DNA of 64,000 nt from Gemmatimonadota bacterium (lineage in GTDB: Bacteria; Gemmatimonadota; Gemmatimonadetes; Gemmatimonadales; GWC2-71-9), in NCBI GenBank assembly GCA_041498715.1, contig JBGQIW010000003.1, forward strand, positions 2,395 through 66,394. The letters are read 5' to 3'. How positions within the stretch are numbered: the stretch's first letter is position 1; each line of letters starts with the position of its first letter. A program made the position numbers and the translations under genes. Under the pieces are notes generated by a model, which was not told the DNA's origin, did no database searches, and saw only the letters and a list, made by a program, of their open reading frames with translations. This document shows, piece by piece, positions 1 to 64,000 of the stretch.

Positions 1-2
1 AC

Positions 3-260
3 CCCGTGCAGCAGGCCTTCATCGACCACGACGCCTTCCAATGCGGATACTGCACCGCCGGTCAGGTCGTGTCGGCCGTCGCCTGCGTCGCGGAGGGCCA
101 TGCGACCGATGAGGCGACGGTGCGGGAATGGATGAGCGGGAACATCTGCCGCTGCGCCGCGTATCCCCAGATCACGGCCGCGGTCCTGGACGCCGCCACC
201 CGGATGGCGCGGGAGCGATCGGCGCCAGGCGCGACGAAGCGGAGCGTAGACCATGCGTGA
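3..260 (+). CDS. Xanthine dehydrogenase family [2Fe-2S] subunit (PaoA/YagT-like), 5'-truncated by window edge
   Basis: QCGYCTAGQ and GNICRCAAY motifs; frame is open to the window start. Confidence 0.9.
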   Translation, partial: PVQQAFIDHDAFQCGYCTAGQVVSAVACVAEGHATDEATVREWMSGNICRCAAYPQITAAVLDAATRMARERSAPGATKRSVDHA

Positions 261-1242
261 CTTCGCCTACGCGCGCGCCCAGCAGCTCGACGACACGCTC
301 GGTTCGACGGGGTCGGCGACGATCCTGGCCGGCGGTACCGAGCTGCTCAATTGGCTCCGCCTCGGCATCGCCGAGCCGGAGCAGGTGCTGGACATCGGCG
401 GACTGGACACCCTGCGCGGCGTCCGCCGGGATGCCAACGCCATCGTGATCGGCGCTCTCACGACGCTCAACGAAGTCGGCGAGAACCCGATCGTCGTCTC
501 CGCCGCCCCAGCGCTGGCCCAGGCCTGCCTCAAGGCCGCCTCCGCGCAGATCCGGAACCGCGCGACCCTGGGCGGCAACGTGCTCCAGAAGACCCGGTGC
601 TCCTACTTCAGAGCGGAGGAGCCCCTGCCCTGGCCCTGCAACAAGCGGGTGCCCGGCTCCGGCTGCTCCGCGCGCCACGGGCATCACGAGCGCCACGCGA
701 TCTTGGGCTGGACCGACGCCTGCGTCGCGGTCCAGCCGTCGGACCCGGTCGTCGCCCTCGCGTGTCTCGACGCGGTCGCCGAGGTCGCAGATTGGGAGGG
801 GCAGCGAAGCATCCCGATGACCGAGTTCCACCTGACACCTGAAGAGAGCGACACGTTAGCCGAGACCCGCCTCCGGCCCGGCGAGCTGATAACCGGGTTC
901 CGTATCCCGCTCTCGGCGCTGGCGCGCCGATCCACCTATGTGAAGGTTCGGGAGCGGGAAAGCTACGAGTACGCCTTCGTGTCGGCTGCGGCCGCGCTGG
1001 AGCTGAGCAGCGGTACCGTCCGCGAGGCGCGGCTGGCACTCGGTTCGGTCGCCCTCAAGCCATGGCGACTCACCGCAGCCGAGGGCGCGCTGGTCGGCCA
1101 GCCGTTCTCGGCCGAGCGTGCGCGGCAGGCGGTTGGCACGGCGATGGCCGCCGCTCGACCCCTGGGCGAAACCGACGTAAAGGTGACCGTCGCGACCAAC
1201 GCGGCGGTGTGGGCGCTCGAGCTGGCCGCGGCGGTCGTATGA
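253..1242 (+). CDS. Xanthine dehydrogenase family FAD-binding subunit (PaoB/YagS-like)
   Basis: AGGTELL and QIRNRATLGGN motifs; RCSYF..CNK..GSGC..C four-Cys insert. Confidence 0.9.
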   Translation: MRDFAYARAQQLDDTLGSTGSATILAGGTELLNWLRLGIAEPEQVLDIGGLDTLRGVRRDANAIVIGALTTLNEVGENPIVVSAAPALAQACLKAASAQIRNRATLGGNVLQKTRCSYFRAEEPLPWPCNKRVPGSGCSARHGHHERHAILGWTDACVAVQPSDPVVALACLDAVAEVADWEGQRSIPMTEFHLTPEESDTLAETRLRPGELITGFRIPLSALARRSTYVKVRERESYEYAFVSAAAALELSSGTVREARLALGSVALKPWRLTAAEGALVGQPFSAERARQAVGTAMAAARPLGETDVKVTVATNAAVWALELAAAVV

Positions 1243-3407
1243 GCCCGCCAGCCACCATCGGGATCGGCGCGCCGATCCCGCGGCATGACGGGCGTGCCAA
1301 GGTCACCGGCGCCGCCACGTACGCGGGCGAGGAGGTGCCGGCAGGCACGCTGCACGCCGTGCTCGTGCCCGCCACCATCGCGGCCGGGCGGATCGTGAGC
1401 ATCGATACCACCGCCGCAGCGCGCATCCCCGGCGTAGTGCGGGTGCTGGTTGCGGGTGACTTCCCCGCGCTCAAGCCGGCGCCGGTGCCGCCGGTGGCGG
1501 GGTCGTTCGTGCCGCTCCAGGACGACCGGGTCCGATACGAGGGCCAGCCGGTCGCCGTGGTGCTGGCCGAGTCGCTGGAGGCTGCAGAGGCGGCGGCGCC
1601 GCTGGTGCGGGCGAGCTACAACCGCGCCGATCCGGCGATACCCTCGCACGCAGCGGATGTCAGGCCCAAAGCGGGCCACGAGGGAAACGGCTACGCCTTT
1701 GCGGAGCTCGACACCGCCGTCGGCGACTTCGAGCAGGGCTGGACCGCCGCGCGGGCGCGGGTGGACCAGCGCTACCGCACTCCGAGCCGGCACCACAACC
1801 CGATGGAGCCCTCCGCCACGCTGGCCGAGTGGCGGAGCGGCGGCGCGGAGCTGTACGTCCACGATGCCACCCAGTGGACCTACGGGGTTCGCTACGGGCT
1901 GGCCGTCATGCTGGATCTGCCGCCGGGACAGATTCATGTTCGCTGCCCCTATACCGGCGGCGGCTTTGGCTCCAAGGGCTACGTCTGGCCGCACCAGATC
2001 CTGGCGGTGCTGGCTGCGAAGGTGGCCGGCCGCCCGGTGAAGCTGGTGCTGGGTCGCGCCGGCATGTACACCGGCGCCGGATTCCAGCCGGCCGTCGAGC
2101 AAAGACTGCGGCTCGCGGCGGCCGCCGACGGCCGGCTCACCGCGGTCGCGCACGAGACGTCGAGTCTCTCGTCCGTGTCGGAGGACTACGTGGAGTTCGC
2201 GGCGGCGGCGACCCGCACGCTCTACGCGAGTCCGGCGGTACACACCCAGACCCGAATCCGCCACGCCAACGTCGGCACGCCGACGGCGATGCGTGCGCCG
2301 CACGAGGGGCCGGGCATGTTCGCGCTGGAGAGCGCGATGGACGAGCTGGCGTGGGAGCTGCGCATGGACCCGCTCGCGCTCCGGCTGGCCAACTATGCCC
2401 GGACCGACCCGACCGACGGCCGTCCGTTCTCCTCCAAGAAGCTGCGGGAAGCGTACGAGGAGGGGGCTCGCCGGTTCGGCTGGGCCAAACGCCCGCTCGA
2501 GCCGAGGCAGTTGTCGGACGGCCGGGCGCGGGTCGGCTGGGGCATGGCGAGCTGCATCATGTCCACCTTCCGCTTCGCCGCGACTGCGCGCGCCACGTTC
2601 GGGGTTGACGGTACGGTCACGCTGGCCGCGGGCTGCCAGGAGATCGGCACCGGGGCCTATACGGTGTTGCCGCAGGTGGCGGCCGACGTATTGGGCATTC
2701 CGCCGGAGCGGATCCGCCTGATGCTGGGCGATACGAGCCTGCCGGAGACCGGTGGCACCTTCGGGTCCTCCACGACGCTGTCGGTTGGGTCCGCGATCAA
2801 GGACGCTGCCGAGCGGCTCAGAGCCAAGCTCGAGGAGCTGACTCCGGATCGGCAGGGCTGGGCCGCCGCGCTCGCGGATCGCGGATGGAAGGAGATCTCC
2901 GCGGACGGCGTTTGGAAGCCGCACGGAGACGTGGCGTTTGACGCCACGGGGGGCTCATCCGGTTATTCGATGCACACCTTCGGCGCGGTGTTCGTCGAGG
3001 TCGCCGTGGACGAGGCGCTCGGCCTGGTGCGGCTGCGCCGCGCGGTGGGCGGTTATTCGGCGGGGCGCATCGTCAACCCGAGGACGGCGCACAGCCAGAT
3101 GGTCGGCGGCATCGTCTGGGGCTACGGGCAGGCGGTGCTGGAGCACAGTCCGATGGACGAGCGGTACGGCCGGTATCTCTCCAAGAACCTGTCCGGCGTC
3201 ATGCTGCCGGTCAACGCGGACATCCCGTCGGCCATCGATGTGTTCTTCGTGGACGAGTACGATCCCCACGCGTCGGCCATCGGCGCCAAGGGCGTCGGCG
3301 AGTTGGGCGCGACCGGCGTCGCCGCCGCGATCACGAACGCCGTGTGGCATGCCACCGGGAAGCGCATCCGGCGGCTGCCGATCCAGATCGGCGACTTGGT
3401 CGGGTAG
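1239..3407 (+). CDS. Xanthine dehydrogenase family molybdopterin-binding subunit (PaoC/YagR-like)
   Basis: GGGFGSK, MRAPHE, QEIGTG and AKGVGELG motifs; start reset to the ATGA overlap at 1239. Confidence 0.92.
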   Translation: MSPPATIGIGAPIPRHDGRAKVTGAATYAGEEVPAGTLHAVLVPATIAAGRIVSIDTTAAARIPGVVRVLVAGDFPALKPAPVPPVAGSFVPLQDDRVRYEGQPVAVVLAESLEAAEAAAPLVRASYNRADPAIPSHAADVRPKAGHEGNGYAFAELDTAVGDFEQGWTAARARVDQRYRTPSRHHNPMEPSATLAEWRSGGAELYVHDATQWTYGVRYGLAVMLDLPPGQIHVRCPYTGGGFGSKGYVWPHQILAVLAAKVAGRPVKLVLGRAGMYTGAGFQPAVEQRLRLAAAADGRLTAVAHETSSLSSVSEDYVEFAAAATRTLYASPAVHTQTRIRHANVGTPTAMRAPHEGPGMFALESAMDELAWELRMDPLALRLANYARTDPTDGRPFSSKKLREAYEEGARRFGWAKRPLEPRQLSDGRARVGWGMASCIMSTFRFAATARATFGVDGTVTLAAGCQEIGTGAYTVLPQVAADVLGIPPERIRLMLGDTSLPETGGTFGSSTTLSVGSAIKDAAERLRAKLEELTPDRQGWAAALADRGWKEISADGVWKPHGDVAFDATGGSSGYSMHTFGAVFVEVAVDEALGLVRLRRAVGGYSAGRIVNPRTAHSQMVGGIVWGYGQAVLEHSPMDERYGRYLSKNLSGVMLPVNADIPSAIDVFFVDEYDPHASAIGAKGVGELGATGVAAAITNAVWHATGKRIRRLPIQIGDLVG

Positions 3408-3414
3408 CCAACAG

Positions 3415-3449
3415 CGCGGGGGCTCCGACCGTCGGTCGGAGCCCCCGCG
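3415..3449. terminator. Perfect 16-bp hairpin between convergent genes, probable bidirectional terminator
   Basis: CGCGGGGGCTCCGACC-gtc-GGTCGGAGCCCCCGCG; U-tracts are weak. Confidence 0.65.
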
Positions 3450-3472
3450 TGTCCTTCGGAATGGAAGGCGGT

Positions 3473-4681
3473 CTACTGCACCGTGTTCATCATATCGAAG
3501 ATCGGCAGGTACATCGCCACCACCATGCCGCCGACCACCACACCGAGCACCACGATCATGATCGGCTCCATCAGCGAGAGGAGCGCGCCCACCGCCACGT
3601 CCACCTCTTCGTCGTAGAAGTCCGCGATCTTCGTCAGCATCTCATCCAGACCACCCGTCTGCTCGCCCACCGCGATCATCGAGATCACCATCGGCGGGAA
3701 CACCTTCGACTTCTCCAGCGGTGCCGCGATCGTCTCGCCGCCGGCGATCGACTGCCGGGACGCCATGACCGCGTCGTGAATGACCATGTTCCCCGCCGTC
3801 TTGGCTGTGATCTCGAGCCCCTCGAGGATCGAAACGCCGGAGGAGATCAACGTGCCCAGCGTCCGGGTGAAGCGGGAGACGGCCGACTTCCGCAGCATAT
3901 CGCCCAGGACCGGGGACTTGAGCAGGAGCGTGTCGATGACCTTCCGGCCGCCCGTGGTGGCGTAGTATTTCCGGATCGCGAAGAAGGTGGCGCCCAGCGC
4001 GCCGAGCACGGCCCACCAGTAGCCGATGAGGAGGTCCGAGAGCCCGACCACGATCCGCGTCGGAAGCGGGAGCTCCAGGTTCACCGACGCGAACATGCTC
4101 TGGAAGACCGGGATCACGAAGATGAGCAGGATGCAGATGGCGATCGCGGCGACCGAGATGATGACGCCGGGGTAGACCATGGCGCCCTTCACCTTGCGCA
4201 TCAGGGCGTCGTTCTTTTCCAGGAAGGTGGCGAGCCGGAGCAGAATCGTGTCCAGGATACCGCCGGCCTCGCCCGCGGACACCATGTTCACGTACAGGTC
4301 GCTGAACGCCTTCGGATGCTTGCTGAACGCGTCGGCGAGTGTGTTGCCCGACTCGACGTCGTAGACCACCGCGCGGGTGACCTCGGCCAGCGCCTTGTTC
4401 TCCGTCTGCTGCGCCAGAATCGTGAGCGACTGGACCAGCGGAAGGCCGGCGTTGATCATCGTCGCGAACTGGCGAGTGAAGATCACGATGTCACGGGTCT
4501 TGATCCGCTGCCCGCCCGGCATCGAGAACTTGATCTGCTTCGGCGCCTCGCGGACGCTCACCAGAATCAGCCGGTTCTTCCGGAGGTAGTTGTTGACCTC
4601 GGCCTGGCTCGGGACGTCGAGCTGGCCCTTCTGGATCTGGCCGTTTGCGGCGTTGCGCGCGGTGTATTCGAACATCGGCAT
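3473..4681 (-). CDS. pilC: Type IV pilus platform protein (T2SS F family)
   Basis: FTRQFATMINAGLPL, GEAGGILD and GEQTGGLDEML motifs; follows pilB-pilT. Confidence 0.93.
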   Translation of the reverse strand: MPMFEYTARNAANGQIQKGQLDVPSQAEVNNYLRKNRLILVSVREAPKQIKFSMPGGQRIKTRDIVIFTRQFATMINAGLPLVQSLTILAQQTENKALAEVTRAVVYDVESGNTLADAFSKHPKAFSDLYVNMVSAGEAGGILDTILLRLATFLEKNDALMRKVKGAMVYPGVIISVAAIAICILLIFVIPVFQSMFASVNLELPLPTRIVVGLSDLLIGYWWAVLGALGATFFAIRKYYATTGGRKVIDTLLLKSPVLGDMLRKSAVSRFTRTLGTLISSGVSILEGLEITAKTAGNMVIHDAVMASRQSIAGGETIAAPLEKSKVFPPMVISMIAVGEQTGGLDEMLTKIADFYDEEVDVAVGALLSLMEPIMIVVLGVVVGGMVVAMYLPIFDMMNTVQ

Positions 4682-4699
4682 CGGTCGGTCTCCTTGGTC

Positions 4700-5836
4700 C
4701 TAGCGCCGGGTGGCCCCGGCAGCGCGGAACGGCTTCTCGCCGACCGTGGGAATGTCCTGTTCCTCCATCGGCCGCTGGCCGATCATCCGGAGGAACTCGT
4801 TCGGGTCGCCCGAGACCCGAAGACAATCGTCCTCGGTCACCTCACGCGCCATGTAGAGCTGGTACAGCGAGTCGTTCATCGTCTGCATGCCGAACTTCTT
4901 ACCGGATTGCATCGCCGAGTAGATCTGGTGGATCTTCTCGTCGCGGATCAGCGCGCGGATGGCCGGCGTCGCCACCATGATCTCCATTGCCATCACCCGC
5001 CCCCGCCCCTTGGCCTTGGGCAGCAGGGTCTGGGTCATCACGCCCTCGAGCACGAAGGCCAGCTGCGCCCGCACCTGCGACTGCTGGTTGTGCGGGAACA
5101 CGTCGATGATGCGGTTGATCGACTCGGCAGCCGAATTGGTGTGGAGCGTCGCGAGGGCCAGGTGGCCGGTCTCCGCGATCGTGAGCGCCGCGGCGATCGT
5201 CTCCAGGTCGCGCATCTCGCCGACCAGGATTACGTCCGGGTCCTCACGCAACGCGTACTTGAGCGCGGTGGAGAAGTTCTTCGTGTCGGTCCCCACCTCG
5301 CGCTGGTTGACGATGCAGCCCTGGTGCCGGTGGATGAACTCGATCGGGTCCTCCACCGTGATGATGTGCCCCTTCCGCTCCTTGTTGATCTTGTCGATCA
5401 TCGCCGCCAGGGTGGTGGACTTGCCCGACCCCGTCGGCCCCGTCACCAGAATCAGACCCCGCGGCCGCTCCGCGAGCTTGGCCACGATCGGGGGAAGCCC
5501 CAAGTCCTGGAAGGTTCGCACATTGAAGGGAATCATGCGGATTACCATGGCCACGCAGCCCCGCTGTTTGAACACGTTGCCGCGGAACCGGGCCAAATTC
5601 TGGATCCCGAAGCTAAAGTCCAGCTCGTCTTCGGTTTCGAACCGCTTTTTCTGATTCTCGGTCAGGACCGAATAGGCCAGCTGGAGCGTGTCCTTGGCCG
5701 TGAGGACCTCGGGCGCGGAGCCGTCGGTCATCTCCCCGTCCACCCGGAGCTTAGGCCGCTCCCCGGCGGTGACGTGGAGGTCTGACGCCTGCTTCTCGAT
5801 CATTTCCTCGAGCAGCGCGCGCAAATTGACGGTCAT
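4700..5836 (-). CDS. pilT: Type IV pilus retraction ATPase
   Basis: GPTGSGKST, EDPIE, LREDPDVILVGEMRD and AIRALIRD motifs. Confidence 0.95.
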   Translation of the reverse strand: MTVNLRALLEEMIEKQASDLHVTAGERPKLRVDGEMTDGSAPEVLTAKDTLQLAYSVLTENQKKRFETEDELDFSFGIQNLARFRGNVFKQRGCVAMVIRMIPFNVRTFQDLGLPPIVAKLAERPRGLILVTGPTGSGKSTTLAAMIDKINKERKGHIITVEDPIEFIHRHQGCIVNQREVGTDTKNFSTALKYALREDPDVILVGEMRDLETIAAALTIAETGHLALATLHTNSAAESINRIIDVFPHNQQSQVRAQLAFVLEGVMTQTLLPKAKGRGRVMAMEIMVATPAIRALIRDEKIHQIYSAMQSGKKFGMQTMNDSLYQLYMAREVTEDDCLRVSGDPNEFLRMIGQRPMEEQDIPTVGEKPFRAAGATRR

Positions 5837-7539
5837 CCGGCACTCTCCTTGACGACTTCTTCGAGGGTGGTGACGCCCCGCTCCAGCTTCTTCATCCCGT
5901 CCATGCGCAGGGTGAGCATCCCCTCCGCCACCGCCTGGTCGCGTAGCTCTGCAACCGACGCGCCGCGCAAGATCATGCGCCGCAGCTCCGGCGACAGCGC
6001 CATGACCTCGTACAGGCCCTGGCGACCCTTATAGCCGGTGCCGCTGCAGGTTTCGCAGCCCCGGCCTTTCATGAAGTTGATCTTGCGCAGCGAGTCAAGA
6101 TCCGTGCCCAGGGAGCGCAATTCTTCGTCGCGGTAGGTGTGCGGACCTTTGCACTCCTTGCAGATGCGCCGCACGAGCCGCTGGGCCACCACCAGATTGA
6201 CGGCGCTCGCGACGTTGAACGCCTCGATGCCCATGTCGATCATGCGGGTGATGGTGCTGGGCGCGTCGTTGGTGTGCAGCGTCGAGAGCACGAGGTGGCC
6301 GGTGAGCGCCGCCTTGATGGCGATGCCGCCCGTCTCCAGATCGCGGATCTCGCCGATCATGATGATGTTCGGGTCCTGCCGCAGGAACGCCTTGAGGGCC
6401 GCCGCGAACGAGAGCCCGATCTCGGTCCGCACCGGGACCTGGTTGATCCCCATGAGGTTGTACTCGACGGGGTCTTCCGCCGTCATGATGTTCGTCTCGA
6501 TCGTGTTGATCCGCTGGAGGCAGGAGTACAGCGTCGTCGTTTTGCCCGAGCCGGTGGGCCCGGTGACGAGCACCATGCCGTACGGATTCAGGATGGCCCG
6601 CATGAGGTCCTGCTCCGCCTTGACCTCGAAGCCGAACTTGGTGAGGTCGAGCGTCAGGTTGCCCTTGTCGAGAATTCGGAGCACGATCTTCTCGCCGAAG
6701 AGCACCGGCAGGGTGGAGACGCGGAAGTCGATCACCCGCGTGCCCATCTTGAGCTTGAGCCGGCCGTCCTGCGGCACCCGCCGCTCCGCGATGTTGAGCT
6801 GAGAGAGAATCTTCACCCGGGACGTGAGCGCCGCCTTCATTCTGAGCGGCGGCTTCATCACCTCGAGCAGCGCGCCGTCGATGCGATACCGCACCCGGAT
6901 CTCGTGCTCGAACGGTTCGATGTGGATGTCGCTCGCGCCGCGCTTAACCGCGTCCGTGAGGAGCCCGTTGATCAGCTTCACCACCGGCGCGTCGTCGACG
7001 TTCGCGGCGCCGCTGTCCTCCTCCTCCTCCGCGACGACCTCGACGTCGTCGTCGAGCCCCTCCATGTCCTTGAGGATGCTCTGGAGTTGCTGGTCGGACG
7101 ACTCGTAGTGCTTCTCGATCAGCGCGCGAAGGGTGTACTCGCCCGCGATGACGGGGAACAGGTCGTACCGGGTGATGAACTTGAGGTCTTCCAGCAGCCC
7201 GTGGTCGGTCGGGTCGGCCATGGCGATCGTGAGCGTGCGGCCCTCGCGCTTGAGCGGGAGGACGACGTGCTTCGTCGCCAGATCGGCGGGGATCAGCTTG
7301 ACGAGCTTGGGATCAACCTCGAACCGGGAGAGGTCGACGGCCGGCATCCGGTACTGGCGGGCGAGGAGTTTGGTGATCTCCAGCTCCTGCACCAGGCCCA
7401 GCTTCACCAGCACGTACCCCAAACGATGCTTGCTGGCCCTCTGCTCCGCGAGCGCCTGTGCCAGCTGCTCCCGTGTGATCAGGCCTTCCTTGATCAGGAT
7501 GTCGCCCAGCCGGTCGGAGCCGGCGGCCGCGGTTGCCAT
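5833..7539 (-). CDS. pilB: Type IV pilus assembly ATPase
   Basis: N-terminal RLG MshEN-like motifs, GPTGSGKTT, LRQDPN, tetracysteine CKEC/CETC. Confidence 0.95.
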   Translation of the reverse strand: MATAAAGSDRLGDILIKEGLITREQLAQALAEQRASKHRLGYVLVKLGLVQELEITKLLARQYRMPAVDLSRFEVDPKLVKLIPADLATKHVVLPLKREGRTLTIAMADPTDHGLLEDLKFITRYDLFPVIAGEYTLRALIEKHYESSDQQLQSILKDMEGLDDDVEVVAEEEEDSGAANVDDAPVVKLINGLLTDAVKRGASDIHIEPFEHEIRVRYRIDGALLEVMKPPLRMKAALTSRVKILSQLNIAERRVPQDGRLKLKMGTRVIDFRVSTLPVLFGEKIVLRILDKGNLTLDLTKFGFEVKAEQDLMRAILNPYGMVLVTGPTGSGKTTTLYSCLQRINTIETNIMTAEDPVEYNLMGINQVPVRTEIGLSFAAALKAFLRQDPNIIMIGEIRDLETGGIAIKAALTGHLVLSTLHTNDAPSTITRMIDMGIEAFNVASAVNLVVAQRLVRRICKECKGPHTYRDEELRSLGTDLDSLRKINFMKGRGCETCSGTGYKGRQGLYEVMALSPELRRMILRGASVAELRDQAVAEGMLTLRMDGMKKLERGVTTLEEVVKESAG

Positions 7540-7611
7540 CGTTTGAGGTCGAGCTCACCGTTGGGGTAGGGAACGCCGTTGCCACTCGGATGCGCATGCA
7601 GGTGTCAACTT

Positions 7612-8241
7612 CTAGGGCACCTGCAACCGTTGGCGCACGCGGTCGATCAAGGCAGGTTTAATGCCGGGAATGCGAAGAAGTGCATCAACCGACCCGAACG
7701 GCCCGTTGCGCTCTCGGTCCCGGACGATCGCCTCCGCTCGCCGGGCCCCGATGCCCGGCAGCGCCTCAAGCTCGGCGGCGCTGGCCCGGTTGAGTGAAAC
7801 CAGGCCCGGCGCATGAGGCTGCAGCGGCTGGATTTGCCCCGCCACCGCAGCTGCCCCGCTGAAGCTCACGTGGTCCCGGATAGCCGCCAATAGTGAGGCC
7901 CCAACTCCAGGCACCCGGTCCAACCCCTCGAGGCTGCCGAACGGGCCACTGGCATCCCGGTCTGCAACAATGCGTTTCGCTAGTCCCGGCCCGACTCGCG
8001 GCAGCCGGGCCACCTGAGCGGCCTCAGCCCGATCAAGATCTATACGTTCCCCGGGGTCCAGGGGACTTGCCAGCGCGATAGTGCTGTCCTTGTGGGCCAG
8101 CGGTGACTGCCCGGGCAACGTCCGGACCAGCTCGAGCTCGCCCGGGGCCGTGCCGGGACGGCTGGCGATGAGCCGGACCCCGTGCCCGGCGACCGCAAGC
8201 GAGAGGAGGAGGACGAGCGCGCGGCGTTCGGCGGGCGGCAT
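7612..8241 (-). CDS. comEA: ComEA family DNA-binding protein (N-terminal TM, two HhH domains)
   Basis: LPRVGPGLAKRIV..GPFGSL..VPGVG and LPGIGARRAEAIV..GPFGSV..IPGI; start reset to ATG 8241. Confidence 0.8.
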   Translation of the reverse strand: MPPAERRALVLLLSLAVAGHGVRLIASRPGTAPGELELVRTLPGQSPLAHKDSTIALASPLDPGERIDLDRAEAAQVARLPRVGPGLAKRIVADRDASGPFGSLEGLDRVPGVGASLLAAIRDHVSFSGAAAVAGQIQPLQPHAPGLVSLNRASAAELEALPGIGARRAEAIVRDRERNGPFGSVDALLRIPGIKPALIDRVRQRLQVP

Positions 8242-8338
8242 GGTACGCCAAGATTGCCCCTGCCGGTCGGGAAGGCCGCCATCCCGCTTCTGCGGGCGGT
8301 GCCGGAAATCGTGGGGAGGCTGGCGGGGTGGCTCGGGC

Positions 8339-9256
8339 TCAGGTCCCGTCCAGGCGTACGAGCGCCATCGCGACGTCACCGACGGTCTGCACGCTTGCGG
8401 CGCTGACCTTGTCGATCGTGTCCTCCGGCGTGTGCCAGGGCGGGTAGTCGAAGTCGACCACGTCGATCGCCTTGATTCCGACTTTCTGCAGCTCGACATG
8501 GTCGTCGGTCAGCGTGTGCTTAGGTGCGTCGATGAAGACGTCCTGATGGCCGACCCTCCGGGCCGCGGCCCACACGAGGCTCACGATCTCCGGCGCGCCA
8601 GTGAGGGAGTTGCCCTCCTGATAGATCTGAAGATCCTTGTCCGCCACCAGATCGAACAGGACGGCGTACTTGGGCCGTGCTCCCAACACGGGGTGCGCGG
8701 CGTAGTACCGGGCGCCGATCAGGACGTCACCCGGCTCCTGGTTGAAGTCGCCGTAGTCCTCCCCGTCGTCGAAGAGGAGATCCACCCCTATCGTCGGCGG
8801 GTGCCGCTTGAGGGCGTCCGCCACGCCCAGGAGCACCGCCACACCCGAGGCGCCGTCGTTTGCGCCCGGCACCGGGGCTTTCGGGTTCTTCGAGTTGGGG
8901 CCGTCGGAGCGGGGCCGGGTGTCCCAATGCGCCAGGAACAGCACCCGGGTCGTGGCGGTCGGGTTGAACCGGGCGATGAAATTCCGGAGCGGGAGCGAGT
9001 CGCCTTTGGCCGTCACATGGGTCCACGCCTGCACCACCAGCGTGTCCGCCCGCTGATGGAGCAGGCTGTCGAGCCACTGGGCCATCTGCTCGTGCGGCTT
9101 CGTGCCCGGAATGCGCGGACCGAACGCCACCTGGGTTTGCAGGTACTCGAACGCGGCCGTGCCCTCGAACTCGTGCGGCGGCGGCGGCGGAGCCTCGTGG
9201 CTGCAGGCGGCGAGGCCGAAGGCCAGCGCGGCGATCATCGGGAAGCGTCTCGACAT
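8339..9256 (-). CDS. M28 family peptidase lipoprotein (glutaminyl cyclase-like fold)
   Basis: Lipobox LAAC; AHWDTRP, GANDGASG, DGED and DDH motifs; start 9256. Confidence 0.88.
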   Translation of the reverse strand: MSRRFPMIAALAFGLAACSHEAPPPPPHEFEGTAAFEYLQTQVAFGPRIPGTKPHEQMAQWLDSLLHQRADTLVVQAWTHVTAKGDSLPLRNFIARFNPTATTRVLFLAHWDTRPRSDGPNSKNPKAPVPGANDGASGVAVLLGVADALKRHPPTIGVDLLFDDGEDYGDFNQEPGDVLIGARYYAAHPVLGARPKYAVLFDLVADKDLQIYQEGNSLTGAPEIVSLVWAAARRVGHQDVFIDAPKHTLTDDHVELQKVGIKAIDVVDFDYPPWHTPEDTIDKVSAASVQTVGDVAMALVRLDGT

Positions 9257-9328
9257 GGCCCTGATTATAACCCGGCGCCGAATCGCCTCCGGCTTGGCCC
9301 CCGCCCGCCGGGCGGCCATCTTTCCCGG
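9257..9328. promoter_or_regulatory. Divergent, probably leaderless sigma-70 promoters for the M28 gene and lptF
   Basis: Minus strand TATAAT (9264-9269) 7 nt before ATG; plus strand TTGGCC-N17-CATCTT 6 nt before GTG 9329. Confidence 0.55.
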
Positions 9329-10891
9329 GTGCGCCTGCTCTCCCGTTACATCCTCCGCCAGCTCATCGCTCCGTTCTGCTTCTCCCTCGGCGCGTTGACG
9401 AGCCTCATGCTCCTCAACCAGATCGCCCGGCGTTTCGGGTCGCTGGTGGGCAAGGGCCTCTCCTGGGGGGTGATCGCGGAGGTGTTCGTGCTGAGCCTTC
9501 CCTTCATCCTGGCGATGACGATCCCGATGGCGGTGCTTCTCGCCGTCCTCTACACCATGAGTCACCTGGCCGCGGACAACGAGGTGACGGCCCTCAGGGC
9601 GAGCGGCGTGAGCGTCCCCCAGATACTCCAGCCCCTCCTCGCCTGGGGTGTTCTGATGTCCGCGCTCACTTTCCTTTTCGTGGACCAGGTTCTCCCCGAC
9701 ACCAACGCCCGGCTCCGCGGACTCCTGATCGACATCGGGCGGAAGAAACCAACGTTCCAGCTGCGCGAGCAGGTGATCAACGAGGTGCCGCCGTCTAAGT
9801 TCTTCCTTCGGTCAAGCCGGATCGACGGAGCGACGGGGCGCCTCCGCGGCGTCACCATCTACGACGTGGGCGACGAGCGCGTCCGGCGGGTCATCTACGC
9901 GGACAGCGGCTTCATGGCGTATGCGTCGGGTGGACGGGACCTGACCCTCCGCCTGTATCACGGGGTCATCCACCAGTACAAGACCGACGAAGCGGACCGC
10001 TTTCAGATCACGGGCTTCACCACCAACGAGATCCGGGTGCGCAACGTCTTCGACGAGCTGGAGCGGAACACGTCGGACCAGATCCGGGGTGACCGGGAGA
10101 TGTCGAGTTGCGATATGTTCGCCGTCGTGCGCGATGCCGACAAGGACGAGGCCAAGGCGGAGACGGATCGCCGCTTCTTCCTCGAGCGCGATCTGCGCGA
10201 GCTGCTGCGGCTGCCCGCGGTGAAGCAGGACACGGCGCCGGCGCCGGTGCCGGGAGACTACTGCGTCTGGCTGGGGCGCCTGCGCTCCGCCCTCAAGGCG
10301 AGGCTCCTCCCCCGAAAGCTTGCCGCCCAGGCCCCCGCGCCCGCGCCCCGGAAGCTGATCGCGCCGGCCAAGACCCCTCTGGTGAAGGTCGTTCCTGCGC
10401 CGCCCGGACCGATCCAGCCCGCCCCCACCCCGGCCCCGGCGGACACGTCCCGCGCCGCGCTGGCGCCCCGGCTCTCCGCGTACGCCGAGGTCATGCTGAT
10501 CGCGGCCCGCGCGACGGACGCCGGGCTTCAGGAAGACCGGTACATGGTCGAGATCCACAAGAAATGGGCGATCAGCCTGGCCTGCGTGTCGTTCGTGCTG
10601 GTGGGGCTGGCGATGGCGCTCCGTTTCCCGCGGGCGGGCATGGGACTCGTGATCGGGGGCGGGCTTGCCGCCTTCTCGATCTACTACGTTGGCCTCACTG
10701 CGGGCGAGACCTTGGCCGACCGCGGGATGCTCTCGCCGGCCCTCTCTATGTGGCTGCCCAACATCATCCTCACGATCGCGGGCCTGATCGGCCTGGTGCT
10801 GGTGAACCGCCAACCCGGCCTCAATCGCGGCGGCGATTTCCGGGAGCTGATCGACGCAATCCGCTACCGGGTCCGCGGGACAGCCAGATGA
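9329..10891 (+). CDS. lptF: LptF/LptG family LPS export permease
   Basis: RYILRQL, LAADNEVTALRASGVS, VEIHKK and WLPNII motifs; GTG start. Confidence 0.85.
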   Translation: MRLLSRYILRQLIAPFCFSLGALTSLMLLNQIARRFGSLVGKGLSWGVIAEVFVLSLPFILAMTIPMAVLLAVLYTMSHLAADNEVTALRASGVSVPQILQPLLAWGVLMSALTFLFVDQVLPDTNARLRGLLIDIGRKKPTFQLREQVINEVPPSKFFLRSSRIDGATGRLRGVTIYDVGDERVRRVIYADSGFMAYASGGRDLTLRLYHGVIHQYKTDEADRFQITGFTTNEIRVRNVFDELERNTSDQIRGDREMSSCDMFAVVRDADKDEAKAETDRRFFLERDLRELLRLPAVKQDTAPAPVPGDYCVWLGRLRSALKARLLPRKLAAQAPAPAPRKLIAPAKTPLVKVVPAPPGPIQPAPTPAPADTSRAALAPRLSAYAEVMLIAARATDAGLQEDRYMVEIHKKWAISLACVSFVLVGLAMALRFPRAGMGLVIGGGLAAFSIYYVGLTAGETLADRGMLSPALSMWLPNIILTIAGLIGLVLVNRQPGLNRGGDFRELIDAIRYRVRGTAR

Positions 10892-11970
10892 TTCCCCGCC
10901 TGCTCGACCGCTATATCCTCGGCCTCTGGCTCCGGATCTTCGGGCTCACGGTGCTCGGCTTCCCGATCGTCTCGATTCTGATCAACCTGACCGATTCGCT
11001 TAACAAGCTGCTCGACCGCGGGCTCACCGTGCGCCAGATCATCGTGAGCTACGTGTACTCCGTGCCCGAGAACATGTTTCTCGTCCTTCCCGCGGCCGTC
11101 CTGTTCGCGACCGTGTTCACGGTGGGGGTCATGGCCCGGCACTCGGAGCTCACCGCGGCCAAGGCGGGCGGGCAGAGCTTCCGCCGGCTGGTGTTCCCGC
11201 TGATCATCGCCTCCGTGTTCGCCACCGGGCTCGCCGTGGTCGTGGGCGAGCTGGCCCCCGGCGCCACCGCGAGGCAGCTCAAGATCCAGAAGGCCCAACC
11301 CGAGGCGCCCGGCTCGGCGCGCTTTAACTTCGTCTACCGCGGGGATCAGGGCTGGGTCTACACCATTCGCTCGCTCGAGCTCTCGGCCCGGAAGCTCAAG
11401 GGCCTGCTGTTCGAGCGGCAGGGCACCGGCATTACCTATCCCGGGCTCGTCGTGACGGCCGACAGCGCCACGTACGACGCCGACCGGCATGCCTGGCACC
11501 TCTGGAACGGCGCGAGCCGGTTGATCGCGGCCCCCGACCGCCAGGCCTCGTTCGGCTTCCGGTCGCTCCGGCTCCGGGCCTTCAGCCAGACCCCGGCCGA
11601 CCTCCTCGCCGAGCCCAAAGCGCCGGACGAGATGCGCTACGCCGAGCTGGGGCGCTACATCGAGGCGCTGGAGCGAAGCGGCAACGACGCCAACAAGCTG
11701 GTGGTGGAGCGCGCGCTCAAGCTCGCGATCCCGGTGACCTGCGTCATCATCGCGATCTTCGGCGCCCCCCTCGCGATCACGTCGCCTCGGGCCGGCACGG
11801 CCTTCGGAATCGCCATCAGTCTCGGCACGACCGTGTTCTTCCTGCTCCTCATGCAGATCGCGAAGGCTGTGGGGGACGGCGGCCTGCTCAACCCGACCGC
11901 GGCCGCCTGGCTCCCGAACGCCCTGTTCTTGCTCATCGGCCTGGTGCTGTTGGCGCGGGTCAGGACGTAG
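10888..11970 (+). CDS. lptG: LptF/LptG family LPS export permease
   Basis: LDRYIL, HSELTAAKAGG and AAWLPNALF motifs; ATGA overlap with the upstream gene. Confidence 0.85.
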   Translation: MIPRLLDRYILGLWLRIFGLTVLGFPIVSILINLTDSLNKLLDRGLTVRQIIVSYVYSVPENMFLVLPAAVLFATVFTVGVMARHSELTAAKAGGQSFRRLVFPLIIASVFATGLAVVVGELAPGATARQLKIQKAQPEAPGSARFNFVYRGDQGWVYTIRSLELSARKLKGLLFERQGTGITYPGLVVTADSATYDADRHAWHLWNGASRLIAAPDRQASFGFRSLRLRAFSQTPADLLAEPKAPDEMRYAELGRYIEALERSGNDANKLVVERALKLAIPVTCVIIAIFGAPLAITSPRAGTAFGIAISLGTTVFFLLLMQIAKAVGDGGLLNPTAAAWLPNALFLLIGLVLLARVRT

Positions 11971-11999
11971 TGGGCCCACCGCCAGCCTATATTCTCCCC

Positions 12000-13499
12000 A
12001 TGGACGACGCTGCTCCGCTCATCATTGGTTCCGGCATCGCGGGGCTCTGGACGGCTTGGCGCCTGGCGGCGGAGGGAAGAAGCGCCCGTCTCGTCACCAA
12101 GGAGACGCTGGCCGACAGCGCCAGCGCCTGGGCGCAAGGGGGGATCGCCGTGGCGCTGGGCCCCGGCGACAACCCCGTGCAGCACGCCGCGGACACGCTC
12201 GCGGCCGGCGACGGGCTCTCCGATCCGGAAGCGGTCCGGGTGCTCACCAACGAGGGCCCCGACCGGATCCGCGAGCTGCTTGCCATGGGCGCCACCTTCG
12301 ACCGGGCGCCGGACGGGCGGCTTCGTTTCGGGCTGGAGGCGGCGCACACGCGGCCGCGCATCATCCACGCGGGCGGTGACCGGACCGGTGCCGCGCTGGT
12401 CGCCTTCCTCACCAGCGTCATCCGCGACCACTCCCTGATCCAGATCCTCGAGCACACCGAGGCGCGCGCGCTGATCGTCGAGGGTGGCCGGGTCACCGGC
12501 GCACTCCTGGTGCAGCCGAATCGACCCGCGTTCGCGGTGCGCGCGCCAGCGGTGGTCCTCGCCACCGGCGGTGTGGGCCAGCTCTATCAGGTCACGACCA
12601 ACCCCAAGGTGGCTACCGCCGACGGCTGGGCGATGGCCTACCGTGCCGGGGCCGAGCTGCGGGATCTCGAGTTTCTCCAGTTCCATCCCACCGCGCTCAA
12701 GCTTCCCGGGGTCAACCCGGCGCCGCTCATTTCCGAGGCCGTGCGAGGGGCCGGTGCGGTGCTGGTGGACCGGGCGGGCCGTCGCTTCTCGCTCGACCAC
12801 GACCCGCGGGGCGAGCTCGCGCCCCGCGACGTGCTGGCGCGGGCCGTGGCGGCGGCCGACGCCGCGGGCGGCGCCTGGCTCGACGCCCGCCAGGTCCCGG
12901 ACTTTCGCCGTCAGTTCCCCGGCATATCGCAGATGCTCGCGAGCCACGGTCTCGACCCGGTCCGGGATCTCCTGCCGGTGGCGCCCGCACTCCACTACGC
13001 CATGGGCGGGGTTCGGACGGATCTCGCCGGGCGGGCGAGCCTGGCCGGGCTCTGGGCCGTGGGTGAATGCGCCCGCACCGGGGTGCACGGCGCCAACCGC
13101 CTCGCGTCCAACTCGCTCCTCGAGGGACTCGTCTTCGCCGACCGGGTGGCCCGCGCGCTGCCGCCACACGGCACCCCGCCACCCGAGCCTGCCGGCCCTG
13201 CCCCCGACGAGGGGGCTACCGACACGCTCCCGACCACCGAGAGCGACGCGATTCGTGCAGAGATGCGCGCGGTCATGACGGCCGATGTGGGACTGCAGCG
13301 GACCGAGCGGTCTCTGCTGCGGGCCGAGGAGAACCTTGCCGAGCTGACCCGCCGGGTACCCCCGGGCGACTGGCGGACCCACAATCAGCTGCTCGTAGCC
13401 ACCCTGATCACCCAGGCCGCCCGCGGTCGGCGCGAGAGCCGGGGCGGACATCGCCGGCTCGATTACCCCCCGAAGGCCCGGAAGCCCGAAGCCGTCTGA
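12000..13499 (+). CDS. nadB: L-aspartate oxidase
   Basis: GSGIAG, AQGGIA, QFHPT, HYAMGG, GVHGANRLASNSLLEG; in nad operon. Confidence 0.93.
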   Translation: MDDAAPLIIGSGIAGLWTAWRLAAEGRSARLVTKETLADSASAWAQGGIAVALGPGDNPVQHAADTLAAGDGLSDPEAVRVLTNEGPDRIRELLAMGATFDRAPDGRLRFGLEAAHTRPRIIHAGGDRTGAALVAFLTSVIRDHSLIQILEHTEARALIVEGGRVTGALLVQPNRPAFAVRAPAVVLATGGVGQLYQVTTNPKVATADGWAMAYRAGAELRDLEFLQFHPTALKLPGVNPAPLISEAVRGAGAVLVDRAGRRFSLDHDPRGELAPRDVLARAVAAADAAGGAWLDARQVPDFRRQFPGISQMLASHGLDPVRDLLPVAPALHYAMGGVRTDLAGRASLAGLWAVGECARTGVHGANRLASNSLLEGLVFADRVARALPPHGTPPPEPAGPAPDEGATDTLPTTESDAIRAEMRAVMTADVGLQRTERSLLRAEENLAELTRRVPPGDWRTHNQLLVATLITQAARGRRESRGGHRRLDYPPKARKPEAV

Positions 13500-14494
13500 T
13501 GGCCCTGCCGCTCCCCCTCATCGAAGACGTCGATCTCACGCCGGATGCGGTCGCCGCGCTGCAGGCCGACATCCGGGCCCGCGCCCGCGCCCGCAACGCC
13601 GTGATCCTCGCGCACAACTACCAGCGCGCCGAGGTCCAGGATGCCGCCGATTTCGTCGGCGACTCCCTCGGCTTGTCGCGCCAGGCGGCGAAGACCGACG
13701 CGGACGTGATCGTCTTCTGCGGCGTCCACTTCATGGCGGAAACGGCGAAGATCCTCTCGCCCGGCAAGCGGGTGCTGTTGCCGGACCTGCGGGCGGGGTG
13801 CTCGCTTGCGGCGACGGTGACTGGCGAGCAGGTGCGGGAGTGGAAGGTGCAATTCCCCGACTACGTGGTGGTGGGATACGTCAACACCACGGCGGAAGTG
13901 AAGGCCGAGCTCGACTACGCCTGCACCAGCGGCAACGTGCTGGATGTGGTCGACGCGATCCCGGAAGAGAAGGGCATCCTCTTTCTGCCCGATTTCTTCC
14001 TCGGCGCCCACGTGCGTCGGATGCGCCCGAACCGGAGCGTGGAGGTTTGGCTGGGCGAGTGCCACGTGCACAAGGGCATTAATCCGGACACGCTCGAAGC
14101 CCAACGGAAGGCGCACCCTGAGGCGGAGGTGCTGGTGCACCCGGAGTGCGGCTGCGCCGGCCAGCTCATCTACGAGATGGGGCGCGGCGCGATCCCGGCC
14201 ACGGGACTCCACATCGCGTCCACCGAGGGGATGATCCGGCTCGCCAAGGACCGACCCGCGCCCGCGTTCATCGTCGCGACCGAGACGGGCATCATCCATC
14301 GCATGCAGCAGGTGGCGCCCGGCAAGCGGTTCTATCCGGCCGACCCCGAGGCGGTCTGCGCCTTCATGAAGACCATCACGCTCGCCAACGTCCGTGACGC
14401 GCTGGCGCTCGACCGCTACGATATCACCGTTCCCGACGACATCGCCCGCCGCGCCCGACTCTCGCTCGACCGCATGGTCAGCCTGGGGAAGTGA
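13499..14494 (+). CDS. nadA: Quinolinate synthase
   Basis: ILAHNYQ, FCGVHFMAETAK, GCSLA, CHVH and HPEC motifs. Confidence 0.95.
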   Translation: MALPLPLIEDVDLTPDAVAALQADIRARARARNAVILAHNYQRAEVQDAADFVGDSLGLSRQAAKTDADVIVFCGVHFMAETAKILSPGKRVLLPDLRAGCSLAATVTGEQVREWKVQFPDYVVVGYVNTTAEVKAELDYACTSGNVLDVVDAIPEEKGILFLPDFFLGAHVRRMRPNRSVEVWLGECHVHKGINPDTLEAQRKAHPEAEVLVHPECGCAGQLIYEMGRGAIPATGLHIASTEGMIRLAKDRPAPAFIVATETGIIHRMQQVAPGKRFYPADPEAVCAFMKTITLANVRDALALDRYDITVPDDIARRARLSLDRMVSLGK

Positions 14495-15339
14495 TCCCCG
14501 ATTTCGGGACCGACGCCGAGCGGGTGGCGGCGATCGCGCTTGCGGAGGACGGGTCCCGCGATCTCACCAGCGAGGTGACGGTCGCACCAGGCACGCAGGC
14601 CTCCGGCAGACTCGAATTCCGGAGCGGCGGCGTCCTGGCGGGGCGACTGTACGCGGAGGCCGTGGCGCGGGCATGCGGCTGCGCGATCGACTGGGAGGCC
14701 ACGGAGGGCGAGCCCGTCGCGCGGCACGCCGTCGTCGGCATCGTCACCGGTCCGGTCGCGCCGCTCCTCCGTGCGGAACGGCCGCTCCTCAACCTGCTCC
14801 AGCGCGCCTCGGGCATCGCCACCGCCACCCACGCCTACGTCGGCGCGGTGGCAGGGACCTCGGCCCGGATCCTCCACACCCGGAAGACGGCACCCGGTCT
14901 CCGGCTGCTGGACGTGGCCGGCGTCCTGGCCGGCGGCGGAGCACTGCACCGGCTCGACCTGGCCCACGCGGTCATGGTGAAAGACAACCATTGGCGGGCG
15001 CTCGCCGCCCAGGGGAAGACGCTCCGGTCGGCGCTTGCCCAAGCGCGGGGCCGGGGCGCGGTGGCGCTGCAGGTAGAGGTCGAGACCGAGGCGCAGCTGC
15101 AGGCCGCGTGCGAGGCGGGGGCGACCAGGCTCCTGCTCGACAATCAATCGCCCGAGACGGTGCGCCGCTGGGCCGCCGTGGCGCGGGAGCTGGCGCCGGG
15201 AATCGAGATCGAGGCGACCGGCGGCATCACGCTGGAGAACGTGCGGGCGTACGGGTTGGCGGGGGCGGACTTCATCTCGGTGGGAGCGCTGACGCACAGC
15301 GTCAAGGCGGCGGACCTTGCCCTCGAAATAACGGCGTAA
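14491..15339 (+). CDS. nadC: Nicotinate-nucleotide pyrophosphorylase (carboxylating)
   Basis: TRKTAPGLR, KDNH, LLDN and ISVGALTHS motifs. Confidence 0.93.
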   Translation: MIPDFGTDAERVAAIALAEDGSRDLTSEVTVAPGTQASGRLEFRSGGVLAGRLYAEAVARACGCAIDWEATEGEPVARHAVVGIVTGPVAPLLRAERPLLNLLQRASGIATATHAYVGAVAGTSARILHTRKTAPGLRLLDVAGVLAGGGALHRLDLAHAVMVKDNHWRALAAQGKTLRSALAQARGRGAVALQVEVETEAQLQAACEAGATRLLLDNQSPETVRRWAAVARELAPGIEIEATGGITLENVRAYGLAGADFISVGALTHSVKAADLALEITA

Positions 15340-16669
15340 ACTGCTCACGCTTCTTCCAGAATACGTAGACCGGGAGACCGGCGAGGATAATGGCGAACGT
15401 CACCCCCGTGTTCACCGGGTCGGTGACCAGCGCGTTCACCACCATTCCCACCGATGCGATGAGGAAGATCGCCGGCGTCACCGGATACCCGACTGTCCGG
15501 TAGGGCCGGGCGAGATCGGGACGGGTGCGGCGGAGCACGTAGACCCCGGCGACCGCGAGCGCGTAGAAGGGCCAGATACCCAGGATGAACTTGTCGGCCA
15601 GTTGCTGGAAGTCGTTCAGCAGCACGTAGACCACGCCCAGTGCGGTCGCGAGTCCGATCGCCACCGACGGACTGCGGAACCGGGGCGATACTCGCGCGAT
15701 CGCGGGGAAGAAGAGACCCCGATCGGCCATCGCGAAGAAGATCCGGGGTCCCGTCATCATCGACCCGTTGAGCGCCCCGAAGCAGGAGACCATCACCAGC
15801 GCGGAGACGATCGCGCCGCCGGCACCGCCTAGCAGCGGAATCTGCTCGGCCGCGGTGGCGGCGATCAGCCGGGACGTCGCCATCTGGGGCAGCGGGACGA
15901 GATAGATGTACGCCGCGTTCAGCAGCAGATACACCGCCACGATCGCCGCGGTGCCCAGGATCAGCGCGCGCGGCAGGATCCGGCCCGGGTCGCGGACCTC
16001 GCCGCCCATGAACGCGAGGTCGGCCCAGCCGTCGTAGGTCCACATGATCGGCACCAGCGCGGTGGCGAGGAGCGACACCGACAGACTGCCGGTCCAGAGC
16101 GGCGTGAAATGGCCGGGGCTCCCGTGGCCGGCGGCGAAGGCGAGGAGCCCGAGCAACGCCACGGCCCCGAACTTGGCCACCGTGACCAGGTTCATCACGG
16201 CGGACGCGGCCCGAACGCCGACGTAGTTGAGGAGACCCAGCACGATGATTGCCAAGGCCGCCACATGGCGCACGGTCGGCGGGTCGAAGCGGAGAAAGTA
16301 CCCGAGATACTCGGCGAAGATCGTGGCGATGGCTCCGAGCGCGGAGGCACGGATCACAGTGAGCTCGGACCAGCCGAAGAGAAAGGCCGGCACCGGGCCG
16401 AACGCCTCGAGCAGGAATGCGAAGACGCCGCCGGAGCGCGGGAGCGATGCGGCCAGCTCTGCCAGCGCCAGGGCGCCCGCCAGGGCCACGACACCGCCGA
16501 GCACCCAGGCGATCATGACCGGCCCCGGAACGCCCAGCGTCGCAGCCACGCCGGCTGGCACCCGGAAGATGCCGCTGCCGATGGTGCTCCCGATCAGGAC
16601 CGCGACCGCGCTGCCGAGCCCGAGCCGGCGCGGCAGTCGCTCGCCCCAGACGTCGGGGGCAGCGTCCAT
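15302..16669 (-). CDS. APC family amino acid permease (LAT-like)
   Basis: IGSGIF, YDGW and GEVRDP motifs, many TM segments; start reset to 16669. Confidence 0.9.
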   Translation of the reverse strand: MDAAPDVWGERLPRRLGLGSAVAVLIGSTIGSGIFRVPAGVAATLGVPGPVMIAWVLGGVVALAGALALAELAASLPRSGGVFAFLLEAFGPVPAFLFGWSELTVIRASALGAIATIFAEYLGYFLRFDPPTVRHVAALAIIVLGLLNYVGVRAASAVMNLVTVAKFGAVALLGLLAFAAGHGSPGHFTPLWTGSLSVSLLATALVPIMWTYDGWADLAFMGGEVRDPGRILPRALILGTAAIVAVYLLLNAAYIYLVPLPQMATSRLIAATAAEQIPLLGGAGGAIVSALVMVSCFGALNGSMMTGPRIFFAMADRGLFFPAIARVSPRFRSPSVAIGLATALGVVYVLLNDFQQLADKFILGIWPFYALAVAGVYVLRRTRPDLARPYRTVGYPVTPAIFLIASVGMVVNALVTDPVNTGVTFAIILAGLPVYVFWKKREQFTPLFRGQGPPP

Positions 16670-16747
16670 GGAAGAGTCCTTGGCGTGGAGTGAGTGCGAC
16701 GCCAGGCGGCCGCCTGGGACGGAGCATAATCGGGCCCGGCGGTCCGC

Positions 16748-17785
16748 TTGACAAGGGTGAGCCCAAGGCGGTTCTTTACCCCGCTCTTGCCCGCTGATCC
16801 CGGAGGCCCGTTCGTGGAAGTGCTCTCCCCGGCCGTGGCCGTCCGCCGGCCTTCGCTGGTGGCCGACCTGGTGACGCTCACCAAGCCGCGCATCATCTCG
16901 CTGCTCCTGGTGACGACCATCGCGCCGATGTTCGTGACCGGGCGGGGCCTGCCGTCGCCCCAATTGGTGTTCGTCGTGCTCGTGGCCGGGTATCTCATGG
17001 CCGGCGGGGCCAACGCGATCAACATGTGGTTCGACCGGGACATCGACGACAAGATGTCTCGGACGCGGCTCCGCCCGATCCCTGCCGGGCGCATCGCGCC
17101 GGCGGTCGCGCTGGCGTTCGGGATCGGCCTCGCCGTGATCGCGTTCGCGCTGTTCTGGCAGCTGGTGAACCCGCTGAGCGCCTGCCTCGCGCTGGGCGGG
17201 CTCCTGTGCTACGTCTTCGTCTACACCGTCTGGCTCAAGCGGTCGAGTCCCCAGAACATCGTGATCGGGGGCGCGGCCGGCGCCTTTCCGCCGCTGGTCG
17301 GCTGGGCCGCGATGACCAATCGCCTCGACCTCGCGGCGATCTATCTCTTCGCCATCATCTTCTACTGGACCCCGCCGCACTTCTGGGCGCTCGCCCTCAT
17401 CAAGCGCGGCGAGTACGCCAAGGCGGGCATCCCCATGCTGCCGGTGGTCCGGGGGGAGCGCCGCACGAAGTTCGAGATGCTGGTGTACACGCTGATGCTG
17501 CTGCCGATCACACTCATGCCCGTGCTCTTCGGCGCCTTCGGCGCCTTCTACGCCGTCGCCGCCGGGCTGCTCGGCGCCCCGCTCCTGTGGTATTGCGTCC
17601 GCCTGCTGCGCGAGCCGACCGTGACGCCGACCGCCTGGAAGCTGTACCGCTACTCCCTCCTCTACCTCGCCCTGCTCTTCGTGGCCATGGGCATCGACCG
17701 CCATCTCCCCGGCGTGGCGGTCGCCCCCGACGGCGTGCTCATCCTGAGCAACCCGAGCCAGGAAGCGCTCGCCCCGGTCCACTGA
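16748..17785 (+). CDS. cyoE: Protoheme IX farnesyltransferase (heme O synthase); start uncertain
   Basis: LTKPRI, DRDID..M.RT..RPIP, NIVIGGAAGA and WTPPHFWALA motifs. Confidence 0.93.
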   Translation: MTRVSPRRFFTPLLPADPGGPFVEVLSPAVAVRRPSLVADLVTLTKPRIISLLLVTTIAPMFVTGRGLPSPQLVFVVLVAGYLMAGGANAINMWFDRDIDDKMSRTRLRPIPAGRIAPAVALAFGIGLAVIAFALFWQLVNPLSACLALGGLLCYVFVYTVWLKRSSPQNIVIGGAAGAFPPLVGWAAMTNRLDLAAIYLFAIIFYWTPPHFWALALIKRGEYAKAGIPMLPVVRGERRTKFEMLVYTLMLLPITLMPVLFGAFGAFYAVAAGLLGAPLLWYCVRLLREPTVTPTAWKLYRYSLLYLALLFVAMGIDRHLPGVAVAPDGVLILSNPSQEALAPVH

Positions 17786-17801
17786 ATTAGCTTTGGCAGG
17801 A

Positions 17802-19622
17802 ATGACATCCACCCAGGATCCCGCGCCCGGTAGCCGCAGGCGTCTTCCTTTACCGGGCCACCTGAGCCGGCTCTGGCCCAGGGTCCGGCCGTACCGCGGT
17901 GGTCTGGCGCTCGCGGTCATCGCGCTGCTCCTGAGCGCGGCGATCGGGCTCGCGTTTCCGCAGATCGTCCGCTACCTGCTGGACGCCGCGTTCCTGAAGC
18001 ACGACCGGAGTCTGCTCGACCGGATCGGCCTCCTGCTCCTGGCGCTGTTCGTCGCCCAGGCGTTCCTGAACTACGTCCAGACCTACTATCTCAGCGCCAC
18101 CGGCGAGCGGGCGGTGGCGGGGCTCCGCCGCGAGCTGTTCGAGAAGCTCCTCACCATGCCGCCCGGTTTCTTCGCGGAGCGGCGGACGGGCGAGCTCACC
18201 AGCCGGCTCACCACCGACATCGGCCAGCTCCAGAGCGTGATGAGCCATCAGATCGCCGAGTTCTCCCGCCAGCTGCTCGCACTGGTCGGCGGAGTCGTGC
18301 TGCTCACGCTGATGCAGCCGCGCCTCACGTTCACCGCGATCGGCGTGGTCCCCGTTGTAGTGGGGTCCGCCTTCTACTTCGGGCGCCGGCTCAAGCGGAT
18401 GACGACCGGCGTGCAGGACAGGGTGGCCGAGGCCACCGCCGTCGCCGAGGAAGCGTTGAGCCAGATCCGCACGGTCCAGAGCTTCGCGCAGGAGCCGGCC
18501 GAGCGCGAGCGTTACGGCGAGCGGGTGACCGCGAGCGTGAAGGCCGCGCTGATCCGGGCGGAGGTCCGGGGCCTCTTCTTCGGGGTGCTCACCTTCACCA
18601 CTTTCGGCGGCATTGTCTTCGTCCTCTGGCAGGGCGGCCTGCTGGTGCTGGACGGAAGGCTGACGCCCGGCGCCCTGGTCTCGTTCCTCCTTTACACGGT
18701 GACCATCGCCGCGGCGATCGGTGCGCTCGCGTCCTTCTTCACCAGCTACCAGGAGGCGGTCGGCGCGGCGGAGCGAGTGTTCCAGCTGCTGGAGATGGTC
18801 TCCCCTATCGCCGACCCGCCCGTGCCCCGCCAGCTTCCCCCGCCGGTCCGGGGCGCGGTGACGTTCGAGCGGGTCTCGTTCCGCTACCTCGCCGATCCCG
18901 CGGCGCCGTGGACCCTGCGGGAGATCCAGCTCGATGTCGCCCCCGGCGAGATCGTGGCGCTCGTCGGCCCGTCCGGCGCGGGCAAGACCACCCTCGTCTC
19001 CCTTCTCCCGCGTTTCTGGGACGTGCTCGAAGGCCGGATTCTGCTGGACGGCATCGACGTGCGCGACCTTCGCCTGGCGGACCTGCGCGGTGCCATCGGG
19101 CTGGTGCCGCAGGAGCCGGCGCTCTTCAGCGGGACGGTCCGCGACAACATCGCCTACGCCCGCCCGGGCGCGACGCGTGAGGAAGTCGACGCGGCGGCGC
19201 GGGCGGCCCACGCGCACGAGTTCGTGGAGCGGCTACCCCAGGGCTACGACACGATGGTGGGCGAGCGGGGCATCAAGCTCTCGGGTGGACAGCGGCAGCG
19301 CATCGCGATCGCACGGGCGATCCTCAAGGACCCGGCCGTGCTGATCCTGGACGAGGCCACCAGCAGCCTGGACACCGAGAGCGAGCGGCTGATCGAGGAC
19401 GCCATGGAGCGCCTGCTCGTCGGTCGCACCACGCTCATCATCGCCCACCGGCTGAGCACCGTGCGCCGAGCCGACCGGCTGATCGTGCTGGACCACGGTC
19501 GGATCGTCGAGGAAGGGAGTCACACCGAGCTGGTGGCGCGGGGCGGCCTGTACGCCCGTTTGTACCAGCAGCAGTTCCGCGAGGGCGATGTCCAGCTGAC
19601 GGCGGTGAACAGTGAACGGTGA
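17802..19622 (+). CDS. MsbA-like ABC exporter (fused TMD and NBD)
   Basis: GPSGAGKT, LSGGQRQR and LDEATSSLD motifs; N-terminal TMD. Confidence 0.9.
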   Translation: MTSTQDPAPGSRRRLPLPGHLSRLWPRVRPYRGGLALAVIALLLSAAIGLAFPQIVRYLLDAAFLKHDRSLLDRIGLLLLALFVAQAFLNYVQTYYLSATGERAVAGLRRELFEKLLTMPPGFFAERRTGELTSRLTTDIGQLQSVMSHQIAEFSRQLLALVGGVVLLTLMQPRLTFTAIGVVPVVVGSAFYFGRRLKRMTTGVQDRVAEATAVAEEALSQIRTVQSFAQEPAERERYGERVTASVKAALIRAEVRGLFFGVLTFTTFGGIVFVLWQGGLLVLDGRLTPGALVSFLLYTVTIAAAIGALASFFTSYQEAVGAAERVFQLLEMVSPIADPPVPRQLPPPVRGAVTFERVSFRYLADPAAPWTLREIQLDVAPGEIVALVGPSGAGKTTLVSLLPRFWDVLEGRILLDGIDVRDLRLADLRGAIGLVPQEPALFSGTVRDNIAYARPGATREEVDAAARAAHAHEFVERLPQGYDTMVGERGIKLSGGQRQRIAIARAILKDPAVLILDEATSSLDTESERLIEDAMERLLVGRTTLIIAHRLSTVRRADRLIVLDHGRIVEEGSHTELVARGGLYARLYQQQFREGDVQLTAVNSER

Positions 19623-19689
19623 GCGGGCGCCCGGGTGATCCTCGGAGCCCCCTGTTCACTGTTTACTGTTCACTGGTCACTGGTCACGG
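19603..19689. repeat. Inverted heptamer tandem arrays at a convergent gene junction
   Basis: CGGTGAA CAGTGAA CGGTGAG facing TTCACTG TTTACTG TTCACTG GTCACTG GTCACGG. Confidence 0.75.
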
Positions 19690-20494
19690 CTTCCTCTCCC
19701 ATCACGAACTCGGCGCGGCGTTCCTCCGTCCTCCCCGCCAGCTCCACCGAAACCACCAGCGTGTACCGTCCCGGAGGCAGTCCGGCGAGGCTTACGTGGC
19801 CGTGCAGCGTGCTGCCGCCCGAGCGCACCTGCACCGGGACCGACCGCCAGCGGAGCGGGACGGCCCCGGCTGCGTCTTCCACCCGCACCGACATGGTGCC
19901 CGTGTCCTCGCGCTCACCCGCGGCGTACACCTCGAGCAGATAGTGGGCGGTGCTGCGCAGCGGTCCGAGACGGGGGACCGCCGCCACCGTCACCAGTGCC
20001 CCGCCTCGACGCAGCTCGCCGGCCTGGGGCACGCTGTCGCCGGCCGACGCGAGCCGGATGCCCGGAGAGAGCAGCAGGTCCGACACGCCCGGCTGGTGGT
20101 CGAACGCCTCGAGCTCGAGACCTGAGCGCGACTCGCGCCCCGTCACCCGATTCTTCACCGTGGCTTCGAGCCGGTACCGTCCCGGCGTTACCAGAAACTC
20201 GATCGTCTCGACCACGCACGGTCCCGAATGCCGCCCGGCCGGAACGGTCGCCTTCCACGCCTCGGCGCCAATGGTGCTCCCGGTCGAGTCGCTGATCCGG
20301 AAGGCCACCTGGTAGACGGAGCCGCTCGAGTCGACGACGGAGTAGGGGATTTCGAGGAAGACGGTGACCCGGGTGCGGCTGTGGTCGGCGCGGTAGAAGC
20401 GCACGGCACGGAGGGGCAGCTGGTCGCCGCTCTGGCGGACCGCCGGCCGGGAGGTGCTCGCGACGGCGAGCGCCGCGGCGAGGAGCAGGCGCAT
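19670..20494 (-). CDS. Secreted hypothetical protein with two Ig-like beta modules
   Basis: Signal-like N-terminus; repeated PGRYxL motif. Confidence 0.65.
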   Translation of the reverse strand: MRLLLAAALAVASTSRPAVRQSGDQLPLRAVRFYRADHSRTRVTVFLEIPYSVVDSSGSVYQVAFRISDSTGSTIGAEAWKATVPAGRHSGPCVVETIEFLVTPGRYRLEATVKNRVTGRESRSGLELEAFDHQPGVSDLLLSPGIRLASAGDSVPQAGELRRGGALVTVAAVPRLGPLRSTAHYLLEVYAAGEREDTGTMSVRVEDAAGAVPLRWRSVPVQVRSGGSTLHGHVSLAGLPPGRYTLVVSVELAGRTEERRAEFVMGEEAVTSDQ

Positions 20495-20498
20495 CGCC

Positions 20499-21671
20499 TC
20501 AGCCGCGCGGGGTGATCAGCTCTCGCTGCGGCTCGCGCGGAGTGACGACCGGGCCTTCGGGTCCCCAGAACATGTTCACCTCACTCCGGATGCCGAACTC
20601 GCCCGGCAGGTAGACACCGGGCTCGACAGAGAAGCCGATCCCCGGGCCCAGCAAGCGATCGTCGTGCGTCTCGTAGTCATCCAGATGAGGACCCGAGCCG
20701 TGGAGGTCCCGGTCGATCGAATGCCCGGTCCGGTGTACGAACCACTGGCCGAACCCGGCGCCCTCGATCACCGCCCGGGCGGCGCGGTCACCCTCGAACC
20801 CGGCGATCGGTCGGCCGGCGCGCGCGGCGTCGCGAATCGCTGCGATGGCCGCGTCCCGGGCGTCGCGCACCACGGTCCACACTTCCCTGACGCGGGCCGG
20901 CGGGTCGGTGCCGGCGAAGCCCATCCACGTCTGATCGGCGGAGACTCCTGCGTCCGGCGCCCCCCACAGATCCAGCAGCACTACCTGCCCCGCCGCGAGC
21001 GTCGCGTCCCGCCCCGCGATCGGCTCGTAATGCGGGGTCGCCGCGTTGGCGCCGAAGGCGACGATCGGCGGATGCTCGAACGCGAGCCCGTGCGAGCGCA
21101 ACGCCTCCACCACCCGCTCCTGCACCGCCGATTCCGTCGTCCCGGGCTCGCGAACCACCCGGGCCAGCTCGCTGCGGGCCACGGCGGCAATTGTCTCCGC
21201 CGCGGCGACGTGTCCGGCGATTTCAGCGGCATTCCAGCGTGCGGCAAAGCGGGAGACGAGCGGACCCGAGGGAACGACACGCGCGCCAAGGCGGCGGATC
21301 AGCTCCACGACACCGAATGGAACGCGGTCGAGATAGGGCACCGCGTCTTCGGGCGATATCTCCATCGCGAGCGTGCGTCCCGCGACCAGCGACGCGAGCG
21401 CCGCATGCAGCTCCTCCCAGCGGGCATAGGGCACTACGCGCCCGGGGAAGCCATCCACACCTTGCAGCTCGATCCGGTGCGCCACGGCGACCGGCTCGCC
21501 TTCGCGCGGCAACAGCACGAAGAGTCGCCGCGTCCCCATGCCGCCGACGCCGAGCACCCGTGCGGCCACGGGGTTGACCCCGCGGAAGTCGTACAGGAGC
21601 CACCCGTCCGCACCAGCCTCGTCCAGCGCCGCCCTGAGCGCCGTGCGGTCCACCCCCGCGAGCGGGCTCAC
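20499..21671 (-). CDS. M24 family Xaa-Pro aminopeptidase
   Basis: HRTGHSI, FSVEPGVY and GIRSE motifs; GTGA overlap start. Confidence 0.9.
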   Translation of the reverse strand: MSPLAGVDRTALRAALDEAGADGWLLYDFRGVNPVAARVLGVGGMGTRRLFVLLPREGEPVAVAHRIELQGVDGFPGRVVPYARWEELHAALASLVAGRTLAMEISPEDAVPYLDRVPFGVVELIRRLGARVVPSGPLVSRFAARWNAAEIAGHVAAAETIAAVARSELARVVREPGTTESAVQERVVEALRSHGLAFEHPPIVAFGANAATPHYEPIAGRDATLAAGQVVLLDLWGAPDAGVSADQTWMGFAGTDPPARVREVWTVVRDARDAAIAAIRDAARAGRPIAGFEGDRAARAVIEGAGFGQWFVHRTGHSIDRDLHGSGPHLDDYETHDDRLLGPGIGFSVEPGVYLPGEFGIRSEVNMFWGPEGPVVTPREPQRELITPRG

Positions 21672-22339
21672 TCGTAGTCTCCCGCGCGGTGGGCACGCCA
21701 GAGGCAGGCCTGATCGCCTCGCCCTTCGCAATGCTCGTGGACCATGGTGCCCTCGAAGCTGACGAGACTCCGCAGGAGCTCTCCGTAGGCGGCGCCGTAG
21801 AAGGCGCAGGCGCTGCCGTCGGGAATCGCGCTCACGGAGAGCGGGCGCAGCATGCGAACCTCCGGATCGGGTCCCTGGGCCAGCTCGCCGCGGAAGTAGG
21901 TCGCGGCCAGCCGCCGCGCGGCACGCCGGGCGAGCCGCTGGCCCAGCGCCGAGGGAGAGACCTTCACCAGTGCGCGGGACCCGCCGCTCGCCCGCACGGC
22001 GTAGCGCGCGGCGCGGCGGCCCGCATCGGCGAACACCAGCGGCGCGTCGGGCCGCCGGCCGACCAGCCGGAGCACCGAGACCAGCTCGTCCTCCGTGACG
22101 TTACCCTCCCGGTCGGCCGCCTGGCGGTAGCGATCGATCTGCGCCGCGACGGTGTCGCTCAGCCCGAGGCGGCGCGACACGATATCCTTCGCCATCACTT
22201 CGAGCCCGTCCTCGACCGGCGTGTCGAGGTTCCGGAGCGCTTCCAGCAGGCTCAAGGGGAGAAACGCGGGAATCGGTGGTGAGTCGGGCACGGGGGTGGG
22301 GGCGCGGGCGCGTCCAGACTGCGAGACGGGGCGGAACAT
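21668..22339 (-). CDS. Hypothetical protein with C-terminal V4R-like domain; start uncertain (22291 or 22339)
   Basis: C.FY.....L...H..C...GD..C.W pattern. Confidence 0.6.
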   Translation of the reverse strand: MFRPVSQSGRARAPTPVPDSPPIPAFLPLSLLEALRNLDTPVEDGLEVMAKDIVSRRLGLSDTVAAQIDRYRQAADREGNVTEDELVSVLRLVGRRPDAPLVFADAGRRAARYAVRASGGSRALVKVSPSALGQRLARRAARRLAATYFRGELAQGPDPEVRMLRPLSVSAIPDGSACAFYGAAYGELLRSLVSFEGTMVHEHCEGRGDQACLWRAHRAGDYE

Positions 22340-22405
22340 AGCCGGAGGACCGCAAGCCATCCAGGGGGTCCTTGCGCGAGGGGACTGGCCTGGGAACATT
22401 GCGGC

Positions 22406-22984
22406 ATGACCGACCCTGCACCCGACCGGAGTGCGTTCGAGGCGGAGGTCCTTCCGCAGCTCGACAGCCTCTACCGGCTGGCACTCCGGCTCACGACGGA
22501 CCCGAGCAGGGCGGAAGACCTGGTGCAGGACACGGTGCTCAAGGCCTTCCGCTCCTGGCAGCGCTTCCAGCCCGGAACCAACATCCGCAGCTGGCTGTTC
22601 ACGATCTTGCGGAACACGTTCATCAACGACTACCGCCGCCGGCAGCGGGAGCCGATCGCGATGGACTTAGACGCCGTCGAGCCGCATGCCGTCTCCCGGG
22701 CGGCGCAAGACGAGGACCCGGAGGGGGCGTTCTTCTCGCAGATCGTGGACGCCAAGGTCCTCGGCGCAATCGACGCACTGCCAGAGGAGTTTCGCGAGGT
22801 GCTGGTGCTGAGCGATATCGAGAACATGAGCTACGCGGACATCGCCGAGGTTCTCGGCGTCCCGGTGGGAACGGTCAAGTCGCGCCTGTTCCGCGCGCGC
22901 CGTCAGCTCCAGGGGGTGCTCTACGACCACGCTGTGGAAATGGGCTACATCAGGGCGCGAGATCGTGCGCCGGCCAAGCAGTAG
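22406..22984 (+). CDS. ECF sigma-70 factor (SigH/SigR-like)
   Basis: AEDLVQDT, FQPGTN..SWLFTILRN and GTVKSRLFRAR motifs. Confidence 0.93.
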   Translation: MTDPAPDRSAFEAEVLPQLDSLYRLALRLTTDPSRAEDLVQDTVLKAFRSWQRFQPGTNIRSWLFTILRNTFINDYRRRQREPIAMDLDAVEPHAVSRAAQDEDPEGAFFSQIVDAKVLGAIDALPEEFREVLVLSDIENMSYADIAEVLGVPVGTVKSRLFRARRQLQGVLYDHAVEMGYIRARDRAPAKQ

Positions 22985-23002
22985 CATGCGGGGGACGACC
23001 TG

Positions 23003-23248
23003 ATGGCGGGCGGACCGAACTGCCGCGAGGCATTGGCGCTCCTGCAGGACTACCTCAAGCAGGAGCTGACGCCCGAGCTCGAAGCCAAGATCACGAGCCA
23101 TATCCAGAAGTGCCGGCCGTGCTTCGCCAACCTCCAGTTCGAGCGCGGGTTCCTCGAAATGCTGGAGCGAAAGGCCAAAGGGCAGTGCTGCCCTGATCGG
23201 CTCCGCAACCGCATCCTCGCCGAGCTCCGCGACGCGCCCGACGCCTAG
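23003..23248 (+). CDS. Zinc-binding anti-sigma factor (zf-HC2/ZAS)
   Basis: N-terminal Cys plus HIQKCRPC (HxxxCxxC); adjacent to the ECF sigma. Confidence 0.88.
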   Translation: MAGGPNCREALALLQDYLKQELTPELEAKITSHIQKCRPCFANLQFERGFLEMLERKAKGQCCPDRLRNRILAELRDAPDA

Positions 23249-23268
23249 GGCGCGCGCCTTTCCACCAA

Positions 23269-24051
23269 GTGTCCACAGCGCTGGCCGTCGTGCTCGCCGC
23301 GGGGTTCGCGGCGGCGGGGTGGCGTGCCGGCGCCCTGACCGGGACGGGCGCCCTGGCGGCGACCCTCGTCGGCACAGCCGTCCTCACGAACGCCGGATGG
23401 CCGGGGGCGGCCGTCCTCGGCGCTTTCTTCGTCTCGAGCAGCGGGGTGTCCCGGGTCCGGCCCCCCGCGCCAGCCGTGGGCGACGCCAAGGGAGACCGCC
23501 GCGACCACTGGCAAGTCCTCGCCAACGGTGGCCCGGCTGCCCTGGGCGCGCTGCTCGCGCGCGACCAGCCAACCCTCGCGCTCTGGACCACGACTGCCAG
23601 CCTGGCGGCAGCGGCGGCCGACACCTGGGCCACCTCGATCGGTGCATGGAGCCGATCCATGCCGCGTCACCTGCTCACCTGGCGGCCGGTACCTCCCGGC
23701 ACGAGCGGGGGCATCACGCCGTACGGTTGCCTGGGGGCTGCTGGCGGCGCCCTGCTGGTGGCCGGCACAGGAGCGTTGGCCGGTCACGATCCGCGGCTCT
23801 GGGCTCTCGCTGCAATAGGTTTCGGGGGGATGGTCGTCGACTCGGCCCTCGGCGCCACCGCGCAGGGCCGCTTTCGCTGCGGGGCGTGCGGCGAACCCTC
23901 GGAGTGGCGGGTTCACCGCTGCGGCGCGGTCACGATCCGCGAAGGAGGCTGGCATTGGCTGGACAACGATGGGGTGAACGCTCTCGCCACCACGCTCGCC
24001 GCGCTGGCCGGCTGGGTCTCATGGGCATGGCTCTCGGCCGGGTGGCGCTAG
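23269..24051 (+). CDS. DUF92 (TMEM19-like) membrane protein
   Basis: RD..QVLANGG, ADTWATSIG, PPGTSGGIT, DS.LGA..Q and NDGVN motifs. Confidence 0.88.
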   Translation: MSTALAVVLAAGFAAAGWRAGALTGTGALAATLVGTAVLTNAGWPGAAVLGAFFVSSSGVSRVRPPAPAVGDAKGDRRDHWQVLANGGPAALGALLARDQPTLALWTTTASLAAAAADTWATSIGAWSRSMPRHLLTWRPVPPGTSGGITPYGCLGAAGGALLVAGTGALAGHDPRLWALAAIGFGGMVVDSALGATAQGRFRCGACGEPSEWRVHRCGAVTIREGGWHWLDNDGVNALATTLAALAGWVSWAWLSAGWR

Positions 24052-24110
24052 CCGGGAGCTTCAGCCCCACCCCTACGGCCGATGCGACCACCGGCGGGCT
24101 GGCGTGATCG

Positions 24111-25328
24111 ATGAGTGCCCTTCTGGCCGACGTGCTGATCGTGGGAGCCGGGCCGGCGGGCAGCGCCAGCGCGGCGCTGCTCGCCCGGCGCGGCCTCGAG
24201 GTCGTGGTGATCGACCGGGCCGCGTTCCCCCGGGACAAGGCGTGCTCCGAGTACCTGAGCCCCGAGGGGGTCCGGGTGCTCGAGCGCCTCGGTGTCGTTG
24301 GCGATCTCGAGCGCGCAGGCGCGCGCGCGCTCGCCGGAACAGTCGTGCGGGGCCCGCGAGGCGCGCGACTGCACGGCCTCTTCGCCGAAGCCCGCCCGGT
24401 CCCCGGTCGCGTCACGGGCCTCTCCGTGCCGCGGTCGGTGCTCGACGCCCGGCTGGTCGCTGCCGCCCGCGACGCCGGGGCTCGGGTGCTCGAGCGGACG
24501 GTGCTGGAGGAGCTGCTGTATGAGGATGCCGCGGTGGCAGGCGCCGTCGTCCGCGGACCCGAAGGCCGGCGCCTCATCCGCGCACGGCTCACCATCGGCG
24601 CCGACGGGCTCCGCTCGCTGGTAGCCCGACGCCTCGGCGTGCGGGGGAGCGGTGGTCGTCCTCGGCGGTTCGCATTCGTCGCGCATGTCGAAGGCGTCCC
24701 GGATCTTGCCGACTCGGCCGAGATGCATGTCGCAGCGGACGGGTACGTCGGGCTCAACCAGGTGGGCCAGGACCTTGCCAACGTGGCGCTCGTGGTCCCG
24801 GCGGCGCTGTTAGCCGCGGCCCGTGGCCGCGCGGCCGACTTCTTCTTCGAGCGATTGGAACGGTTCCCCGGCGTGCGAGGCCGCGTGGACCGCAGCCGCA
24901 TCCGCCGCGGCCTGCTCACGACCGGGCCCTTCGCGGCGTGGTCGCGCCGCACGATTGCACCCGGCGCTCTTCTCGTGGGCGATGCGGCCGATTTCTTCGA
25001 CCCGTTCACGGGCGAGGGAATTTGTGCGGCGCTACGCGGGTCGGAGCTGGTAGCAGAGCATGCGGGCGCAGCGCTCGAGACGCCGGGAACTGTGGACGTC
25101 CGGCGGCTCGAGCCGTATGCCGCCGCGCGCCGCCGCGCGTTCGCCGGGAAATGGGCGGTGGAAAGATTGATCGGTTACGCCATGGCGTGGCCCGCGCTCT
25201 TCGACCGCGCCGTCGAGCGGCTCGGGCGGCGGGAGGGCATGGCCCACACCCTCATCGGGGTCACCGGTGACTTGATACCGGCCAGCGCGGTTCTGAACCC
25301 CGTGTTTCTCGCCCGGATGGTCCTGTGA
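24111..25328 (+). CDS. FAD-dependent oxidoreductase (geranylgeranyl reductase/FixC-like family)
   Basis: GAGPAGS, FPRDKACSE, GADG and GDAA.FFDPFTGEGI motifs. Confidence 0.88.
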   Translation: MSALLADVLIVGAGPAGSASAALLARRGLEVVVIDRAAFPRDKACSEYLSPEGVRVLERLGVVGDLERAGARALAGTVVRGPRGARLHGLFAEARPVPGRVTGLSVPRSVLDARLVAAARDAGARVLERTVLEELLYEDAAVAGAVVRGPEGRRLIRARLTIGADGLRSLVARRLGVRGSGGRPRRFAFVAHVEGVPDLADSAEMHVAADGYVGLNQVGQDLANVALVVPAALLAAARGRAADFFFERLERFPGVRGRVDRSRIRRGLLTTGPFAAWSRRTIAPGALLVGDAADFFDPFTGEGICAALRGSELVAEHAGAALETPGTVDVRRLEPYAAARRRAFAGKWAVERLIGYAMAWPALFDRAVERLGRREGMAHTLIGVTGDLIPASAVLNPVFLARMVL

Positions 25329-25807
25329 GCATGCCCGACGTGGACGATGCCCAGTTCCGCCAGCTGCTTGGGCGCTTTGCGACGGGCGTCGTGGTGATCA
25401 CCGTGACCGCCCCCGACGGCCGGCCCCACGGCATGACCGCGAACAGCCTCGCCTCCGTCTCACTGCGGCCGCCGCTGGTCTCGCTTGCCGTCGATCACCT
25501 GGCCGAGCTGCACGGGCTCATCACCCGGCTCGACGTGTTCGTCGCCAACGTCCTCTCGAGCCACCAGGAAGCCCTCTCACGGCGCTTCGCGGACCCGCAC
25601 GACGACCGGTTCGACGGCGTGGGCTATTCCGTGAGCCGGAACGGCGGCATCCTGCTGGACGGAGTCCTCGCCCACATCGAGTGCGTGCGCCACGCCCAGA
25701 TGGAGGCGGGCGACCACACCATCGTGATCGGCCGGGTCGTGGGCGGTGCGACCCGCGACGGCCGGCCGCTCCTGTACTACCGCGGCGGCTACGGGACGCT
25801 GGGGTGA
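25325..25807 (+). CDS. Flavin reductase family protein
   Basis: FATGVVVIT, GMTANS..SVSL.PPL, GDH and PLLYYRG motifs. Confidence 0.92.
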   Translation: MSMPDVDDAQFRQLLGRFATGVVVITVTAPDGRPHGMTANSLASVSLRPPLVSLAVDHLAELHGLITRLDVFVANVLSSHQEALSRRFADPHDDRFDGVGYSVSRNGGILLDGVLAHIECVRHAQMEAGDHTIVIGRVVGGATRDGRPLLYYRGGYGTLG

Positions 25808-26508
25808 CCGACGTGCCACTCGCCACGCGCCGGCTCGGCGCCGAGCTGTTCGACGACGCCTCCGGAAGCCCAGCGGCAGTGGAGTTGTCCCTCCGCAACA
25901 TCGCCCGCGCCAACCGCTGGTTCGGCGGAACGGCTGCGCTGTGCTGGGGCCTGGGACGGGCCCTTCGCGGCGTTCCCGCCGGGACCCGGGTCACGCTGCT
26001 CGACGTCGGCACCGGCCTGGGCGATGTTCCCCGGGCGGCCGCGGCGTGGGGCGCGCGGCACGGTATCCACTTGGCGCCGTTCGGGCTCGAGCGCCACCCG
26101 GTGGCCGCCCGGCTCGCCGCCGCGCGCGGGCTGCCGACCGTGGTCGGCTGCGCCGGCGCCCCTCCCGTGTCCGAGAAGAGCGTGGACGTCGTCTCCGTCT
26201 GCATGGTCGCGCATCACTATGAGCCGGACTCCGTCGTCGAGCTGTTCCGCACCTGCGACCGGCTCGCCCGCCGGGCCGTCGTCGTCGCGGACCTGCTGCG
26301 CTCTCCGGTGGCCGCCGCCGCCTGGTGGTGGGGCTCCCGCGCGCTCGGGTTCGATCCGGTGACGATCGAGGACGGCAGGACGTCCATCCGGCGCGGCTTC
26401 ACGACCGGGGAGCTGACGCGGCTGCTCGTGGCGGCGGGCGTGTCGGCCGTGGTGGCGCGCCGCCCAGGCTGGCGGCTGGTCGCGCTCTGGGCACCAGGCA
26501 CAGCCTGA
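25804..26508 (+). CDS. SAM-dependent methyltransferase domain protein
   Basis: LLDVGTGLGD motif I, DG..SIRRGFT; GTGA overlap start. Confidence 0.82.
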   Translation: MTDVPLATRRLGAELFDDASGSPAAVELSLRNIARANRWFGGTAALCWGLGRALRGVPAGTRVTLLDVGTGLGDVPRAAAAWGARHGIHLAPFGLERHPVAARLAAARGLPTVVGCAGAPPVSEKSVDVVSVCMVAHHYEPDSVVELFRTCDRLARRAVVVADLLRSPVAAAAWWWGSRALGFDPVTIEDGRTSIRRGFTTGELTRLLVAAGVSAVVARRPGWRLVALWAPGTA

Positions 26509-26969
26509 TGCGCACCGAAGACCGGCTCTTCATGCGGGCCCCGGTTGCCCGGGTCTTCCAGGCGGCCGCGAACGTGGAGCGGTGGCCCGAGCTGCTGAGC
26601 CACTATCGGTGGGTACGGATGCTCGAGCGGCGGGGCGACGGTGGAATCGTGGAGATGGCCGCGTGGCGCCCGTTCGGGCCGCTCCGGTATCCCACGTGGT
26701 GGGTGTCGGAAATGTGGGTTGACGCAACCAGGCCCGCCGTGCGCTACCGGCACGTGCGCGGCATCACCGCCGGCATGGACGTCGAATGGCGCCTGGAGCC
26801 GGCTTTCGAAGGGACCGACGTGACGATCGTGCACGAGTGGAGCGGGCCGGGCTGGCCCCTGATCAGCCGGCCCGCGGCCGAGTGGGTGATCGGGCCGGTA
26901 TTCGTTCAGGGAATCGCATCGCGCACGCTCGCGGGAATCCGGCGCGAGGTGGAGCGGGCCGATGCCTGA
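26508..26969 (+). CDS. SRPBCC/START-fold polyketide cyclase/aromatase-like protein
   Basis: RAPVARVF....VERWPELL..Y; WVSEM; GMDVEWRLEP. Confidence 0.8.
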   Translation: MRTEDRLFMRAPVARVFQAAANVERWPELLSHYRWVRMLERRGDGGIVEMAAWRPFGPLRYPTWWVSEMWVDATRPAVRYRHVRGITAGMDVEWRLEPAFEGTDVTIVHEWSGPGWPLISRPAAEWVIGPVFVQGIASRTLAGIRREVERADA

Positions 26970-28206
26970 GCCGCGGCGCGTGGTGGTGACCGGCATCGGC
27001 GCGATCACGCCGATCGGCACCGGTGTCGCGGGGCTCTGGAGCGGGCTGCGCGAGCGTCGCTCGGCGGTGCAGTGCGTCACGCGCTTCGACCCAACTCCAT
27101 TCAAGAGCCGGATCGCCGCCCAGGTGAACGACTTCGTCGCCACCGACCATCTCGAGGAGCGCCGGGCTCGGCGGCTGGACCGCTTCGGCCATTTTACCGT
27201 CGCCGCAGCCCGGCTGGCCCTCGCCTACTCGAGCCTCGACCTCGCCCGCGAGAATCCCGACCTCGTCGGCGCGATGATGGGGACCGCGCTCGGCGGTGTG
27301 GCGTTCGCCGAGCACCAGTACCGGGAATATCTCCAGGGCGGGCCCAGGGCGGTGGATCCAACGCTGGCGCTCACAGTCTTCGCCGGCGCGGCCAGCTGCA
27401 ACGTGGCGATCGAGTTCGGGATCAGCGGCCCGAACTCGACCAACGGCATGAGTTGCGCCTCGGGCACCATCGCCATCGGCGAGGCCTTCCGCACGATCGT
27501 CCGCGGCGAGGCCGACACGATGCTGGCGGGAGCGTCGGAGGCGCCGCTTGCGCCGCTCTGCTTCGGCGCGTTCGCGATCATCCGCGCCATGTCCACCAGG
27601 AACGACGACCCGGGCCGCGCCAGCCGCCCCTTCGACCGGGGGCGTGACGGGTTCGTGATGGGCGAGGGCGCCGCCCTGCTCGTCCTGGAAGAGCGGAGCC
27701 GCGCGCTCGCCCGGGGCGCTCCGGTGTACGCGGAGATCTGTGGTTACGGCCTGAGCAACGACGCGTACCACATGACCGCCCCCCGCCCGGACGGGCGCCA
27801 GGCGGCGCGCGCCATGCAGCTCGCGCTTCGAGAGGCGCGCGTCGCGCCGACGGACATCGGGTACATCAACGCGCACGGCTCCTCCACGCCGCTCAACGAC
27901 CCGACCGAGACGTCCTCCATCAAGCAGGTCTTTGGCGACCACGCGTACCGGGTGCCGCTCAGCGGCACGAAGGGGTACTACGGCCACGCCCTGGGCGCGA
28001 GCGGCGCCATCGAGGCCGCCATCTGCGCGCTGTCCCTCCGCCACGGCTGGCTGCCGCCTACGGTCAACCTGGAGAGTCCCGATCCCGCCTGCGACCTGGA
28101 TTACATCCGGGACGACGGCCGGGACGCGAGACCAGAGTTCATGCTGAGCAATTCGTTCGGGTTCGGGGGGATCAACGCGAGCCTGGTGTTCCGCCGGCCG
28201 GAGTGA
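26962..28206 (+). CDS. Beta-ketoacyl synthase (FabF/KS-alpha family)
   Basis: SCASG, NAHGSST and GHALGA (Cys-His-His intact); RPFD..RDGFVMGEG; SNSFGFGG. Confidence 0.92.
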   Translation: MPEPRRVVVTGIGAITPIGTGVAGLWSGLRERRSAVQCVTRFDPTPFKSRIAAQVNDFVATDHLEERRARRLDRFGHFTVAAARLALAYSSLDLARENPDLVGAMMGTALGGVAFAEHQYREYLQGGPRAVDPTLALTVFAGAASCNVAIEFGISGPNSTNGMSCASGTIAIGEAFRTIVRGEADTMLAGASEAPLAPLCFGAFAIIRAMSTRNDDPGRASRPFDRGRDGFVMGEGAALLVLEERSRALARGAPVYAEICGYGLSNDAYHMTAPRPDGRQAARAMQLALREARVAPTDIGYINAHGSSTPLNDPTETSSIKQVFGDHAYRVPLSGTKGYYGHALGASGAIEAAICALSLRHGWLPPTVNLESPDPACDLDYIRDDGRDARPEFMLSNSFGFGGINASLVFRRPE

Positions 28207-28217
28207 GGCGCCCTCTC

Positions 28218-28328
28218 TCACTTCCTCGCTTTGCGCAGCAAGCTCACGAAATAGAGCAGCAGGATGAGCGCCGCCACGACGTATGCCGCGACGGCGTAGC
28301 CGCCGTTGGCCGGAGGCTCAGCCGGCAT
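28218..28328 (-). CDS. ccmD: CcmD-like small membrane protein (36 aa, not in ORF track)
   Basis: MPAEPPANGGYAVAAYVVAALILLLYFVSLLRKARK: Y..AAY, single TM, basic tail; overlaps the ccmC stop. Confidence 0.75.
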   Translation of the reverse strand: MPAEPPANGGYAVAAYVVAALILLLYFVSLLRKARK

Positions 28329-29031
28329 CGTGAGCCTCCCGGGCCTCGGCCGCGAGGCCGATGCCGTAGCGCAGCGTCACCAAGCCGACGTAGAGGAGGG
28401 TGAACATCAGGGTCGAGACGAGCAGCGTGCGCAGCATCTCCCAGGGCAACGACGGCGCACTCGGCTTGAGGACGATCGGCTGCGGGTGCAGCGTGCGGAA
28501 GAGGTAGACGCTCAGGTGCACGAAGGGCACGAGGACGAGGCCCATGATCCCCACCACGGCGCTGAACCGCGCCCGCTCGCGCCGGTCGTGCAGGGCGCCG
28601 CGGAGCGAGAGATACCCCACGAAGAGGAAGAACAGAAACAGGGTGAGCGTGAGGCGCGCGTCCCAGGTCCACCAGGTGCCCCAGATCGGCTTGGCCCAGA
28701 TCGGCCCGGTCGTGAGCATCACCGCCGCGAACACCACACCCACCTCGGCCGAGGAGGCGGCGAAGCGGTCGAGCCGCGGGTCCTCGAGCCAGAGGTAGAG
28801 CACGCTCACGATCCCGACGAGCGAGAACGCGAGCAACGCGCTCCAGGCCGCCGGCACGTGCAAATAGAAGATCTTCTGCGCCACGCCCTGGCGCGCCTCG
28901 ATCGGAGTGAACGCCGCCGCCAGGACGTACACCCCGGCGATGCCGAGCAGGGCGATCGTGCTGAGGACGGTCCCGCGCCGGATGACGGCGCGGGCGCGAT
29001 CCAGGCCGGGCGGCGGCACGGCGGCGGTCAT
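28318..29031 (-). CDS. ccmC: Heme exporter protein C
   Basis: IFYLHVP, GPIWAKPIWGTWWTWDARLT (WWD) and RTLHPQ motifs. Confidence 0.93.
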   Translation of the reverse strand: MTAAVPPPGLDRARAVIRRGTVLSTIALLGIAGVYVLAAAFTPIEARQGVAQKIFYLHVPAAWSALLAFSLVGIVSVLYLWLEDPRLDRFAASSAEVGVVFAAVMLTTGPIWAKPIWGTWWTWDARLTLTLFLFFLFVGYLSLRGALHDRRERARFSAVVGIMGLVLVPFVHLSVYLFRTLHPQPIVLKPSAPSLPWEMLRTLLVSTLMFTLLYVGLVTLRYGIGLAAEAREAHDAG

Positions 29032-29708
29032 TCGTCCACCACGGAGGAGAAAACCAGGGCGGCCAGCGTCACGAACACGACGTCGTACGCGGCGAGTATT
29101 CTAAGCCAGCCGAGCATCTCGCTCAACGGACGGTCGGCGAGCAGACGCGACGTCACCTGCACCGCTCCGACCAGCGGCGGCACCATGAAGGGCAGGAGCA
29201 GCACCGGGAGGAGCAGCTCCGCGAACCGTGTCCGCACCGCCATTGCTCCGAACACGGTGCCCACCGCCACGAATCCGATCGTGGCGAGCACCGCGGTTCC
29301 CACAATCCCCCAGAGCGAGCGCGACAGGTCCACGTTGAAGAACAGGACGAAAAGCGGCAGCGCCACCGCCTCCACCGCCGCCACGAAGGCGAGATTCGCC
29401 AGCAGTTTGCCGGCGAACAAGGCGCCGCGCGGGATCGGCGCGAGCAGAAGCCCGTCGATCGCGTCGTGCTCGCGCTCGACGGTGAAGGCCCGGTTCATCG
29501 CCACCATTGCCGCAAAGGCGAAGGTCACCCACAGCGCGCTGGGGGCCAGGTCGCCGGCGGACAGAGCGGTCGGATCCCTAGCGAAGTTGAAGATCACCAG
29601 GACCAGCGCAGCGAAGACCGTGGCGGAGAGTAGTGCCGTTTTGCTCCGAAGCTCGGCCCGGATGTCCTTGCCCGCGACCACCAGCGCCAGCCGGAGGCCC
29701 TCAGGCAT
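29028..29708 (-). CDS. ccmB: Heme exporter protein B
   Basis: KD.R.E.RSK, F..E...DGLLLAP and LLPVLLLP motifs. Confidence 0.9.
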   Translation of the reverse strand: MPEGLRLALVVAGKDIRAELRSKTALLSATVFAALVLVIFNFARDPTALSAGDLAPSALWVTFAFAAMVAMNRAFTVEREHDAIDGLLLAPIPRGALFAGKLLANLAFVAAVEAVALPLFVLFFNVDLSRSLWGIVGTAVLATIGFVAVGTVFGAMAVRTRFAELLLPVLLLPFMVPPLVGAVQVTSRLLADRPLSEMLGWLRILAAYDVVFVTLAALVFSSVVDE

Positions 29709-30417
29709 GCACCAGCGCGTGGTAGCGCGGGAGGAACCCCGCCAGCTCCCCCACCCGCGGCTCCTCCAGCACCCAGCGGCCGCCGGCGAGCACGGCAACC
29801 CGGGAAGCGAGCTGCCACGCCTCGTCGAGGTGGTGGGTCACCAGCACCAGGGCGAGGCCGGCCGCGAGCCGTTCGGCCAGGAGCTCCCGGAGCCGCTCGC
29901 CCGCCGGCGCGTCGAGGCCGGTGAAGGGCTCGTCCAGCAGCAGCAACCGCGGCGCGTGCACCAGCGCCCGAGCGATCGAGGCTCGCTGGAGCAGCCCCCG
30001 GCTCAGGTGTCTGGGCCGCTCGTCGCCCCGGCTGTCGAGCCCTACGGCGGCGAGCGCCCGCTCCGCGGCCGCTCCGGGATCGGGAAGGCCGTAGAGGCGC
30101 GCGGCCAGCACGACGTTCTCGCGCACGGTGAGGTCGTCGTAGAGCATCGACTGGTGGGAGACGAAGCCGATCGGGCGGCGAGCGTCAGGGTTCGACGGGC
30201 CAACCCGCGCGCCCAGCACCCAGACCTCGCCGGAACTCGGCCGAGCGAGCCCCGCCAGCACCCTGAGGAGCGTGGTCTTGCCCGCGCCGTTGGCGCCCGC
30301 CACCACCAGCGCTTCACCCGCCCGCACCCGGACGTCGAGACCCCGGAGCACGCGCAGCGCGCCGAACGCACGCTCGAGACCGACTGCGTCGAGAATCGCG
30401 TCGTCAGAGGACGGCAT
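29701..30417 (-). CDS. ccmA: Heme exporter ATP-binding protein
   Basis: GANGAGKT, LSRG and LDEPFTGLD motifs; upstream of ccmBC. Confidence 0.88.
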   Translation of the reverse strand: MPSSDDAILDAVGLERAFGALRVLRGLDVRVRAGEALVVAGANGAGKTTLLRVLAGLARPSSGEVWVLGARVGPSNPDARRPIGFVSHQSMLYDDLTVRENVVLAARLYGLPDPGAAAERALAAVGLDSRGDERPRHLSRGLLQRASIARALVHAPRLLLLDEPFTGLDAPAGERLRELLAERLAAGLALVLVTHHLDEAWQLASRVAVLAGGRWVLEEPRVGELAGFLPRYHALVHA

Positions 30418-30772
30418 CGATGCGTGCGCCGAGCTCGTCGAGACGGAAGGGTTTGAGGATGTAACCGGAGTGGGGAAGATCCAGCACTTTGAGCTGGGGC
30501 TCGATACTCATGTAGGCGGTCGTGATGATGACCGGCAGGTCCGGCTGCGAGTGGCGGATGCGGCGGAGAAGGTCCACCCCGTCGGTGTCCGGGAGCCGCA
30601 TGTCGAGCACGGCCACGTCCGGCGGATGCTCCGCCAACAGAGCGAGCGCCTCGGCGCCGGTGCTGGCGAAGAAGAGATCGTATCGCGGGTTGAAGTGCCG
30701 CTCGTAACTCAGTCGCAGGGCCGGCTCATCCTCCACGAACAGGACGCGCCGGCGCCCCTTGTCGTCAGTCAT
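30404..30772 (-). CDS. Single-domain response regulator (receiver)
   Basis: VLFVEDE, VLDMRLP, TTAY and KPF motifs. Confidence 0.9.
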   Translation of the reverse strand: MTDDKGRRRVLFVEDEPALRLSYERHFNPRYDLFFASTGAEALALLAEHPPDVAVLDMRLPDTDGVDLLRRIRHSQPDLPVIITTAYMSIEPQLKVLDLPHSGYILKPFRLDELGARIDAVL

Positions 30773-30894
30773 GCTTTGGCCTTCGAACGCGGGTCCGGGT
30801 ACCGGACCCAGCGGGGTCACGCAGGGGAAACGAACGGAGGAACACTAATTCGCCGGCAGGACACCGTCCATAGCGCGAGCGGCAGGAGCCGGGG

Positions 30895-31209
30895 TCAGGA
30901 GACCCCGGCCTCCAGCTGGAACAGATCGACGAGCTTGGTGACGACGAGCAGGAACCGGAGCTCGTCGTTGGGATTGCGGAGGACGACCACCTGCCGTCGC
31001 TCGGCGGCGCGTCGCTGGATCAGCATCAGGACGCCGAGTCCCGCGGAGTCGACCTGCCGCGTGCGGCTGAGATCGATGATCAGGTGCCCGGTCCCGTCGG
31101 GCAGCGAGTCCAGCATCTGGACCGCTGCCTTGCGAAACTCGACCCGGGTGTCGAGACCCAGGCGGTCGGGCGCAATAAGTTCGCGAGCTGTGCCGTGCGT
31201 GGTGTTCAT
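30895..31209 (-). CDS. STAS domain protein (anti-sigma factor antagonist)
   Basis: IDLS....DSAGLGVL motif; GGAGG upstream of ATG. Confidence 0.9.
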   Translation of the reverse strand: MNTTHGTARELIAPDRLGLDTRVEFRKAAVQMLDSLPDGTGHLIIDLSRTRQVDSAGLGVLMLIQRRAAERRQVVVLRNPNDELRFLLVVTKLVDLFQLEAGVS

Positions 31210-31258
31210 GAGGCCTCCCACACCCGACAAGGCTCGCGCGCAACTGCGGCTGGCCTAG

Positions 31259-31360
31259 TCCACCTTCGGCACCGAGCTATCTCACCCAATCCAAGACGGG
31301 CGGATGAGACCTCTAGTTTTGCGGCCCCGGATCGCTCCGGGTGTGCTCTTATCGGGCGGA
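31259..31360 (-). ncRNA. GEMM-I (c-di-GMP-I class) riboswitch, A20 variant (candidate c-AMP-GMP sensor)
   Basis: Minus strand UCCGCCCG-AUAAGAGCACAC-CCGGA-GCGA-UCCGG-GGCCGCAAAACUAGAGGUCUCA...UGAGAUAGCUCGGUGCCGAAGGUGGA; P1, P2 (GNRA loop) and P3 pair by hand. Confidence 0.8.
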
Positions 31361-31404
31361 TTTTTTTGTTCCGGGCCACCCTATGCGGCCCGACCACCCC
31401 ATGG

Positions 31405-31419
31405 GCGAGAGCGGTGCCA
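31405..31419 (-). promoter_or_regulatory. Sigma-54 -24/-12 promoter upstream of the riboswitch and STAS gene
   Basis: TGGCAC-CGCTC-TCGC (GG-N10-GC). Confidence 0.55.
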
Positions 31420-31583
31420 TCAGTCATAACTGTAATTGCATCAACGTGTTCCGCACGCCACCCAGCCGAGGAGGGAGGCCAGCTCCACCGCACTCCGCGG
31501 CAGACTCGGGAGAACTGCAACCGGGCTCTGGCTCCCGGACCCGGGCGGCCCTACCTTGAGTCTCCACCGTCATTCCCGGCCCC

Positions 31584-33539
<1,956 letters not shown>

Positions 33540-33553
33540 GAGGCGGTTAGCCG

Positions 33554-35461
33554 CTACAACTGTATCTGCGCCCCCAGCTCGACGACCCGGTTCGGCGGCA
33601 GCCCGAAGAACGTGGCCGCCGACTGGGCGTTCCGGGTCATCACGATGAACAGCCGCTTGCGCCACGTCGCCATCTTGCTCCTGCCGGTCGCAATCAACGT
33701 CTCCCGCCCCAGATAGAACGTCGTCTGCATCAGATTCACCGTGAGGCCGAGCCCGATCGGAGGCGGTTGGGCCAAGGCTTTCACCACGGTGGGGACGTCG
33801 GGCGTCTCCATGAAGCCGTACTGCGCGATCACCTGGCAGAAGCCTTCACCCAGAGCCCGCGTGCGCAGCCGCTCCTGCTCCGGGACGGCCGGGATCTCCT
33901 TCGTGACGATCGACAACAGGATCACCCGCTCGTGCAGCACCTGGTTGTGCTTCAGATGGTGCAGCAGCACCGGCGGTGCCCCGCTCGCGTCCGACGTCAG
34001 GAACACCGCCACGCCGGGCACCCTCGGCGGCTTCCGCCGTGCGATGTCCCGGAGGAAGAGGTCCATCGGGAGCGAGTTCTCGCGCATGATGCCGCCCAGC
34101 AGGACCCGGCCCTGCTTCCACGTCGCCATCAACGTGAAGATCGCGAGCGCCACGACGATGGGGAACCAGCCGCCGCTCGGCACTTTGACCAGGTTCGCCG
34201 AGAAGAAGGTGAGGTCCACGACCAGGAAGAGTCCGGCCAGACCGCCGGCCTTCCAGAGCGGCCAGCGCCACCGGGCCCGCATCACCTCGTAGTACAGCAC
34301 CGTCGTGATGGTCATGGTGCCCGTCACCGCGATCCCGTACGCCGCGGCCAGGTTGCTCGATGACCGATAGGCCAGCACCAGCCCGATGCAGGCCACCGCG
34401 AGCGCCTGATTCACCTCGGGGATGTAGATCTGCCCCACCTCGGTGTGCGACGTGTGCCTGATCGTGACCCGGGGACAGTAGCCCAGCTGCACCGCCTGCT
34501 GCGTGAGCGAGAACGCCCCGGAGATGAGGGCCTGGGATGCGACGATCGCCGCCGCGGTCGCCACCACGATCATCGGCAGCAGGAGCGGCGTCGGCACCAG
34601 CCCGTAGAACGGGTTCGACGCCGATGCCGGATCGTGCAGCAGGAGCGCCCCCTGCCCGAAGTAGTTGATCAGGAGGGCCGGGAGCACGAGCCCGAACCAC
34701 GCGAGCCGGATGGGACGCTTCCCGAAGTGCCCCATGTCGGCGTAAAGGGCCTCGCCGCCGGTGAACACGAGCACAACGGCCCCCAGAATCAGGAACCCGC
34801 GGAGGCCGTCCTCGAGAAAGAACTTCACCGCGTACCACGGATTCACCGCCCGGAGCACCGAGGGATCGAGCAGGATGCCCCTGATTCCCAGCAGCGTGAT
34901 GCAGATGAACCAGACCAGCGTGATCGGCCCGAAGACGGCGCCGACGCCGGCAGTGCCGCGCTTCTGGAAGAGAAACAGGCCGAGCAGGATCGCGACGGTG
35001 ATGGGCACGACGAACGGATCGAAGGCGGGCGCGATGACCTTGAGTCCTTCCATCGCGCCCAGCACGGAGATCGCCGGCGTGATGACGCCGTCACCGTAGA
35101 GCAGCGCGGCTCCGAAGAGGCCGAGCGGCAGAAGGACCCGGCGGATCCGGGCGCGGCCGGCCGTCCCCTTCGACCGCAGCAGCGCCATGAGCGCGAGGAT
35201 ACCGCCCTCGCCCCGGTTGTCGGCCCGCATGACCAGCGAGATGTACTTGAAGGAGACGACGAAGTTGAGCGACCAGACGATCAGCGACAGGATGCCGAGA
35301 ACATTGTCCACCGTGGGCGGCAGACCACGCTCGCCTTTGAAGCATTCCCGGAGCGCATAGAGTGGGCTGGTGCCGATGTCGCCGTAGACGACCCCCAACG
35401 CCGCCAGCCCCAGTCCGGCGAGCACCCGCCCGCGGGGCGGGGCCTTCGCGTCCTGCGACAC
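33554..35461 (-). CDS. kup: Kup potassium transporter
   Basis: GVVYGDIGTSPLY, GEALYADMGHFG and GQIYIP motifs. Confidence 0.96.
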   Translation of the reverse strand: MSQDAKAPPRGRVLAGLGLAALGVVYGDIGTSPLYALRECFKGERGLPPTVDNVLGILSLIVWSLNFVVSFKYISLVMRADNRGEGGILALMALLRSKGTAGRARIRRVLLPLGLFGAALLYGDGVITPAISVLGAMEGLKVIAPAFDPFVVPITVAILLGLFLFQKRGTAGVGAVFGPITLVWFICITLLGIRGILLDPSVLRAVNPWYAVKFFLEDGLRGFLILGAVVLVFTGGEALYADMGHFGKRPIRLAWFGLVLPALLINYFGQGALLLHDPASASNPFYGLVPTPLLLPMIVVATAAAIVASQALISGAFSLTQQAVQLGYCPRVTIRHTSHTEVGQIYIPEVNQALAVACIGLVLAYRSSSNLAAAYGIAVTGTMTITTVLYYEVMRARWRWPLWKAGGLAGLFLVVDLTFFSANLVKVPSGGWFPIVVALAIFTLMATWKQGRVLLGGIMRENSLPMDLFLRDIARRKPPRVPGVAVFLTSDASGAPPVLLHHLKHNQVLHERVILLSIVTKEIPAVPEQERLRTRALGEGFCQVIAQYGFMETPDVPTVVKALAQPPPIGLGLTVNLMQTTFYLGRETLIATGRSKMATWRKRLFIVMTRNAQSAATFFGLPPNRVVELGAQIQL

Positions 35462-35462
35462 G

Positions 35463-36137
35463 TCAGCGGGGCGTCAGCGAATCAACGAGCCGGGCGATGG
35501 CATCCGAGTCGAGCCGCCCCTGGTAGAGCCGCCCGGCCACGAGCAGCGTCGGGGTCCCGCTGACGCCGACGCGCACGCCCTCGTCATAGCTCGCCTGGAT
35601 GCGGCCGGCGTACTTCGCGGCCTGCATGCAGGCGTCGTAGCGGCCGAGATCGAGCCCGCTCGCCTCGGCGTACCGCCGGAACATGGGGGCCGCGTCCCGT
35701 GACTCGGCCCAGTCCTGCTGCCCTTCGTAAATCCGCCGGTGCTGCTCCCAGTACTTCCCCTGCTCGTCGGCGCAGGCGGCCGAATGGGCGGCGACCCGCG
35801 AGAACGAGTGCTGCTGCAGCGGGAAATCCCGGTAGCGCCAGCGGAGCCGCCCGGTGTCGATCAGCCGCTCCTTGATCGTGGGCATTTGGAGCGTCGAAAA
35901 CGTCTGGCAGAAGGGGCACTGGAAGTCCGCGTACTCGGTGATCTCTACCTTGGCACTGTCCGCGCCGAGAAGGTACCCCCGGAAGCCCGCCGTATCGGCG
36001 GGCTGCACGCTGACGTTGGCGGCGATGCTCGTGGTCTTGGGCCGCGACAGCATCCACCCGAGCGCGCCCACCCCGATCACCGCCACGCCAACGAGCGCGG
36101 TGTAGAAGCCTTTCATGCCGACGGGGGTGCCCGCCAT
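35463..36137 (-). CDS. DsbA family thioredoxin-fold protein
   Basis: YADFQCPFC, RDFPL and GTPT motifs; N-terminal TM. Confidence 0.88.
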   Translation of the reverse strand: MAGTPVGMKGFYTALVGVAVIGVGALGWMLSRPKTTSIAANVSVQPADTAGFRGYLLGADSAKVEITEYADFQCPFCQTFSTLQMPTIKERLIDTGRLRWRYRDFPLQQHSFSRVAAHSAACADEQGKYWEQHRRIYEGQQDWAESRDAAPMFRRYAEASGLDLGRYDACMQAAKYAGRIQASYDEGVRVGVSGTPTLLVAGRLYQGRLDSDAIARLVDSLTPR

Positions 36138-36418
36138 GGCTGCTCGTCCTCCGGATCCTCGAGCTTGAAGGGACCCTTTTTTTGGGCCTCCTCCACTATG
36201 CGCCGGCTCTCCGCGACCTCCGGCGTGTCGTAGGTGCTGCGAACCTCGTAATGGAACAGCTCGGACCGGGCGTCTCCCATCAGCCGCAGGAGCTCCGGCA
36301 CACCGCTCAGGAGCTGACCACCCCGGTCCAGCTCCTCGATTCGGACCGCCAGAGCGCGAAGCAGCTCGGCGAGACGCTCCGCCCGGTCCTTGTCGTACAC
36401 CTCGTCATGCTCAGCCAT
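36113..36418 (-). CDS. Hypothetical protein
   Basis: Protein-like composition, GAGG upstream, overlaps the dsbA start. Confidence 0.65.
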   Translation of the reverse strand: MAEHDEVYDKDRAERLAELLRALAVRIEELDRGGQLLSGVPELLRLMGDARSELFHYEVRSTYDTPEVAESRRIVEEAQKKGPFKLEDPEDEQPWRAPPSA

Positions 36419-36510
36419 GCCCGCCTCGCGGCGCCCCCGAGGGGAACCGTCCTCAAGTTTGCGTGGTTTGTACCGATGAATGTAACGGGGGAAGTGCAGG
36501 GACGAATACT

Positions 36511-36526
36511 TGGAACGTCCTTTGCA
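36511..36526 (+). promoter_or_regulatory. Sigma-54 -24/-12 promoter
   Basis: TGGAAC-GTCCT-TTGCA in an AT-richer intergenic region. Confidence 0.6.
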
Positions 36527-36599
36527 CCAAAAGGTGCGACCCTGTTATCTTCACCGCGGCGCAACACGCGCCCGCACACTTGAACCTGAAGGAAGGTAG

Positions 36600-36884
36600 A
36601 TGAGCAAGAAGAAGCCCAGACGTCTCCCGGCCGCCGCGTCCTCGTTCGATCAGGCCCGTGATGAGATGTTCAGTCACATCCTCCGGTGCGGCGTCATCGA
36701 AGCCCTCCCCGAGCACCAGAAGGAGTGGTTCGACGACACCATGCAGTACCTGACGGACCGCTATCCGGACCTGAGCGTAGAGGAGTTCGGCAGGCTGCGC
36801 ACGTTGGGTGAGCGGTATTGCCAGCCGGTTCAGCGCCGGCCGGAAGCGGCCCGACCCGAGAGCGCTGGTTCCGTCGCGGTCTGA
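36600..36884 (+). CDS. Small hypothetical protein
   Basis: AAGGAAGG RBS before ATG 36600; helical, protein-like composition. Confidence 0.75.
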   Translation: MSKKKPRRLPAAASSFDQARDEMFSHILRCGVIEALPEHQKEWFDDTMQYLTDRYPDLSVEEFGRLRTLGERYCQPVQRRPEAARPESAGSVAV

Positions 36885-36933
36885 CCCGAAGTCGCGGCGC
36901 ACATGATCGCCCCGGGCCGTTCGGCCTGGGGCG

Positions 36934-37392
36934 TCAATGTTTCCGGGCACCGGGCCAACGCCAGCGCCAACCGATCGTAACCCTGACTCCCCCACCCACC
37001 CCAGCCTCCAGCGCCCACCCCGATCGACCTCCCGGTGGCGCCTCGATCCCGATCAGCGCCACCACGTATCCCTGCTCCACCGGCCCGACCACTCCGGCGA
37101 TGCCTCCTCCCAGGTACACGCCCGGCCCGGCCGCCGCGGTGGGACTCAGGAGAAAATGGGCCAGCAGCTCCCCTCGGCCTGCCGCCCGCCCATCCGAGAC
37201 CCCGACGCCGGCCGTGGCCGCGATACGGAAGCGTGGCGACGGCCGGACGGCCGCATAGACCCCACCGGTGAGCAGCGCGGGATTGGCGGTGGTCACCAGC
37301 GCCTGCCCACCCGCCTCGTAGGTCGCCTGGGCCGCGGCCGCGCCGGCCCAGGCCGTGGCGAGGAACGGCAGACTACGCCAGATGGAGGTCAT
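36934..37392 (-). CDS. Secreted Gly-rich hypothetical protein, possible small outer-membrane beta-barrel
   Basis: Signal peptide ending AAAA-Q, amphipathic strands, C-terminal GWRWRW. Confidence 0.55.
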   Translation of the reverse strand: MTSIWRSLPFLATAWAGAAAAQATYEAGGQALVTTANPALLTGGVYAAVRPSPRFRIAATAGVGVSDGRAAGRGELLAHFLLSPTAAAGPGVYLGGGIAGVVGPVEQGYVVALIGIEAPPGGRSGWALEAGVGGGVRVTIGWRWRWPGARKH

Positions 37393-37783
37393 ACTCGACC
37401 GCGATGTCCGGCGCGAGCGAGTGCACGACCGAGCAGTATTTCTCGAGAGAAAGATCGATGGCCCGGCGGGCCTTGGCCTCGTCGAGGCCGGCACCGCTCA
37501 GGTGAAAGGCAAATCGGATGGACACGAACCGCCGGGGGACTGCTTCGCGGCGAACGCCCGCCACCTCGATCCGAAGCGAGGCCAGGCCGACCCGCATTTT
37601 CTCGAGGATCGAGACCACGTCCGCGCCGCTGCATGCCGCGGCAGCCATGAGCAGCGTGAGCGTCGGTCCGGGCGCCTCCGCATTGTCGGCGTCGATCAGC
37701 GAGGTCGGACCACCGGGGGCGCCGCCCCGGAAACGCATGCCGCCCTCCCACGCCACCACCACCCGCTTCGTCTCACCCGCCAC
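37373..37783 (-). CDS. OsmC/YhfA family protein
   Basis: P..LL.A.AAC...DV..IL.K and SLEKYCSV motifs. Confidence 0.9.
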   Translation of the reverse strand: MAGETKRVVVAWEGGMRFRGGAPGGPTSLIDADNAEAPGPTLTLLMAAAACSGADVVSILEKMRVGLASLRIEVAGVRREAVPRRFVSIRFAFHLSGAGLDEAKARRAIDLSLEKYCSVVHSLAPDIAVEYDLHLA

Positions 37784-37786
37784 CCG

Positions 37787-38338
37787 CTATCTCCCTACGG
37801 GCCGCTTCTCTCGGCCCGCGACGCGGCTGTAGTCCCAGATCGCATACAGCCCGACGGCCGCCGTGGCCCAGGCCAGCTCGTGCAGTTGCGCTGAATCCAG
37901 CAGAAACGCCATGAGGGTGAGCAACTGCCCCACGGTCACTGCCTTGCCACCGAGCCGCGCGGGAATGGCGCTCGCTCGGCGGGATACCGCCGTCACGACG
38001 AAGGCCACCGTGGCCACGATGTCCCGCAGGAGCACGCCGACTACCTCGTACCAGGCGAGCTGCCCCGAGAAGGCGACGACGCCGAATGCGGAGACCATGA
38101 ACAGCTTGTCGGCGACGGGATCGAGCACGGCACCAAGCCGGGAGGAGCCGAACCTGCGGGCGATGGGCCCGTCCAGCAGGTCTGTCGCGGCCGCGATCGC
38201 CACGATCCCGAGCCGCACCCCGACGTCCCGGACGAGCGGGAACGCTACCGCGAGCGGGATCCGCACCGCGGTCAGCAGATCGGCGGCGCTCCAGCGGGCC
38301 CGGGGTTGGCTTACGGAGTCGGCGCCGGGGGAGGTCAT
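37787..38338 (-). CDS. CDP-alcohol phosphatidyltransferase family protein
   Basis: DLLDG.IARR...S.LG..LDPVADK motif. Confidence 0.88.
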   Translation of the reverse strand: MTSPGADSVSQPRARWSAADLLTAVRIPLAVAFPLVRDVGVRLGIVAIAAATDLLDGPIARRFGSSRLGAVLDPVADKLFMVSAFGVVAFSGQLAWYEVVGVLLRDIVATVAFVVTAVSRRASAIPARLGGKAVTVGQLLTLMAFLLDSAQLHELAWATAAVGLYAIWDYSRVAGREKRPVGR

Positions 38339-38374
38339 GCCCAAACATACACGTCGGGTGGGGTGGCCCAGACG

Positions 38375-40990
38375 CTACTTGCCTCCACCGGTGCCCCGCA
38401 CGATGCCCTCCGCCCGCGCGAGCCCGCCGAGATACTCGACGGCGACGGCCTGGACCTGCTCCGCGGTGACGGCACGGTAGGCCGCCTCCGGATCCGCGAG
38501 CTCTTCCAGCCCGTCGCCCACGAGCCACGCCTCCAGGATCTCGGCCGCAACCGACGTGGCGTGCTGGCGCCGTACCTCAGCCTGGCCCGACAGATAGCTC
38601 ACCGCTTGCGCCAGCTCGGACGGCGTCACCGGTTCCCGGACGAAGCGCTCCAGCTCCTCCAGCATCGCGGCGCGCGCTTCGGCCTCGCGGTCCGGGGAGG
38701 TCGCGATGTACGACACCAGCGCGCCGGCCCGTCCCTTCTGCCACGACGACGCCAGCACGGTATACGCAAGCGACCGGCGATCCCGGAGCGCCTCGAAGAT
38801 GCGTCCCCCGAGCCCGCTCGCCACCCCGGCCCAGACCTCGGCGGCGAACCGGTCGGGGCTCTGCCGGTCCGGGCCGCGAAACACCATCGCGAGGGCCGTC
38901 TGCGCTTTGTCGCGGGCGACGACGCGTTCGAGCGGGCGGGAATCGAGCGCCCAGGCTAGGGACGCTGACCGCGGGCTCGCCTCGCGCGCGGGCAGATTCT
39001 CGAACACGCCGGCGAGCACCTCGGCGGCGGGCTCGGGCTCGACGTCGCCGACGGCGATCACGACGGGACGCCCCGCCGCCAGCGTGCGCTGGTGCCAGCC
39101 GCGCGCGTCGGCGCCGGTCAGCCCGGCCAGCGTCTCCGGCAGGCCACCGATGGGGAGACCGTACCCGGCGTCGGCGAAGGCCGCGGCGAAGGCGAGCTGG
39201 AACGGATAGCGGAACATGTCGTCCGCCAGCTGCCGCGCCTCGGCCGCAAGCAGCTCGCGCTCCGCGACGACGTCGGCGTCGGCGAGCGTGGGGGCGTGAT
39301 ACACCGCGTCCATCAGCGCGGCTGCCTCGCCCAGCCGATCGGCGAGCACGGTGAGGCCGATGCCGAGCCAGTCCGACGCGAGCCCCGCGCCGAGACTCCC
39401 TCCCAGTCGCTCCGCTGCGAATGCCAGGCCGCCGGCATCGAGCCCCGCAGCGCCACGCAACGCGCTTCGAACCGTGAGCGCGCCCAACCCCGCCTGGCCC
39501 GGCGGGTCGAACTCGAACCGCGGCACATAGAGGCCGAGCGTCACCGTCGGGACGCCAGGCTTCCGGCGGACCAGCAGGTCCGCGCCTGGGAGCGGCGCGT
39601 GCAGGACACCGGCCTCCCTTGTGCTGCGCACCGCGCTTCGCCGAGGCGCCGCGGGCGCGGCCCCAGCCGGCGCCACGGCCGGCACCAGCGCCGTCACGGC
39701 GAACGTGCGCGCCACCTGCACATCGGTGAGCTCCCCGCCCCGCTCGCGCGGCAGATAGGCCACGGCCGAGACCGCTTCGGGATCGAGGTAGCGATCCGCC
39801 ACCGAGCGGACGTCGTTCGCCGATGTCGCCGCGAGCGCTGCGTATTCCCGGTCCAGCACGTCCACTCGCTCGAGCGCTTCCGCCGCCGCGAGCGCCGCCG
39901 CCCGCCCTTCCATCGATTCGAGCCGGCGGGCCCAGCGGGTGAGGAGCAGCGTCTTCGCGCGATCGAGGTCCGCGTCGGACGGGCCGGCGAGTCCCAGCCG
40001 GGCCGTGGCCTGGGCGATTCCCTCCAGGGCTGCGGGAACCCGCTCCGGCTCCAGGTCGGCCGTGATCCCGAAGACACCCAGCTCGGTGGGCGCGTAGTTG
40101 TACGCCGACACCGAGGTCGCGATGCCGGTTTCCCGGAGCGTGCGCTGGAGCCAGCTGCCGCGTCCTGCCGCCAGCACCGCCGCGGCGACGTCGAGCGGGG
40201 CCGCGTCCGGATGGAGCGGCGGCACCGTACGCCATCCGACCGCGAGCTCGGCCTGGCTCACATCGCCGCGCAGCGTGCGCGCGCGCACCTCGCGTCTGGG
40301 GGGCTCCGCGGGGGAAGGATCCCGCGCCCCCGGCGCCGGCGCCCAGTCGCCGTAGACGGCCCGTGCCCGCTCGAGCGCGCGGTCCGGGTCCGCATCGCCC
40401 ACGATCGCGACGATGGTCCGCTCCGGCACGTAGCGCGAGCGATAGTACCCCCACAGATCGTCTCGCGTGAAGCGGGCGAGATCCGCTTCGTAGCCGATGC
40501 GCCAGCGGCGGATCCGGTGCCGGTCGAACATGATCTCGTGGAGCGTCTCGTAGGCGACGGCGCCGGCGTTATCGAGCTTGCGCTTGGCTTCCTGGATGAT
40601 CACCTGCAGCTCGCGGCTCAGCTCGTCCGCGTCGATCACGGAGTTGCGGAGCGCATCGCTCTGGATGTCGAGCGCCGCGGCGAGCCCCCGGGCCGGCAGC
40701 ACGGTGAAATAGGCCGTGTGGTCGTAGCTGGTGCTGGCGTTCAGGTAGCCGCCCGCGGCCTTCGTCTCCCGTGCCACCGCGCCGACGCCCCGCCGCGCCG
40801 TTCCCTTGAAGAACATGTGCTCCAGCACGTGGGAGATGCCGACCCAACGATCGGGCTCGTCGAAGAACCCGGCCTTCACGTGGGTGACGACGGAGACGAC
40901 GGGAGCGGAGGCGTCGCGCTGGACCACGAGGGTGAGCCCATTGGGCAGGACCTCCCGCACCACGCCCGCGGACCAGCGCGGTTGCGTCAC
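38375..40990 (-). CDS. M16 family zinc peptidase (pitrilysin-like, four-domain fusion)
   Basis: LPNGL, HVLEHMFFKGT and NASTSYD motifs; GTGA overlap start. Confidence 0.9.
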   Translation of the reverse strand: MTQPRWSAGVVREVLPNGLTLVVQRDASAPVVSVVTHVKAGFFDEPDRWVGISHVLEHMFFKGTARRGVGAVARETKAAGGYLNASTSYDHTAYFTVLPARGLAAALDIQSDALRNSVIDADELSRELQVIIQEAKRKLDNAGAVAYETLHEIMFDRHRIRRWRIGYEADLARFTRDDLWGYYRSRYVPERTIVAIVGDADPDRALERARAVYGDWAPAPGARDPSPAEPPRREVRARTLRGDVSQAELAVGWRTVPPLHPDAAPLDVAAAVLAAGRGSWLQRTLRETGIATSVSAYNYAPTELGVFGITADLEPERVPAALEGIAQATARLGLAGPSDADLDRAKTLLLTRWARRLESMEGRAAALAAAEALERVDVLDREYAALAATSANDVRSVADRYLDPEAVSAVAYLPRERGGELTDVQVARTFAVTALVPAVAPAGAAPAAPRRSAVRSTREAGVLHAPLPGADLLVRRKPGVPTVTLGLYVPRFEFDPPGQAGLGALTVRSALRGAAGLDAGGLAFAAERLGGSLGAGLASDWLGIGLTVLADRLGEAAALMDAVYHAPTLADADVVAERELLAAEARQLADDMFRYPFQLAFAAAFADAGYGLPIGGLPETLAGLTGADARGWHQRTLAAGRPVVIAVGDVEPEPAAEVLAGVFENLPAREASPRSASLAWALDSRPLERVVARDKAQTALAMVFRGPDRQSPDRFAAEVWAGVASGLGGRIFEALRDRRSLAYTVLASSWQKGRAGALVSYIATSPDREAEARAAMLEELERFVREPVTPSELAQAVSYLSGQAEVRRQHATSVAAEILEAWLVGDGLEELADPEAAYRAVTAEQVQAVAVEYLGGLARAEGIVRGTGGGK

Positions 40991-41697
40991 TCGCGAGCTC
41001 CCCGCGCAAGCGGGCGCCACCGGAGCACCGCGAGCGCGGCGAGCAGGACGGCCGCGCCGTACCCGAGCGCGTGCGCCAGCTCCGGACCGGCGGGCGCCGG
41101 GTCGCTGAGGTGGAGCAGCGGCATGGGCGGCAGCAGCGCGTCGAGCACCGTCCCGATCGGACCCTCCGTCAGTCCCATCGAGCGGGCCAGGCCGATCGCG
41201 GTCTGCCAGGCGAGCAGCACCACCGCCAGCAGCCAGTCCCGTCGGGTGACCGTGGACAGGAGGAACACCAGCCCGCCGACGACGAGATAGAGCAGCGCCA
41301 GTCGCAGGAGAAACGTCAGGCCCAGCATGGGGACCGCGAACCGGGCCGCGATCGCCTGGCCGACGATCGCGGCGCCCAGCAGCACGGCGAGCGCCCCCAG
41401 GAGCCAGCGCTGGAGGTAGTAGAGCGGCGGACTCACCGGCTTGGCGAACAACGTGCGCTGGTGCCCGATGGCGAAATCGGCGCTCACCAGCCCGCCGGTG
41501 GCCAGCAGGGTAAGCCCGATCGCGGTCCAGTCCAGGATCACGGCGCACGCGGCGCGAGCCGCGTCGCCCATGGGGCCGGCCACCTGGATCCGGCTCGTGA
41601 CCAGCGCCGCCAGCACCGTCAGGACGGCCATCGGAATCCCCGGGCCAACCGCGAGGTCCCATGCCATCCAGCCGGCGTAGCGGGTGGGGAGCCTCAC
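40987..41697 (-). CDS. ABC-2-type membrane protein
   Basis: About 6 TM segments, D...G..RTLFAKPVS; coupled to the ABC ATPase. Confidence 0.7.
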   Translation of the reverse strand: MRLPTRYAGWMAWDLAVGPGIPMAVLTVLAALVTSRIQVAGPMGDAARAACAVILDWTAIGLTLLATGGLVSADFAIGHQRTLFAKPVSPPLYYLQRWLLGALAVLLGAAIVGQAIAARFAVPMLGLTFLLRLALLYLVVGGLVFLLSTVTRRDWLLAVVLLAWQTAIGLARSMGLTEGPIGTVLDALLPPMPLLHLSDPAPAGPELAHALGYGAAVLLAALAVLRWRPLARGARE

Positions 41698-42617
41698 CGG
41701 ACGTCTCCCACCGCGGCGCGGAACTCGCTCTCGAGCCGGCTCTCCTCCGGCGCGAACGCGGTCACCACCGCCCCGGCCCCGATCAGATCCGCCACGGCCC
41801 GGTTGAGCGCGGCGAGCTCACCGCGGACCCGCCACTCCGCGGCCCGCCCGTCCACCGCCTCCGCGCCCGGAAAGGCGCGGGCGAGCGCCGGGTGGGACGC
41901 CGCCAGCGCCAGCCGGTAGGCGACCTCGACGCCGGGGAGGGGCGCGCCCGCGGCACCGGCGGTCACGATCCGTTCGAGCCGGCCCTGGTGCAGGATCAGC
42001 ACCCGGTCGGCGAGTCGCTCCAGCTCGTCCAGGTTGTGGGAGGCGATCAGGATCAGGCGCGAAGGCCGGCGCAAGTCGCGCACGACGTCGCGGAAGCGCT
42101 GGGTCCAGATCGGATCGAGCCCGTGAGTGGGTTCGTCGAGGATGACGAAGTCGCTGTCGCCCGCGAGCGCCTGCGCGAGCCCCAGCCGCTGGAGATTGCC
42201 CTTGGACAGCTCCCGCACGCGCTTCCCGCCCTGCTCCGCCAGACCGAAGCCCTCGAGGAGCGCGTCCACCCGCTCGGCCACGCGCCCGGGCGGCACGCCG
42301 GCCAGGGTGGCGTAGCGGCGAAGGGCCGACGCCACCGACCAGTGGCCCGGAATGGCCACGAGCTCGGCGAGATAGCCGGCCCCGTGCTGCTCGATCCAGG
42401 CCCGGGGCGCGAAGCCCTCGATCCGCAGCGTCCCGCGGGAGGGCGACAGGTAGCCAAGGAGCAGCGACAGGAGGGTGGTCTTGCCCGCGCCGTTGGGGCC
42501 GGCGACGCCGACGACCTCACCCCGAGCGAGCGTCAGGGTGAGGTCGTCGAGCGCCGGCACCACTCGGGTGCCGAGGAGCGAGCGATAGGTTTTGGAGAGG
42601 CCCTGCAGCTCGATCAC
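41694..42617 (-). CDS. ABC transporter ATP-binding protein
   Basis: GPNGAGKT, LSKG, LDEP and SH motifs. Confidence 0.9.
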   Translation of the reverse strand: MIELQGLSKTYRSLLGTRVVPALDDLTLTLARGEVVGVAGPNGAGKTTLLSLLLGYLSPSRGTLRIEGFAPRAWIEQHGAGYLAELVAIPGHWSVASALRRYATLAGVPPGRVAERVDALLEGFGLAEQGGKRVRELSKGNLQRLGLAQALAGDSDFVILDEPTHGLDPIWTQRFRDVVRDLRRPSRLILIASHNLDELERLADRVLILHQGRLERIVTAGAAGAPLPGVEVAYRLALAASHPALARAFPGAEAVDGRAAEWRVRGELAALNRAVADLIGAGAVVTAFAPEESRLESEFRAAVGDVR

Positions 42618-43744
42618 TGGATGATGCGCAAAACCCCCGCCTCGGCGCTGCCGCGGATGAACGCTTCCGCGTCCGTCACCGGAATCACCACTCCGGTCTC
42701 CGCGCGACCCCGCCGGGCGAGGCCGACCATGAACTCGGTGAGCGAGGCGTCGGCCCACTCCCGGTCGGCCGCCTTCATCTGCAGCAGGATCTCCTCCCAG
42801 GTGCCGTTGAACGTGTGGCCGGCGAGCGTGCCGATCGAGTGCGCGTCGCCGCCGGGGGCGAGCTGGCCCGGGCGCCGCTGCATGGCGTGCAGCTCGGTGA
42901 GGAGCGTGCCGAACAGCTCGAGCTGATGCGGGTCCCGCACCGAGCCGTCGGGCTGCTGTGCCTCCACCTCGGCGAGCAGGAGGTCCACCGGGTCGGGATC
43001 CCCCGCGACTTCGCCGAGGCGCTGAAGCCAGGGCTGAAGCTCGGGGTCGTCGTCCCGCAGGCGATACACCGACTTCTTGAGCTCGACGTGGCGCCAGATG
43101 CCCAGCTCGTCGTAGTGCTCGTCCGGCCGGGTCTTCTCGAGGTGATGCAACGACGCCTCCGACTCGCCCCGGTCGTACAGCATGTTGGCCAGGTAGATCC
43201 GGGCCTCCGCGAAATCGGGTTCGAGCTCGAGCGCGCGGCGGAGCCAGAACAGCGCGCTGCTGTCGTTGCCGAGCCGGTGATACGAGTAGCCGAGACAGGC
43301 CGCCGCGTCAGGAGATTCCGGCTGCGCCGCCGCCGCGAATTCGAAGAACCGCTGCGCGGGACCGATCAGGGACTCGCGAAAGAGCGCCCGGCCCACCTGC
43401 AGCATCAGCTCGTGGTCGTCCTTGAAGCCCAGCAGGACGATGCGCTCGAAGGCCCGCAGCGCTCCCACCCGCTCGCCCAGCTTGAGCAGCGTCTCCCCCA
43501 GCCCGGCGAGCCCGTCCTCATGGTCGGGATCCAGGGTGAGCGCGCGTTCGAAGCTCCGCCGGGCCCACGCGTACTCCTCGCGCGCCAGCTGGGCGTAGGC
43601 GAGACCGATGTGGAGTTCGACCGCGTGGGGGTAGAGGGAGAGTCCCTCCCGGAGAAGAGCGATTGCGTCGTCGTACCGACCTTCGTTGTAGAGCTGATGG
43701 GCTTGTTCGTCGAAATCGTCGGAGCTGCGGAATGCATCCGACAT
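42614..43744 (-). CDS. Tetratricopeptide repeat protein with unrecognised C-terminal domain
   Basis: Multiple TPR-like repeats (AL.L.PD..EA...LA). Confidence 0.85.
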   Translation of the reverse strand: MSDAFRSSDDFDEQAHQLYNEGRYDDAIALLREGLSLYPHAVELHIGLAYAQLAREEYAWARRSFERALTLDPDHEDGLAGLGETLLKLGERVGALRAFERIVLLGFKDDHELMLQVGRALFRESLIGPAQRFFEFAAAAQPESPDAAACLGYSYHRLGNDSSALFWLRRALELEPDFAEARIYLANMLYDRGESEASLHHLEKTRPDEHYDELGIWRHVELKKSVYRLRDDDPELQPWLQRLGEVAGDPDPVDLLLAEVEAQQPDGSVRDPHQLELFGTLLTELHAMQRRPGQLAPGGDAHSIGTLAGHTFNGTWEEILLQMKAADREWADASLTEFMVGLARRGRAETGVVIPVTDAEAFIRGSAEAGVLRIIQ

Positions 43745-43897
43745 CGGCCGGGCCTCCCCAGATCTTTGACTCAATACTAGGACGTTGGGAAGCCCGGAGC
43801 AAGTGAACGGCGGGTCTAAACCTGGCGTGGCTCGGCTGCGTAATTACGCGCCCGCTCGTTGTTTAGCTGCTGGACAGCCGGCGAGCATCACTGGGCC

Positions 43898-43939
43898 TTG
43901 ACGAACTCCGTCTCGCCTGTATCTTACTGACCGGTCAGT
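43898..43939 (+). promoter_or_regulatory. Sigma-70 promoter and palindromic TetR operator
   Basis: TTGACG-N16-TATCTT followed directly by the perfect palindrome ACTGACCGGTCAGT (43926-43939). Confidence 0.7.
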
Positions 43940-43958
43940 TACTAAAAGAGGACCACCC

Positions 43959-44621
43959 GTGCACGACAACACCAGCCCAACCACGACCACCCCTCCCCGC
44001 TGGCAACGGCGACCGGAGGCGCGACCCGAGGAGATCCTCGACGCCGCGCTCGAGGTCTTCGGGGAGCACGGCTTCGCCCAGGCCAAGCTGGAGGATGTCG
44101 CCCGGCTGGCCGGCGTCAGCAAGGGCACGCTCTATCTCTACTTCGATTCCAAGGAAACGCTGTTCCGCGAGATGGTGCACGCCAAAGCGGTCGCGGCGGT
44201 GCGCGAGAGCGAGGCCTTCGTGGACGCGTTCCAGGGCACAAGCCGCGATCTCCTCATCGAGCTGCTCAAGCGCAAGTACGCCGTGATGCGGCACCAGCAG
44301 CTCAGCCGGATCAGCCAACTGGTGCACTCGGAGCTGCAGCGCTTCCCCGAGCTGGCGCGCTTCTACGTGCAGGAGGTTGTCCTGCCGGCCCGTCGCCTGG
44401 TCGAGCGGGTGCTCGAGCGCGGCGTCGCGGCGGGCGAGTTTCGGCCGACGCCGCACGGCTTCGCGACGCGAGGACTGCCGATGCTGCTGATCCAGGCCAC
44501 CCAGACGCAGTGTTTTCTCCGGCAGTTCGACCCGGAAGCGCTGAGCGACGAGCAGACCCTGGAGGGTCTGATCGACTTCGTCCTGCACGGCGTCCTCGCG
44601 CAACCGACCCTCCACGGCTAG
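43959..44621 (+). CDS. TetR/AcrR family transcriptional regulator
   Basis: ILDAA..VF...GF....[21 protein letters not shown] motif. Confidence 0.93.
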
Positions 44622-44628
44622 CTCGACG

Positions 44629-45951
44629 ATGCGCTTTCGGCCCGTCCTGTTCTCCCTCGCGCTGCTGGCCGGGCCGCTCGCCGCCCAGCAGCCGGCTCCG
44701 CCTGCCGGGCCCTCCGGCCCGCTTTCCTTGCTCGACGCGATCCGCATCGGTCGGGACCGCGGAGTCGCGGCGACGCTCGCCCAGCTCAACGCCCGCATCG
44801 CGAACCAGCGCATCGGCGAGCGGCGAGCCGACGTGCTGCCCACCGTCTCCGGCCTGGGCGCCTATTCCCGGCAGACCGAGAACCTCGACGAGTTCGGCAT
44901 CACGTTCCCCGGGCTGCCCGACGTCACCGACCCCTTCTCGCTCTGGCGCTTCCGCGTCGGGGCGTCGCAGACCGTCTTCGACGCCAGCGCGTTCGGCCGG
45001 TTGCGGGCGGCACGTGACAGCGCCGCCGCCGCGGGGCTCGACGCCCGGGCCGTGGGCGAGCTGGGGGGCGCGACCGCGGGGCTTGCGTATCTCCGCACCC
45101 TGAGCGCGCGCGAGACCGTGAAGGCTCGCGAAGCCGACAGCGTGGTCGCCGCGACGCTGCTCGATCAGGCGCGACAGCTCGTCGCTGCGGGCGTGAGCCC
45201 CGCGATCGACGCCACCCGCAGCGAGGTCAGCTTCAGCGCGGTGCGCACCGAGCTCGAGCTCGCCCGGAACGCGGTGGACCGCACTCGGCTGGACCTGCTC
45301 CGCGCGCTCGACTTTCCCCCCGCCAGCGCGGTCGAGCTGGCCGACTCCCTCGGCCTGGGCGCCGTGGATCTGCCGCTCGACCCGGACGAGGCGGGCCGAT
45401 TCGCCCGGGAGCGGCGGTCCGAGCTCGCCGCCGAACGGAACCGGACGGCGGCGATCCGCCGTACGCTCGGGGCGATCAAGGCCGAAAATCTGCCGAGCGT
45501 CGGCCTGAACGGGTATTACCAGCGGTCGGGGACCGCGCTCGACGGCCTCTCGGGGACCTACCAGGTTCAGCTGGGCGTCACCGTGCCGATCCTCGACGGA
45601 TTCCGGCGCCAGGCCCGCGCCGGCGAACAACAGACCCGCCTCGACGCACAGCTGGTGCGCGAGCGGGATCTCGGCAACCAGGTCGAGACCGAGGCGCGGC
45701 AGGCCGTCCTCGACGTAGCATCGGCCCGGCAGCAGGTGGCTATCGCCGGCGACCGCCTCCGGCTGGCGGAGCAGGAGCTGGACCAGGCGGACGAGCGCTT
45801 CCGCGCGGGGGTGGCGGGGAGCGTGGAGACGACCAACGCACAGAGCGCCGTGATCGCGGCGCGCGACGCGCTCATCCAGGCGCGGGTGAACTACGGCACC
45901 GCCCGCGTGAGTGCATATCGCGCGCTGGGCATCATCGACCAACTCCAGTAG
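44629..45951 (+). CDS. TolC family outer-membrane efflux protein
   Basis: Signal peptide, duplicated OEP repeats, operon context. Confidence 0.88.
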   Translation: MRFRPVLFSLALLAGPLAAQQPAPPAGPSGPLSLLDAIRIGRDRGVAATLAQLNARIANQRIGERRADVLPTVSGLGAYSRQTENLDEFGITFPGLPDVTDPFSLWRFRVGASQTVFDASAFGRLRAARDSAAAAGLDARAVGELGGATAGLAYLRTLSARETVKAREADSVVAATLLDQARQLVAAGVSPAIDATRSEVSFSAVRTELELARNAVDRTRLDLLRALDFPPASAVELADSLGLGAVDLPLDPDEAGRFARERRSELAAERNRTAAIRRTLGAIKAENLPSVGLNGYYQRSGTALDGLSGTYQVQLGVTVPILDGFRRQARAGEQQTRLDAQLVRERDLGNQVETEARQAVLDVASARQQVAIAGDRLRLAEQELDQADERFRAGVAGSVETTNAQSAVIAARDALIQARVNYGTARVSAYRALGIIDQLQ

Positions 45952-45970
45952 CCCGCAACAGGAACCGGAC

Positions 45971-47068
45971 ATGGCAACCGATATCGCGATGGATATTCCC
46001 ACCACCCAGGCCGCACCGGTCGCGAGTGCCTGGCGCAAGCGCCTGCCGCTCGTGCTGGGCGCCGCCCTGGTGATCGCCGTGGCGGTCTGGGGCGGCCGCA
46101 AGTACGTCTACGCCCTGACCCACGAGAGCACGGACAACGCGCAGCTCGACGGCCACATTACGGTCATCGCGCCCAAGGTCCAGGCATTCGTCTCCCGGGT
46201 CCTGGTGGACGACAACCAGCACGTGAAGGCGGGGGATACGCTCGTCGTCCTTGACGGCCGCGACCTCGACGTACGGCTCAAGCAGGCGGAGGCCGACCTG
46301 GCGAATGCGCAGGCCACCGCCGGCAGCGCCCGCGGAGCGGGCCAGGCCGGGGCGCAGCTCGCCTGGAGTCGGGCACAGCAGGCGAGCGCGCAGGCCACCG
46401 TTGTCTCCGCCGAGGCGAACTTCAAGAAGGCGGGGGCCGACCTCGAGCGGATTCGCGGCCTGGCCGCGAACCGGATCGTCCCGGCCCAGGAGCTCGACGC
46501 GGCGCAGGCGGCCTACGACGCCGCCGCCGGGACGCTGGAGTCGGCCAGGAAGCAGCTGGCCGGGGCCGGCGACCAGGTCTCCGCCTACGGCGCGGCGCTC
46601 TCGGGCGCCGGCGCCCGTGTGGCGGCGGCAGCGGCCGCGGCGGACAACGCCCGGCTCCAGGCCAGCTACGCCTACATCCTCGCGCCGACCGAAGGCATCG
46701 TCGCCAAGCGGAGCGCGGAAGTCGGCGCGCTGGTGCAGCCGGGCCAGACGCTGATGTCGATCGTGCCCGACCGGGACGTCTGGGTCACGGCGAACCTGAA
46801 GGAGACTCAGCTCGAGCACGTCGCGGTGGGCGACAGGGCCACCTTCACGGTCGACGCGTACTCCGGGCACGTCTTCCACGGCCACGTAGAGAGTCTGAGC
46901 CCCGCAACGGGTGCCCGGTTCTCCTTGCTCCCACCCGACAACGCCACGGGCAACTTCACCAAGGTGGTGCAGCGGGTCCCAGTGCGGGTCGCCGTGGACG
47001 ACCCGCCCGACCCCGCGCGGCCGCTACGGCCCGGCATGTCGGCGGTCGTGGACATCGCGACCAAGTAG
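45971..47068 (+). CDS. emrA: HlyD/EmrA family membrane fusion protein
   Basis: STDNA and ATGA.FSLLPPDNATGNFTKVVQRVPV motifs. Confidence 0.9.
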   Translation: MATDIAMDIPTTQAAPVASAWRKRLPLVLGAALVIAVAVWGGRKYVYALTHESTDNAQLDGHITVIAPKVQAFVSRVLVDDNQHVKAGDTLVVLDGRDLDVRLKQAEADLANAQATAGSARGAGQAGAQLAWSRAQQASAQATVVSAEANFKKAGADLERIRGLAANRIVPAQELDAAQAAYDAAAGTLESARKQLAGAGDQVSAYGAALSGAGARVAAAAAAADNARLQASYAYILAPTEGIVAKRSAEVGALVQPGQTLMSIVPDRDVWVTANLKETQLEHVAVGDRATFTVDAYSGHVFHGHVESLSPATGARFSLLPPDNATGNFTKVVQRVPVRVAVDDPPDPARPLRPGMSAVVDIATK

Positions 47069-47077
47069 GCGCGACCG

Positions 47078-48667
47078 ATGGCCACGATGTCGCTTCCGTC
47101 CGCCGAAGGGGGGATGCAGCGGGCGGACGTCTACCGCTACCGATATCTCATCGCGTTCGCGGTGGCGCTCGCGAGCGTGCTGGAGCTGGTGGACACCAGC
47201 ATCGTCAACGTGGCCATCCCGCACATGATGGGCGAGCTGGGCGCCACCCTGGACGAGATCGCCTGGGTGTCCACCGGCTACATCGTCGCCAACGTGATCG
47301 TCCTGCCGCTCACCAGCTGGCTCTCCACGCGGTTCGGGCGGCGGAACTACTACACCGGCTCCATCATCCTGTTCACGGCGGCATCGTTCCTCTGCGGGAA
47401 CGCGACATCGCTGGAGACCCTGGTGGCCGCGCGGGTCATTCAGGGGATCGGCGGCGGCGCACTCATCTCCACGGCGCAGGCCATTCTGTTCGACGTCTTC
47501 CCGGTCGAGGAGCGGGCCACCGGCCAGGCGATTTTCGGGATGAGCGTGATGGTGGGCCCGACCCTCGGACCGACCCTTGGGGGCTGGATCACGGACAACT
47601 ACTCCTGGCCCTGGATCTTCTACATCAACATTCCGCTGGGCATCCTCGCCGGGCTCCTCACCTGGCGGCTGGTGCCTGAGCCCGCCCACCATGCGGGCCA
47701 CGAAACCGAGACGGTTGACTGGTGGGGCCTCGCGTTCCTGATCCTCGGAATCGGGGCGCTGCAGGTGATGCTGGAGCGGGGCGAGTCGAAGGACTGGTTC
47801 GAGTCGCGGGAGATCGTGACGGAAGGGATCCTGGCCGCGATCGGACTGATCGGCTTCGTCTGGCACGAGCTGCGGACGGAGCACCCGATCGTCGACCTCC
47901 GGATCCTCAAGAACCGGCAGCTGGCCGTCGGCGTCACCTTCGCCGTCCTGCTCGGCTTCGCGCTCTACTCCAGCGTGTTCGCCCTCCCGGTGTTCCTCCA
48001 GAACGTCCTGGGGTTCACGGCATGGGATACGGGCAAGGTCATCCTCCCCGGGGCGATCGCCAGCGCGGTCGCGATGGCGATGATGGGACGGCTGGCCCCG
48101 CGGGTGGACGCCCGCATCCTGATCACGATCGGCGTGCTGATGTTTCTCACCTCGATGTGGATGCATTACCACTTCACGGTGGATACCGGCATGCACGACC
48201 TGTTGTTGCCCATGGTGCTCCGGGGCTTCGGCATCGGGCTGGTCTTCGTGCCGCTCACCGGCGCGACCGTGGCCGATCTCAAGCCGGGCCAGATTCCCCA
48301 GGGGACCGGCCTGTTCAACCTGTCGCGCCAGCTGGGCGGCAGCTTCGGCATCGCCGTCACCGCGACCCTGCTGAGCCGGTTCACCGACCACGCCCGGAGC
48401 GCGCTGGCATCGCATCTCACCGCGTCCGACGCCGCCACCCGTGGCTGGCTCGACGCGGTCACCGGTTCGATGCAGCGGTTCGGCGGCACGATGGCCGAAG
48501 CCCAGCTCAAGGCGTCCGCGGTGCTCGGCCTCAAGCTGGCCCAGCAGGCCTCGGTATTCGCCTTCGAGAAGGTGTTCCTGATCATGGGGCTGTCCTTCAC
48601 CGCGGTGCTCCCGCTCCTCCTGCTGTTCCGCACCGGCCGCGCGCGGGGAGGCGGGATGGCGCACTGA
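47078..48667 (+). CDS. emrB: DHA2/EmrB family MFS efflux permease
   Basis: DTSIVNVA, WV.T.Y, W.WIFYINIP and RQLGGSFG motifs. Confidence 0.92.
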   Translation: MATMSLPSAEGGMQRADVYRYRYLIAFAVALASVLELVDTSIVNVAIPHMMGELGATLDEIAWVSTGYIVANVIVLPLTSWLSTRFGRRNYYTGSIILFTAASFLCGNATSLETLVAARVIQGIGGGALISTAQAILFDVFPVEERATGQAIFGMSVMVGPTLGPTLGGWITDNYSWPWIFYINIPLGILAGLLTWRLVPEPAHHAGHETETVDWWGLAFLILGIGALQVMLERGESKDWFESREIVTEGILAAIGLIGFVWHELRTEHPIVDLRILKNRQLAVGVTFAVLLGFALYSSVFALPVFLQNVLGFTAWDTGKVILPGAIASAVAMAMMGRLAPRVDARILITIGVLMFLTSMWMHYHFTVDTGMHDLLLPMVLRGFGIGLVFVPLTGATVADLKPGQIPQGTGLFNLSRQLGGSFGIAVTATLLSRFTDHARSALASHLTASDAATRGWLDAVTGSMQRFGGTMAEAQLKASAVLGLKLAQQASVFAFEKVFLIMGLSFTAVLPLLLLFRTGRARGGGMAH

Positions 48668-48698
48668 AGCGGCGTGTTTCATACTTCTCGCCGCCCCC

Positions 48699-50177
48699 AT
48701 GACATTCCAGCGCAAGCTGCTCCTCGGCTTCTCCCTCATGGCCCTCCCCGCCCTGCTCGTCGGCGCCGAGGCCATCCGCAGCAACGCGCTCGAGCGCCGG
48801 GCGCTCGAGGCCCTGGGCGAAAGCCTCGCCCGCAACCGGACCTATGCCGACGTCGAGAACGCCATGTTCGACCAGACCGTGGCGATCTGGCGGCACCTGA
48901 GCGGGCTCGATCCGGACGCGCGACAGGAGTGGCGGCTGGGCGGGGAAGTGGTGGACTATTGGCTGGACCGGTGGTCGTCGCAGCTGCAGCCGGAGCAGAC
49001 GGACCTGGCCAACGGCGTACGCGAAATCCAGCTGCAGATCCGCGCCGCCGGCGACAGCGTGATCCGGCTCGCGGATCTCGGTCGGCGGGAGGAGGCCTAC
49101 GCGCTCGCCCGCCGCGAGATCAAGCTCAGGCTCCTGCCGGCGCTGGCGCAGGTCAACCGCGAGATCTACCGGAAAACCCGCGAGTCCAGCGTCCAGCGCG
49201 CCTTCGCCCGGGTCGAGGAGATCGTGAACAGCGAGCGGCGACTGCTCGTCGGGATCATCGCGGGCGCGCTCGCGGCCGGCCTTCTCACCTCCTGGCTCAT
49301 CACCCGGAGCGTGGCGCGTCCGATCAACGAGCTGCGCGGCGCGATGGCCGTGGTCGGCGCCGGCGATCTCGACCACCCGATCGCCGCGCGCCGGCACGAC
49401 GAGATCGGCGACCTCGCCCGCGCGTTCGCGGACATGACCGACCGGCTCCGGGTCACCCAGTCGCGACTCGTCCAGTCGGAGAAGCTCGCCTCCATCGGGG
49501 AGATGTCCGCGGCCGTGGCCCACGGGCTCCGCAACCCGCTGGCGAGCCTGCGGGCGGCGGCCCAATTCGCGCTCACGCGCCCCGACTCGCCCGCCGCGCG
49601 CGAGCAGCTGGGCGCGATCATCGAGGAAGTGGACCGGCTCGACCGGCGCATCACCCATCTGCTGAGCTTCTCCCGGCCGGCCCCCTTCCACCCCATGCGG
49701 GAGAGCGTGGCCCAGCTGGTCGAGGGCGTGTTGCCGGCGTTCAGTCAGCTGCTGCAGGAGCGGAAGGTGGAGCTCACGGTGGACGTCCCGCCGGACCTGC
49801 CCGCGGTGCGGGTGGATCCGATGCAGATCGAGCAGACGCTGGTCGAGATCGTGTCCAACGCCCTCGATGCGATGCCCGGTGGCGGCCGCCTCGCGATCAC
49901 AGCCCGACGCGAGCCGCTCGCGCCGGGAGCGGAGGATGCGGTGCTCATCGAGATCACCGACAGCGGTCCGGGCATCCCGGCCGAAGCGCTGCCGCGGGTG
50001 ACTGAGCCGTTCTTCACCACGCGGACGGAGGGCACCGGGCTCGGGCTGGCGATCGTCAAGCGCTATGTGGAGCAGAACGGGGGGCGACTCGAGCTCGACA
50101 GCCGGCCCGGGGCCGGTACGACGGTCCGCGTGCGGATTCCCGCGGCGGTCCCGGACGTTCAGGGGAGGAGCGCATGA
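48699..50177 (+). CDS. Sensor histidine kinase (helical periplasmic domain, HAMP, HisKA, HATPase)
   Basis: DEIGDLA, AHGLRNPL, DSGPGI and GTGLGL motifs. Confidence 0.93.
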   Translation: MTFQRKLLLGFSLMALPALLVGAEAIRSNALERRALEALGESLARNRTYADVENAMFDQTVAIWRHLSGLDPDARQEWRLGGEVVDYWLDRWSSQLQPEQTDLANGVREIQLQIRAAGDSVIRLADLGRREEAYALARREIKLRLLPALAQVNREIYRKTRESSVQRAFARVEEIVNSERRLLVGIIAGALAAGLLTSWLITRSVARPINELRGAMAVVGAGDLDHPIAARRHDEIGDLARAFADMTDRLRVTQSRLVQSEKLASIGEMSAAVAHGLRNPLASLRAAAQFALTRPDSPAAREQLGAIIEEVDRLDRRITHLLSFSRPAPFHPMRESVAQLVEGVLPAFSQLLQERKVELTVDVPPDLPAVRVDPMQIEQTLVEIVSNALDAMPGGGRLAITARREPLAPGAEDAVLIEITDSGPGIPAEALPRVTEPFFTTRTEGTGLGLAIVKRYVEQNGGRLELDSRPGAGTTVRVRIPAAVPDVQGRSA

Positions 50178-51586
50178 CGGGGCCGACGGTCCTCATCGTG
50201 GACGACGAGCGCACGCTCGCCCGAGCCGTTAAGGCGTTCCTCGCCGAGTCGGGCTACGAGGCCGAGGTGGCGGGCGACGCCGAGACGGCGCTCGCGCTGG
50301 TGGAGCGGCTGCGGCCCGACGTCGTGTTCACCGACGTCCGCCTGCCGGGGATGAGCGGCATCGACCTGCTGCGCCGCATCCGCGAGTTCGATGCGGCCAT
50401 CCCGGTCATCATCATGACCGCCCACGGAACGATCGAGGGCGCGGTGGAGGCCGTGAAGCTCGGGGCCTTCGATTATCTCAAGAAGCCCGTGGACCTCGAG
50501 GAGCTGAAGCTTCTGGCCGACCGGGCCCGGGAGCAGTCCCGCCGCGAGGGAGAGCTGTCTTACTACCGCCGCCAGGCCGCCCGGGAGGAAGGATTCGGCG
50601 GCGTCGTGGGCGACTCCCCGGCGATACGGGCGGTGCTCGACCGCGCGCGCCAGATCGCGGCGCTGGTGGAAACGCCGCCGGTGCTGATCACCGGCGAGAC
50701 CGGCACCGGCAAAGGACTCGTCGCCCGGACGATCCATGCCTCGGGTCCCCGCTCGGGCCAGCCGTTCATCGACGTCAACTGCACCGCCTTGCCCGGCAGT
50801 CTCATGGAGGCCGAGCTCTTCGGCTACGAGCGCGGTGCCTTCACCGACGCCAAGGAATCGAAGCTCGGCTTGTTCGAGGCCGCGGACGGCGGGTTCATCT
50901 TCCTCGACGAGGTGGGCGACATCGAGCTGTCGCTCCAGGGCAAGCTGCTCCGGGCCATCGAGGAGCGCACGGTGCGTCGGGTGGGCGGGATCCGCGACCG
51001 CACGATCAACGTGCGGATCCTCGCGGCCACGAACCGGGATCTCGAGCGCGAGTCGCAGCGGGAGCGGTTCCGGAAGGATCTCTACTTCCGGCTCGCGGTG
51101 ATCCTGCTGCGCCTCCCGCCGTTGCGCGAGCGGGGTGACGACGTGCTCCGGCTGGCGGAGCACTACCTCCGCCAGTTCAGCGCCAAGTACGGACGCGACG
51201 TCCGCCGGATCGATGCGCTCGCGCGGGAGCGCCTGTTGCGCTACCCCTGGCCGGGGAACGTGCGCGAGCTGAGCCACGTGATCGAGCGCGCGGTGCTCTG
51301 GAGTCAGGGGCCGGTCCTCGAGGTCGAGCACCTGTCGCTCACCACCACGCACGACGAGCAGTCGGCGGGGGCGGCCGGCGGCGATAGCGAGCCGGACGCG
51401 ACGGCGGGGGCCGAGCCGGCCACCGCGTTTCCCCCGCCCGGCGTGGACCTCGCCCAGTGGGAGAGATCGATGATCGAACAGGCACTCCGGGAGGCGGGCG
51501 GCAACCAGACCCGCGCGGCCCAGCGGCTCGGCATATCCCGAGACACGCTCCGGTATCGCATCAAGAAGTTCGGGATTCAGGGGTGA
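50174..51586 (+). CDS. Sigma-54-dependent response regulator (NtrC/AtoC family)
   Basis: REC domain, GETGTGK, GAFTDA, WPGNVREL, Fis-type HTH. Confidence 0.94.
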   Translation: MTGPTVLIVDDERTLARAVKAFLAESGYEAEVAGDAETALALVERLRPDVVFTDVRLPGMSGIDLLRRIREFDAAIPVIIMTAHGTIEGAVEAVKLGAFDYLKKPVDLEELKLLADRAREQSRREGELSYYRRQAAREEGFGGVVGDSPAIRAVLDRARQIAALVETPPVLITGETGTGKGLVARTIHASGPRSGQPFIDVNCTALPGSLMEAELFGYERGAFTDAKESKLGLFEAADGGFIFLDEVGDIELSLQGKLLRAIEERTVRRVGGIRDRTINVRILAATNRDLERESQRERFRKDLYFRLAVILLRLPPLRERGDDVLRLAEHYLRQFSAKYGRDVRRIDALARERLLRYPWPGNVRELSHVIERAVLWSQGPVLEVEHLSLTTTHDEQSAGAAGGDSEPDATAGAEPATAFPPPGVDLAQWERSMIEQALREAGGNQTRAAQRLGISRDTLRYRIKKFGIQG

Positions 51587-51587
51587 G

Positions 51588-51623
51588 GTGGGTGATTTCA
51601 CCCACTTCGGATCATATCCCCCA
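51588..51623. promoter_or_regulatory. Candidate bEBP enhancer sites (UAS)
   Basis: Palindrome GTGGGTGA-TT-TCACCCAC plus imperfect second copy CGGATCATATCCCCCA. Confidence 0.5.
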
Positions 51624-51724
51624 ATCCGATCGTCTCGCCTGGCGCTGGGTCTCGGCTCGCAGCGCTACATCTAAAAGCTTTGACAACAAGTCTTTATGAC
51701 GCCGTGTCCAAGCCGATGCCGATT

Positions 51725-51739
51725 GGGCACGCCATCTGC
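51725..51739 (+). promoter_or_regulatory. Sigma-54 -24/-12 promoter of the pqq operon
   Basis: GGGCAC-GCCAT-CTGC (GG-N10-GC). Confidence 0.6.
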
Positions 51740-51844
51740 CTATAGCAGGGCGTCGTCGGGTTGAAGCAGGGCCCGACTGGGTGAAGGCACCCAACCCGTT
51801 CGGGCCGCTTTGGCCCCAGTCACCATCATCAATCGGAGGTTCAG

Positions 51845-51919
51845 ATGCGTTGGACCAAGCCCGAAGCCGAAGTCATCGCCGTCACGATGGAAGTCACCGC
51901 GTACGTCGCGACCCTCTAA
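51845..51919 (+). CDS. pqqA: PQQ precursor peptide (24 aa, not in ORF track)
   Basis: MRWTKPEAEVIAVTMEVTAYVATL: W.KP and ExxxY motifs; GGAGG RBS. Confidence 0.95.
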   Translation: MRWTKPEAEVIAVTMEVTAYVATL

Positions 51920-51940
51920 GACTGCGGCACTAGGACCACG

Positions 51941-51972
51941 GGGGCTCGCGCAAGCGAGCCCCTTAGTTTTTC
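51941..51972 (+). terminator. Intrinsic terminator-like hairpin between pqqA and pqqB
   Basis: GGGGCTCGC-GCAA-GCGAGCCCC followed by TTAGTTTTT. Confidence 0.75.
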
Positions 51973-51993
51973 AAGCCCCGTCGTCCTGATCCG

Positions 51994-52905
51994 ATGCAGA
52001 TCATCCTCCTTGGCACGGCCGCCGGCGGTGGCTTCCCCCAATGGAACTGCTGGTGTCCGAGCTGCCGGGTGGCGCGGCACGAGCCCCGGCGCGCGCGCGC
52101 GCGAACCCAGTCCTCGGCCGCGGTGAGCGTCGACGGGCGTCGGTGGTTCCTGCTGAACGCGTCCCCGGACGTTCGCGAGCAGCTCGGCCGCCTGCCGGTC
52201 GAGCCGCCCGACGGCCCTCGGTACGTGCCCGTCGCCGGGGTCGTGACCACGGACGCGGAGCTCGACCATACTCTCGGGATCCTGCTGCTGCGCGAGGGTC
52301 GCCGGCTCCGGCTCTATATGACCTGCGCCGTGCGCCAGGTGCTCGAGCGCGATTCCAGCATCCTGCCGGTGACCCGCGCGTTCGCCGACGTGGAGGTGGT
52401 CGAGCTGCCGACGCAGGGTGGCCCGGTGCCGCTGGCCTATCCGGACGGGACCGCGAGCGGGCTGTCGGTGGAGACCTTCCCGGTGCCGGCCGGGCCGCCG
52501 AGATTCGCGAGCGAAGAGCTGCCGGGGCACACCGTCGGCCTGGTGCTGCACGACGGCGCCACCGGCGGCTCCTGCGCGTTCGTCCCCGGGTGCGGGGATC
52601 TCGATGCGAACCTGCTCGCCCGCCTCGGCGACGTGAGCCTGCTCCTGTTCGACGGGACCTTCTGGACCGACGACGAGTTGATCCGCCTCGGCATCGGCGA
52701 CCGAACGGCGCGCCACATGGATCACCTGCCGGTCTCGGGGCCGGGCGGCAGTCTCGCGCAACTGCGCGAATTGCGCACTCCGCATCGGGTGTACACGCAC
52801 ATCAACAACACCAACCCGATGCTGATCGAGGACTCGCCGGAGCGGGCGGAGGTGGAACGGGCAGGGCTGGTGGTCGGAATGGATGGGATGCGATTTGAGG
52901 TTTGA
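51994..52905 (+). CDS. pqqB: PQQ biosynthesis protein B
   Basis: LGTAAGGGFPQWNC.C..C, RTQSS, LNASPD and HINNTNP motifs. Confidence 0.96.
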   Translation: MQIILLGTAAGGGFPQWNCWCPSCRVARHEPRRARARTQSSAAVSVDGRRWFLLNASPDVREQLGRLPVEPPDGPRYVPVAGVVTTDAELDHTLGILLLREGRRLRLYMTCAVRQVLERDSSILPVTRAFADVEVVELPTQGGPVPLAYPDGTASGLSVETFPVPAGPPRFASEELPGHTVGLVLHDGATGGSCAFVPGCGDLDANLLARLGDVSLLLFDGTFWTDDELIRLGIGDRTARHMDHLPVSGPGGSLAQLRELRTPHRVYTHINNTNPMLIEDSPERAEVERAGLVVGMDGMRFEV

Positions 52906-52955
52906 ACGGCTTGAACCATCGGTGGCGACGCAGTGAAGAACGCTATGGAGTATCG

Positions 52956-53708
52956 ATGACGATAGTGACGTTGCAGGCTTCCCAACTCGCGACCCCGCCC
53001 AAGCCGCCGTTCCCAAGGCTGGAGCGGGCGCTCACGCCGGATGAGCTGGAGCACGCGCTCCGGAGCTTCCAGGGCTCCTACTACGTGGAGCATCCGTTCC
53101 ACAAGCTCATGTACGCGGGCAACCTGACCCAGCGGCAGTTCCAGGGCTGGGTCTCCAACCGTCTGGCCTACCAACGGGTCGTACCGCGCAAAGACGCCGC
53201 CATCCTGTCCAACTGCCCCGACCCGGATGTCCGACGCGAGTGGATCCAGCGCATCATCGACCACGACGGGACGGCACCCGGCACCGGGGGGATCGAGCTC
53301 TGGATCCGCTTGGGGATCGCGCTGGGGGTTCCGCGCGAGGAGATGGAGGACGAGCGCCACGTGCTGCCGGCGGTCCGGCTCATCTGCGAGTCGTACGTCA
53401 CCTTCTGCCGCACGAAGCCGTGGGTTCAGGCCTGCGCGTCCTCGCTGACCGAGCTGTTCGCGCCCAAGATCCATCAGCAGCGGATCGAGGCGTTCCCGAA
53501 GTACTACCCCTGGATTCCGCCCGAGGGACTCGACTACTTCAAGAGCCGGCTGGTGCAGGCGCCGCGGGACGTGACCCACGGCCTGGCGATCGTGAAGCGC
53601 CATTGCACCACCGCGGACACCCAGCGCGAGGCCTTCGAGGCGCTCGCGTTCAAGCTCGACATGCTGTGGGCCATGATCGACACGATCCATCATGCCTACC
53701 TCGACTAG
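52956..53708 (+). CDS. pqqC: Pyrroloquinoline-quinone synthase
   Basis: HPFH, KDAAILSNC, RIIDHDG and SSLTELFAP motifs; start set by GGAG RBS. Confidence 0.95.
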   Translation: MTIVTLQASQLATPPKPPFPRLERALTPDELEHALRSFQGSYYVEHPFHKLMYAGNLTQRQFQGWVSNRLAYQRVVPRKDAAILSNCPDPDVRREWIQRIIDHDGTAPGTGGIELWIRLGIALGVPREEMEDERHVLPAVRLICESYVTFCRTKPWVQACASSLTELFAPKIHQQRIEAFPKYYPWIPPEGLDYFKSRLVQAPRDVTHGLAIVKRHCTTADTQREAFEALAFKLDMLWAMIDTIHHAYLD

Positions 53709-53715
53709 GCCAGTC

Positions 53716-53979
53716 ATGGCCCTGACCCTTGATTTCGTTCCGCACCTCTGGCGGCTGGCCCGGCTCGACTACGACCCCGTCCGCCAGCGGCGTATCCTGC
53801 AATACCCCGAGGGCGCGGTGCTGCTGAACGAGACGGGCGCGGCCGTGCTGGAGCTGGTGGACGGCAAGCGGACCGTGCGCGAGATCGCCCAGGTGCTGGG
53901 CGAGCGTTACCACACCGACGTGACCGCCGACGTGACCGAATACCTGTCCGGACTGGCGGAGAGAGAGCTGATTCAATGA
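53716..53979 (+). CDS. pqqD: PqqA-binding chaperone
   Basis: YPEG...LN..G..VL.LVDG motif; between pqqC and pqqE. Confidence 0.92.
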   Translation: MALTLDFVPHLWRLARLDYDPVRQRRILQYPEGAVLLNETGAAVLELVDGKRTVREIAQVLGERYHTDVTADVTEYLSGLAERELIQ

Positions 53980-55067
53980 CGTCCGATCGTCCCACGACAC
54001 TGCTGGCCGAGCTGACCCATCGCTGTCCGCTCCACTGTCCCTACTGCTCCAACCCGCTCGAGCTGATCCGGGGCGAGGCCGAGCTTGCGACCGACGACTG
54101 GAAACGGGTCTTCACTCAGGCCCGCGAGCTCGGCGTGCTGCAGCTGGGCCTCTCCGGCGGCGAGCCCCTGGTTCGCAAGGACCTCGAGGAGCTCGCCGCG
54201 CATGCGCGGAGCATCGGGCTCTACAGCACCCTCGTGACCTCCGGACTCGGCCTCACCCGGACGCGCGCCGAGGCGTTGCGCAACGCGGGGCTCGAGCACA
54301 TCCAGGTCTCCATCCAGGACTCGGATACCGAGTCGGCCGAGCGGATCGCGGGCGTGAGCTCGGTGAAGCAGAAGCGGGCGGCGATCGCACTGGTGAAGGA
54401 GTTGGGGTTCGCCTTCTCGATCAACGTCGTGCTCCACCGCGCCAACCTCGACCGGATCGGCGAGCTGATCGACCTGGCGGGGGGCCTGGGCGCCGACCGG
54501 CTGGAACTGGCCAACACTCAGTATTACGGCTGGGGGCTCAAGAATCGCGCAGCCCTGATGCCCACGCGGGAACAGGTGCTCAAGGCTAGAGCGATCGCCG
54601 AAGCGGCCATCGAGCGCTATCGCAAGAAGATGCAGATCATCTTCGTGCTCCCGGACTACCATGAGCAGTACCCCAAGGCCTGCTATGGCGGGTGGGGGAA
54701 GCTGTACATCGTGGTCACCCCCAACGGCCAGGCCCTGCCCTGCCACGCGGCGAGCAGCATCACCTCGCTCTCCTTCCCCACCGTCCGGGAGCACTCGCTC
54801 GAGTGGATCTGGCGGGAGTCGTCCGGGTTCCAGGCGTTCCGCGGCGACACGTGGATGAAGGAGCCCTGCCGCACGTGCCCCCGGAAAGCGGTGGACTTCG
54901 GCGGCTGCCGCTGCCAGGCCTTCGCGCTCACCGGCGATGCGGCCAATCCCGACCCGGTCTGCACGCTGACGCCGTTCCGCCGCATCATCGACGAGGCGCT
55001 GGCCGAGCCGGCGGGCGCGATCGAGTACGAGTACCGCGAGCTCACCGGAGAGCCCCAGCGCGCGTGA
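53976..55067 (+). CDS. pqqE: PqqA peptide cyclase, radical SAM/SPASM
   Basis: CPLHCPYCSNP, QYYGW, PKACYGGWG and DFGGCRCQA motifs. Confidence 0.96.
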   Translation: MTSDRPTTLLAELTHRCPLHCPYCSNPLELIRGEAELATDDWKRVFTQARELGVLQLGLSGGEPLVRKDLEELAAHARSIGLYSTLVTSGLGLTRTRAEALRNAGLEHIQVSIQDSDTESAERIAGVSSVKQKRAAIALVKELGFAFSINVVLHRANLDRIGELIDLAGGLGADRLELANTQYYGWGLKNRAALMPTREQVLKARAIAEAAIERYRKKMQIIFVLPDYHEQYPKACYGGWGKLYIVVTPNGQALPCHAASSITSLSFPTVREHSLEWIWRESSGFQAFRGDTWMKEPCRTCPRKAVDFGGCRCQAFALTGDAANPDPVCTLTPFRRIIDEALAEPAGAIEYEYRELTGEPQRA

Positions 55068-56014
55068 GCCGCGCCGGCGGCGACATCGGCGGCACCACTG
55101 CCCTCGCGATCCAGGCCGAGGGACTCGGCCGGGACTACGGCAGCACTCGGGCGCTGGAGGCGCTCGATCTCCGGGTCCCGGCCGGGTCGCTCGTGGGGCT
55201 CGTGGGCCCGAACGGCGCCGGCAAGACCACCGCGATGCTGCTGCTCGCCACCCTGCTGGCGCCCAGCCGCGGAGGCGCCCGGATCTTCGGCCACGACGTG
55301 ACCCGCGAGCGGGTCGCGGTTCGCCGCCGGCTCGGCCTGGTCTTCCAGGAGCCAAGCGTGGATGGGCTGCTCACGGTGGAGGAGAACCTGCTTTTCGCCG
55401 CGCGCCTCGCCGGAATGGCCGGGGCGGCAGCACGGACCGCCCTTCGCGAAACGATCGCGCGGACCGGACTCGCGGCCCGGGCGGGGCAGCCGGCGCGTCA
55501 GCTCTCCGGCGGATGGCGCCGTCTGGCCGACATCGCCCGGGCGACGCTGCACCGGCCCGCCCTGCTCATCCTCGACGAGCCGACCGTGGGGCTGGACCCC
55601 GAGCATCGCGACCGGATGTGGAGTCTGCTCGACGCCGAGCGGCGGGACCGCGGGGCCACCATTCTGTTCTCCACCCACTATCTCTCCGAAGCGGAACCCG
55701 CCGACCGGGTGGTCATGCTCGCCCGCGGCGCGGTGGTGGCCGACGCACCCCCCGCCGCGCTGCGCGCGGGAGTCGGTGAGCAGGTGGCCGAGATCGACGG
55801 GCCTGGCGCCGAGGCGCTCGTGGCGCAGCTGCGGGCCGCCGGGCTCGTGGTGATGGCCCACCGGGCCGAGCGCGGCTGGCGGGTGGGGCTCGCTGCGCGT
55901 GCGCGTGTGGCCGAGCTGGCCGGGGCGGCATCCGGGATCACGCGGCTGGTGCTCCGGCCGCCTACCCTCGAGGACGTGTACTTCGCTCGCACCCAGGTGC
56001 CGGTGGAGACATGA
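55064..56014 (+). CDS. ABC ATP-binding protein of the PQQ-associated type
   Basis: GPNGAGKT and LHRPALLILDEPTVGLD motifs; GTGA overlap with pqqE. Confidence 0.85.
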   Translation: MSRAGGDIGGTTALAIQAEGLGRDYGSTRALEALDLRVPAGSLVGLVGPNGAGKTTAMLLLATLLAPSRGGARIFGHDVTRERVAVRRRLGLVFQEPSVDGLLTVEENLLFAARLAGMAGAAARTALRETIARTGLAARAGQPARQLSGGWRRLADIARATLHRPALLILDEPTVGLDPEHRDRMWSLLDAERRDRGATILFSTHYLSEAEPADRVVMLARGAVVADAPPAALRAGVGEQVAEIDGPGAEALVAQLRAAGLVVMAHRAERGWRVGLAARARVAELAGAASGITRLVLRPPTLEDVYFARTQVPVET

Positions 56015-56808
56015 GCGCGGCGGCCACGGTCGGGGGAATCGTCGTCCGCGACCTGATTCGGACGACCCGGCAGCGAAGCCGCCTGGTGGCTGGCCTGGCC
56101 CGGCCGTTCATCTGGGTGTTTCTGGTCGGTGCGGGCTTCAACGCGATCGCCCGGCTCGAGGGCGGACTCAGTTACCAGGCGTTCGCCTACCCCGGCGGGA
56201 TCGTGATGGCCGCTCTGTTCGGCGGGATGCTCACGGCCATCTCGACCGTCTACGACCGCGAGTTCGGGATGCTCCGGCTCATGCTCGCGAGCCCGTCGGG
56301 CGTAGCCGTCGTGCTCGCGGGCCGGACGCTCTCGGCCACGATCATCGGGGGGGTGCAGGGCGGGATCGTGCTGGCGTGCGCGTGGCTCGCCGTGCATCTG
56401 ACCCTCGCCCAGTACGCCGCGACCGCCGTGGCCCTGCTGCTGGCCTCGCTCACGAGCGCCACGCTCGGGCTCCTGGTGGCTGCCCGGCTGACCTCGGTCG
56501 AGAATTTCGGCGGCGTGATCAACATCGTGCTGTTCCCACTGCTCTTCGTGAGCGGCGCGCTCTACCCCACCGCCGGCATGCCGGCGCCGCTCCGGGCCCT
56601 GGCCCGGGTCAATCCGGTGACGTACATGGTGGACCTGATCCGGCACACGTTCGGTCAGCGGGGGGAATTCCCACTCGGACGCGATGTCGCGGCGTTGGTG
56701 ATCGCGGCGGTGGTGGCGTTCGGGCTGACGGCCCTGTTGTTCGATCCGGAGCAGCGGTTTGTGGGGAAGCCATCAGCCGTCAGCCGCCAGCCAACGGCTA
56801 ATAGCTGA
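56011..56808 (+). CDS. ABC-2 permease of the PQQ-associated type
   Basis: VYDRE.G..R..L.SP and ENF..V.N...FP..F.S.ALYP motifs. Confidence 0.85.
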   Translation: MSAAATVGGIVVRDLIRTTRQRSRLVAGLARPFIWVFLVGAGFNAIARLEGGLSYQAFAYPGGIVMAALFGGMLTAISTVYDREFGMLRLMLASPSGVAVVLAGRTLSATIIGGVQGGIVLACAWLAVHLTLAQYAATAVALLLASLTSATLGLLVAARLTSVENFGGVINIVLFPLLFVSGALYPTAGMPAPLRALARVNPVTYMVDLIRHTFGQRGEFPLGRDVAALVIAAVVAFGLTALLFDPEQRFVGKPSAVSRQPTANS

Positions 56809-56813
56809 CGGCT
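56768..56813. repeat. Inverted heptamer tandem arrays at a convergent gene junction
   Basis: AGCCATC AGCCGTC AGCCGCC AGCC then AACGGCT AATAGCT GACGGCT. Confidence 0.7.
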
Positions 56814-57678
56814 AGCATCCTCTCTCCAATCGCTCTAGTAGCACCCGCTGCTCGATCCTTGCCTGTACCGGCCTCCCGACCCGCGCCTCCGCGGGCACGT
56901 ACGTCTCCACATCGACGCGACGCTCCCGGTGCAGCAATCCCTGCCGCTCGCCCCAGGCGAACTCCCCATCCTCCCGGATGGATTGGCGCAGCTTGAGCGG
57001 CAGACTGTCACCGCGGAGCGCCGCTTCTGCGACGTCGAGCCTCAACGTCAGGCGGAAGCGGTAGATGGGCTCGGCGGCGCTGCTGTCGGCTAGACGCCGG
57101 ATCTCGAGGCCGGCGCCGTCGGACCAGGTCTCGCCCACCGCGGGGAGGCGCGGCGGCAGCCGCGGGAGGAGGTCGTCGAGCGCGCGGGCGAGATCGGCGA
57201 CCTCCAGCAGCGGATCCGGCACGAACGGCGTCGTCTCGCCCCGGTAGCGGCCGTCCGGGCTCAGGAGCCCGCGGTAGCGCCCCCCGATGATCCCGTCGGT
57301 GTCGGGCTCCAGGCTGTCCTGCTCCGCCCGTCGCCAGAGCGCCAGGGTGTCCAGCCAACCCTCCAGGTGCACGCTGTCGCCGGAGGCCAGAGCCGCCCGG
57401 AAGCGCCACTCACCGTCGAGGCCCACCGTCTCCCGGCGGGTGTGGCCGGCGACGTAGGTGGTCACCTCGCTTCGGCTGCTTTCGCGGAACCGAGCACAGT
57501 CGAGCTGCGCCGCCGCGTATCGGAGGGGTTGCCCGTCCCTCCCGGAATGCGGCCGCGCTAAGCCCGGGCCGAGCCCGATGGCCACGCTCAGCGTTACGAT
57601 CGCCGGTGCCCGTCTCCCCAGGCCGCCCCGCCGCGATAACTTTGCAGCCGTCACCGTCGCACTCCCGATCCCTGGCAC
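56812..57678 (-). CDS. Hypothetical protein, probably exported; start uncertain
   Basis: Fills the gap between flanking genes; protein-like composition after residue ~50. Confidence 0.6.
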   Translation of the reverse strand: MPGIGSATVTAAKLSRRGGLGRRAPAIVTLSVAIGLGPGLARPHSGRDGQPLRYAAAQLDCARFRESSRSEVTTYVAGHTRRETVGLDGEWRFRAALASGDSVHLEGWLDTLALWRRAEQDSLEPDTDGIIGGRYRGLLSPDGRYRGETTPFVPDPLLEVADLARALDDLLPRLPPRLPAVGETWSDGAGLEIRRLADSSAAEPIYRFRLTLRLDVAEAALRGDSLPLKLRQSIREDGEFAWGERQGLLHRERRVDVETYVPAEARVGRPVQARIEQRVLLERLERGC

Positions 57679-57695
57679 CCGTTCCCGGAGAACTT

Positions 57696-59018
57696 ATGCG
57701 CCCGGCCGCGCTCTGTCCCGTCGCCCTCGCGCTCGCCGCGCTCGTCGCGTCCATTCTGGCGGCCGAGGCGCAGGGACCGCCCACGGCGACCGGCAGAAGG
57801 ACACTGGTCCACGCCGGGCGGCTCATCGATGGCCTCGCGGACGCCCCCCGAGCCGATCAGGGTATTCTGATCGAGGACGACCGCATCGTCGCGGTAGGCC
57901 CGTACGCCGACGTGGCAGCCGAGGCGACCGGGGCGGACCAGATCGACCTCTCCGGCATGACGGTGCTGCCCGGGCTGATCGACAATCATACGCACGTGCT
58001 GCTTCAGGGCGACATCACCGCAGCGGACTACGACGAGCAGCTGCTCAAGGAGTCGATTCCGTATCGCGCGATCCGGGCGACGGTCTCCGCCCGGACCGCG
58101 CTCATGAACGGCTTCACCACCATCCGGGACCTGGAGACCGAGGGCGCGATGTACGCCGACGTGGACCTCAAGACGGCCATTGCCCGCGGCGTGGTCCCCG
58201 GCCCCCGCATGTTCGTGGCGACCCGCGCTTTCAGCGCCACGGGGATGTATCCGCTGCTCGGCTACTCCTGGGAGCTCAAGATGCCGGAGGGCGTCCAGAT
58301 CGTGGACGGGCCGGACGAGATCAGGAAGGCGGTGCGGGAGCAGGTCAAATACGGCGCCGACTGGATCAAGGTGTACGCCGACCGTCGCTATTACATCGCG
58401 AAGGACGGCCGGCTCCGGAGCTGGGTGAACTTCACCGACGAGGAGTTCAAGGCGTTCACTGACGAGGCCCACCGGCTCGGCCGGAAGGTGGCCGCGCATG
58501 CGTTGGGGTGGGACGGCATCGACGCCGCGCTCCGGGCCGGCGTCAACACGATCGAGCACGGCGACGGCCTCACGCCCGACTTGATCGATCGTATGGTGAA
58601 GCAGCGCGTCTTCTGGTGTCCCACGATCTACGTGGGCGTCTACGTCTCGGAAGGACGCGGCGGGGCCTGGCCGAGGATGGCGGAGCTGGAGCGAGCGGCG
58701 TTCGGCGAGGCGGTCAAGCGGGGGATGCTGCCGCTCATCTCGTTCGGCACCGACGCAGGGGGATTCGCCTGGACCGAGAACGAGGCCAAGGAGCTGACGT
58801 ACATGGTGCGCTACGGCATGACCCCGATGCAGGCCCTCAAGGCCGCGACCAGCACGGCGGCGCGGCTGCTGGACCAGGAAGACGCCCTCGGCGCCGTCGC
58901 TCCGGGTCGGTACGCAGACCTGGTGGCGGTCGCCGGCGACCCGCTGAGCGACATCGAGGAGATGCAGCGGGTCCGCTTCGTGATGAAGGCCGGCGTCGTG
59001 GTCAAGGCTCCTGCATGA
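57696..59018 (+). CDS. Secreted amidohydrolase (metal-dependent hydrolase A/prolidase-like)
   Basis: PGLIDNHTH, GFTTIRD, AAHA, IEHG and GTD motifs; signal peptide. Confidence 0.9.
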   Translation: MRPAALCPVALALAALVASILAAEAQGPPTATGRRTLVHAGRLIDGLADAPRADQGILIEDDRIVAVGPYADVAAEATGADQIDLSGMTVLPGLIDNHTHVLLQGDITAADYDEQLLKESIPYRAIRATVSARTALMNGFTTIRDLETEGAMYADVDLKTAIARGVVPGPRMFVATRAFSATGMYPLLGYSWELKMPEGVQIVDGPDEIRKAVREQVKYGADWIKVYADRRYYIAKDGRLRSWVNFTDEEFKAFTDEAHRLGRKVAAHALGWDGIDAALRAGVNTIEHGDGLTPDLIDRMVKQRVFWCPTIYVGVYVSEGRGGAWPRMAELERAAFGEAVKRGMLPLISFGTDAGGFAWTENEAKELTYMVRYGMTPMQALKAATSTAARLLDQEDALGAVAPGRYADLVAVAGDPLSDIEEMQRVRFVMKAGVVVKAPA

Positions 59019-60627
59019 ACGGGTAGCGCCAGTCGGTGGCCGGAGCGAACGTCTCCTTGATCGTCCGGGGCGACACCCACCGAAGCAGATTCAGGATCGA
59101 GCCCGCCTTGTCGTTGGTGCCGCTCGCCCGGGCGCCGCCGAACGGCTGCTGCCCCACGACCGCCCCCGTCGGCTTGTCGTTGACGTAGAAGTTCCCTGCC
59201 GCGTTCCGGAGCGCGTGATCCGCCTCGACGACCGCCGCGCGGTCGCGGGCAAAGACGGCCCCGGTGAGCGCGTAAGGGCTGGTGCGGTCGACCAGTTCGA
59301 GCGTTTCGGTCCAGCGGGCTTCCGGATAGACGTACACCGTCAGCACCGGTCCGAAAATCTCCTCGCACATGAGCCGATAGCCCGGGTCCGCCACTTGAAG
59401 CAGCGTGGGCTCGACGAACCAGCCGACCGAGCCGTCGGCGCCGCCACCTGCGACCACAGTCACGCCCGGATCCCGCTTGGCCCGCTCGAGATGGCCGCTG
59501 ATCCGCTCGAAGGCACGCCGGTCGATGACCGCGCCCATGAAGTTCCGGAAGTCGGCGACGTCGCCCATGCGGATCTCGCCGATCATGGCCCCGACCCGGT
59601 CGCGCACGGCAAGCCAGAGGTTGTCGGGCACATACGCCCGGGACGCCGCACTGCACTTCTGGCCCTGGTATTCGTAGGCGCCCCGGACCAGCGCCACGGC
59701 GAGCGCATCCACGTCCGCGCTCGCGTGCGCGAGGACGAAATCCTTGCCGCCGGTCTCTCCCACGATCCGGGGGTAGCTGGCGTAGCGCTCGAGGCTCTGC
59801 GCCACCCGCTGCTGCAGCAGCCGAAAGACGGCGGTGGAGCCGGTGAAGTGGATGCCGGCGAGCATCCGGTGGCCAAGGAGCACGTCGCTGACCGCGGCCG
59901 GATCGCCGGGGACGAAGTTGATGACGCCCGGCGGAAGCCCGGCCTCCTCCAGCAGGCGGAAGAAGTGCCAGTTGCTCAGGGCGGCGGTGGCTGCAGGCTT
60001 CCAGACGACCACGTTGCCCAGCAGCGCGGGGGCCGTGGGAAGGTTGCCGCCGATCGCCGTGAAGTTGAACGGCGTGATGGCGTAGACGAAGCCCTCGAGC
60101 GGGCGGTGATCCAGCCGGTTCCACGCGCCCGGTGCCGACTCCGGCTGTTCCCGGTACAACCGCTCGGCAAAATGGACGTTGAACCGGAGGAAATCGATCA
60201 GCTCGCACGCGCTGTCGATCTCCGCCTGGTGGGCCGTCTTGCTCTGCCCGAGCATGGTCGCGGCGTTGAGGAGCGGGCGGTAGCGTGCGGCCAGGAGGTC
60301 GGCGGCCTTGAGGAAGACGGCGGCGCGATCCTCGAACGGCCAGTGCGCCCACTCGCGCTGGGCGCCCAGCGCCGCGTCCACCGCGCGGGTGACCAGCTCC
60401 GGCGTGGCCTGATGCAGGTCGGCCAGTACCCGGGCGTGACAGTGCGGGGCGGTCACCGGCTCGGTGCGGCCGCGGACTGCCTCGCCGCCGATCACGACCG
60501 GGATGTCCGCCCGCTCGCCCCCGACGGCGCCCAGGGCCGCCTTGAGCGCGGCCCGCTCGGCGGTGCCGGGCGCATAGGAAAGAACCGGCTCGTTCCGGGG
60601 CACCGGGATGTTCGAGGCGCTGCTCAT
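59002..60627 (-). CDS. pruA: L-glutamate gamma-semialdehyde (P5C) dehydrogenase
   Basis: PFNFTAI, GETGGKDF, EYQGQKCSA, EEIFGP and SGTNDKAG motifs. Confidence 0.95.
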   Translation of the reverse strand: MSSASNIPVPRNEPVLSYAPGTAERAALKAALGAVGGERADIPVVIGGEAVRGRTEPVTAPHCHARVLADLHQATPELVTRAVDAALGAQREWAHWPFEDRAAVFLKAADLLAARYRPLLNAATMLGQSKTAHQAEIDSACELIDFLRFNVHFAERLYREQPESAPGAWNRLDHRPLEGFVYAITPFNFTAIGGNLPTAPALLGNVVVWKPAATAALSNWHFFRLLEEAGLPPGVINFVPGDPAAVSDVLLGHRMLAGIHFTGSTAVFRLLQQRVAQSLERYASYPRIVGETGGKDFVLAHASADVDALAVALVRGAYEYQGQKCSAASRAYVPDNLWLAVRDRVGAMIGEIRMGDVADFRNFMGAVIDRRAFERISGHLERAKRDPGVTVVAGGGADGSVGWFVEPTLLQVADPGYRLMCEEIFGPVLTVYVYPEARWTETLELVDRTSPYALTGAVFARDRAAVVEADHALRNAAGNFYVNDKPTGAVVGQQPFGGARASGTNDKAGSILNLLRWVSPRTIKETFAPATDWRYPFMQEP

Positions 60628-60727
60628 CAGCCAAAGACCCTGGGTCGTAGGGAGTAGAAAAATATACCGGCCGGTAGCGGACCGACGCCCGTGTATCTTT
60701 GACGCTGACCCCCGACCCGACCTTCCA

Positions 60728-61153
60728 ATGGCATCCAGACCCCCTCCGCGGCTCGCGCACGCCTTGACCGGCCGGGTGAAGGGCTGGCTCACCCTCGACG
60801 GCGAGTTCCTGCTGGGACCCCGCTACGTGCAGCTGCTCGAGGGAATCGAGCGGACCGGCACGATCCGGGAGGGCTGTCAGGCAACCCGCATGAGCTATCG
60901 GACCTGCCTCAGCCGCATCCGCCGGATGGAGGCCGCGCTCGGCGCGCCTCTGGTGCTGACCCACCGCGGGGGAACGACCCGCGGCTCGGCCTCCCTGACA
61001 CCACTCGCCCGGCGGCTCATCCGGATCTACCGCCAGTGGCGCGACGCCCTGGAGCAGGCGAGCACTCGCGCGTTCGCGCAGGTGCTGGCGGGCCGGGCGG
61101 CGCGGGGAGGAGCCAGGCCCGCCCGGGCTCGGCGGACCGCGGCCCGGGGCTAG
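60728..61153 (+). CDS. ModE-like winged-helix regulator (N-terminal domain only)
   Basis: LGP....LL..I..TG.I......MSYR and RGG...G.A.LT motifs. Confidence 0.85.
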   Translation: MASRPPPRLAHALTGRVKGWLTLDGEFLLGPRYVQLLEGIERTGTIREGCQATRMSYRTCLSRIRRMEAALGAPLVLTHRGGTTRGSASLTPLARRLIRIYRQWRDALEQASTRAFAQVLAGRAARGGARPARARRTAARG

Positions 61154-61200
61154 GGGCGCGACATCCGGCGGCGTACTGCCGCCGTCCGATGTGAAGCCGG

Positions 61201-61229
61201 TTGCCTATCGATTCATCGCGGGATAAGCT
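61201..61229 (+). promoter_or_regulatory. Sigma-70 promoter, probably leaderless, for tupA
   Basis: TTGCCT-N17-TAAGCT, 6 nt before ATG 61236; no Shine-Dalgarno. Confidence 0.6.
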
Positions 61230-61235
61230 TGCCGC

Positions 61236-62087
61236 ATGACCACCCTCCGCCGCGCCACACCGGCTGGCCTCTGGTTCCTGCTCCTGGCTGGTGCCGCGGG
61301 CGCCCAGACGCGCCGGGACCTGATCCTCGCCACGACGACCAGCACCCAGGACACCGGCCTGCTGGACTCGCTCGTCCCGCGATTCGAGCAGACCTGCCGG
61401 TGCCGCGTGAAGACCATCGCCGTGGGCACCGGCCGGGCGCTCGCCCTGGCGGCGCGAGGGGAGGCTGATGTGGCGCTGGTACACGCGCCGACGCTGGAAG
61501 AGCGCTACATCGCCCAGGGCAAGTTCTTGGGCCGCCGCCTGGTCATGACGAACGACTTCGTGGTGCTCGGTCCGGAGGCCGACCCGGCGCGGCTCCGGGG
61601 CGCCAAGCAGGTGGACGATGCGTTCCGGGCACTGGCCCAGGGGAAGGCGCCGTTTGCCTCCCGCGCCGATAGCTCGGGCACCCACCTGCTCGAGCTCGAC
61701 CTTTGGCGCCAGGCCGGCGTCGAGCCGAAAGGCCCGTGGTACCTCGAGGTCGGCCAGGGCATGGGCGCCACGCTCCGGATCGCGTCGCAGAAGGGTGCCT
61801 ACACGCTGAGCGACCGGGGCACCTATCTCGCGCAGCGGGCGACCCTCGACCTGGCCGTCCTGTTCGAGGGGGCGCCGCAGCTTCTCAACATCTACCACGT
61901 CATGCTGCCGAACCCCGACAGCTTCCCCCAGGTGAACGTGCCGGGCGGCCGGGCGTTCGCCGACTTTCTGGTGTCGCCGGAGACGCAGGAGTTCATCGCC
62001 CGGTTCGGCACCGCGCGCTTCGGGCAGCCGCTCTTCACGCCGGCAGCGAACCGGCGCGAGGAAGACCTCGGCCGCCGGGCGGCCTGA
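61236..62087 (+). CDS. tupA: Tungstate ABC transporter substrate-binding protein
   Basis: TTTS signature; AVGTG, VHAP, SR.D.SGTH and GQGMG motifs. Confidence 0.92.
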   Translation: MTTLRRATPAGLWFLLLAGAAGAQTRRDLILATTTSTQDTGLLDSLVPRFEQTCRCRVKTIAVGTGRALALAARGEADVALVHAPTLEERYIAQGKFLGRRLVMTNDFVVLGPEADPARLRGAKQVDDAFRALAQGKAPFASRADSSGTHLLELDLWRQAGVEPKGPWYLEVGQGMGATLRIASQKGAYTLSDRGTYLAQRATLDLAVLFEGAPQLLNIYHVMLPNPDSFPQVNVPGGRAFADFLVSPETQEFIARFGTARFGQPLFTPAANRREEDLGRRAA

Positions 62088-62099
62088 GCCGGGGGCTGC

Positions 62100-62801
62100 A
62101 TGGACCTGATCCTCCGCGGCGTCCGGCACGCCTTCGAGCTGCTCCTCCGAGGCGATCCCCAGGTGATGGAGATCATGTGGCTCTCGCTCCGGGTGTCGGG
62201 GCTGGCCACCGCCCTCAGCCTGGTCGTGGGCGTTCCCCTTGGCGTGCTGCTCGGGCTGCGCCGCTTCCCCGGCCGGACGCTGGTCCTCACGGTGATCAAC
62301 TCGGGGATGGGGTTGCCGCCGGTGGTCGTGGGGCTGGTCGCCTCGATCCTGCTCTGGCGTACCGGCCCGCTCGGCTTTCTCGATCTGCTCTACACGCCAT
62401 CGGCCATCGTCCTCGCCCAGTTCGTGCTCGCCGCGCCGGTGGTCGCCGGCCTCACTGCCGCCGCGATCCAGCAGCTCGACCCCCGGCTCCAGGTGCAGCT
62501 CGCGGGGCTGGGCGCGTCCCGGCTGCAGACCCTGCGCGCGCTGCTGCACGAGGCGCGGCTGCCGCTCCTTGCTGCGGTGATCGCCGGCTTCGGCGCAGTC
62601 ATCTCCGAAGTGGGCGCCTCGATGATGGTCGGTGGGAACATCCTGCATTACACCCGGGTGCTCACGACCGCCACCGTGCTCGAGACCGAGAAGGGAAACT
62701 TCGACGTGGCCATCGCCCTGAGCGTGGTCCTGCTCGCGGTCACGTTCTGTGTCACCATGGTCATCACTGCGGCGCAGCAGCACGGCACGGAGCGGCGGTG
62801 A
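62100..62801 (+). CDS. tupB: Tungstate ABC transporter permease
   Basis: GLPPVVVGL and ISEVGA.MMVGGNI...TRVLTTA motifs. Confidence 0.92.
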   Translation: MDLILRGVRHAFELLLRGDPQVMEIMWLSLRVSGLATALSLVVGVPLGVLLGLRRFPGRTLVLTVINSGMGLPPVVVGLVASILLWRTGPLGFLDLLYTPSAIVLAQFVLAAPVVAGLTAAAIQQLDPRLQVQLAGLGASRLQTLRALLHEARLPLLAAVIAGFGAVISEVGASMMVGGNILHYTRVLTTATVLETEKGNFDVAIALSVVLLAVTFCVTMVITAAQQHGTERR

Positions 62802-63763
62802 TCGGCCTCCTCGGCGTGCGCGATCTCTCGGTGGTCCGGGGCGGGAGCCGGGTTCTCTCGGTGCCGAGGCTCGATCTCCACGAGGGCGCCCACGTGGCGG
62901 TCGTGGGGCCGAACGGCGCGGGGAAGTCCACGCTGCTGCGGGTCCTCGCCTTGCTCGAGCGACCGACGGCGGGGACCGTCCTCCTGCGGGGCGCGCCGGT
63001 GCCGGCCCGCGTCCGGCAAGCGCTGGCGCTCCGGCGGCGGTTCGCGGTCGTGCTGCAGCACACCCCGCTCTGCGACACGACGGTCTACCGCAACGTGGCG
63101 CTCGGGCTCCGGTTCCGTGGAATCACTGGTCGGGATGCCGATCCGCGCATCCGGCTCTGGCTGCACCGCTTCGGCATCGGTCACCTGGCCGACCGGCACG
63201 TGCGCTCCCTCTCGGGCGGGGAGGCGCAGCGCACGGGCTTGGCGCGCGCGTTCGTGCTCGACCCCGAGGTGCTCTTCCTGGACGAGCCGTTCGCCGCGCT
63301 CGACGCGCCCAGCCGGGACGCGCTGCTCAACGACCTCGAGCTGATTCTGCGCGAGGCCCGCACCACGGTCGTCACCATCACGCACGACCCGGAGGAAGCG
63401 GCGCGCCTGGCCGATGCCCTCGTCGTGATCGTCGGCGGGACCGTGCGCGCGGCCGGACCCAAGGATGAAGTGCTGCAGCATCCCCCGAACCGCGAGACCG
63501 CAGAATTGTTCGGGTTCACGGTACTTCCGGTCAACGGGCATTCCGTCGCGGTGCCGCCGGGCGCGCTCGGCCTGGGCGACGGGGTGCTGCCCTTCATGCT
63601 CTCGGTCGATCGGGTGCTGGATTTCGGCTACGAGCGGCGGATCCTGGGGCGAGTGGGGGACGTGCCGGTCGAGGTGCGCCTGCCGACCGAGTGTCCTCCG
63701 CCGGCGGTCGCCAGCCGCATCCGCATCTCCGCGACCCGGGCCGTGCCCATCTCGTCGGACTGA
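62798..63763 (+). CDS. tupC: Tungstate ABC transporter ATP-binding protein
   Basis: GPNGAGKS, LSGGEAQR and LDEPF motifs; GTGA overlap. Confidence 0.87.
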   Translation: MIGLLGVRDLSVVRGGSRVLSVPRLDLHEGAHVAVVGPNGAGKSTLLRVLALLERPTAGTVLLRGAPVPARVRQALALRRRFAVVLQHTPLCDTTVYRNVALGLRFRGITGRDADPRIRLWLHRFGIGHLADRHVRSLSGGEAQRTGLARAFVLDPEVLFLDEPFAALDAPSRDALLNDLELILREARTTVVTITHDPEEAARLADALVVIVGGTVRAAGPKDEVLQHPPNRETAELFGFTVLPVNGHSVAVPPGALGLGDGVLPFMLSVDRVLDFGYERRILGRVGDVPVEVRLPTECPPPAVASRIRISATRAVPISSD

Positions 63764-63766
63764 CGT

Positions 63767-64000
63767 TCAGCGATAGGGGACGAGGCCCGTGGCCTTGAAG
63801 GCCGCGTGCACCTCGAGACCCTCCCGAAGCCCGAGGCTCTCGACCGCGTGGCGAGTCACCTCGGCCACGAGCGGTGGCGTGCTGTCGAGCGCCACGCGGA
63901 CCCGCTCACCGAACGGCGGCTCTGCGACCAGCTCGACGATACGACCGGGAAAGACGTTCTGGGCGCTGCCGGCCGGCGGAACCAGATGCAGCGTCACCTC
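63767..64000 (-). CDS. C-terminal TOBE domain of a ModC-like molybdate ABC ATPase (partial)
   Basis: GSAQNVFPG.I and LVAEVT..AV..LGL..G..V.A.FKAT motifs. Confidence 0.75.
   Translation of the reverse strand, partial: EVTLHLVPPAGSAQNVFPGRIVELVAEPPFGERVRVALDSTPPLVAEVTRHAVESLGLREGLEVHAAFKATGLVPYR

Follow-up and report, generated by a model that had tools for sequence, protein, structure and literature searches.

The closest described relatives of the operon reported here are small operons built around a type III polyketide synthase (PKS). Both the hidABC operon (hierridin, Cyanobium) and a planctomycete operon yield alkylresorcinols and share the gene order methyltransferase, oxidoreductase, type III PKS (PMC10896814). 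A ketosynthase (KS) and an aromatase are paired without an ACP in the bartoloside cluster, and ACP-less resorcinol clusters of this kind are thought to borrow an ACP from primary metabolism (PMC6836626). Aromatic type II PKSs combine a KSα, a chain-length factor (CLF) and an ACP, and a catalogue of these systems demanded KS and CLF within 2 kb (PMC10132072); because of this requirement, a CLF-free system was invisible to it. With respect to the cyclases, a review calls Arg, R69 in TcmN, critical in all active aromatase/cyclases (PMC12664062), and the residue roles used below were taken from that review.

Here we describe an operon whose likely product, a predicted phenolic lipid, would be made in a minimal, previously undescribed way that may lie close to the origin of the antibiotic-making type II PKSs. 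It is located in a window of 64,000 nucleotides (the whole stretch of DNA that was analysed) from a soil and sediment bacterium of the Gemmatimonadales, the genome of which is 80% complete.

Results

The operon and its upstream genes are arranged as follows:

22406..22984, plus strand: ECF sigma factor, SigH/SigR-like; upstream, likely shares the transcription unit in this lineage
23003..23248, plus strand: zf-HC2 anti-sigma factor, RsrA-like; stops 20 nt short of DUF92
23269..24051, plus strand: DUF92 membrane protein (PF01940, E 2e-54); accessory, typical of Gemmatimonadales
24111..25328, plus strand: FAD-dependent oxidoreductase of the geranylgeranyl-reductase/monooxygenase superfamily (PF01494)
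25325..25807, plus strand: flavin reductase (PF01613); accessory
25804..26508, plus strand: SAM-dependent methyltransferase, PRK06202-like (best model PRK06202/NF004851, below cut-off)
26508..26969, plus strand: SRPBCC/START helix-grip protein (PF03364/PF10604); core gene
26962..28206, plus strand: stand-alone elongating KS (TIGR03150 fabF, 515 bits, cut-off 494); core gene

The six open reading frames from DUF92 to the KS, and the four junctions (GTGA, GTGA, TGATG and an 8-nt overlap) that a preliminary description had reported, were all confirmed. Contigs of three DNA runs, the best of which may derive from the source sample itself, covered 30/30 bins of the stretch, and the six genes were recovered without an indel. 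A search for a sigma-70 promoter at the locus found none; immediately beyond the KS stop codon, the minus strand carries a terminator-like site (4 found versus 1.6 in shuffles). The flavin reductase has an alternative ATG start two codons downstream. Motif I of the methyltransferase is intact (LDVGTGLGD), and this enzyme is predicted to have a HidA-like role; the oxidoreductase, whose best model is GG-red-SF (below cut-off), is predicted to be a ring hydroxylase with a HidB-like role.

Co-conservation of the gene set was borne out, the core being SRPBCC followed by KS. The SRPBCC gene was found in 163/251 genomes of the phylum Gemmatimonadota, about two thirds, and the KS gene follows it directly in 33/33 relative loci and 56/64 metagenome loci. 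The cassette is near-core in the Gemmatimonadales and also occurs in other soil phyla; among the Gemmatimonadota genomes that carry it is a single-contig 4.6-Mb genome. DUF92, in contrast to what had been proposed, does not belong to the core: it is present in 51/51 close-kin loci and 28/33 broader loci, but in only 1/32 well-flanked metagenome loci. The flavin reductase is distributed similarly (29/33 broader loci, 1/32 metagenome loci), and both genes are lineage add-ons. Likewise, the ECF sigma factor accompanies 41/51 well-flanked close-kin loci but only 6/33 broader loci. No description of the cassette was found in the literature searched, which covered few subscription journals.

The absence of CLF and ACP from the cluster was also confirmed. 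The window holds neither an ACP nor a second KS gene, and neither was found in 113 phylum loci, where two loci with two KS matches each proved to contain one KS in split pieces. Among 80 metagenome loci, one had a weak ACP-like match (23 bits, about 3 kb off) and one had a CLF, the KS of the latter being a different, KSα-type protein. Ketoreductase and dehydratase genes are likewise lacking from the cluster. The sole ACP of the 80%-complete genome is encoded on contig C40 within fabG-acpP-fabF, which places the housekeeping fabF-acpP pair elsewhere and identifies the KS as a second, non-housekeeping copy. The possibility that the KS is the housekeeping FabF was rejected, since it lies away from the fab genes and forms its own clade. 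In short, the KS is not a sole housekeeping FabF, the gene set is co-conserved and the literature searched yielded no characterised biosynthetic gene cluster that matches it, the three points on which the preliminary description had made its proposal depend.

The KS family formed its own clade (support 99/99), which was separate in all trees and lay outside the KSα clade. An origin from the host FabF was rejected by the AU test (p-AU 1.5e-5), which was run under LG+G4, a model more prone to long-branch pull than a mixture model. Every broad tree separated the KS, together with KSα/CLF, from FabF, and in FabB-rooted trees the KS was sister to KSα plus CLF (99/99, SH 94 and 93/99 in three builds). 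Two alternative roots were not rejected (p-AU 0.35 and 0.37), and the ApeR-rooted tree left the common ancestry of the KS with KSα plus CLF without a decision. A grouping of the KS family with most FabFs gave p 0.013, for a group that was picked after the earlier trees were known. One of the KS trees was a quick tree, rows were removed between builds because of run time or long branches, and the sampling omitted AntD, the highly reducing polyene KS-CLF and DarB, as well as the FabFs of Cyanobacteria, Armatimonadota and most Chloroflexota.

The Cys-His-His triad proved intact, as had been proposed (C165, H305, H342), and these residues are invariant together with K337 and F401 in 65/65 KS family members. 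The suggestion of KSα-like segments held in part. The Ser of AHGSST is indeed KSα-like (S in 61/65 family members and 11/11 KSα, T in 20/20 FabF), whereas the STRNDD..ASRPFD stretch, which has a counterpart in STRNDSPETASRPFD of the host FabF, does not set KSα apart. FabF is the closest match to the KS in both score and fold: the top structural hits are without exception FabFs, the fold is the same at 42-48% identity, and the FabF-type NSFGFGG motif is retained. Its diagnostic columns comprise four FabF-type residues kept versus three of the KSα type. KSα-type residues are found at A109, S307, I207 and M271, and a CLF-type residue at F140. Compared with E. coli FabF, the acyl pocket is remodelled, with G107 replaced by Ala (65/65), I138 by Phe (64/65) and A193 by Pro (65/65), and with Leu at the back-gate position I108, part of the I108-F202 gate described for FabF (PMC9006962). 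To judge from these substitutions, a long acyl starter may not be accommodated.

The SRPBCC protein is closest to the TcmN/WhiE/ZhuI polyketide cyclases, as fold and profile matches agree. Its model (pLDDT 90) displays a helix-grip fold with an internal pocket, and the top 8 Foldseek rows were WhiE-ORFVI, TcmN and ZhuI (TM 0.78-0.83). Superposition on cyclase structures gave Z 17.5-20.0 and rmsd 2.1-2.4 over 137-148 residues, with the values for ZhuI being 20.0, 2.1 and 148; on Z, two helix-grip proteins that are not cyclases, TTHA0849 (19.2) and thebaine synthase (18.8), score level with the cyclases. Profile matches to BexL/WhiE/TcmN ranged from 1e-9 to 8e-8, with the next protein at 1e-3. 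The fold is cofactor-free and differs from that of DarA, a flavin oxidase. The canonical Arg69 is absent: Met occupies position 69 here, and Gln (54) or Met (15) does so in 69/88 relatives. Across 88 representatives sharing <50% identity, the polar residues Y33 (87), R54 (79), H82 (86) and H109 (80) are near-invariant, and W65 is present in all 88. Conceivably, Arg54 and His82/His109 may substitute for Arg69. A search of plasmids with the SRPBCC returned no match, and we rejected the RatA toxin names that automatic annotation gives to its homologues. A predicted complex of two KS chains with the SRPBCC protein scored 0.01, which counts neither for nor against an interaction.

Within the phylum, the SRPBCC-KS pair fills a slot that is elsewhere taken by a type III PKS. 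Downstream of homologous methyltransferase and oxidoreductase genes lies a type III PKS in 4/20 loci fetched (L123-L126) and the SRPBCC-KS pair in 5/20 (L131, L133, L135, L137 and L138). The methyltransferase family adjoins type III PKS genes in 6/20 fetched loci, and oxidoreductase homologues of 28-35% identity do so in L123-L126; taken together, the two enzymes share 26-35% identity with the pair beside the same-phylum type III PKS. Of the six genomes in which this methyltransferase adjoins a type III PKS, five had no SRPBCC match, and two of these five share a genus with three other sampled members that do. The oxidoreductases next to the type III PKS form a separate, long-branched group, and we therefore regard these as parallel operons without a recent swap. 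Both systems are present in one genome, three genomes (94-96% complete) have the methyltransferase-oxidoreductase pair with neither synthase, and the methyltransferase is missing from 5/5 loci of one genus. Neither the cluster nor the rest of the 80%-complete genome yielded a type III PKS, the only match being FabH-like.

Discussion

Because the SRPBCC-KS pair fills the slot of a type III PKS, a phenolic, alkylresorcinol-like product, as predicted in the preliminary description, stands as the best reading. We infer the chemistry and product of the operon as follows. A KS homodimer would accept the acyl chain that the housekeeping AcpP delivers and extend it by about three malonyl-AcpP units without reduction, after which the SRPBCC protein would bind, fold and aromatise the short poly-beta-ketone, probably via Arg54/His82/His109/Tyr33 in place of the canonical Arg69. 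The methyltransferase and the FAD oxidoreductase would then convert the ring into a lipid of the hierridin or alkyl(hydro)quinone type. That the KS and the START cyclase jointly stand in for a type III PKS in this way, forming an alkylresorcinol-type ring that is subsequently methylated and hydroxylated, we regard as having just under an even chance of being correct. Besides the shared slot, the cyclase-like fold, the near-invariant polar residues, the separate KS clade and the occurrence of one SRPBCC family member before a KSα-CLF pair speak for it. Weighing against it are the missing Arg69, the helix-grip proteins that equal the cyclases on Z, the closeness of the KS to FabF, the reshaped acyl pocket, the separate group of oxidoreductases beside the type III PKS, the genomes with neither synthase or with both systems, and the loci lacking the methyltransferase. 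A more ambitious and rather unlikely reading is that of a CLF-free, ACP-free aromatic PKS, in which the KS acts as a homodimer and diverged from the stem of the type II PKSs before KS and CLF arose by duplication. It would determine chain length by itself, draw on the ACP of fatty-acid synthesis and pair with a TcmN-like cyclase of a different catalytic set. The notion that this KS would set its own chain length derives from its KSα-type residues combined with the CLF-type Phe140.

Alternatively, the KS and the cyclase could use the same polyketide chemistry on a short starter to form a small phenol (orsellinate- or methylresorcinol-like), from which prenylation, methylation and hydroxylation would yield a quinone or chromanol; DUF92, a putative counterpart of the plant phytyl-phosphate kinase VTE6, would supply the prenyl diphosphate. 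The remodelled acyl pocket and the presence of DUF92 in all close-kin loci would fit this improbable scenario, as would the UbiA prenyltransferases flanking the cassette in four metagenome loci (L175, L195, L206 and L211). However, UbiA was seen in only these 4/47 metagenome neighbour frames scanned and is absent from the present cluster, while DUF92 is lacking in 31/32 metagenome loci.

Comparably improbable is a pathway in which no ring is formed. The KS would then be an elongase specialised for fatty acids, the SRPBCC protein would carry lipids in the manner of Coq10, and the flavoenzyme would reduce double bonds in lipid remodelling, as a reductase of the geranylgeranyl-reductase type. The KS score above the fabF cut-off, its FabF structural matches and the GG-red-SF model agree with this, as do the missing Arg69 and the RatA/Coq10-like labels often given to SRPBCC homologues. 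Against it stand the invariant polar residues of the SRPBCC protein, which resembles WhiE/TcmN more closely than 1t17, a Coq10-like entry. In addition, a member of its family directly precedes a true KSα-CLF pair (L223, where the KS relatives are named Ktedonobacterales), and the methyltransferase and oxidoreductase families accompany alkylresorcinol-type type III PKSs elsewhere. A DarAB-like reaction, with head-to-head joining of two acyl chains by the KS and aromatisation of the cyclohexanedione to a dialkylresorcinol by the SRPBCC protein, would match the ACP-less pairing of KS and aromatase in the bartoloside cluster but is highly improbable: the KS has the Cys-His-His-Lys site of the elongating FabF/KSα type whereas DarB represents a phylogenetically distinct class that lost elongation (PMC6836626), and the analogy drawn in the preliminary description thus fails.

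If the two-gene, single-KS aromatic synthase is real, it opens the transition towards type II PKSs to testing and provides polyketide engineering with a very compact system. The occurrence of the cassette in about two thirds of the sampled Gemmatimonadota points to a lipid or quinone of housekeeping character in these abundant soil bacteria.

Compared with known systems, the operon resembles hidABC and the planctomycete operon, which likewise combine a SAM methyltransferase and an FAD oxidoreductase with a condensing system in a small operon without ACP, and in the same gene order as many of the present loci (PMC10896814, PMC6836626). The likeness of the two tailoring enzymes is judged from the partners of type III PKSs in the same phylum. 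The condensing system differs, a FabF-type KS with a START protein taking the place of the type III PKS, and the Gemmatimonadales operon is reordered, with flavin reductase and DUF92 added. With the aromatic type II PKSs (KSα-CLF-ACP) it shares an elongating Cys-His-His KS and a translationally coupled helix-grip cyclase, but it has neither CLF nor ACP, its KS does not fall within the KSα clade, and its cyclase is without Arg69. In relation to FabF (KAS II), the KS passes the TIGR03150 cut-off, yet has its own clade and a remodelled pocket. DarAB/BrtCD, finally, also pair a KS with an aromatising partner, perhaps with an ACP from primary metabolism, but the KS class, the aromatase fold and the chemistry all differ from those of the operon described here.

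Organization of the operon and its surroundings

Re-reading of the window sequence verified the six open reading frames, their overlaps and the triad of the ketosynthase (KS), as they had been described before. The operon is surrounded by the following features:

directly 5′ of the operon, same strand: ECF sigma gene and zf-HC2 anti-sigma gene
21668-22399, minus strand: V4R-like gene with a weak BchJ/4-vinyl-reductase match, divergent from the operon
3′ of the operon, convergent: ccmABC

The V4R-like gene, possibly encoding a ligand-binding regulator, adjoins the operon in 50/51 close-kin loci. One extra C at position 22317, inside its predicted 5′ part, occurs in two DNA runs and may reflect either a one-base error in the window or a later start of the gene. 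Several relatives (loci L002, L006, L010, L014, L017 and L041) carry a small lipoprotein-like gene between the DUF92 and oxidoreductase genes. In the window (24022-24107) this gap is down to 59 nt, and a short frame with a PTPT motif common to the L002 gene suggests a deletion remnant. Four relatives (L015:3468-5048, L019, L021 and L029) have a B12-binding radical SAM gene at this place, possibly adding a C-methylation step. An aquaporin (MIP) gene lies directly 3′ of the KS gene in many relatives (L003, L005, L006, L008, L014 and others) and is absent there in the window.

Conservation of the SRPBCC-KS cassette

The gene set was co-conserved, so that one refuting condition of the preliminary description did not apply: among 80 close-kin loci, all six genes were present in the 51/51 with sufficient flank. 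The family KS was found in 33/40 fetched stretches, each time with the SRPBCC gene immediately 5′ (33/33); 32 of these stretches also held the methyltransferase and oxidoreductase (one contig being cut), 29 the flavin reductase and 28 DUF92. A family-type KS (at least 62% identity) was present in 58/61 related genomes, usually beside a FabF copy at 42-49%. Of 80 relative loci from the SRPBCC search, 79 were titled Gemmatimonadales or Gemmatimonadota and one was labelled Bacillota; the SRPBCC profile matched 163/251 phylum genomes, a tally that takes in the unpublished genome G190. A profile of divergent members retrieved 2675 protein clusters. Some homologues were labelled Chloroflexota, and look-alike atlas clusters were most frequent in Chloroflexota and Verrucomicrobiota. 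Three representative proteins (P0123, P0117 and P0004) look like fusions of SRPBCC with the oxidoreductase or the methyltransferase, which may be read-through or frameshift artefacts.

From metagenomes, the best 80 of 567 loci were fetched. Where the downstream flank reached 600 nt or more (64 loci), a KS gene was present in 60 and adjoining in 56. The 32 fully flanked loci in this sample held KS in 30, the methyltransferase in 23, an oxidoreductase match in 21 (one halogenase-like), and DUF92 and the flavin reductase in one each. These counts and those from the kin indicate that SRPBCC-KS is the core, that the methyltransferase and oxidoreductase are its usual partners, and that DUF92, the flavin reductase and the sigma pair are add-ons of the lineage; the earlier placement of DUF92 within the core set was thus not borne out (1/32). 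No acyl carrier protein (ACP) gene was found in 113 phylum loci, and one metagenome locus had a weak ACP-like gene 3 kb off.

The KS is distinct from housekeeping FabF

The window's genome (80% complete) encodes one other full-length KS II, at 43% identity, within the housekeeping fabG-acpP-fabF on another contig (C40). One ACP in total, and no type III polyketide synthase (PKS), was found in this genome. Genes resembling futalosine-pathway menaquinone genes follow this fabF (C40 locus L001, 2175-5260); they are presumably mqnE-, mqnA- and mqnC-like.

The family KS is FabF-like by score and by fold, and formed its own clade in every tree built. Constraining it with Gemmatimonadota FabF was rejected (p-AU 1.5e-5, LG+G4), which rules out a copy of the host-lineage housekeeping enzyme. 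In five trees, a well-supported branch separated the family and KSα (plus chain-length factor, CLF, where included) from all FabFs, with supports of SH 97, 99/99, SH 94 (64 rows), 97/98 (ApeR falling on the family side) and 93/99. An earlier tree of smaller size also put three further KSs on that side. One type II PKS cluster that served as a tree reference, on an Azospirillum brasilense plasmid (L325; alphaproteobacterium), is complete, with didomain SRPBCC, KR, KS, CLF and ACP. Many IMG/VR viral contigs (L258-L297) carry a shorter, divergent FabF-like KS of about 30% identity. Rooting on FabB made the family sister to KSα+CLF. Since roots on the KS/CLF branch (p 0.35) or on the family's own branch (p 0.37) were not rejected, the trees favour, short of demonstrating, that the family KS branched before the KS/CLF duplication.

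Comparison of 65 family, 20 FabF, 11 KSα and 6 CLF rows revealed a residue mosaic, with A109, S307, I207 and M271 being KSα-type and D267, P274, A281 and F399 FabF-type. F140 (E. coli I138), a position that presumably lines the acyl tunnel, is Phe in 64/65 family KSs and 6/6 CLFs. In KS-CLF pairs the tunnel is closed off by bulky residues of the CLF; for type II PKS, a single homodimeric exception, ApeR, is named (PMC9006962).

The SRPBCC protein resembles aromatase/cyclases

The SRPBCC profile best matched BexL, WhiE-ORFVI and TcmN, and the first Foldseek matches of the predicted model (pLDDT 90) were WhiE, TcmN and ZhuI; by Z score, ZhuI matched at 20.0, tied with non-cyclases. Of 88 divergent relatives, 79-88 retain W26, H32, Y33, R34, M50, R54, W65, H82, M90, W94 and H109, a pattern consistent with a catalyst whose substrate is fixed. 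One Arg is critical for all active aromatase/cyclases, as stated in part of a review (PMC12664062). Because this residue is Met or Gln in the SRPBCC protein and its relatives, we did not assign it to that family.

Proposed chemistry

With the readings pooled, it appears fairly probable that a single KS and a cyclase together carry out aromatic polyketide chemistry. The best-supported of them, itself tentative, is that the KS would perform iterative, unreduced chain extension on borrowed AcpP, that the SRPBCC protein would cyclise the extended chain to a resorcinol, and that this would then be methylated and hydroxylated. A prenylated variant of the polyketide route with a short starter is unlikely; hints of it are the reshaped KS pocket, the presence of DUF92 and UbiA neighbours in 4 metagenome loci (the scan covered 43/88 candidate frames, a further 4 chosen by eye and another 3 belonging to relatives). 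A non-aromatic role in lipid remodelling is a weaker proposal and seems equally doubtful. DarAB chemistry, also weaker, is very improbable.

Comparison with known polyketide systems

In the resorcinol system hidABC, a type III PKS follows the methyltransferase and oxidoreductase; pentadecylresorcinol is the methylation substrate of HidA, and HidB is its proposed hydroxylase (PMC6836626). The methyltransferase family (NF004851) matched 179/251 phylum genomes at a loose threshold, and 20 loci were fetched, picked for divergent or high-scoring copies. The order methyltransferase-oxidoreductase-type III PKS occurred in 4/20, type III PKS with methyltransferase in another 2/20, methyltransferase-oxidoreductase-SRPBCC-KS in 5/20, the window's own order in 1/20, methyltransferase-oxidoreductase with no synthase nearby in 7/20 and methyltransferase alone in 1/20. 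By genome, the seven synthase-less loci had SRPBCC elsewhere in four cases and neither system in three, and in one genus the methyltransferase was missing from 5/5 loci. In six genomes a type III PKS adjoins this methyltransferase; five of these lacked SRPBCC and one had both, and a family-grade KS was absent from 2/2 searched genomes with the type III PKS slot and no SRPBCC. This mutual absence is suggestive only, the kin being not independent. In FastTree trees, the oxidoreductases adjoining type III PKS fall into a long-branched group of their own, which counts against a simple swap of the two systems, although one type III PKS-linked methyltransferase nests with a KS-linked one.

One of the 80 metagenome loci (best 80 of 567) carries a family SRPBCC gene directly 5′ of KSα and CLF genes (L223:7001-9612). 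This contig is Ktedonobacteria-like, relatives of its KS being named Ktedonobacterales, and it also has a halogenase-like flavoprotein; a type II PKS is known from K. racemifer, according to part of a preprint (bioRxiv 10.1101/2020.05.18.102780). No description of the SRPBCC-KS cassette was found in the open literature, judged from search listings, and a type II PKS catalogue, as excerpted, demanded KS and CLF within 2 kb (PMC10132072). A connection with how type II PKS arose is plausible but unproven. The cassette is real, widespread, uncharacterised and biosynthetic, and is a variant of known polyketide systems.

Follow-up and report, generated by a model that had tools for sequence, protein, structure and literature searches.

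An A20 GEMM-I aptamer in the leader of a STAS gene of Gemmatimonadales: a candidate 3',3'-cGAMP-responsive translational OFF switch

Most of what is established about riboswitch-read cGAMP signalling comes from Geobacter, and a single Ser/Thr residue is used to predict cGAMP cyclases. The window analysed here, a stretch of 64,000 nt from contig JBGQIW010000003.1 (GCA_041498715.1), carries on its minus strand a c-di-GMP-I (GEMM-I) aptamer (31259..31360) with adenine at position 20, in the leader of a gene for a STAS protein. The questions raised by this locus are which dinucleotide such an RNA reads in a gemmatimonad, which enzymes might make and remove that dinucleotide, and what its binding would do to the gene behind the aptamer.

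When 4227 Rfam families were scanned, RF01051 (c-di-GMP-I) was the sole family to reach its gathering threshold in the window. The match at 31357-31265 on the minus strand scored 46.7 bits (gathering 35, E 5.7e-6; cmscan), and it was the only RF01051 match in the whole genome, which is 80% complete. The features of membership are present, namely the P1/P2/P3 junction, the G14-C93 pair (31353 and 31268), A47 (31320), C92 (31269) and a GNRA loop (GCGA) on P2. The preliminary description had folded this leader by hand into the GEMM-I architecture, and the Rfam match agrees with that fold in P1, P2, the GCAAA junction and P3. The adenine that it had assigned to the equivalent of position 20 was likewise borne out; it stands at 31347, directly before G21 and C22, and the Rfam alignment gives A, not G. 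G20, the mark of c-di-GMP-selective RF01051 members, is absent, while the mark of GEMM-Ib, A20 with C92 kept, is present. Pair counts in 13 hand-picked homologues showed 99% pairing in P1, with changes on both sides at three of the eight pairs, and the pocket bases were all invariant across 64 switch-bearing genomes. As judged from its sequence, the aptamer is a real RF01051 member carrying the GEMM-Ib mark. The lineage had been called unexpected, and this also held: the host belongs to Gemmatimonadales, and records of close STAS protein relatives bear the titles Gemmatimonadales or Gemmatimonadota.

At G21-C46 the pocket is identical to the Rfam consensus; this pair was found in 13/13 homologues, and the C15-G40 pair that closes the foot of P2 in Gs1761, a selective member, is absent. 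A part in selectivity was reportedly given to this Gs1761-type pair in the 2015 work of Ren. Passages of PMC6274999 describe P2 of Gs1761 as opening with C15-G40, and passages of PMC9262584 report shifts in selectivity upon single changes low in P2. According to sections of PMC6140456, the adenine of cGAMP pairs with A20, and protonated A20 also binds c-di-GMP tightly. The affinities given there are 53 nM for c-di-GMP and 120 nM for cGAMP with Vc2 G20A, 30 nM for c-di-GMP versus 463 nM for cGAMP with Cbe 1-2, an A20 RNA that favours c-di-GMP, and 0.53 nM for cGAMP and 660 nM for c-di-GMP with Gs1761 by probing (290 and 710 nM, respectively, by ITC). Since the pocket of the window aptamer keeps G21-C46 and some A20 RNAs bind both ligands, the ligand is not fixed by A20 alone; the RNA, taken by itself, points to a pocket in which cGAMP binding would be permitted and selectivity is not implied. 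Compared with the Geobacter GEMM-Ib aptamers (Gs1761, Gm0970 and pilM), the window aptamer shares the three-stem fold, A20, C92 and A47, a Hypr-like GGDEF protein and an RxxQ HD-GYP protein are co-present, and cytochrome c genes lie nearby, but it has G21-C46 in place of C15-G40 at the base of P2, its target is a STAS gene and its phylum is Gemmatimonadota. Position 20 is the main point at which the pocket of the window aptamer, like that of Vc2 G20A, departs from the c-di-GMP-I consensus; unlike Vc2 G20A, the aptamer occurs in a family that carries writer- and eraser-type enzyme changes, and its ligand is predicted from sequence.

We then compared position 20 across relatives, for which the host family is labelled f1, its sister family f2 and a further family f3, with G000 for the own genome and other G numbers for relatives. 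RF01051 was found in 45 of 61 relatives (f1 34/36, f2 9/12, f3 1/12), at 129 places. Position 20, scored by script at all 129 places with three calls revised by eye, was A in 61, G in 63, U in 3 and unclear in 2 aptamers; f1 had 54 A, 47 G and 3 U, and f2 had 16 G and 7 A among its 24 aptamers. A pattern for the sub-family of the window aptamer that left positions 19-20 free matched at 84 places; these were spread over 64 of the 301 genomes of the order, all in f1, and every one of the 84 carried A20. Because these copies share descent, conservation is shown by this count, and repeated origin is not. Aptamers with G20 and with A20 were both found in 19 of the 45 matched genomes, and three genomes had them in tandem, G20 before A20; such coexistence is expected if cells tell two ligands apart. 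The tandem pairs (G013:C14 15498-15786, L016; G009:C258 14130-14420, L014; G011:C46 10584-10928, L018), with aptamers approximately 200-260 nt apart, precede lipoprotein-like genes and may form a two-ligand logic gate.

Several further aptamers were recorded in the same census. Another A20 subtype, whose junction reads GCAGA (L018, L028, L029, L030, L254, L255, L256 and others), lay mostly upstream of lipoprotein-like ORFs beginning with a conserved short leader, and was present also in the f2 genomes G039 and G043. The three U20 matches were all from G010 (C308, C62 and C384; L285, L298 and L299) and may be decayed copies. By eye, A20 aptamers were seen upstream of type IV prepilin-like gene starts in G011:C130 (L259) and G035:C107 (L286), and G20 aptamers precede similar prepilin-like genes in G018, G023, G034 and G013. 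In the f2 genome G037 (C1 915652-916125; L022, L311), an A20 aptamer and a sigma54-type motif lie upstream of a distant STAS gene (32% identity); despite this aptamer, no non-acidic GGDEF was found in G037 with a relaxed pattern.

Upstream of the window aptamer, the minus strand carries a GG-N10-GC motif (31405..31419), which we take to be the sigma54 consensus and from which the leader is predicted to start near 31393. Among the 59 homologous leaders for which sufficient upstream sequence was available, 49 have the motif, in 46 cases at 53-61 nt from A20, and in the uncorrected census it accompanied 29/61 A20 aptamers versus 1/61 G20 aptamers. The transcript would likely be initiated at this sigma54-type promoter. 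The rpoN gene was not found in the own genome (80% complete) and was present in 5/5 relatives, and a sigma70 scan called no promoter. Ahead of the aptamer lies a 5' hairpin (31373..31391, minus strand), recognized from sequence and fold, with similar hairpins in relatives. Short RNA contigs cover the leader (31205-31359 and 31193-31375); they come from four runs of one study that contained only 10-15% of the sequence words, and as DNA upstream of the predicted start is covered too, they are no proof of transcription.

Between the aptamer and the gene, fold and homologues indicate an anti-P1 strand (31222..31231, minus strand) just ahead of the Shine-Dalgarno sequence (SD, 31219-31214), which pairs with P1 on its 5' side and with J1/2 in a predicted ligand-free helix of 10 pairs (93.8% of cells paired in the 13 hand-picked homologues). 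Alternatively, the 3' half of the anti-P1 strand can pair with codons 3-5 in a predicted hairpin enclosing the ribosome-binding site (RBS) (31197..31223), in which 31223-31218 pair with 31202-31197 around the SD and ATG 31209; pairing was 92.3%, with a both-side change at one of six pairs. In 21 of the 49 leaders, the RBS hairpin outdid 90% of the windows downstream, and it recurs before unrelated lipoprotein-like genes. No terminator-like site was detected on the minus strand of the leader. In a test that enforces the helices compared, for which 62 leaders were taken, the 49 with an anti-P1 strand used and 13 dropped, 45 of the 49 showed a higher cost of opening the RBS once P1 was formed (mean 13.9 versus 8.5 kcal/mol); for the own leader, the cost was 12.9 with P1 formed versus 6.4 kcal/mol, the two states being 1.1 apart. 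Plain RBS accessibility, averaged from SD to AUG, gave no direction in 54 long leaders, being lower with P1 in 21 of them, with means of 0.54 with P1 enforced and 0.48 otherwise. In four short variants (L210, L086, L087 and L090), the SD itself forms the 3' strand of P1, so that these can only be OFF.

From the opening cost, the conserved helices and the short variants, we infer with moderate confidence that the leader is a translational OFF switch. With no ligand bound, the 5' strand of P1 would pair with the anti-P1 strand and the RBS hairpin would be kept open; upon ligand binding, P1 would be locked, the anti-P1 strand freed and the hairpin shut over the SD and AUG. As far as passages of PMC9262584 go, Vc2 is a translational OFF switch, like the prediction for the window leader, whereas Geobacter pilM is a transcriptional ON switch, and the window leader lacks an intrinsic terminator.

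The aptamer indeed lies in the minus-strand leader of the STAS gene, as had been described, and ATG 31209, preceded by the SD, is the most likely start of the gene, rather than the TTG 31230 of the ORF list. It encodes a protein of 104 aa (30895..31209; Pfam STAS_2, E 3.9e-12) with a single domain and a D-S-x-G motif, invariant in 44/44 aligned rows. The characteristic feature of SpoIIAA and RsbV, a single STAS domain with a conserved phospho-serine, is present; unlike SpoIIAA and RsbV, the protein scored below the TIGR00377 cut-off (30.3 bits against 53.45), has a short C-terminus, and is encoded beside ccm genes and apart from a kinase module. Such a module was found on G000:C65, where an HATPase_c_2 kinase gene stands beside another STAS gene and an ORF that looks phosphatase-like by eye. 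Given the DSxG serine and this kinase module elsewhere, a partner-switching role of the window protein is plausible, and it would likely act as a second antagonist for the G000:C65 kinase.

Behind the STAS gene, all on the minus strand, follow genes for a stand-alone receiver (REC) protein (30404..30772, PF00072), a ccmA-like ABC ATPase (29701..30417, PF00005), ccmB (29028..29708, PF03379), ccmC (28318..29031, PF01578) and a ccmD-like single-membrane ORF of 36 aa (28218..28328), named by position and size of its translation. A conserved intergenic motif (30842..30872, minus strand), which recurs at 24 of the 51 switch loci with REC, may be an internal promoter for REC-ccm; the sigma70 scan called no promoter there. 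Wherever the DNA behind a switch locus reached far enough, which was so at 57 loci (some genomes counted twice), ccmA lay within 1.3 kb after STAS. The same synteny was found in 6/6 switch-less loci with enough DNA, and hence the STAS-ccmA order is independent of the switch. A co-fold of STAS with CcmA scored 0.12 against a mark of 0.32, which is uninformative either way. The results do not support direct control by the switch of the ccm genes behind it, and a Geobacter-like link of cGAMP to cytochrome c maturation by direct control is tempting and equally not supported. On the opposite strand, 24111-28206 holds ORFs for a flavoprotein, flavin reductase-like, methyltransferase-like and cyclase-like proteins and a ketoacyl synthase (the Pfam-scanned one), possibly a small polyketide or lipid pathway, and 22406-23248 (plus strand) holds an ECF sigma factor gene and, behind it, an 81-aa ORF whose HxxxCxxC motif is zinc anti-sigma-like.

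Next, we searched for a source of cGAMP. The own genome encodes eight GGDEF domains, seven of which have Asp348 (GacA numbering) and are canonical, so that c-di-GMP would be available to a bispecific RNA. The preliminary description had made a cGAMP synthase in the genome a check on its proposal; taken literally, that check failed, since none of the eight domains in this 80%-complete genome has the Ser/Thr348 of a textbook Hypr enzyme and a DncV/CD-NTase source was rejected for want of any PF18144 (SMODS) match, while a looser form of it held, with an Asn348/Tyr304 GGDEF protein, Ser348 orthologues in relatives and an RxxQ HD-GYP protein. Textbook Ser/Thr348 Hypr was not found in the host genus either. 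The candidate writer (G000:C8, L140:1105-2796) combines 4Fe-4S, Fe-hydrogenase-like, FeS and GGDEF domains, and when its GGDEF domain is aligned to GacA (6D9M), Asn falls on Ser348, the base-reading position, and Tyr on Tyr304, the cross-dimer position. Sections of PMC6456294 name Ser348, GGDEF rather than GGEEF, and non-Arg304 as Hypr marks, and R304Y with D348S as steps from a diguanylate cyclase toward Hypr; G000:C8 has the GGDEF motif and lacks Arg at 304, and Ser/Thr348 is absent. By these residues the protein resembles Hypr enzymes and is not classed as one, as it fails the Ser/Thr348 test. Through its amide, Asn348 might read both adenine and guanine. We found no published test of an Asn348 GGDEF enzyme, and the supplements of Hallberg 2016 may list Asn variants.

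The relatives of this protein follow the same trend. In 17 of 18 genomes of the genus, there was a single non-acidic GGDEF protein, always the Asn348 Fe-S protein, and orthologues with Ser348 occur in G123, G110 and G286 at 53-57% identity across 562-570 aa (whole length). When 28 hand-picked Fe-S GGDEF proteins were placed in a quick tree, the 16 Asn/Ser348 rows with Tyr/Phe304, the three Ser348 orthologues among them, formed one clade (SH-aLRT 100), outside which fell 11 Asp rows and one His304/Asn348 row. Residue 304 was Tyr/Phe in 33 of 36 Asn348 domains, Tyr/His in 36 of 38 Ser348 domains and Arg in 112 of 131 Asp348 domains, counts that were drawn from a biased sample of related GGDEF domains. 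Compared with known Hypr synthases (GacA/GSU1658, 6D9M; Bd0367; GacB), G000:C8 is alike in its non-Asp348, Tyr304 and GGDEF, and in the Ser348 of three orthologues, but differs in having Asn348 in the own genome and in most of the family, and in carrying 4Fe-4S, Fe-hydrogenase-like and FeS domains where those enzymes have REC-GAF or REC N-terminally. G000:C8 is proposed to be a Hypr-like cGAMP writer, redox-gated via its Fe-S clusters. Directly after its gene lies a 257-aa ORF (L140:316-1089) with no Pfam match. A REC-like/GAF/GGDEF protein of the own genome (G000:C66 3941-4405, L009) has a decayed substrate loop with GGDEF and RxxD intact, and is likely a c-di-GMP receptor.

The strict Ser/Thr348 pattern was detected in 52 of 301 genomes of the order (f1 36/136, f2 4/137, f3 12/27), mostly in a MASE1-GGDEF family. 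Of 30 loci for Ser348 membrane GGDEF proteins, 29 look like one family, and the one member that was scanned is a MASE1-GGDEF protein. These proteins (L099-L127, L150-L153) have Ser348, GGDEF and Tyr/His304 and occur in genomes of f1 and f3 as well as in a few of f2. By its residues, this family would be a stronger Hypr candidate than the Asn348 enzyme; it was not found in the host genus.

For the removal of cGAMP, the own genome offers six HD_5 proteins, four with RxxR and two with RxxQ. Excerpts of 10.1101/600031 give Rxx(Q/N) in 4.69% of HD-GYPs and report cleavage of cGAMP by five of six assayed Rxx(Q/N) enzymes, three of them selective and two cleaving both dinucleotides; the position was confirmed in passages of 10.1101/2021.11.05.467447. 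The cGAMP-type mark, Rxx(Q/N) replacing Rxx(K/R) with HD and GYP intact, is present in a REC-HD-GYP protein (G000:C11; HD_5 over the cut-off), whose RPYQ aligns with the RPYK of PmGH (4MCW; R314/K317 position). In these respects G000:C11 is like the cGAMP HD-GYPs PmxA, Bd2325 and Gmet_3476, from which it differs in its REC-HD-GYP layout, and it may serve as the cGAMP eraser. The second RxxQ protein (G000:C15 23850-24341, L231) has a divergent HD-GYP signature and may be a receptor, not an enzyme.

Across families, the Asn/Ser/Thr348 GGDEF pattern was found in 87/96 f1, 0/38 f2 and 2/3 f3 genomes and in 7/63 from other families of the phylum, and the RxxQ HD-GYP pattern in 122/136 f1, 5/137 f2 and 0/27 f3 genomes, including 62 of the 64 switch-bearing ones. 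The contrast between f1 and f2 amounts to approximately one evolutionary event, as counts at family level rest on shared descent. Within f1, no positive link between switch and enzyme was observed, with Asn/Ser GGDEF in 37 of 44 switch-bearing genomes versus 51 of 53 others. Four genomes with A20 aptamers had no non-acidic GGDEF by the relaxed pattern (G037, G039, G064 and G157), of which G037 (100% complete, 7 contigs) and G039 (99%, 4 contigs) belong to f2. A recheck of 20 genomes for the Fe-S GGDEF protein yielded a full-length orthologue in 11 and fragments at contig ends in two (G270 and G220); by eye, no orthologue was seen in the f1 genomes G021, G064, G157, G185, G215, G131 and G230 or in the f2 genome G037. 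In the long-contig genome G255 (C1 92966-94635; L180, L181), the gene lies in three frames, owing to a sequencing error or a broken gene.

On this evidence, we assign a probability of roughly 0.55 to the reading that the A20 leader responds to 3',3'-cGAMP, probably with some cross-binding of c-di-GMP, and shuts off translation of the STAS gene. The joint extension of this reading to all of f1 is more tentative and falls somewhat short of an even chance: a family-wide cGAMP circuit would comprise an Asn-type Hypr cyclase, an RxxQ phosphodiesterase and translation-repressing A20 switches, with Fe-S redox sensing, sigma54 promoters and tandem G20 and A20 aptamers that compare both dinucleotides. 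A competing account, possible and still rather doubtful, is that this riboswitch, like Vc2 G20A or Cbe 1-2, is bispecific or a detuned c-di-GMP switch, working with c-di-GMP from the canonical cyclases. A20 would then lower c-di-GMP affinity to a level that suits translational switching at equilibrium, and the Asn348 protein would be an ordinary, weak or dead cyclase. The G21-C46 pocket, the tight binding of c-di-GMP by protonated A20, and the seven Asp348 domains and four RxxR HD-GYPs of the own genome all fit this account, as do the A20 aptamers of near-complete genomes without a non-acidic GGDEF, the presence of A20 in f2, where Asn/Ser enzymes are absent from the 38 genomes, and the lack of co-occurrence inside f1. 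What it leaves unexplained is that the changes to Asn/Ser348 with Tyr/Phe304 and to RxxQ both swept f1, that some orthologues have a true Ser348, and that G20 and A20 aptamers stand in tandem.

The direction and reach of the output may also differ from the reading that we prefer. Translation could be turned ON, with the ligand-free helix reaching the SD, or Rho-dependent polarity could also set REC-ccmABCD and thereby couple the signal to the maturation of cytochrome c, as in Geobacter; in a variant, the STAS protein would be an MlaB-like partner of CcmA. The slightly higher accessibility of the RBS with P1 and the constant presence of ccmA after STAS at switch loci speak for such outputs, and the MlaB-like variant draws on a weak mlaB_1 match of the STAS protein (E 1.6e-4) and on the description of MlaB, in a portion of PMC7367683, as a STAS protein binding an ABC ATPase. 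Nevertheless, we consider these outputs, the variant included, unlikely, given the SD within P1 in the short variants, the RBS hairpin recurring ahead of unrelated lipoprotein-like genes, the intergenic motif that may supply REC-ccm with its own promoter and the synteny kept in switch-less loci. A decayed or ligand-blind remnant retained as a structured leader would agree with a score that is low for the family (best relatives reach 82 bits) and with at least eight STAS orthologue loci that lack an aptamer, but the invariant pocket, the covariation of P1 and the reuse of aptamer and platform before other genes make it very improbable.

Judged by title and abstract, we found no account of a gemmatimonad riboswitch or cGAMP system in the literature, nor an Asn-type Hypr enzyme or a cGAMP switch on a STAS gene; the tables and supplements of the primary GEMM-Ib and Hypr papers (Hallberg 2016, Kellenberger 2015, Nelson 2015 and Ren 2015) may list such variants or this lineage. 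A text search for 'Gemmatimon' gave no match in the available portions of PMC6456294, 10.1101/600031 and 10.1101/2021.11.05.467447. The three parts, namely leader, writer and eraser, are small and could be tested in E. coli with existing biosensors, as described in parts of 10.1101/600031 and 10.64898/2026.01.30.702909, and the natural Asn348 and Ser348 orthologues provide a ready comparison. Should the RNA prove bispecific, it would still allow a clean test of the determinants of GEMM-I selectivity besides A20. If the Asn348/Tyr304 enzyme makes cGAMP, the Ser/Thr rule misses a class of synthases, and a common uncultured lineage would have a redox-coupled cGAMP system. If the proposed circuit is true, the Hypr rule would widen from Ser/Thr to Asn, and cGAMP signalling would gain a new phylum and an OFF logic.
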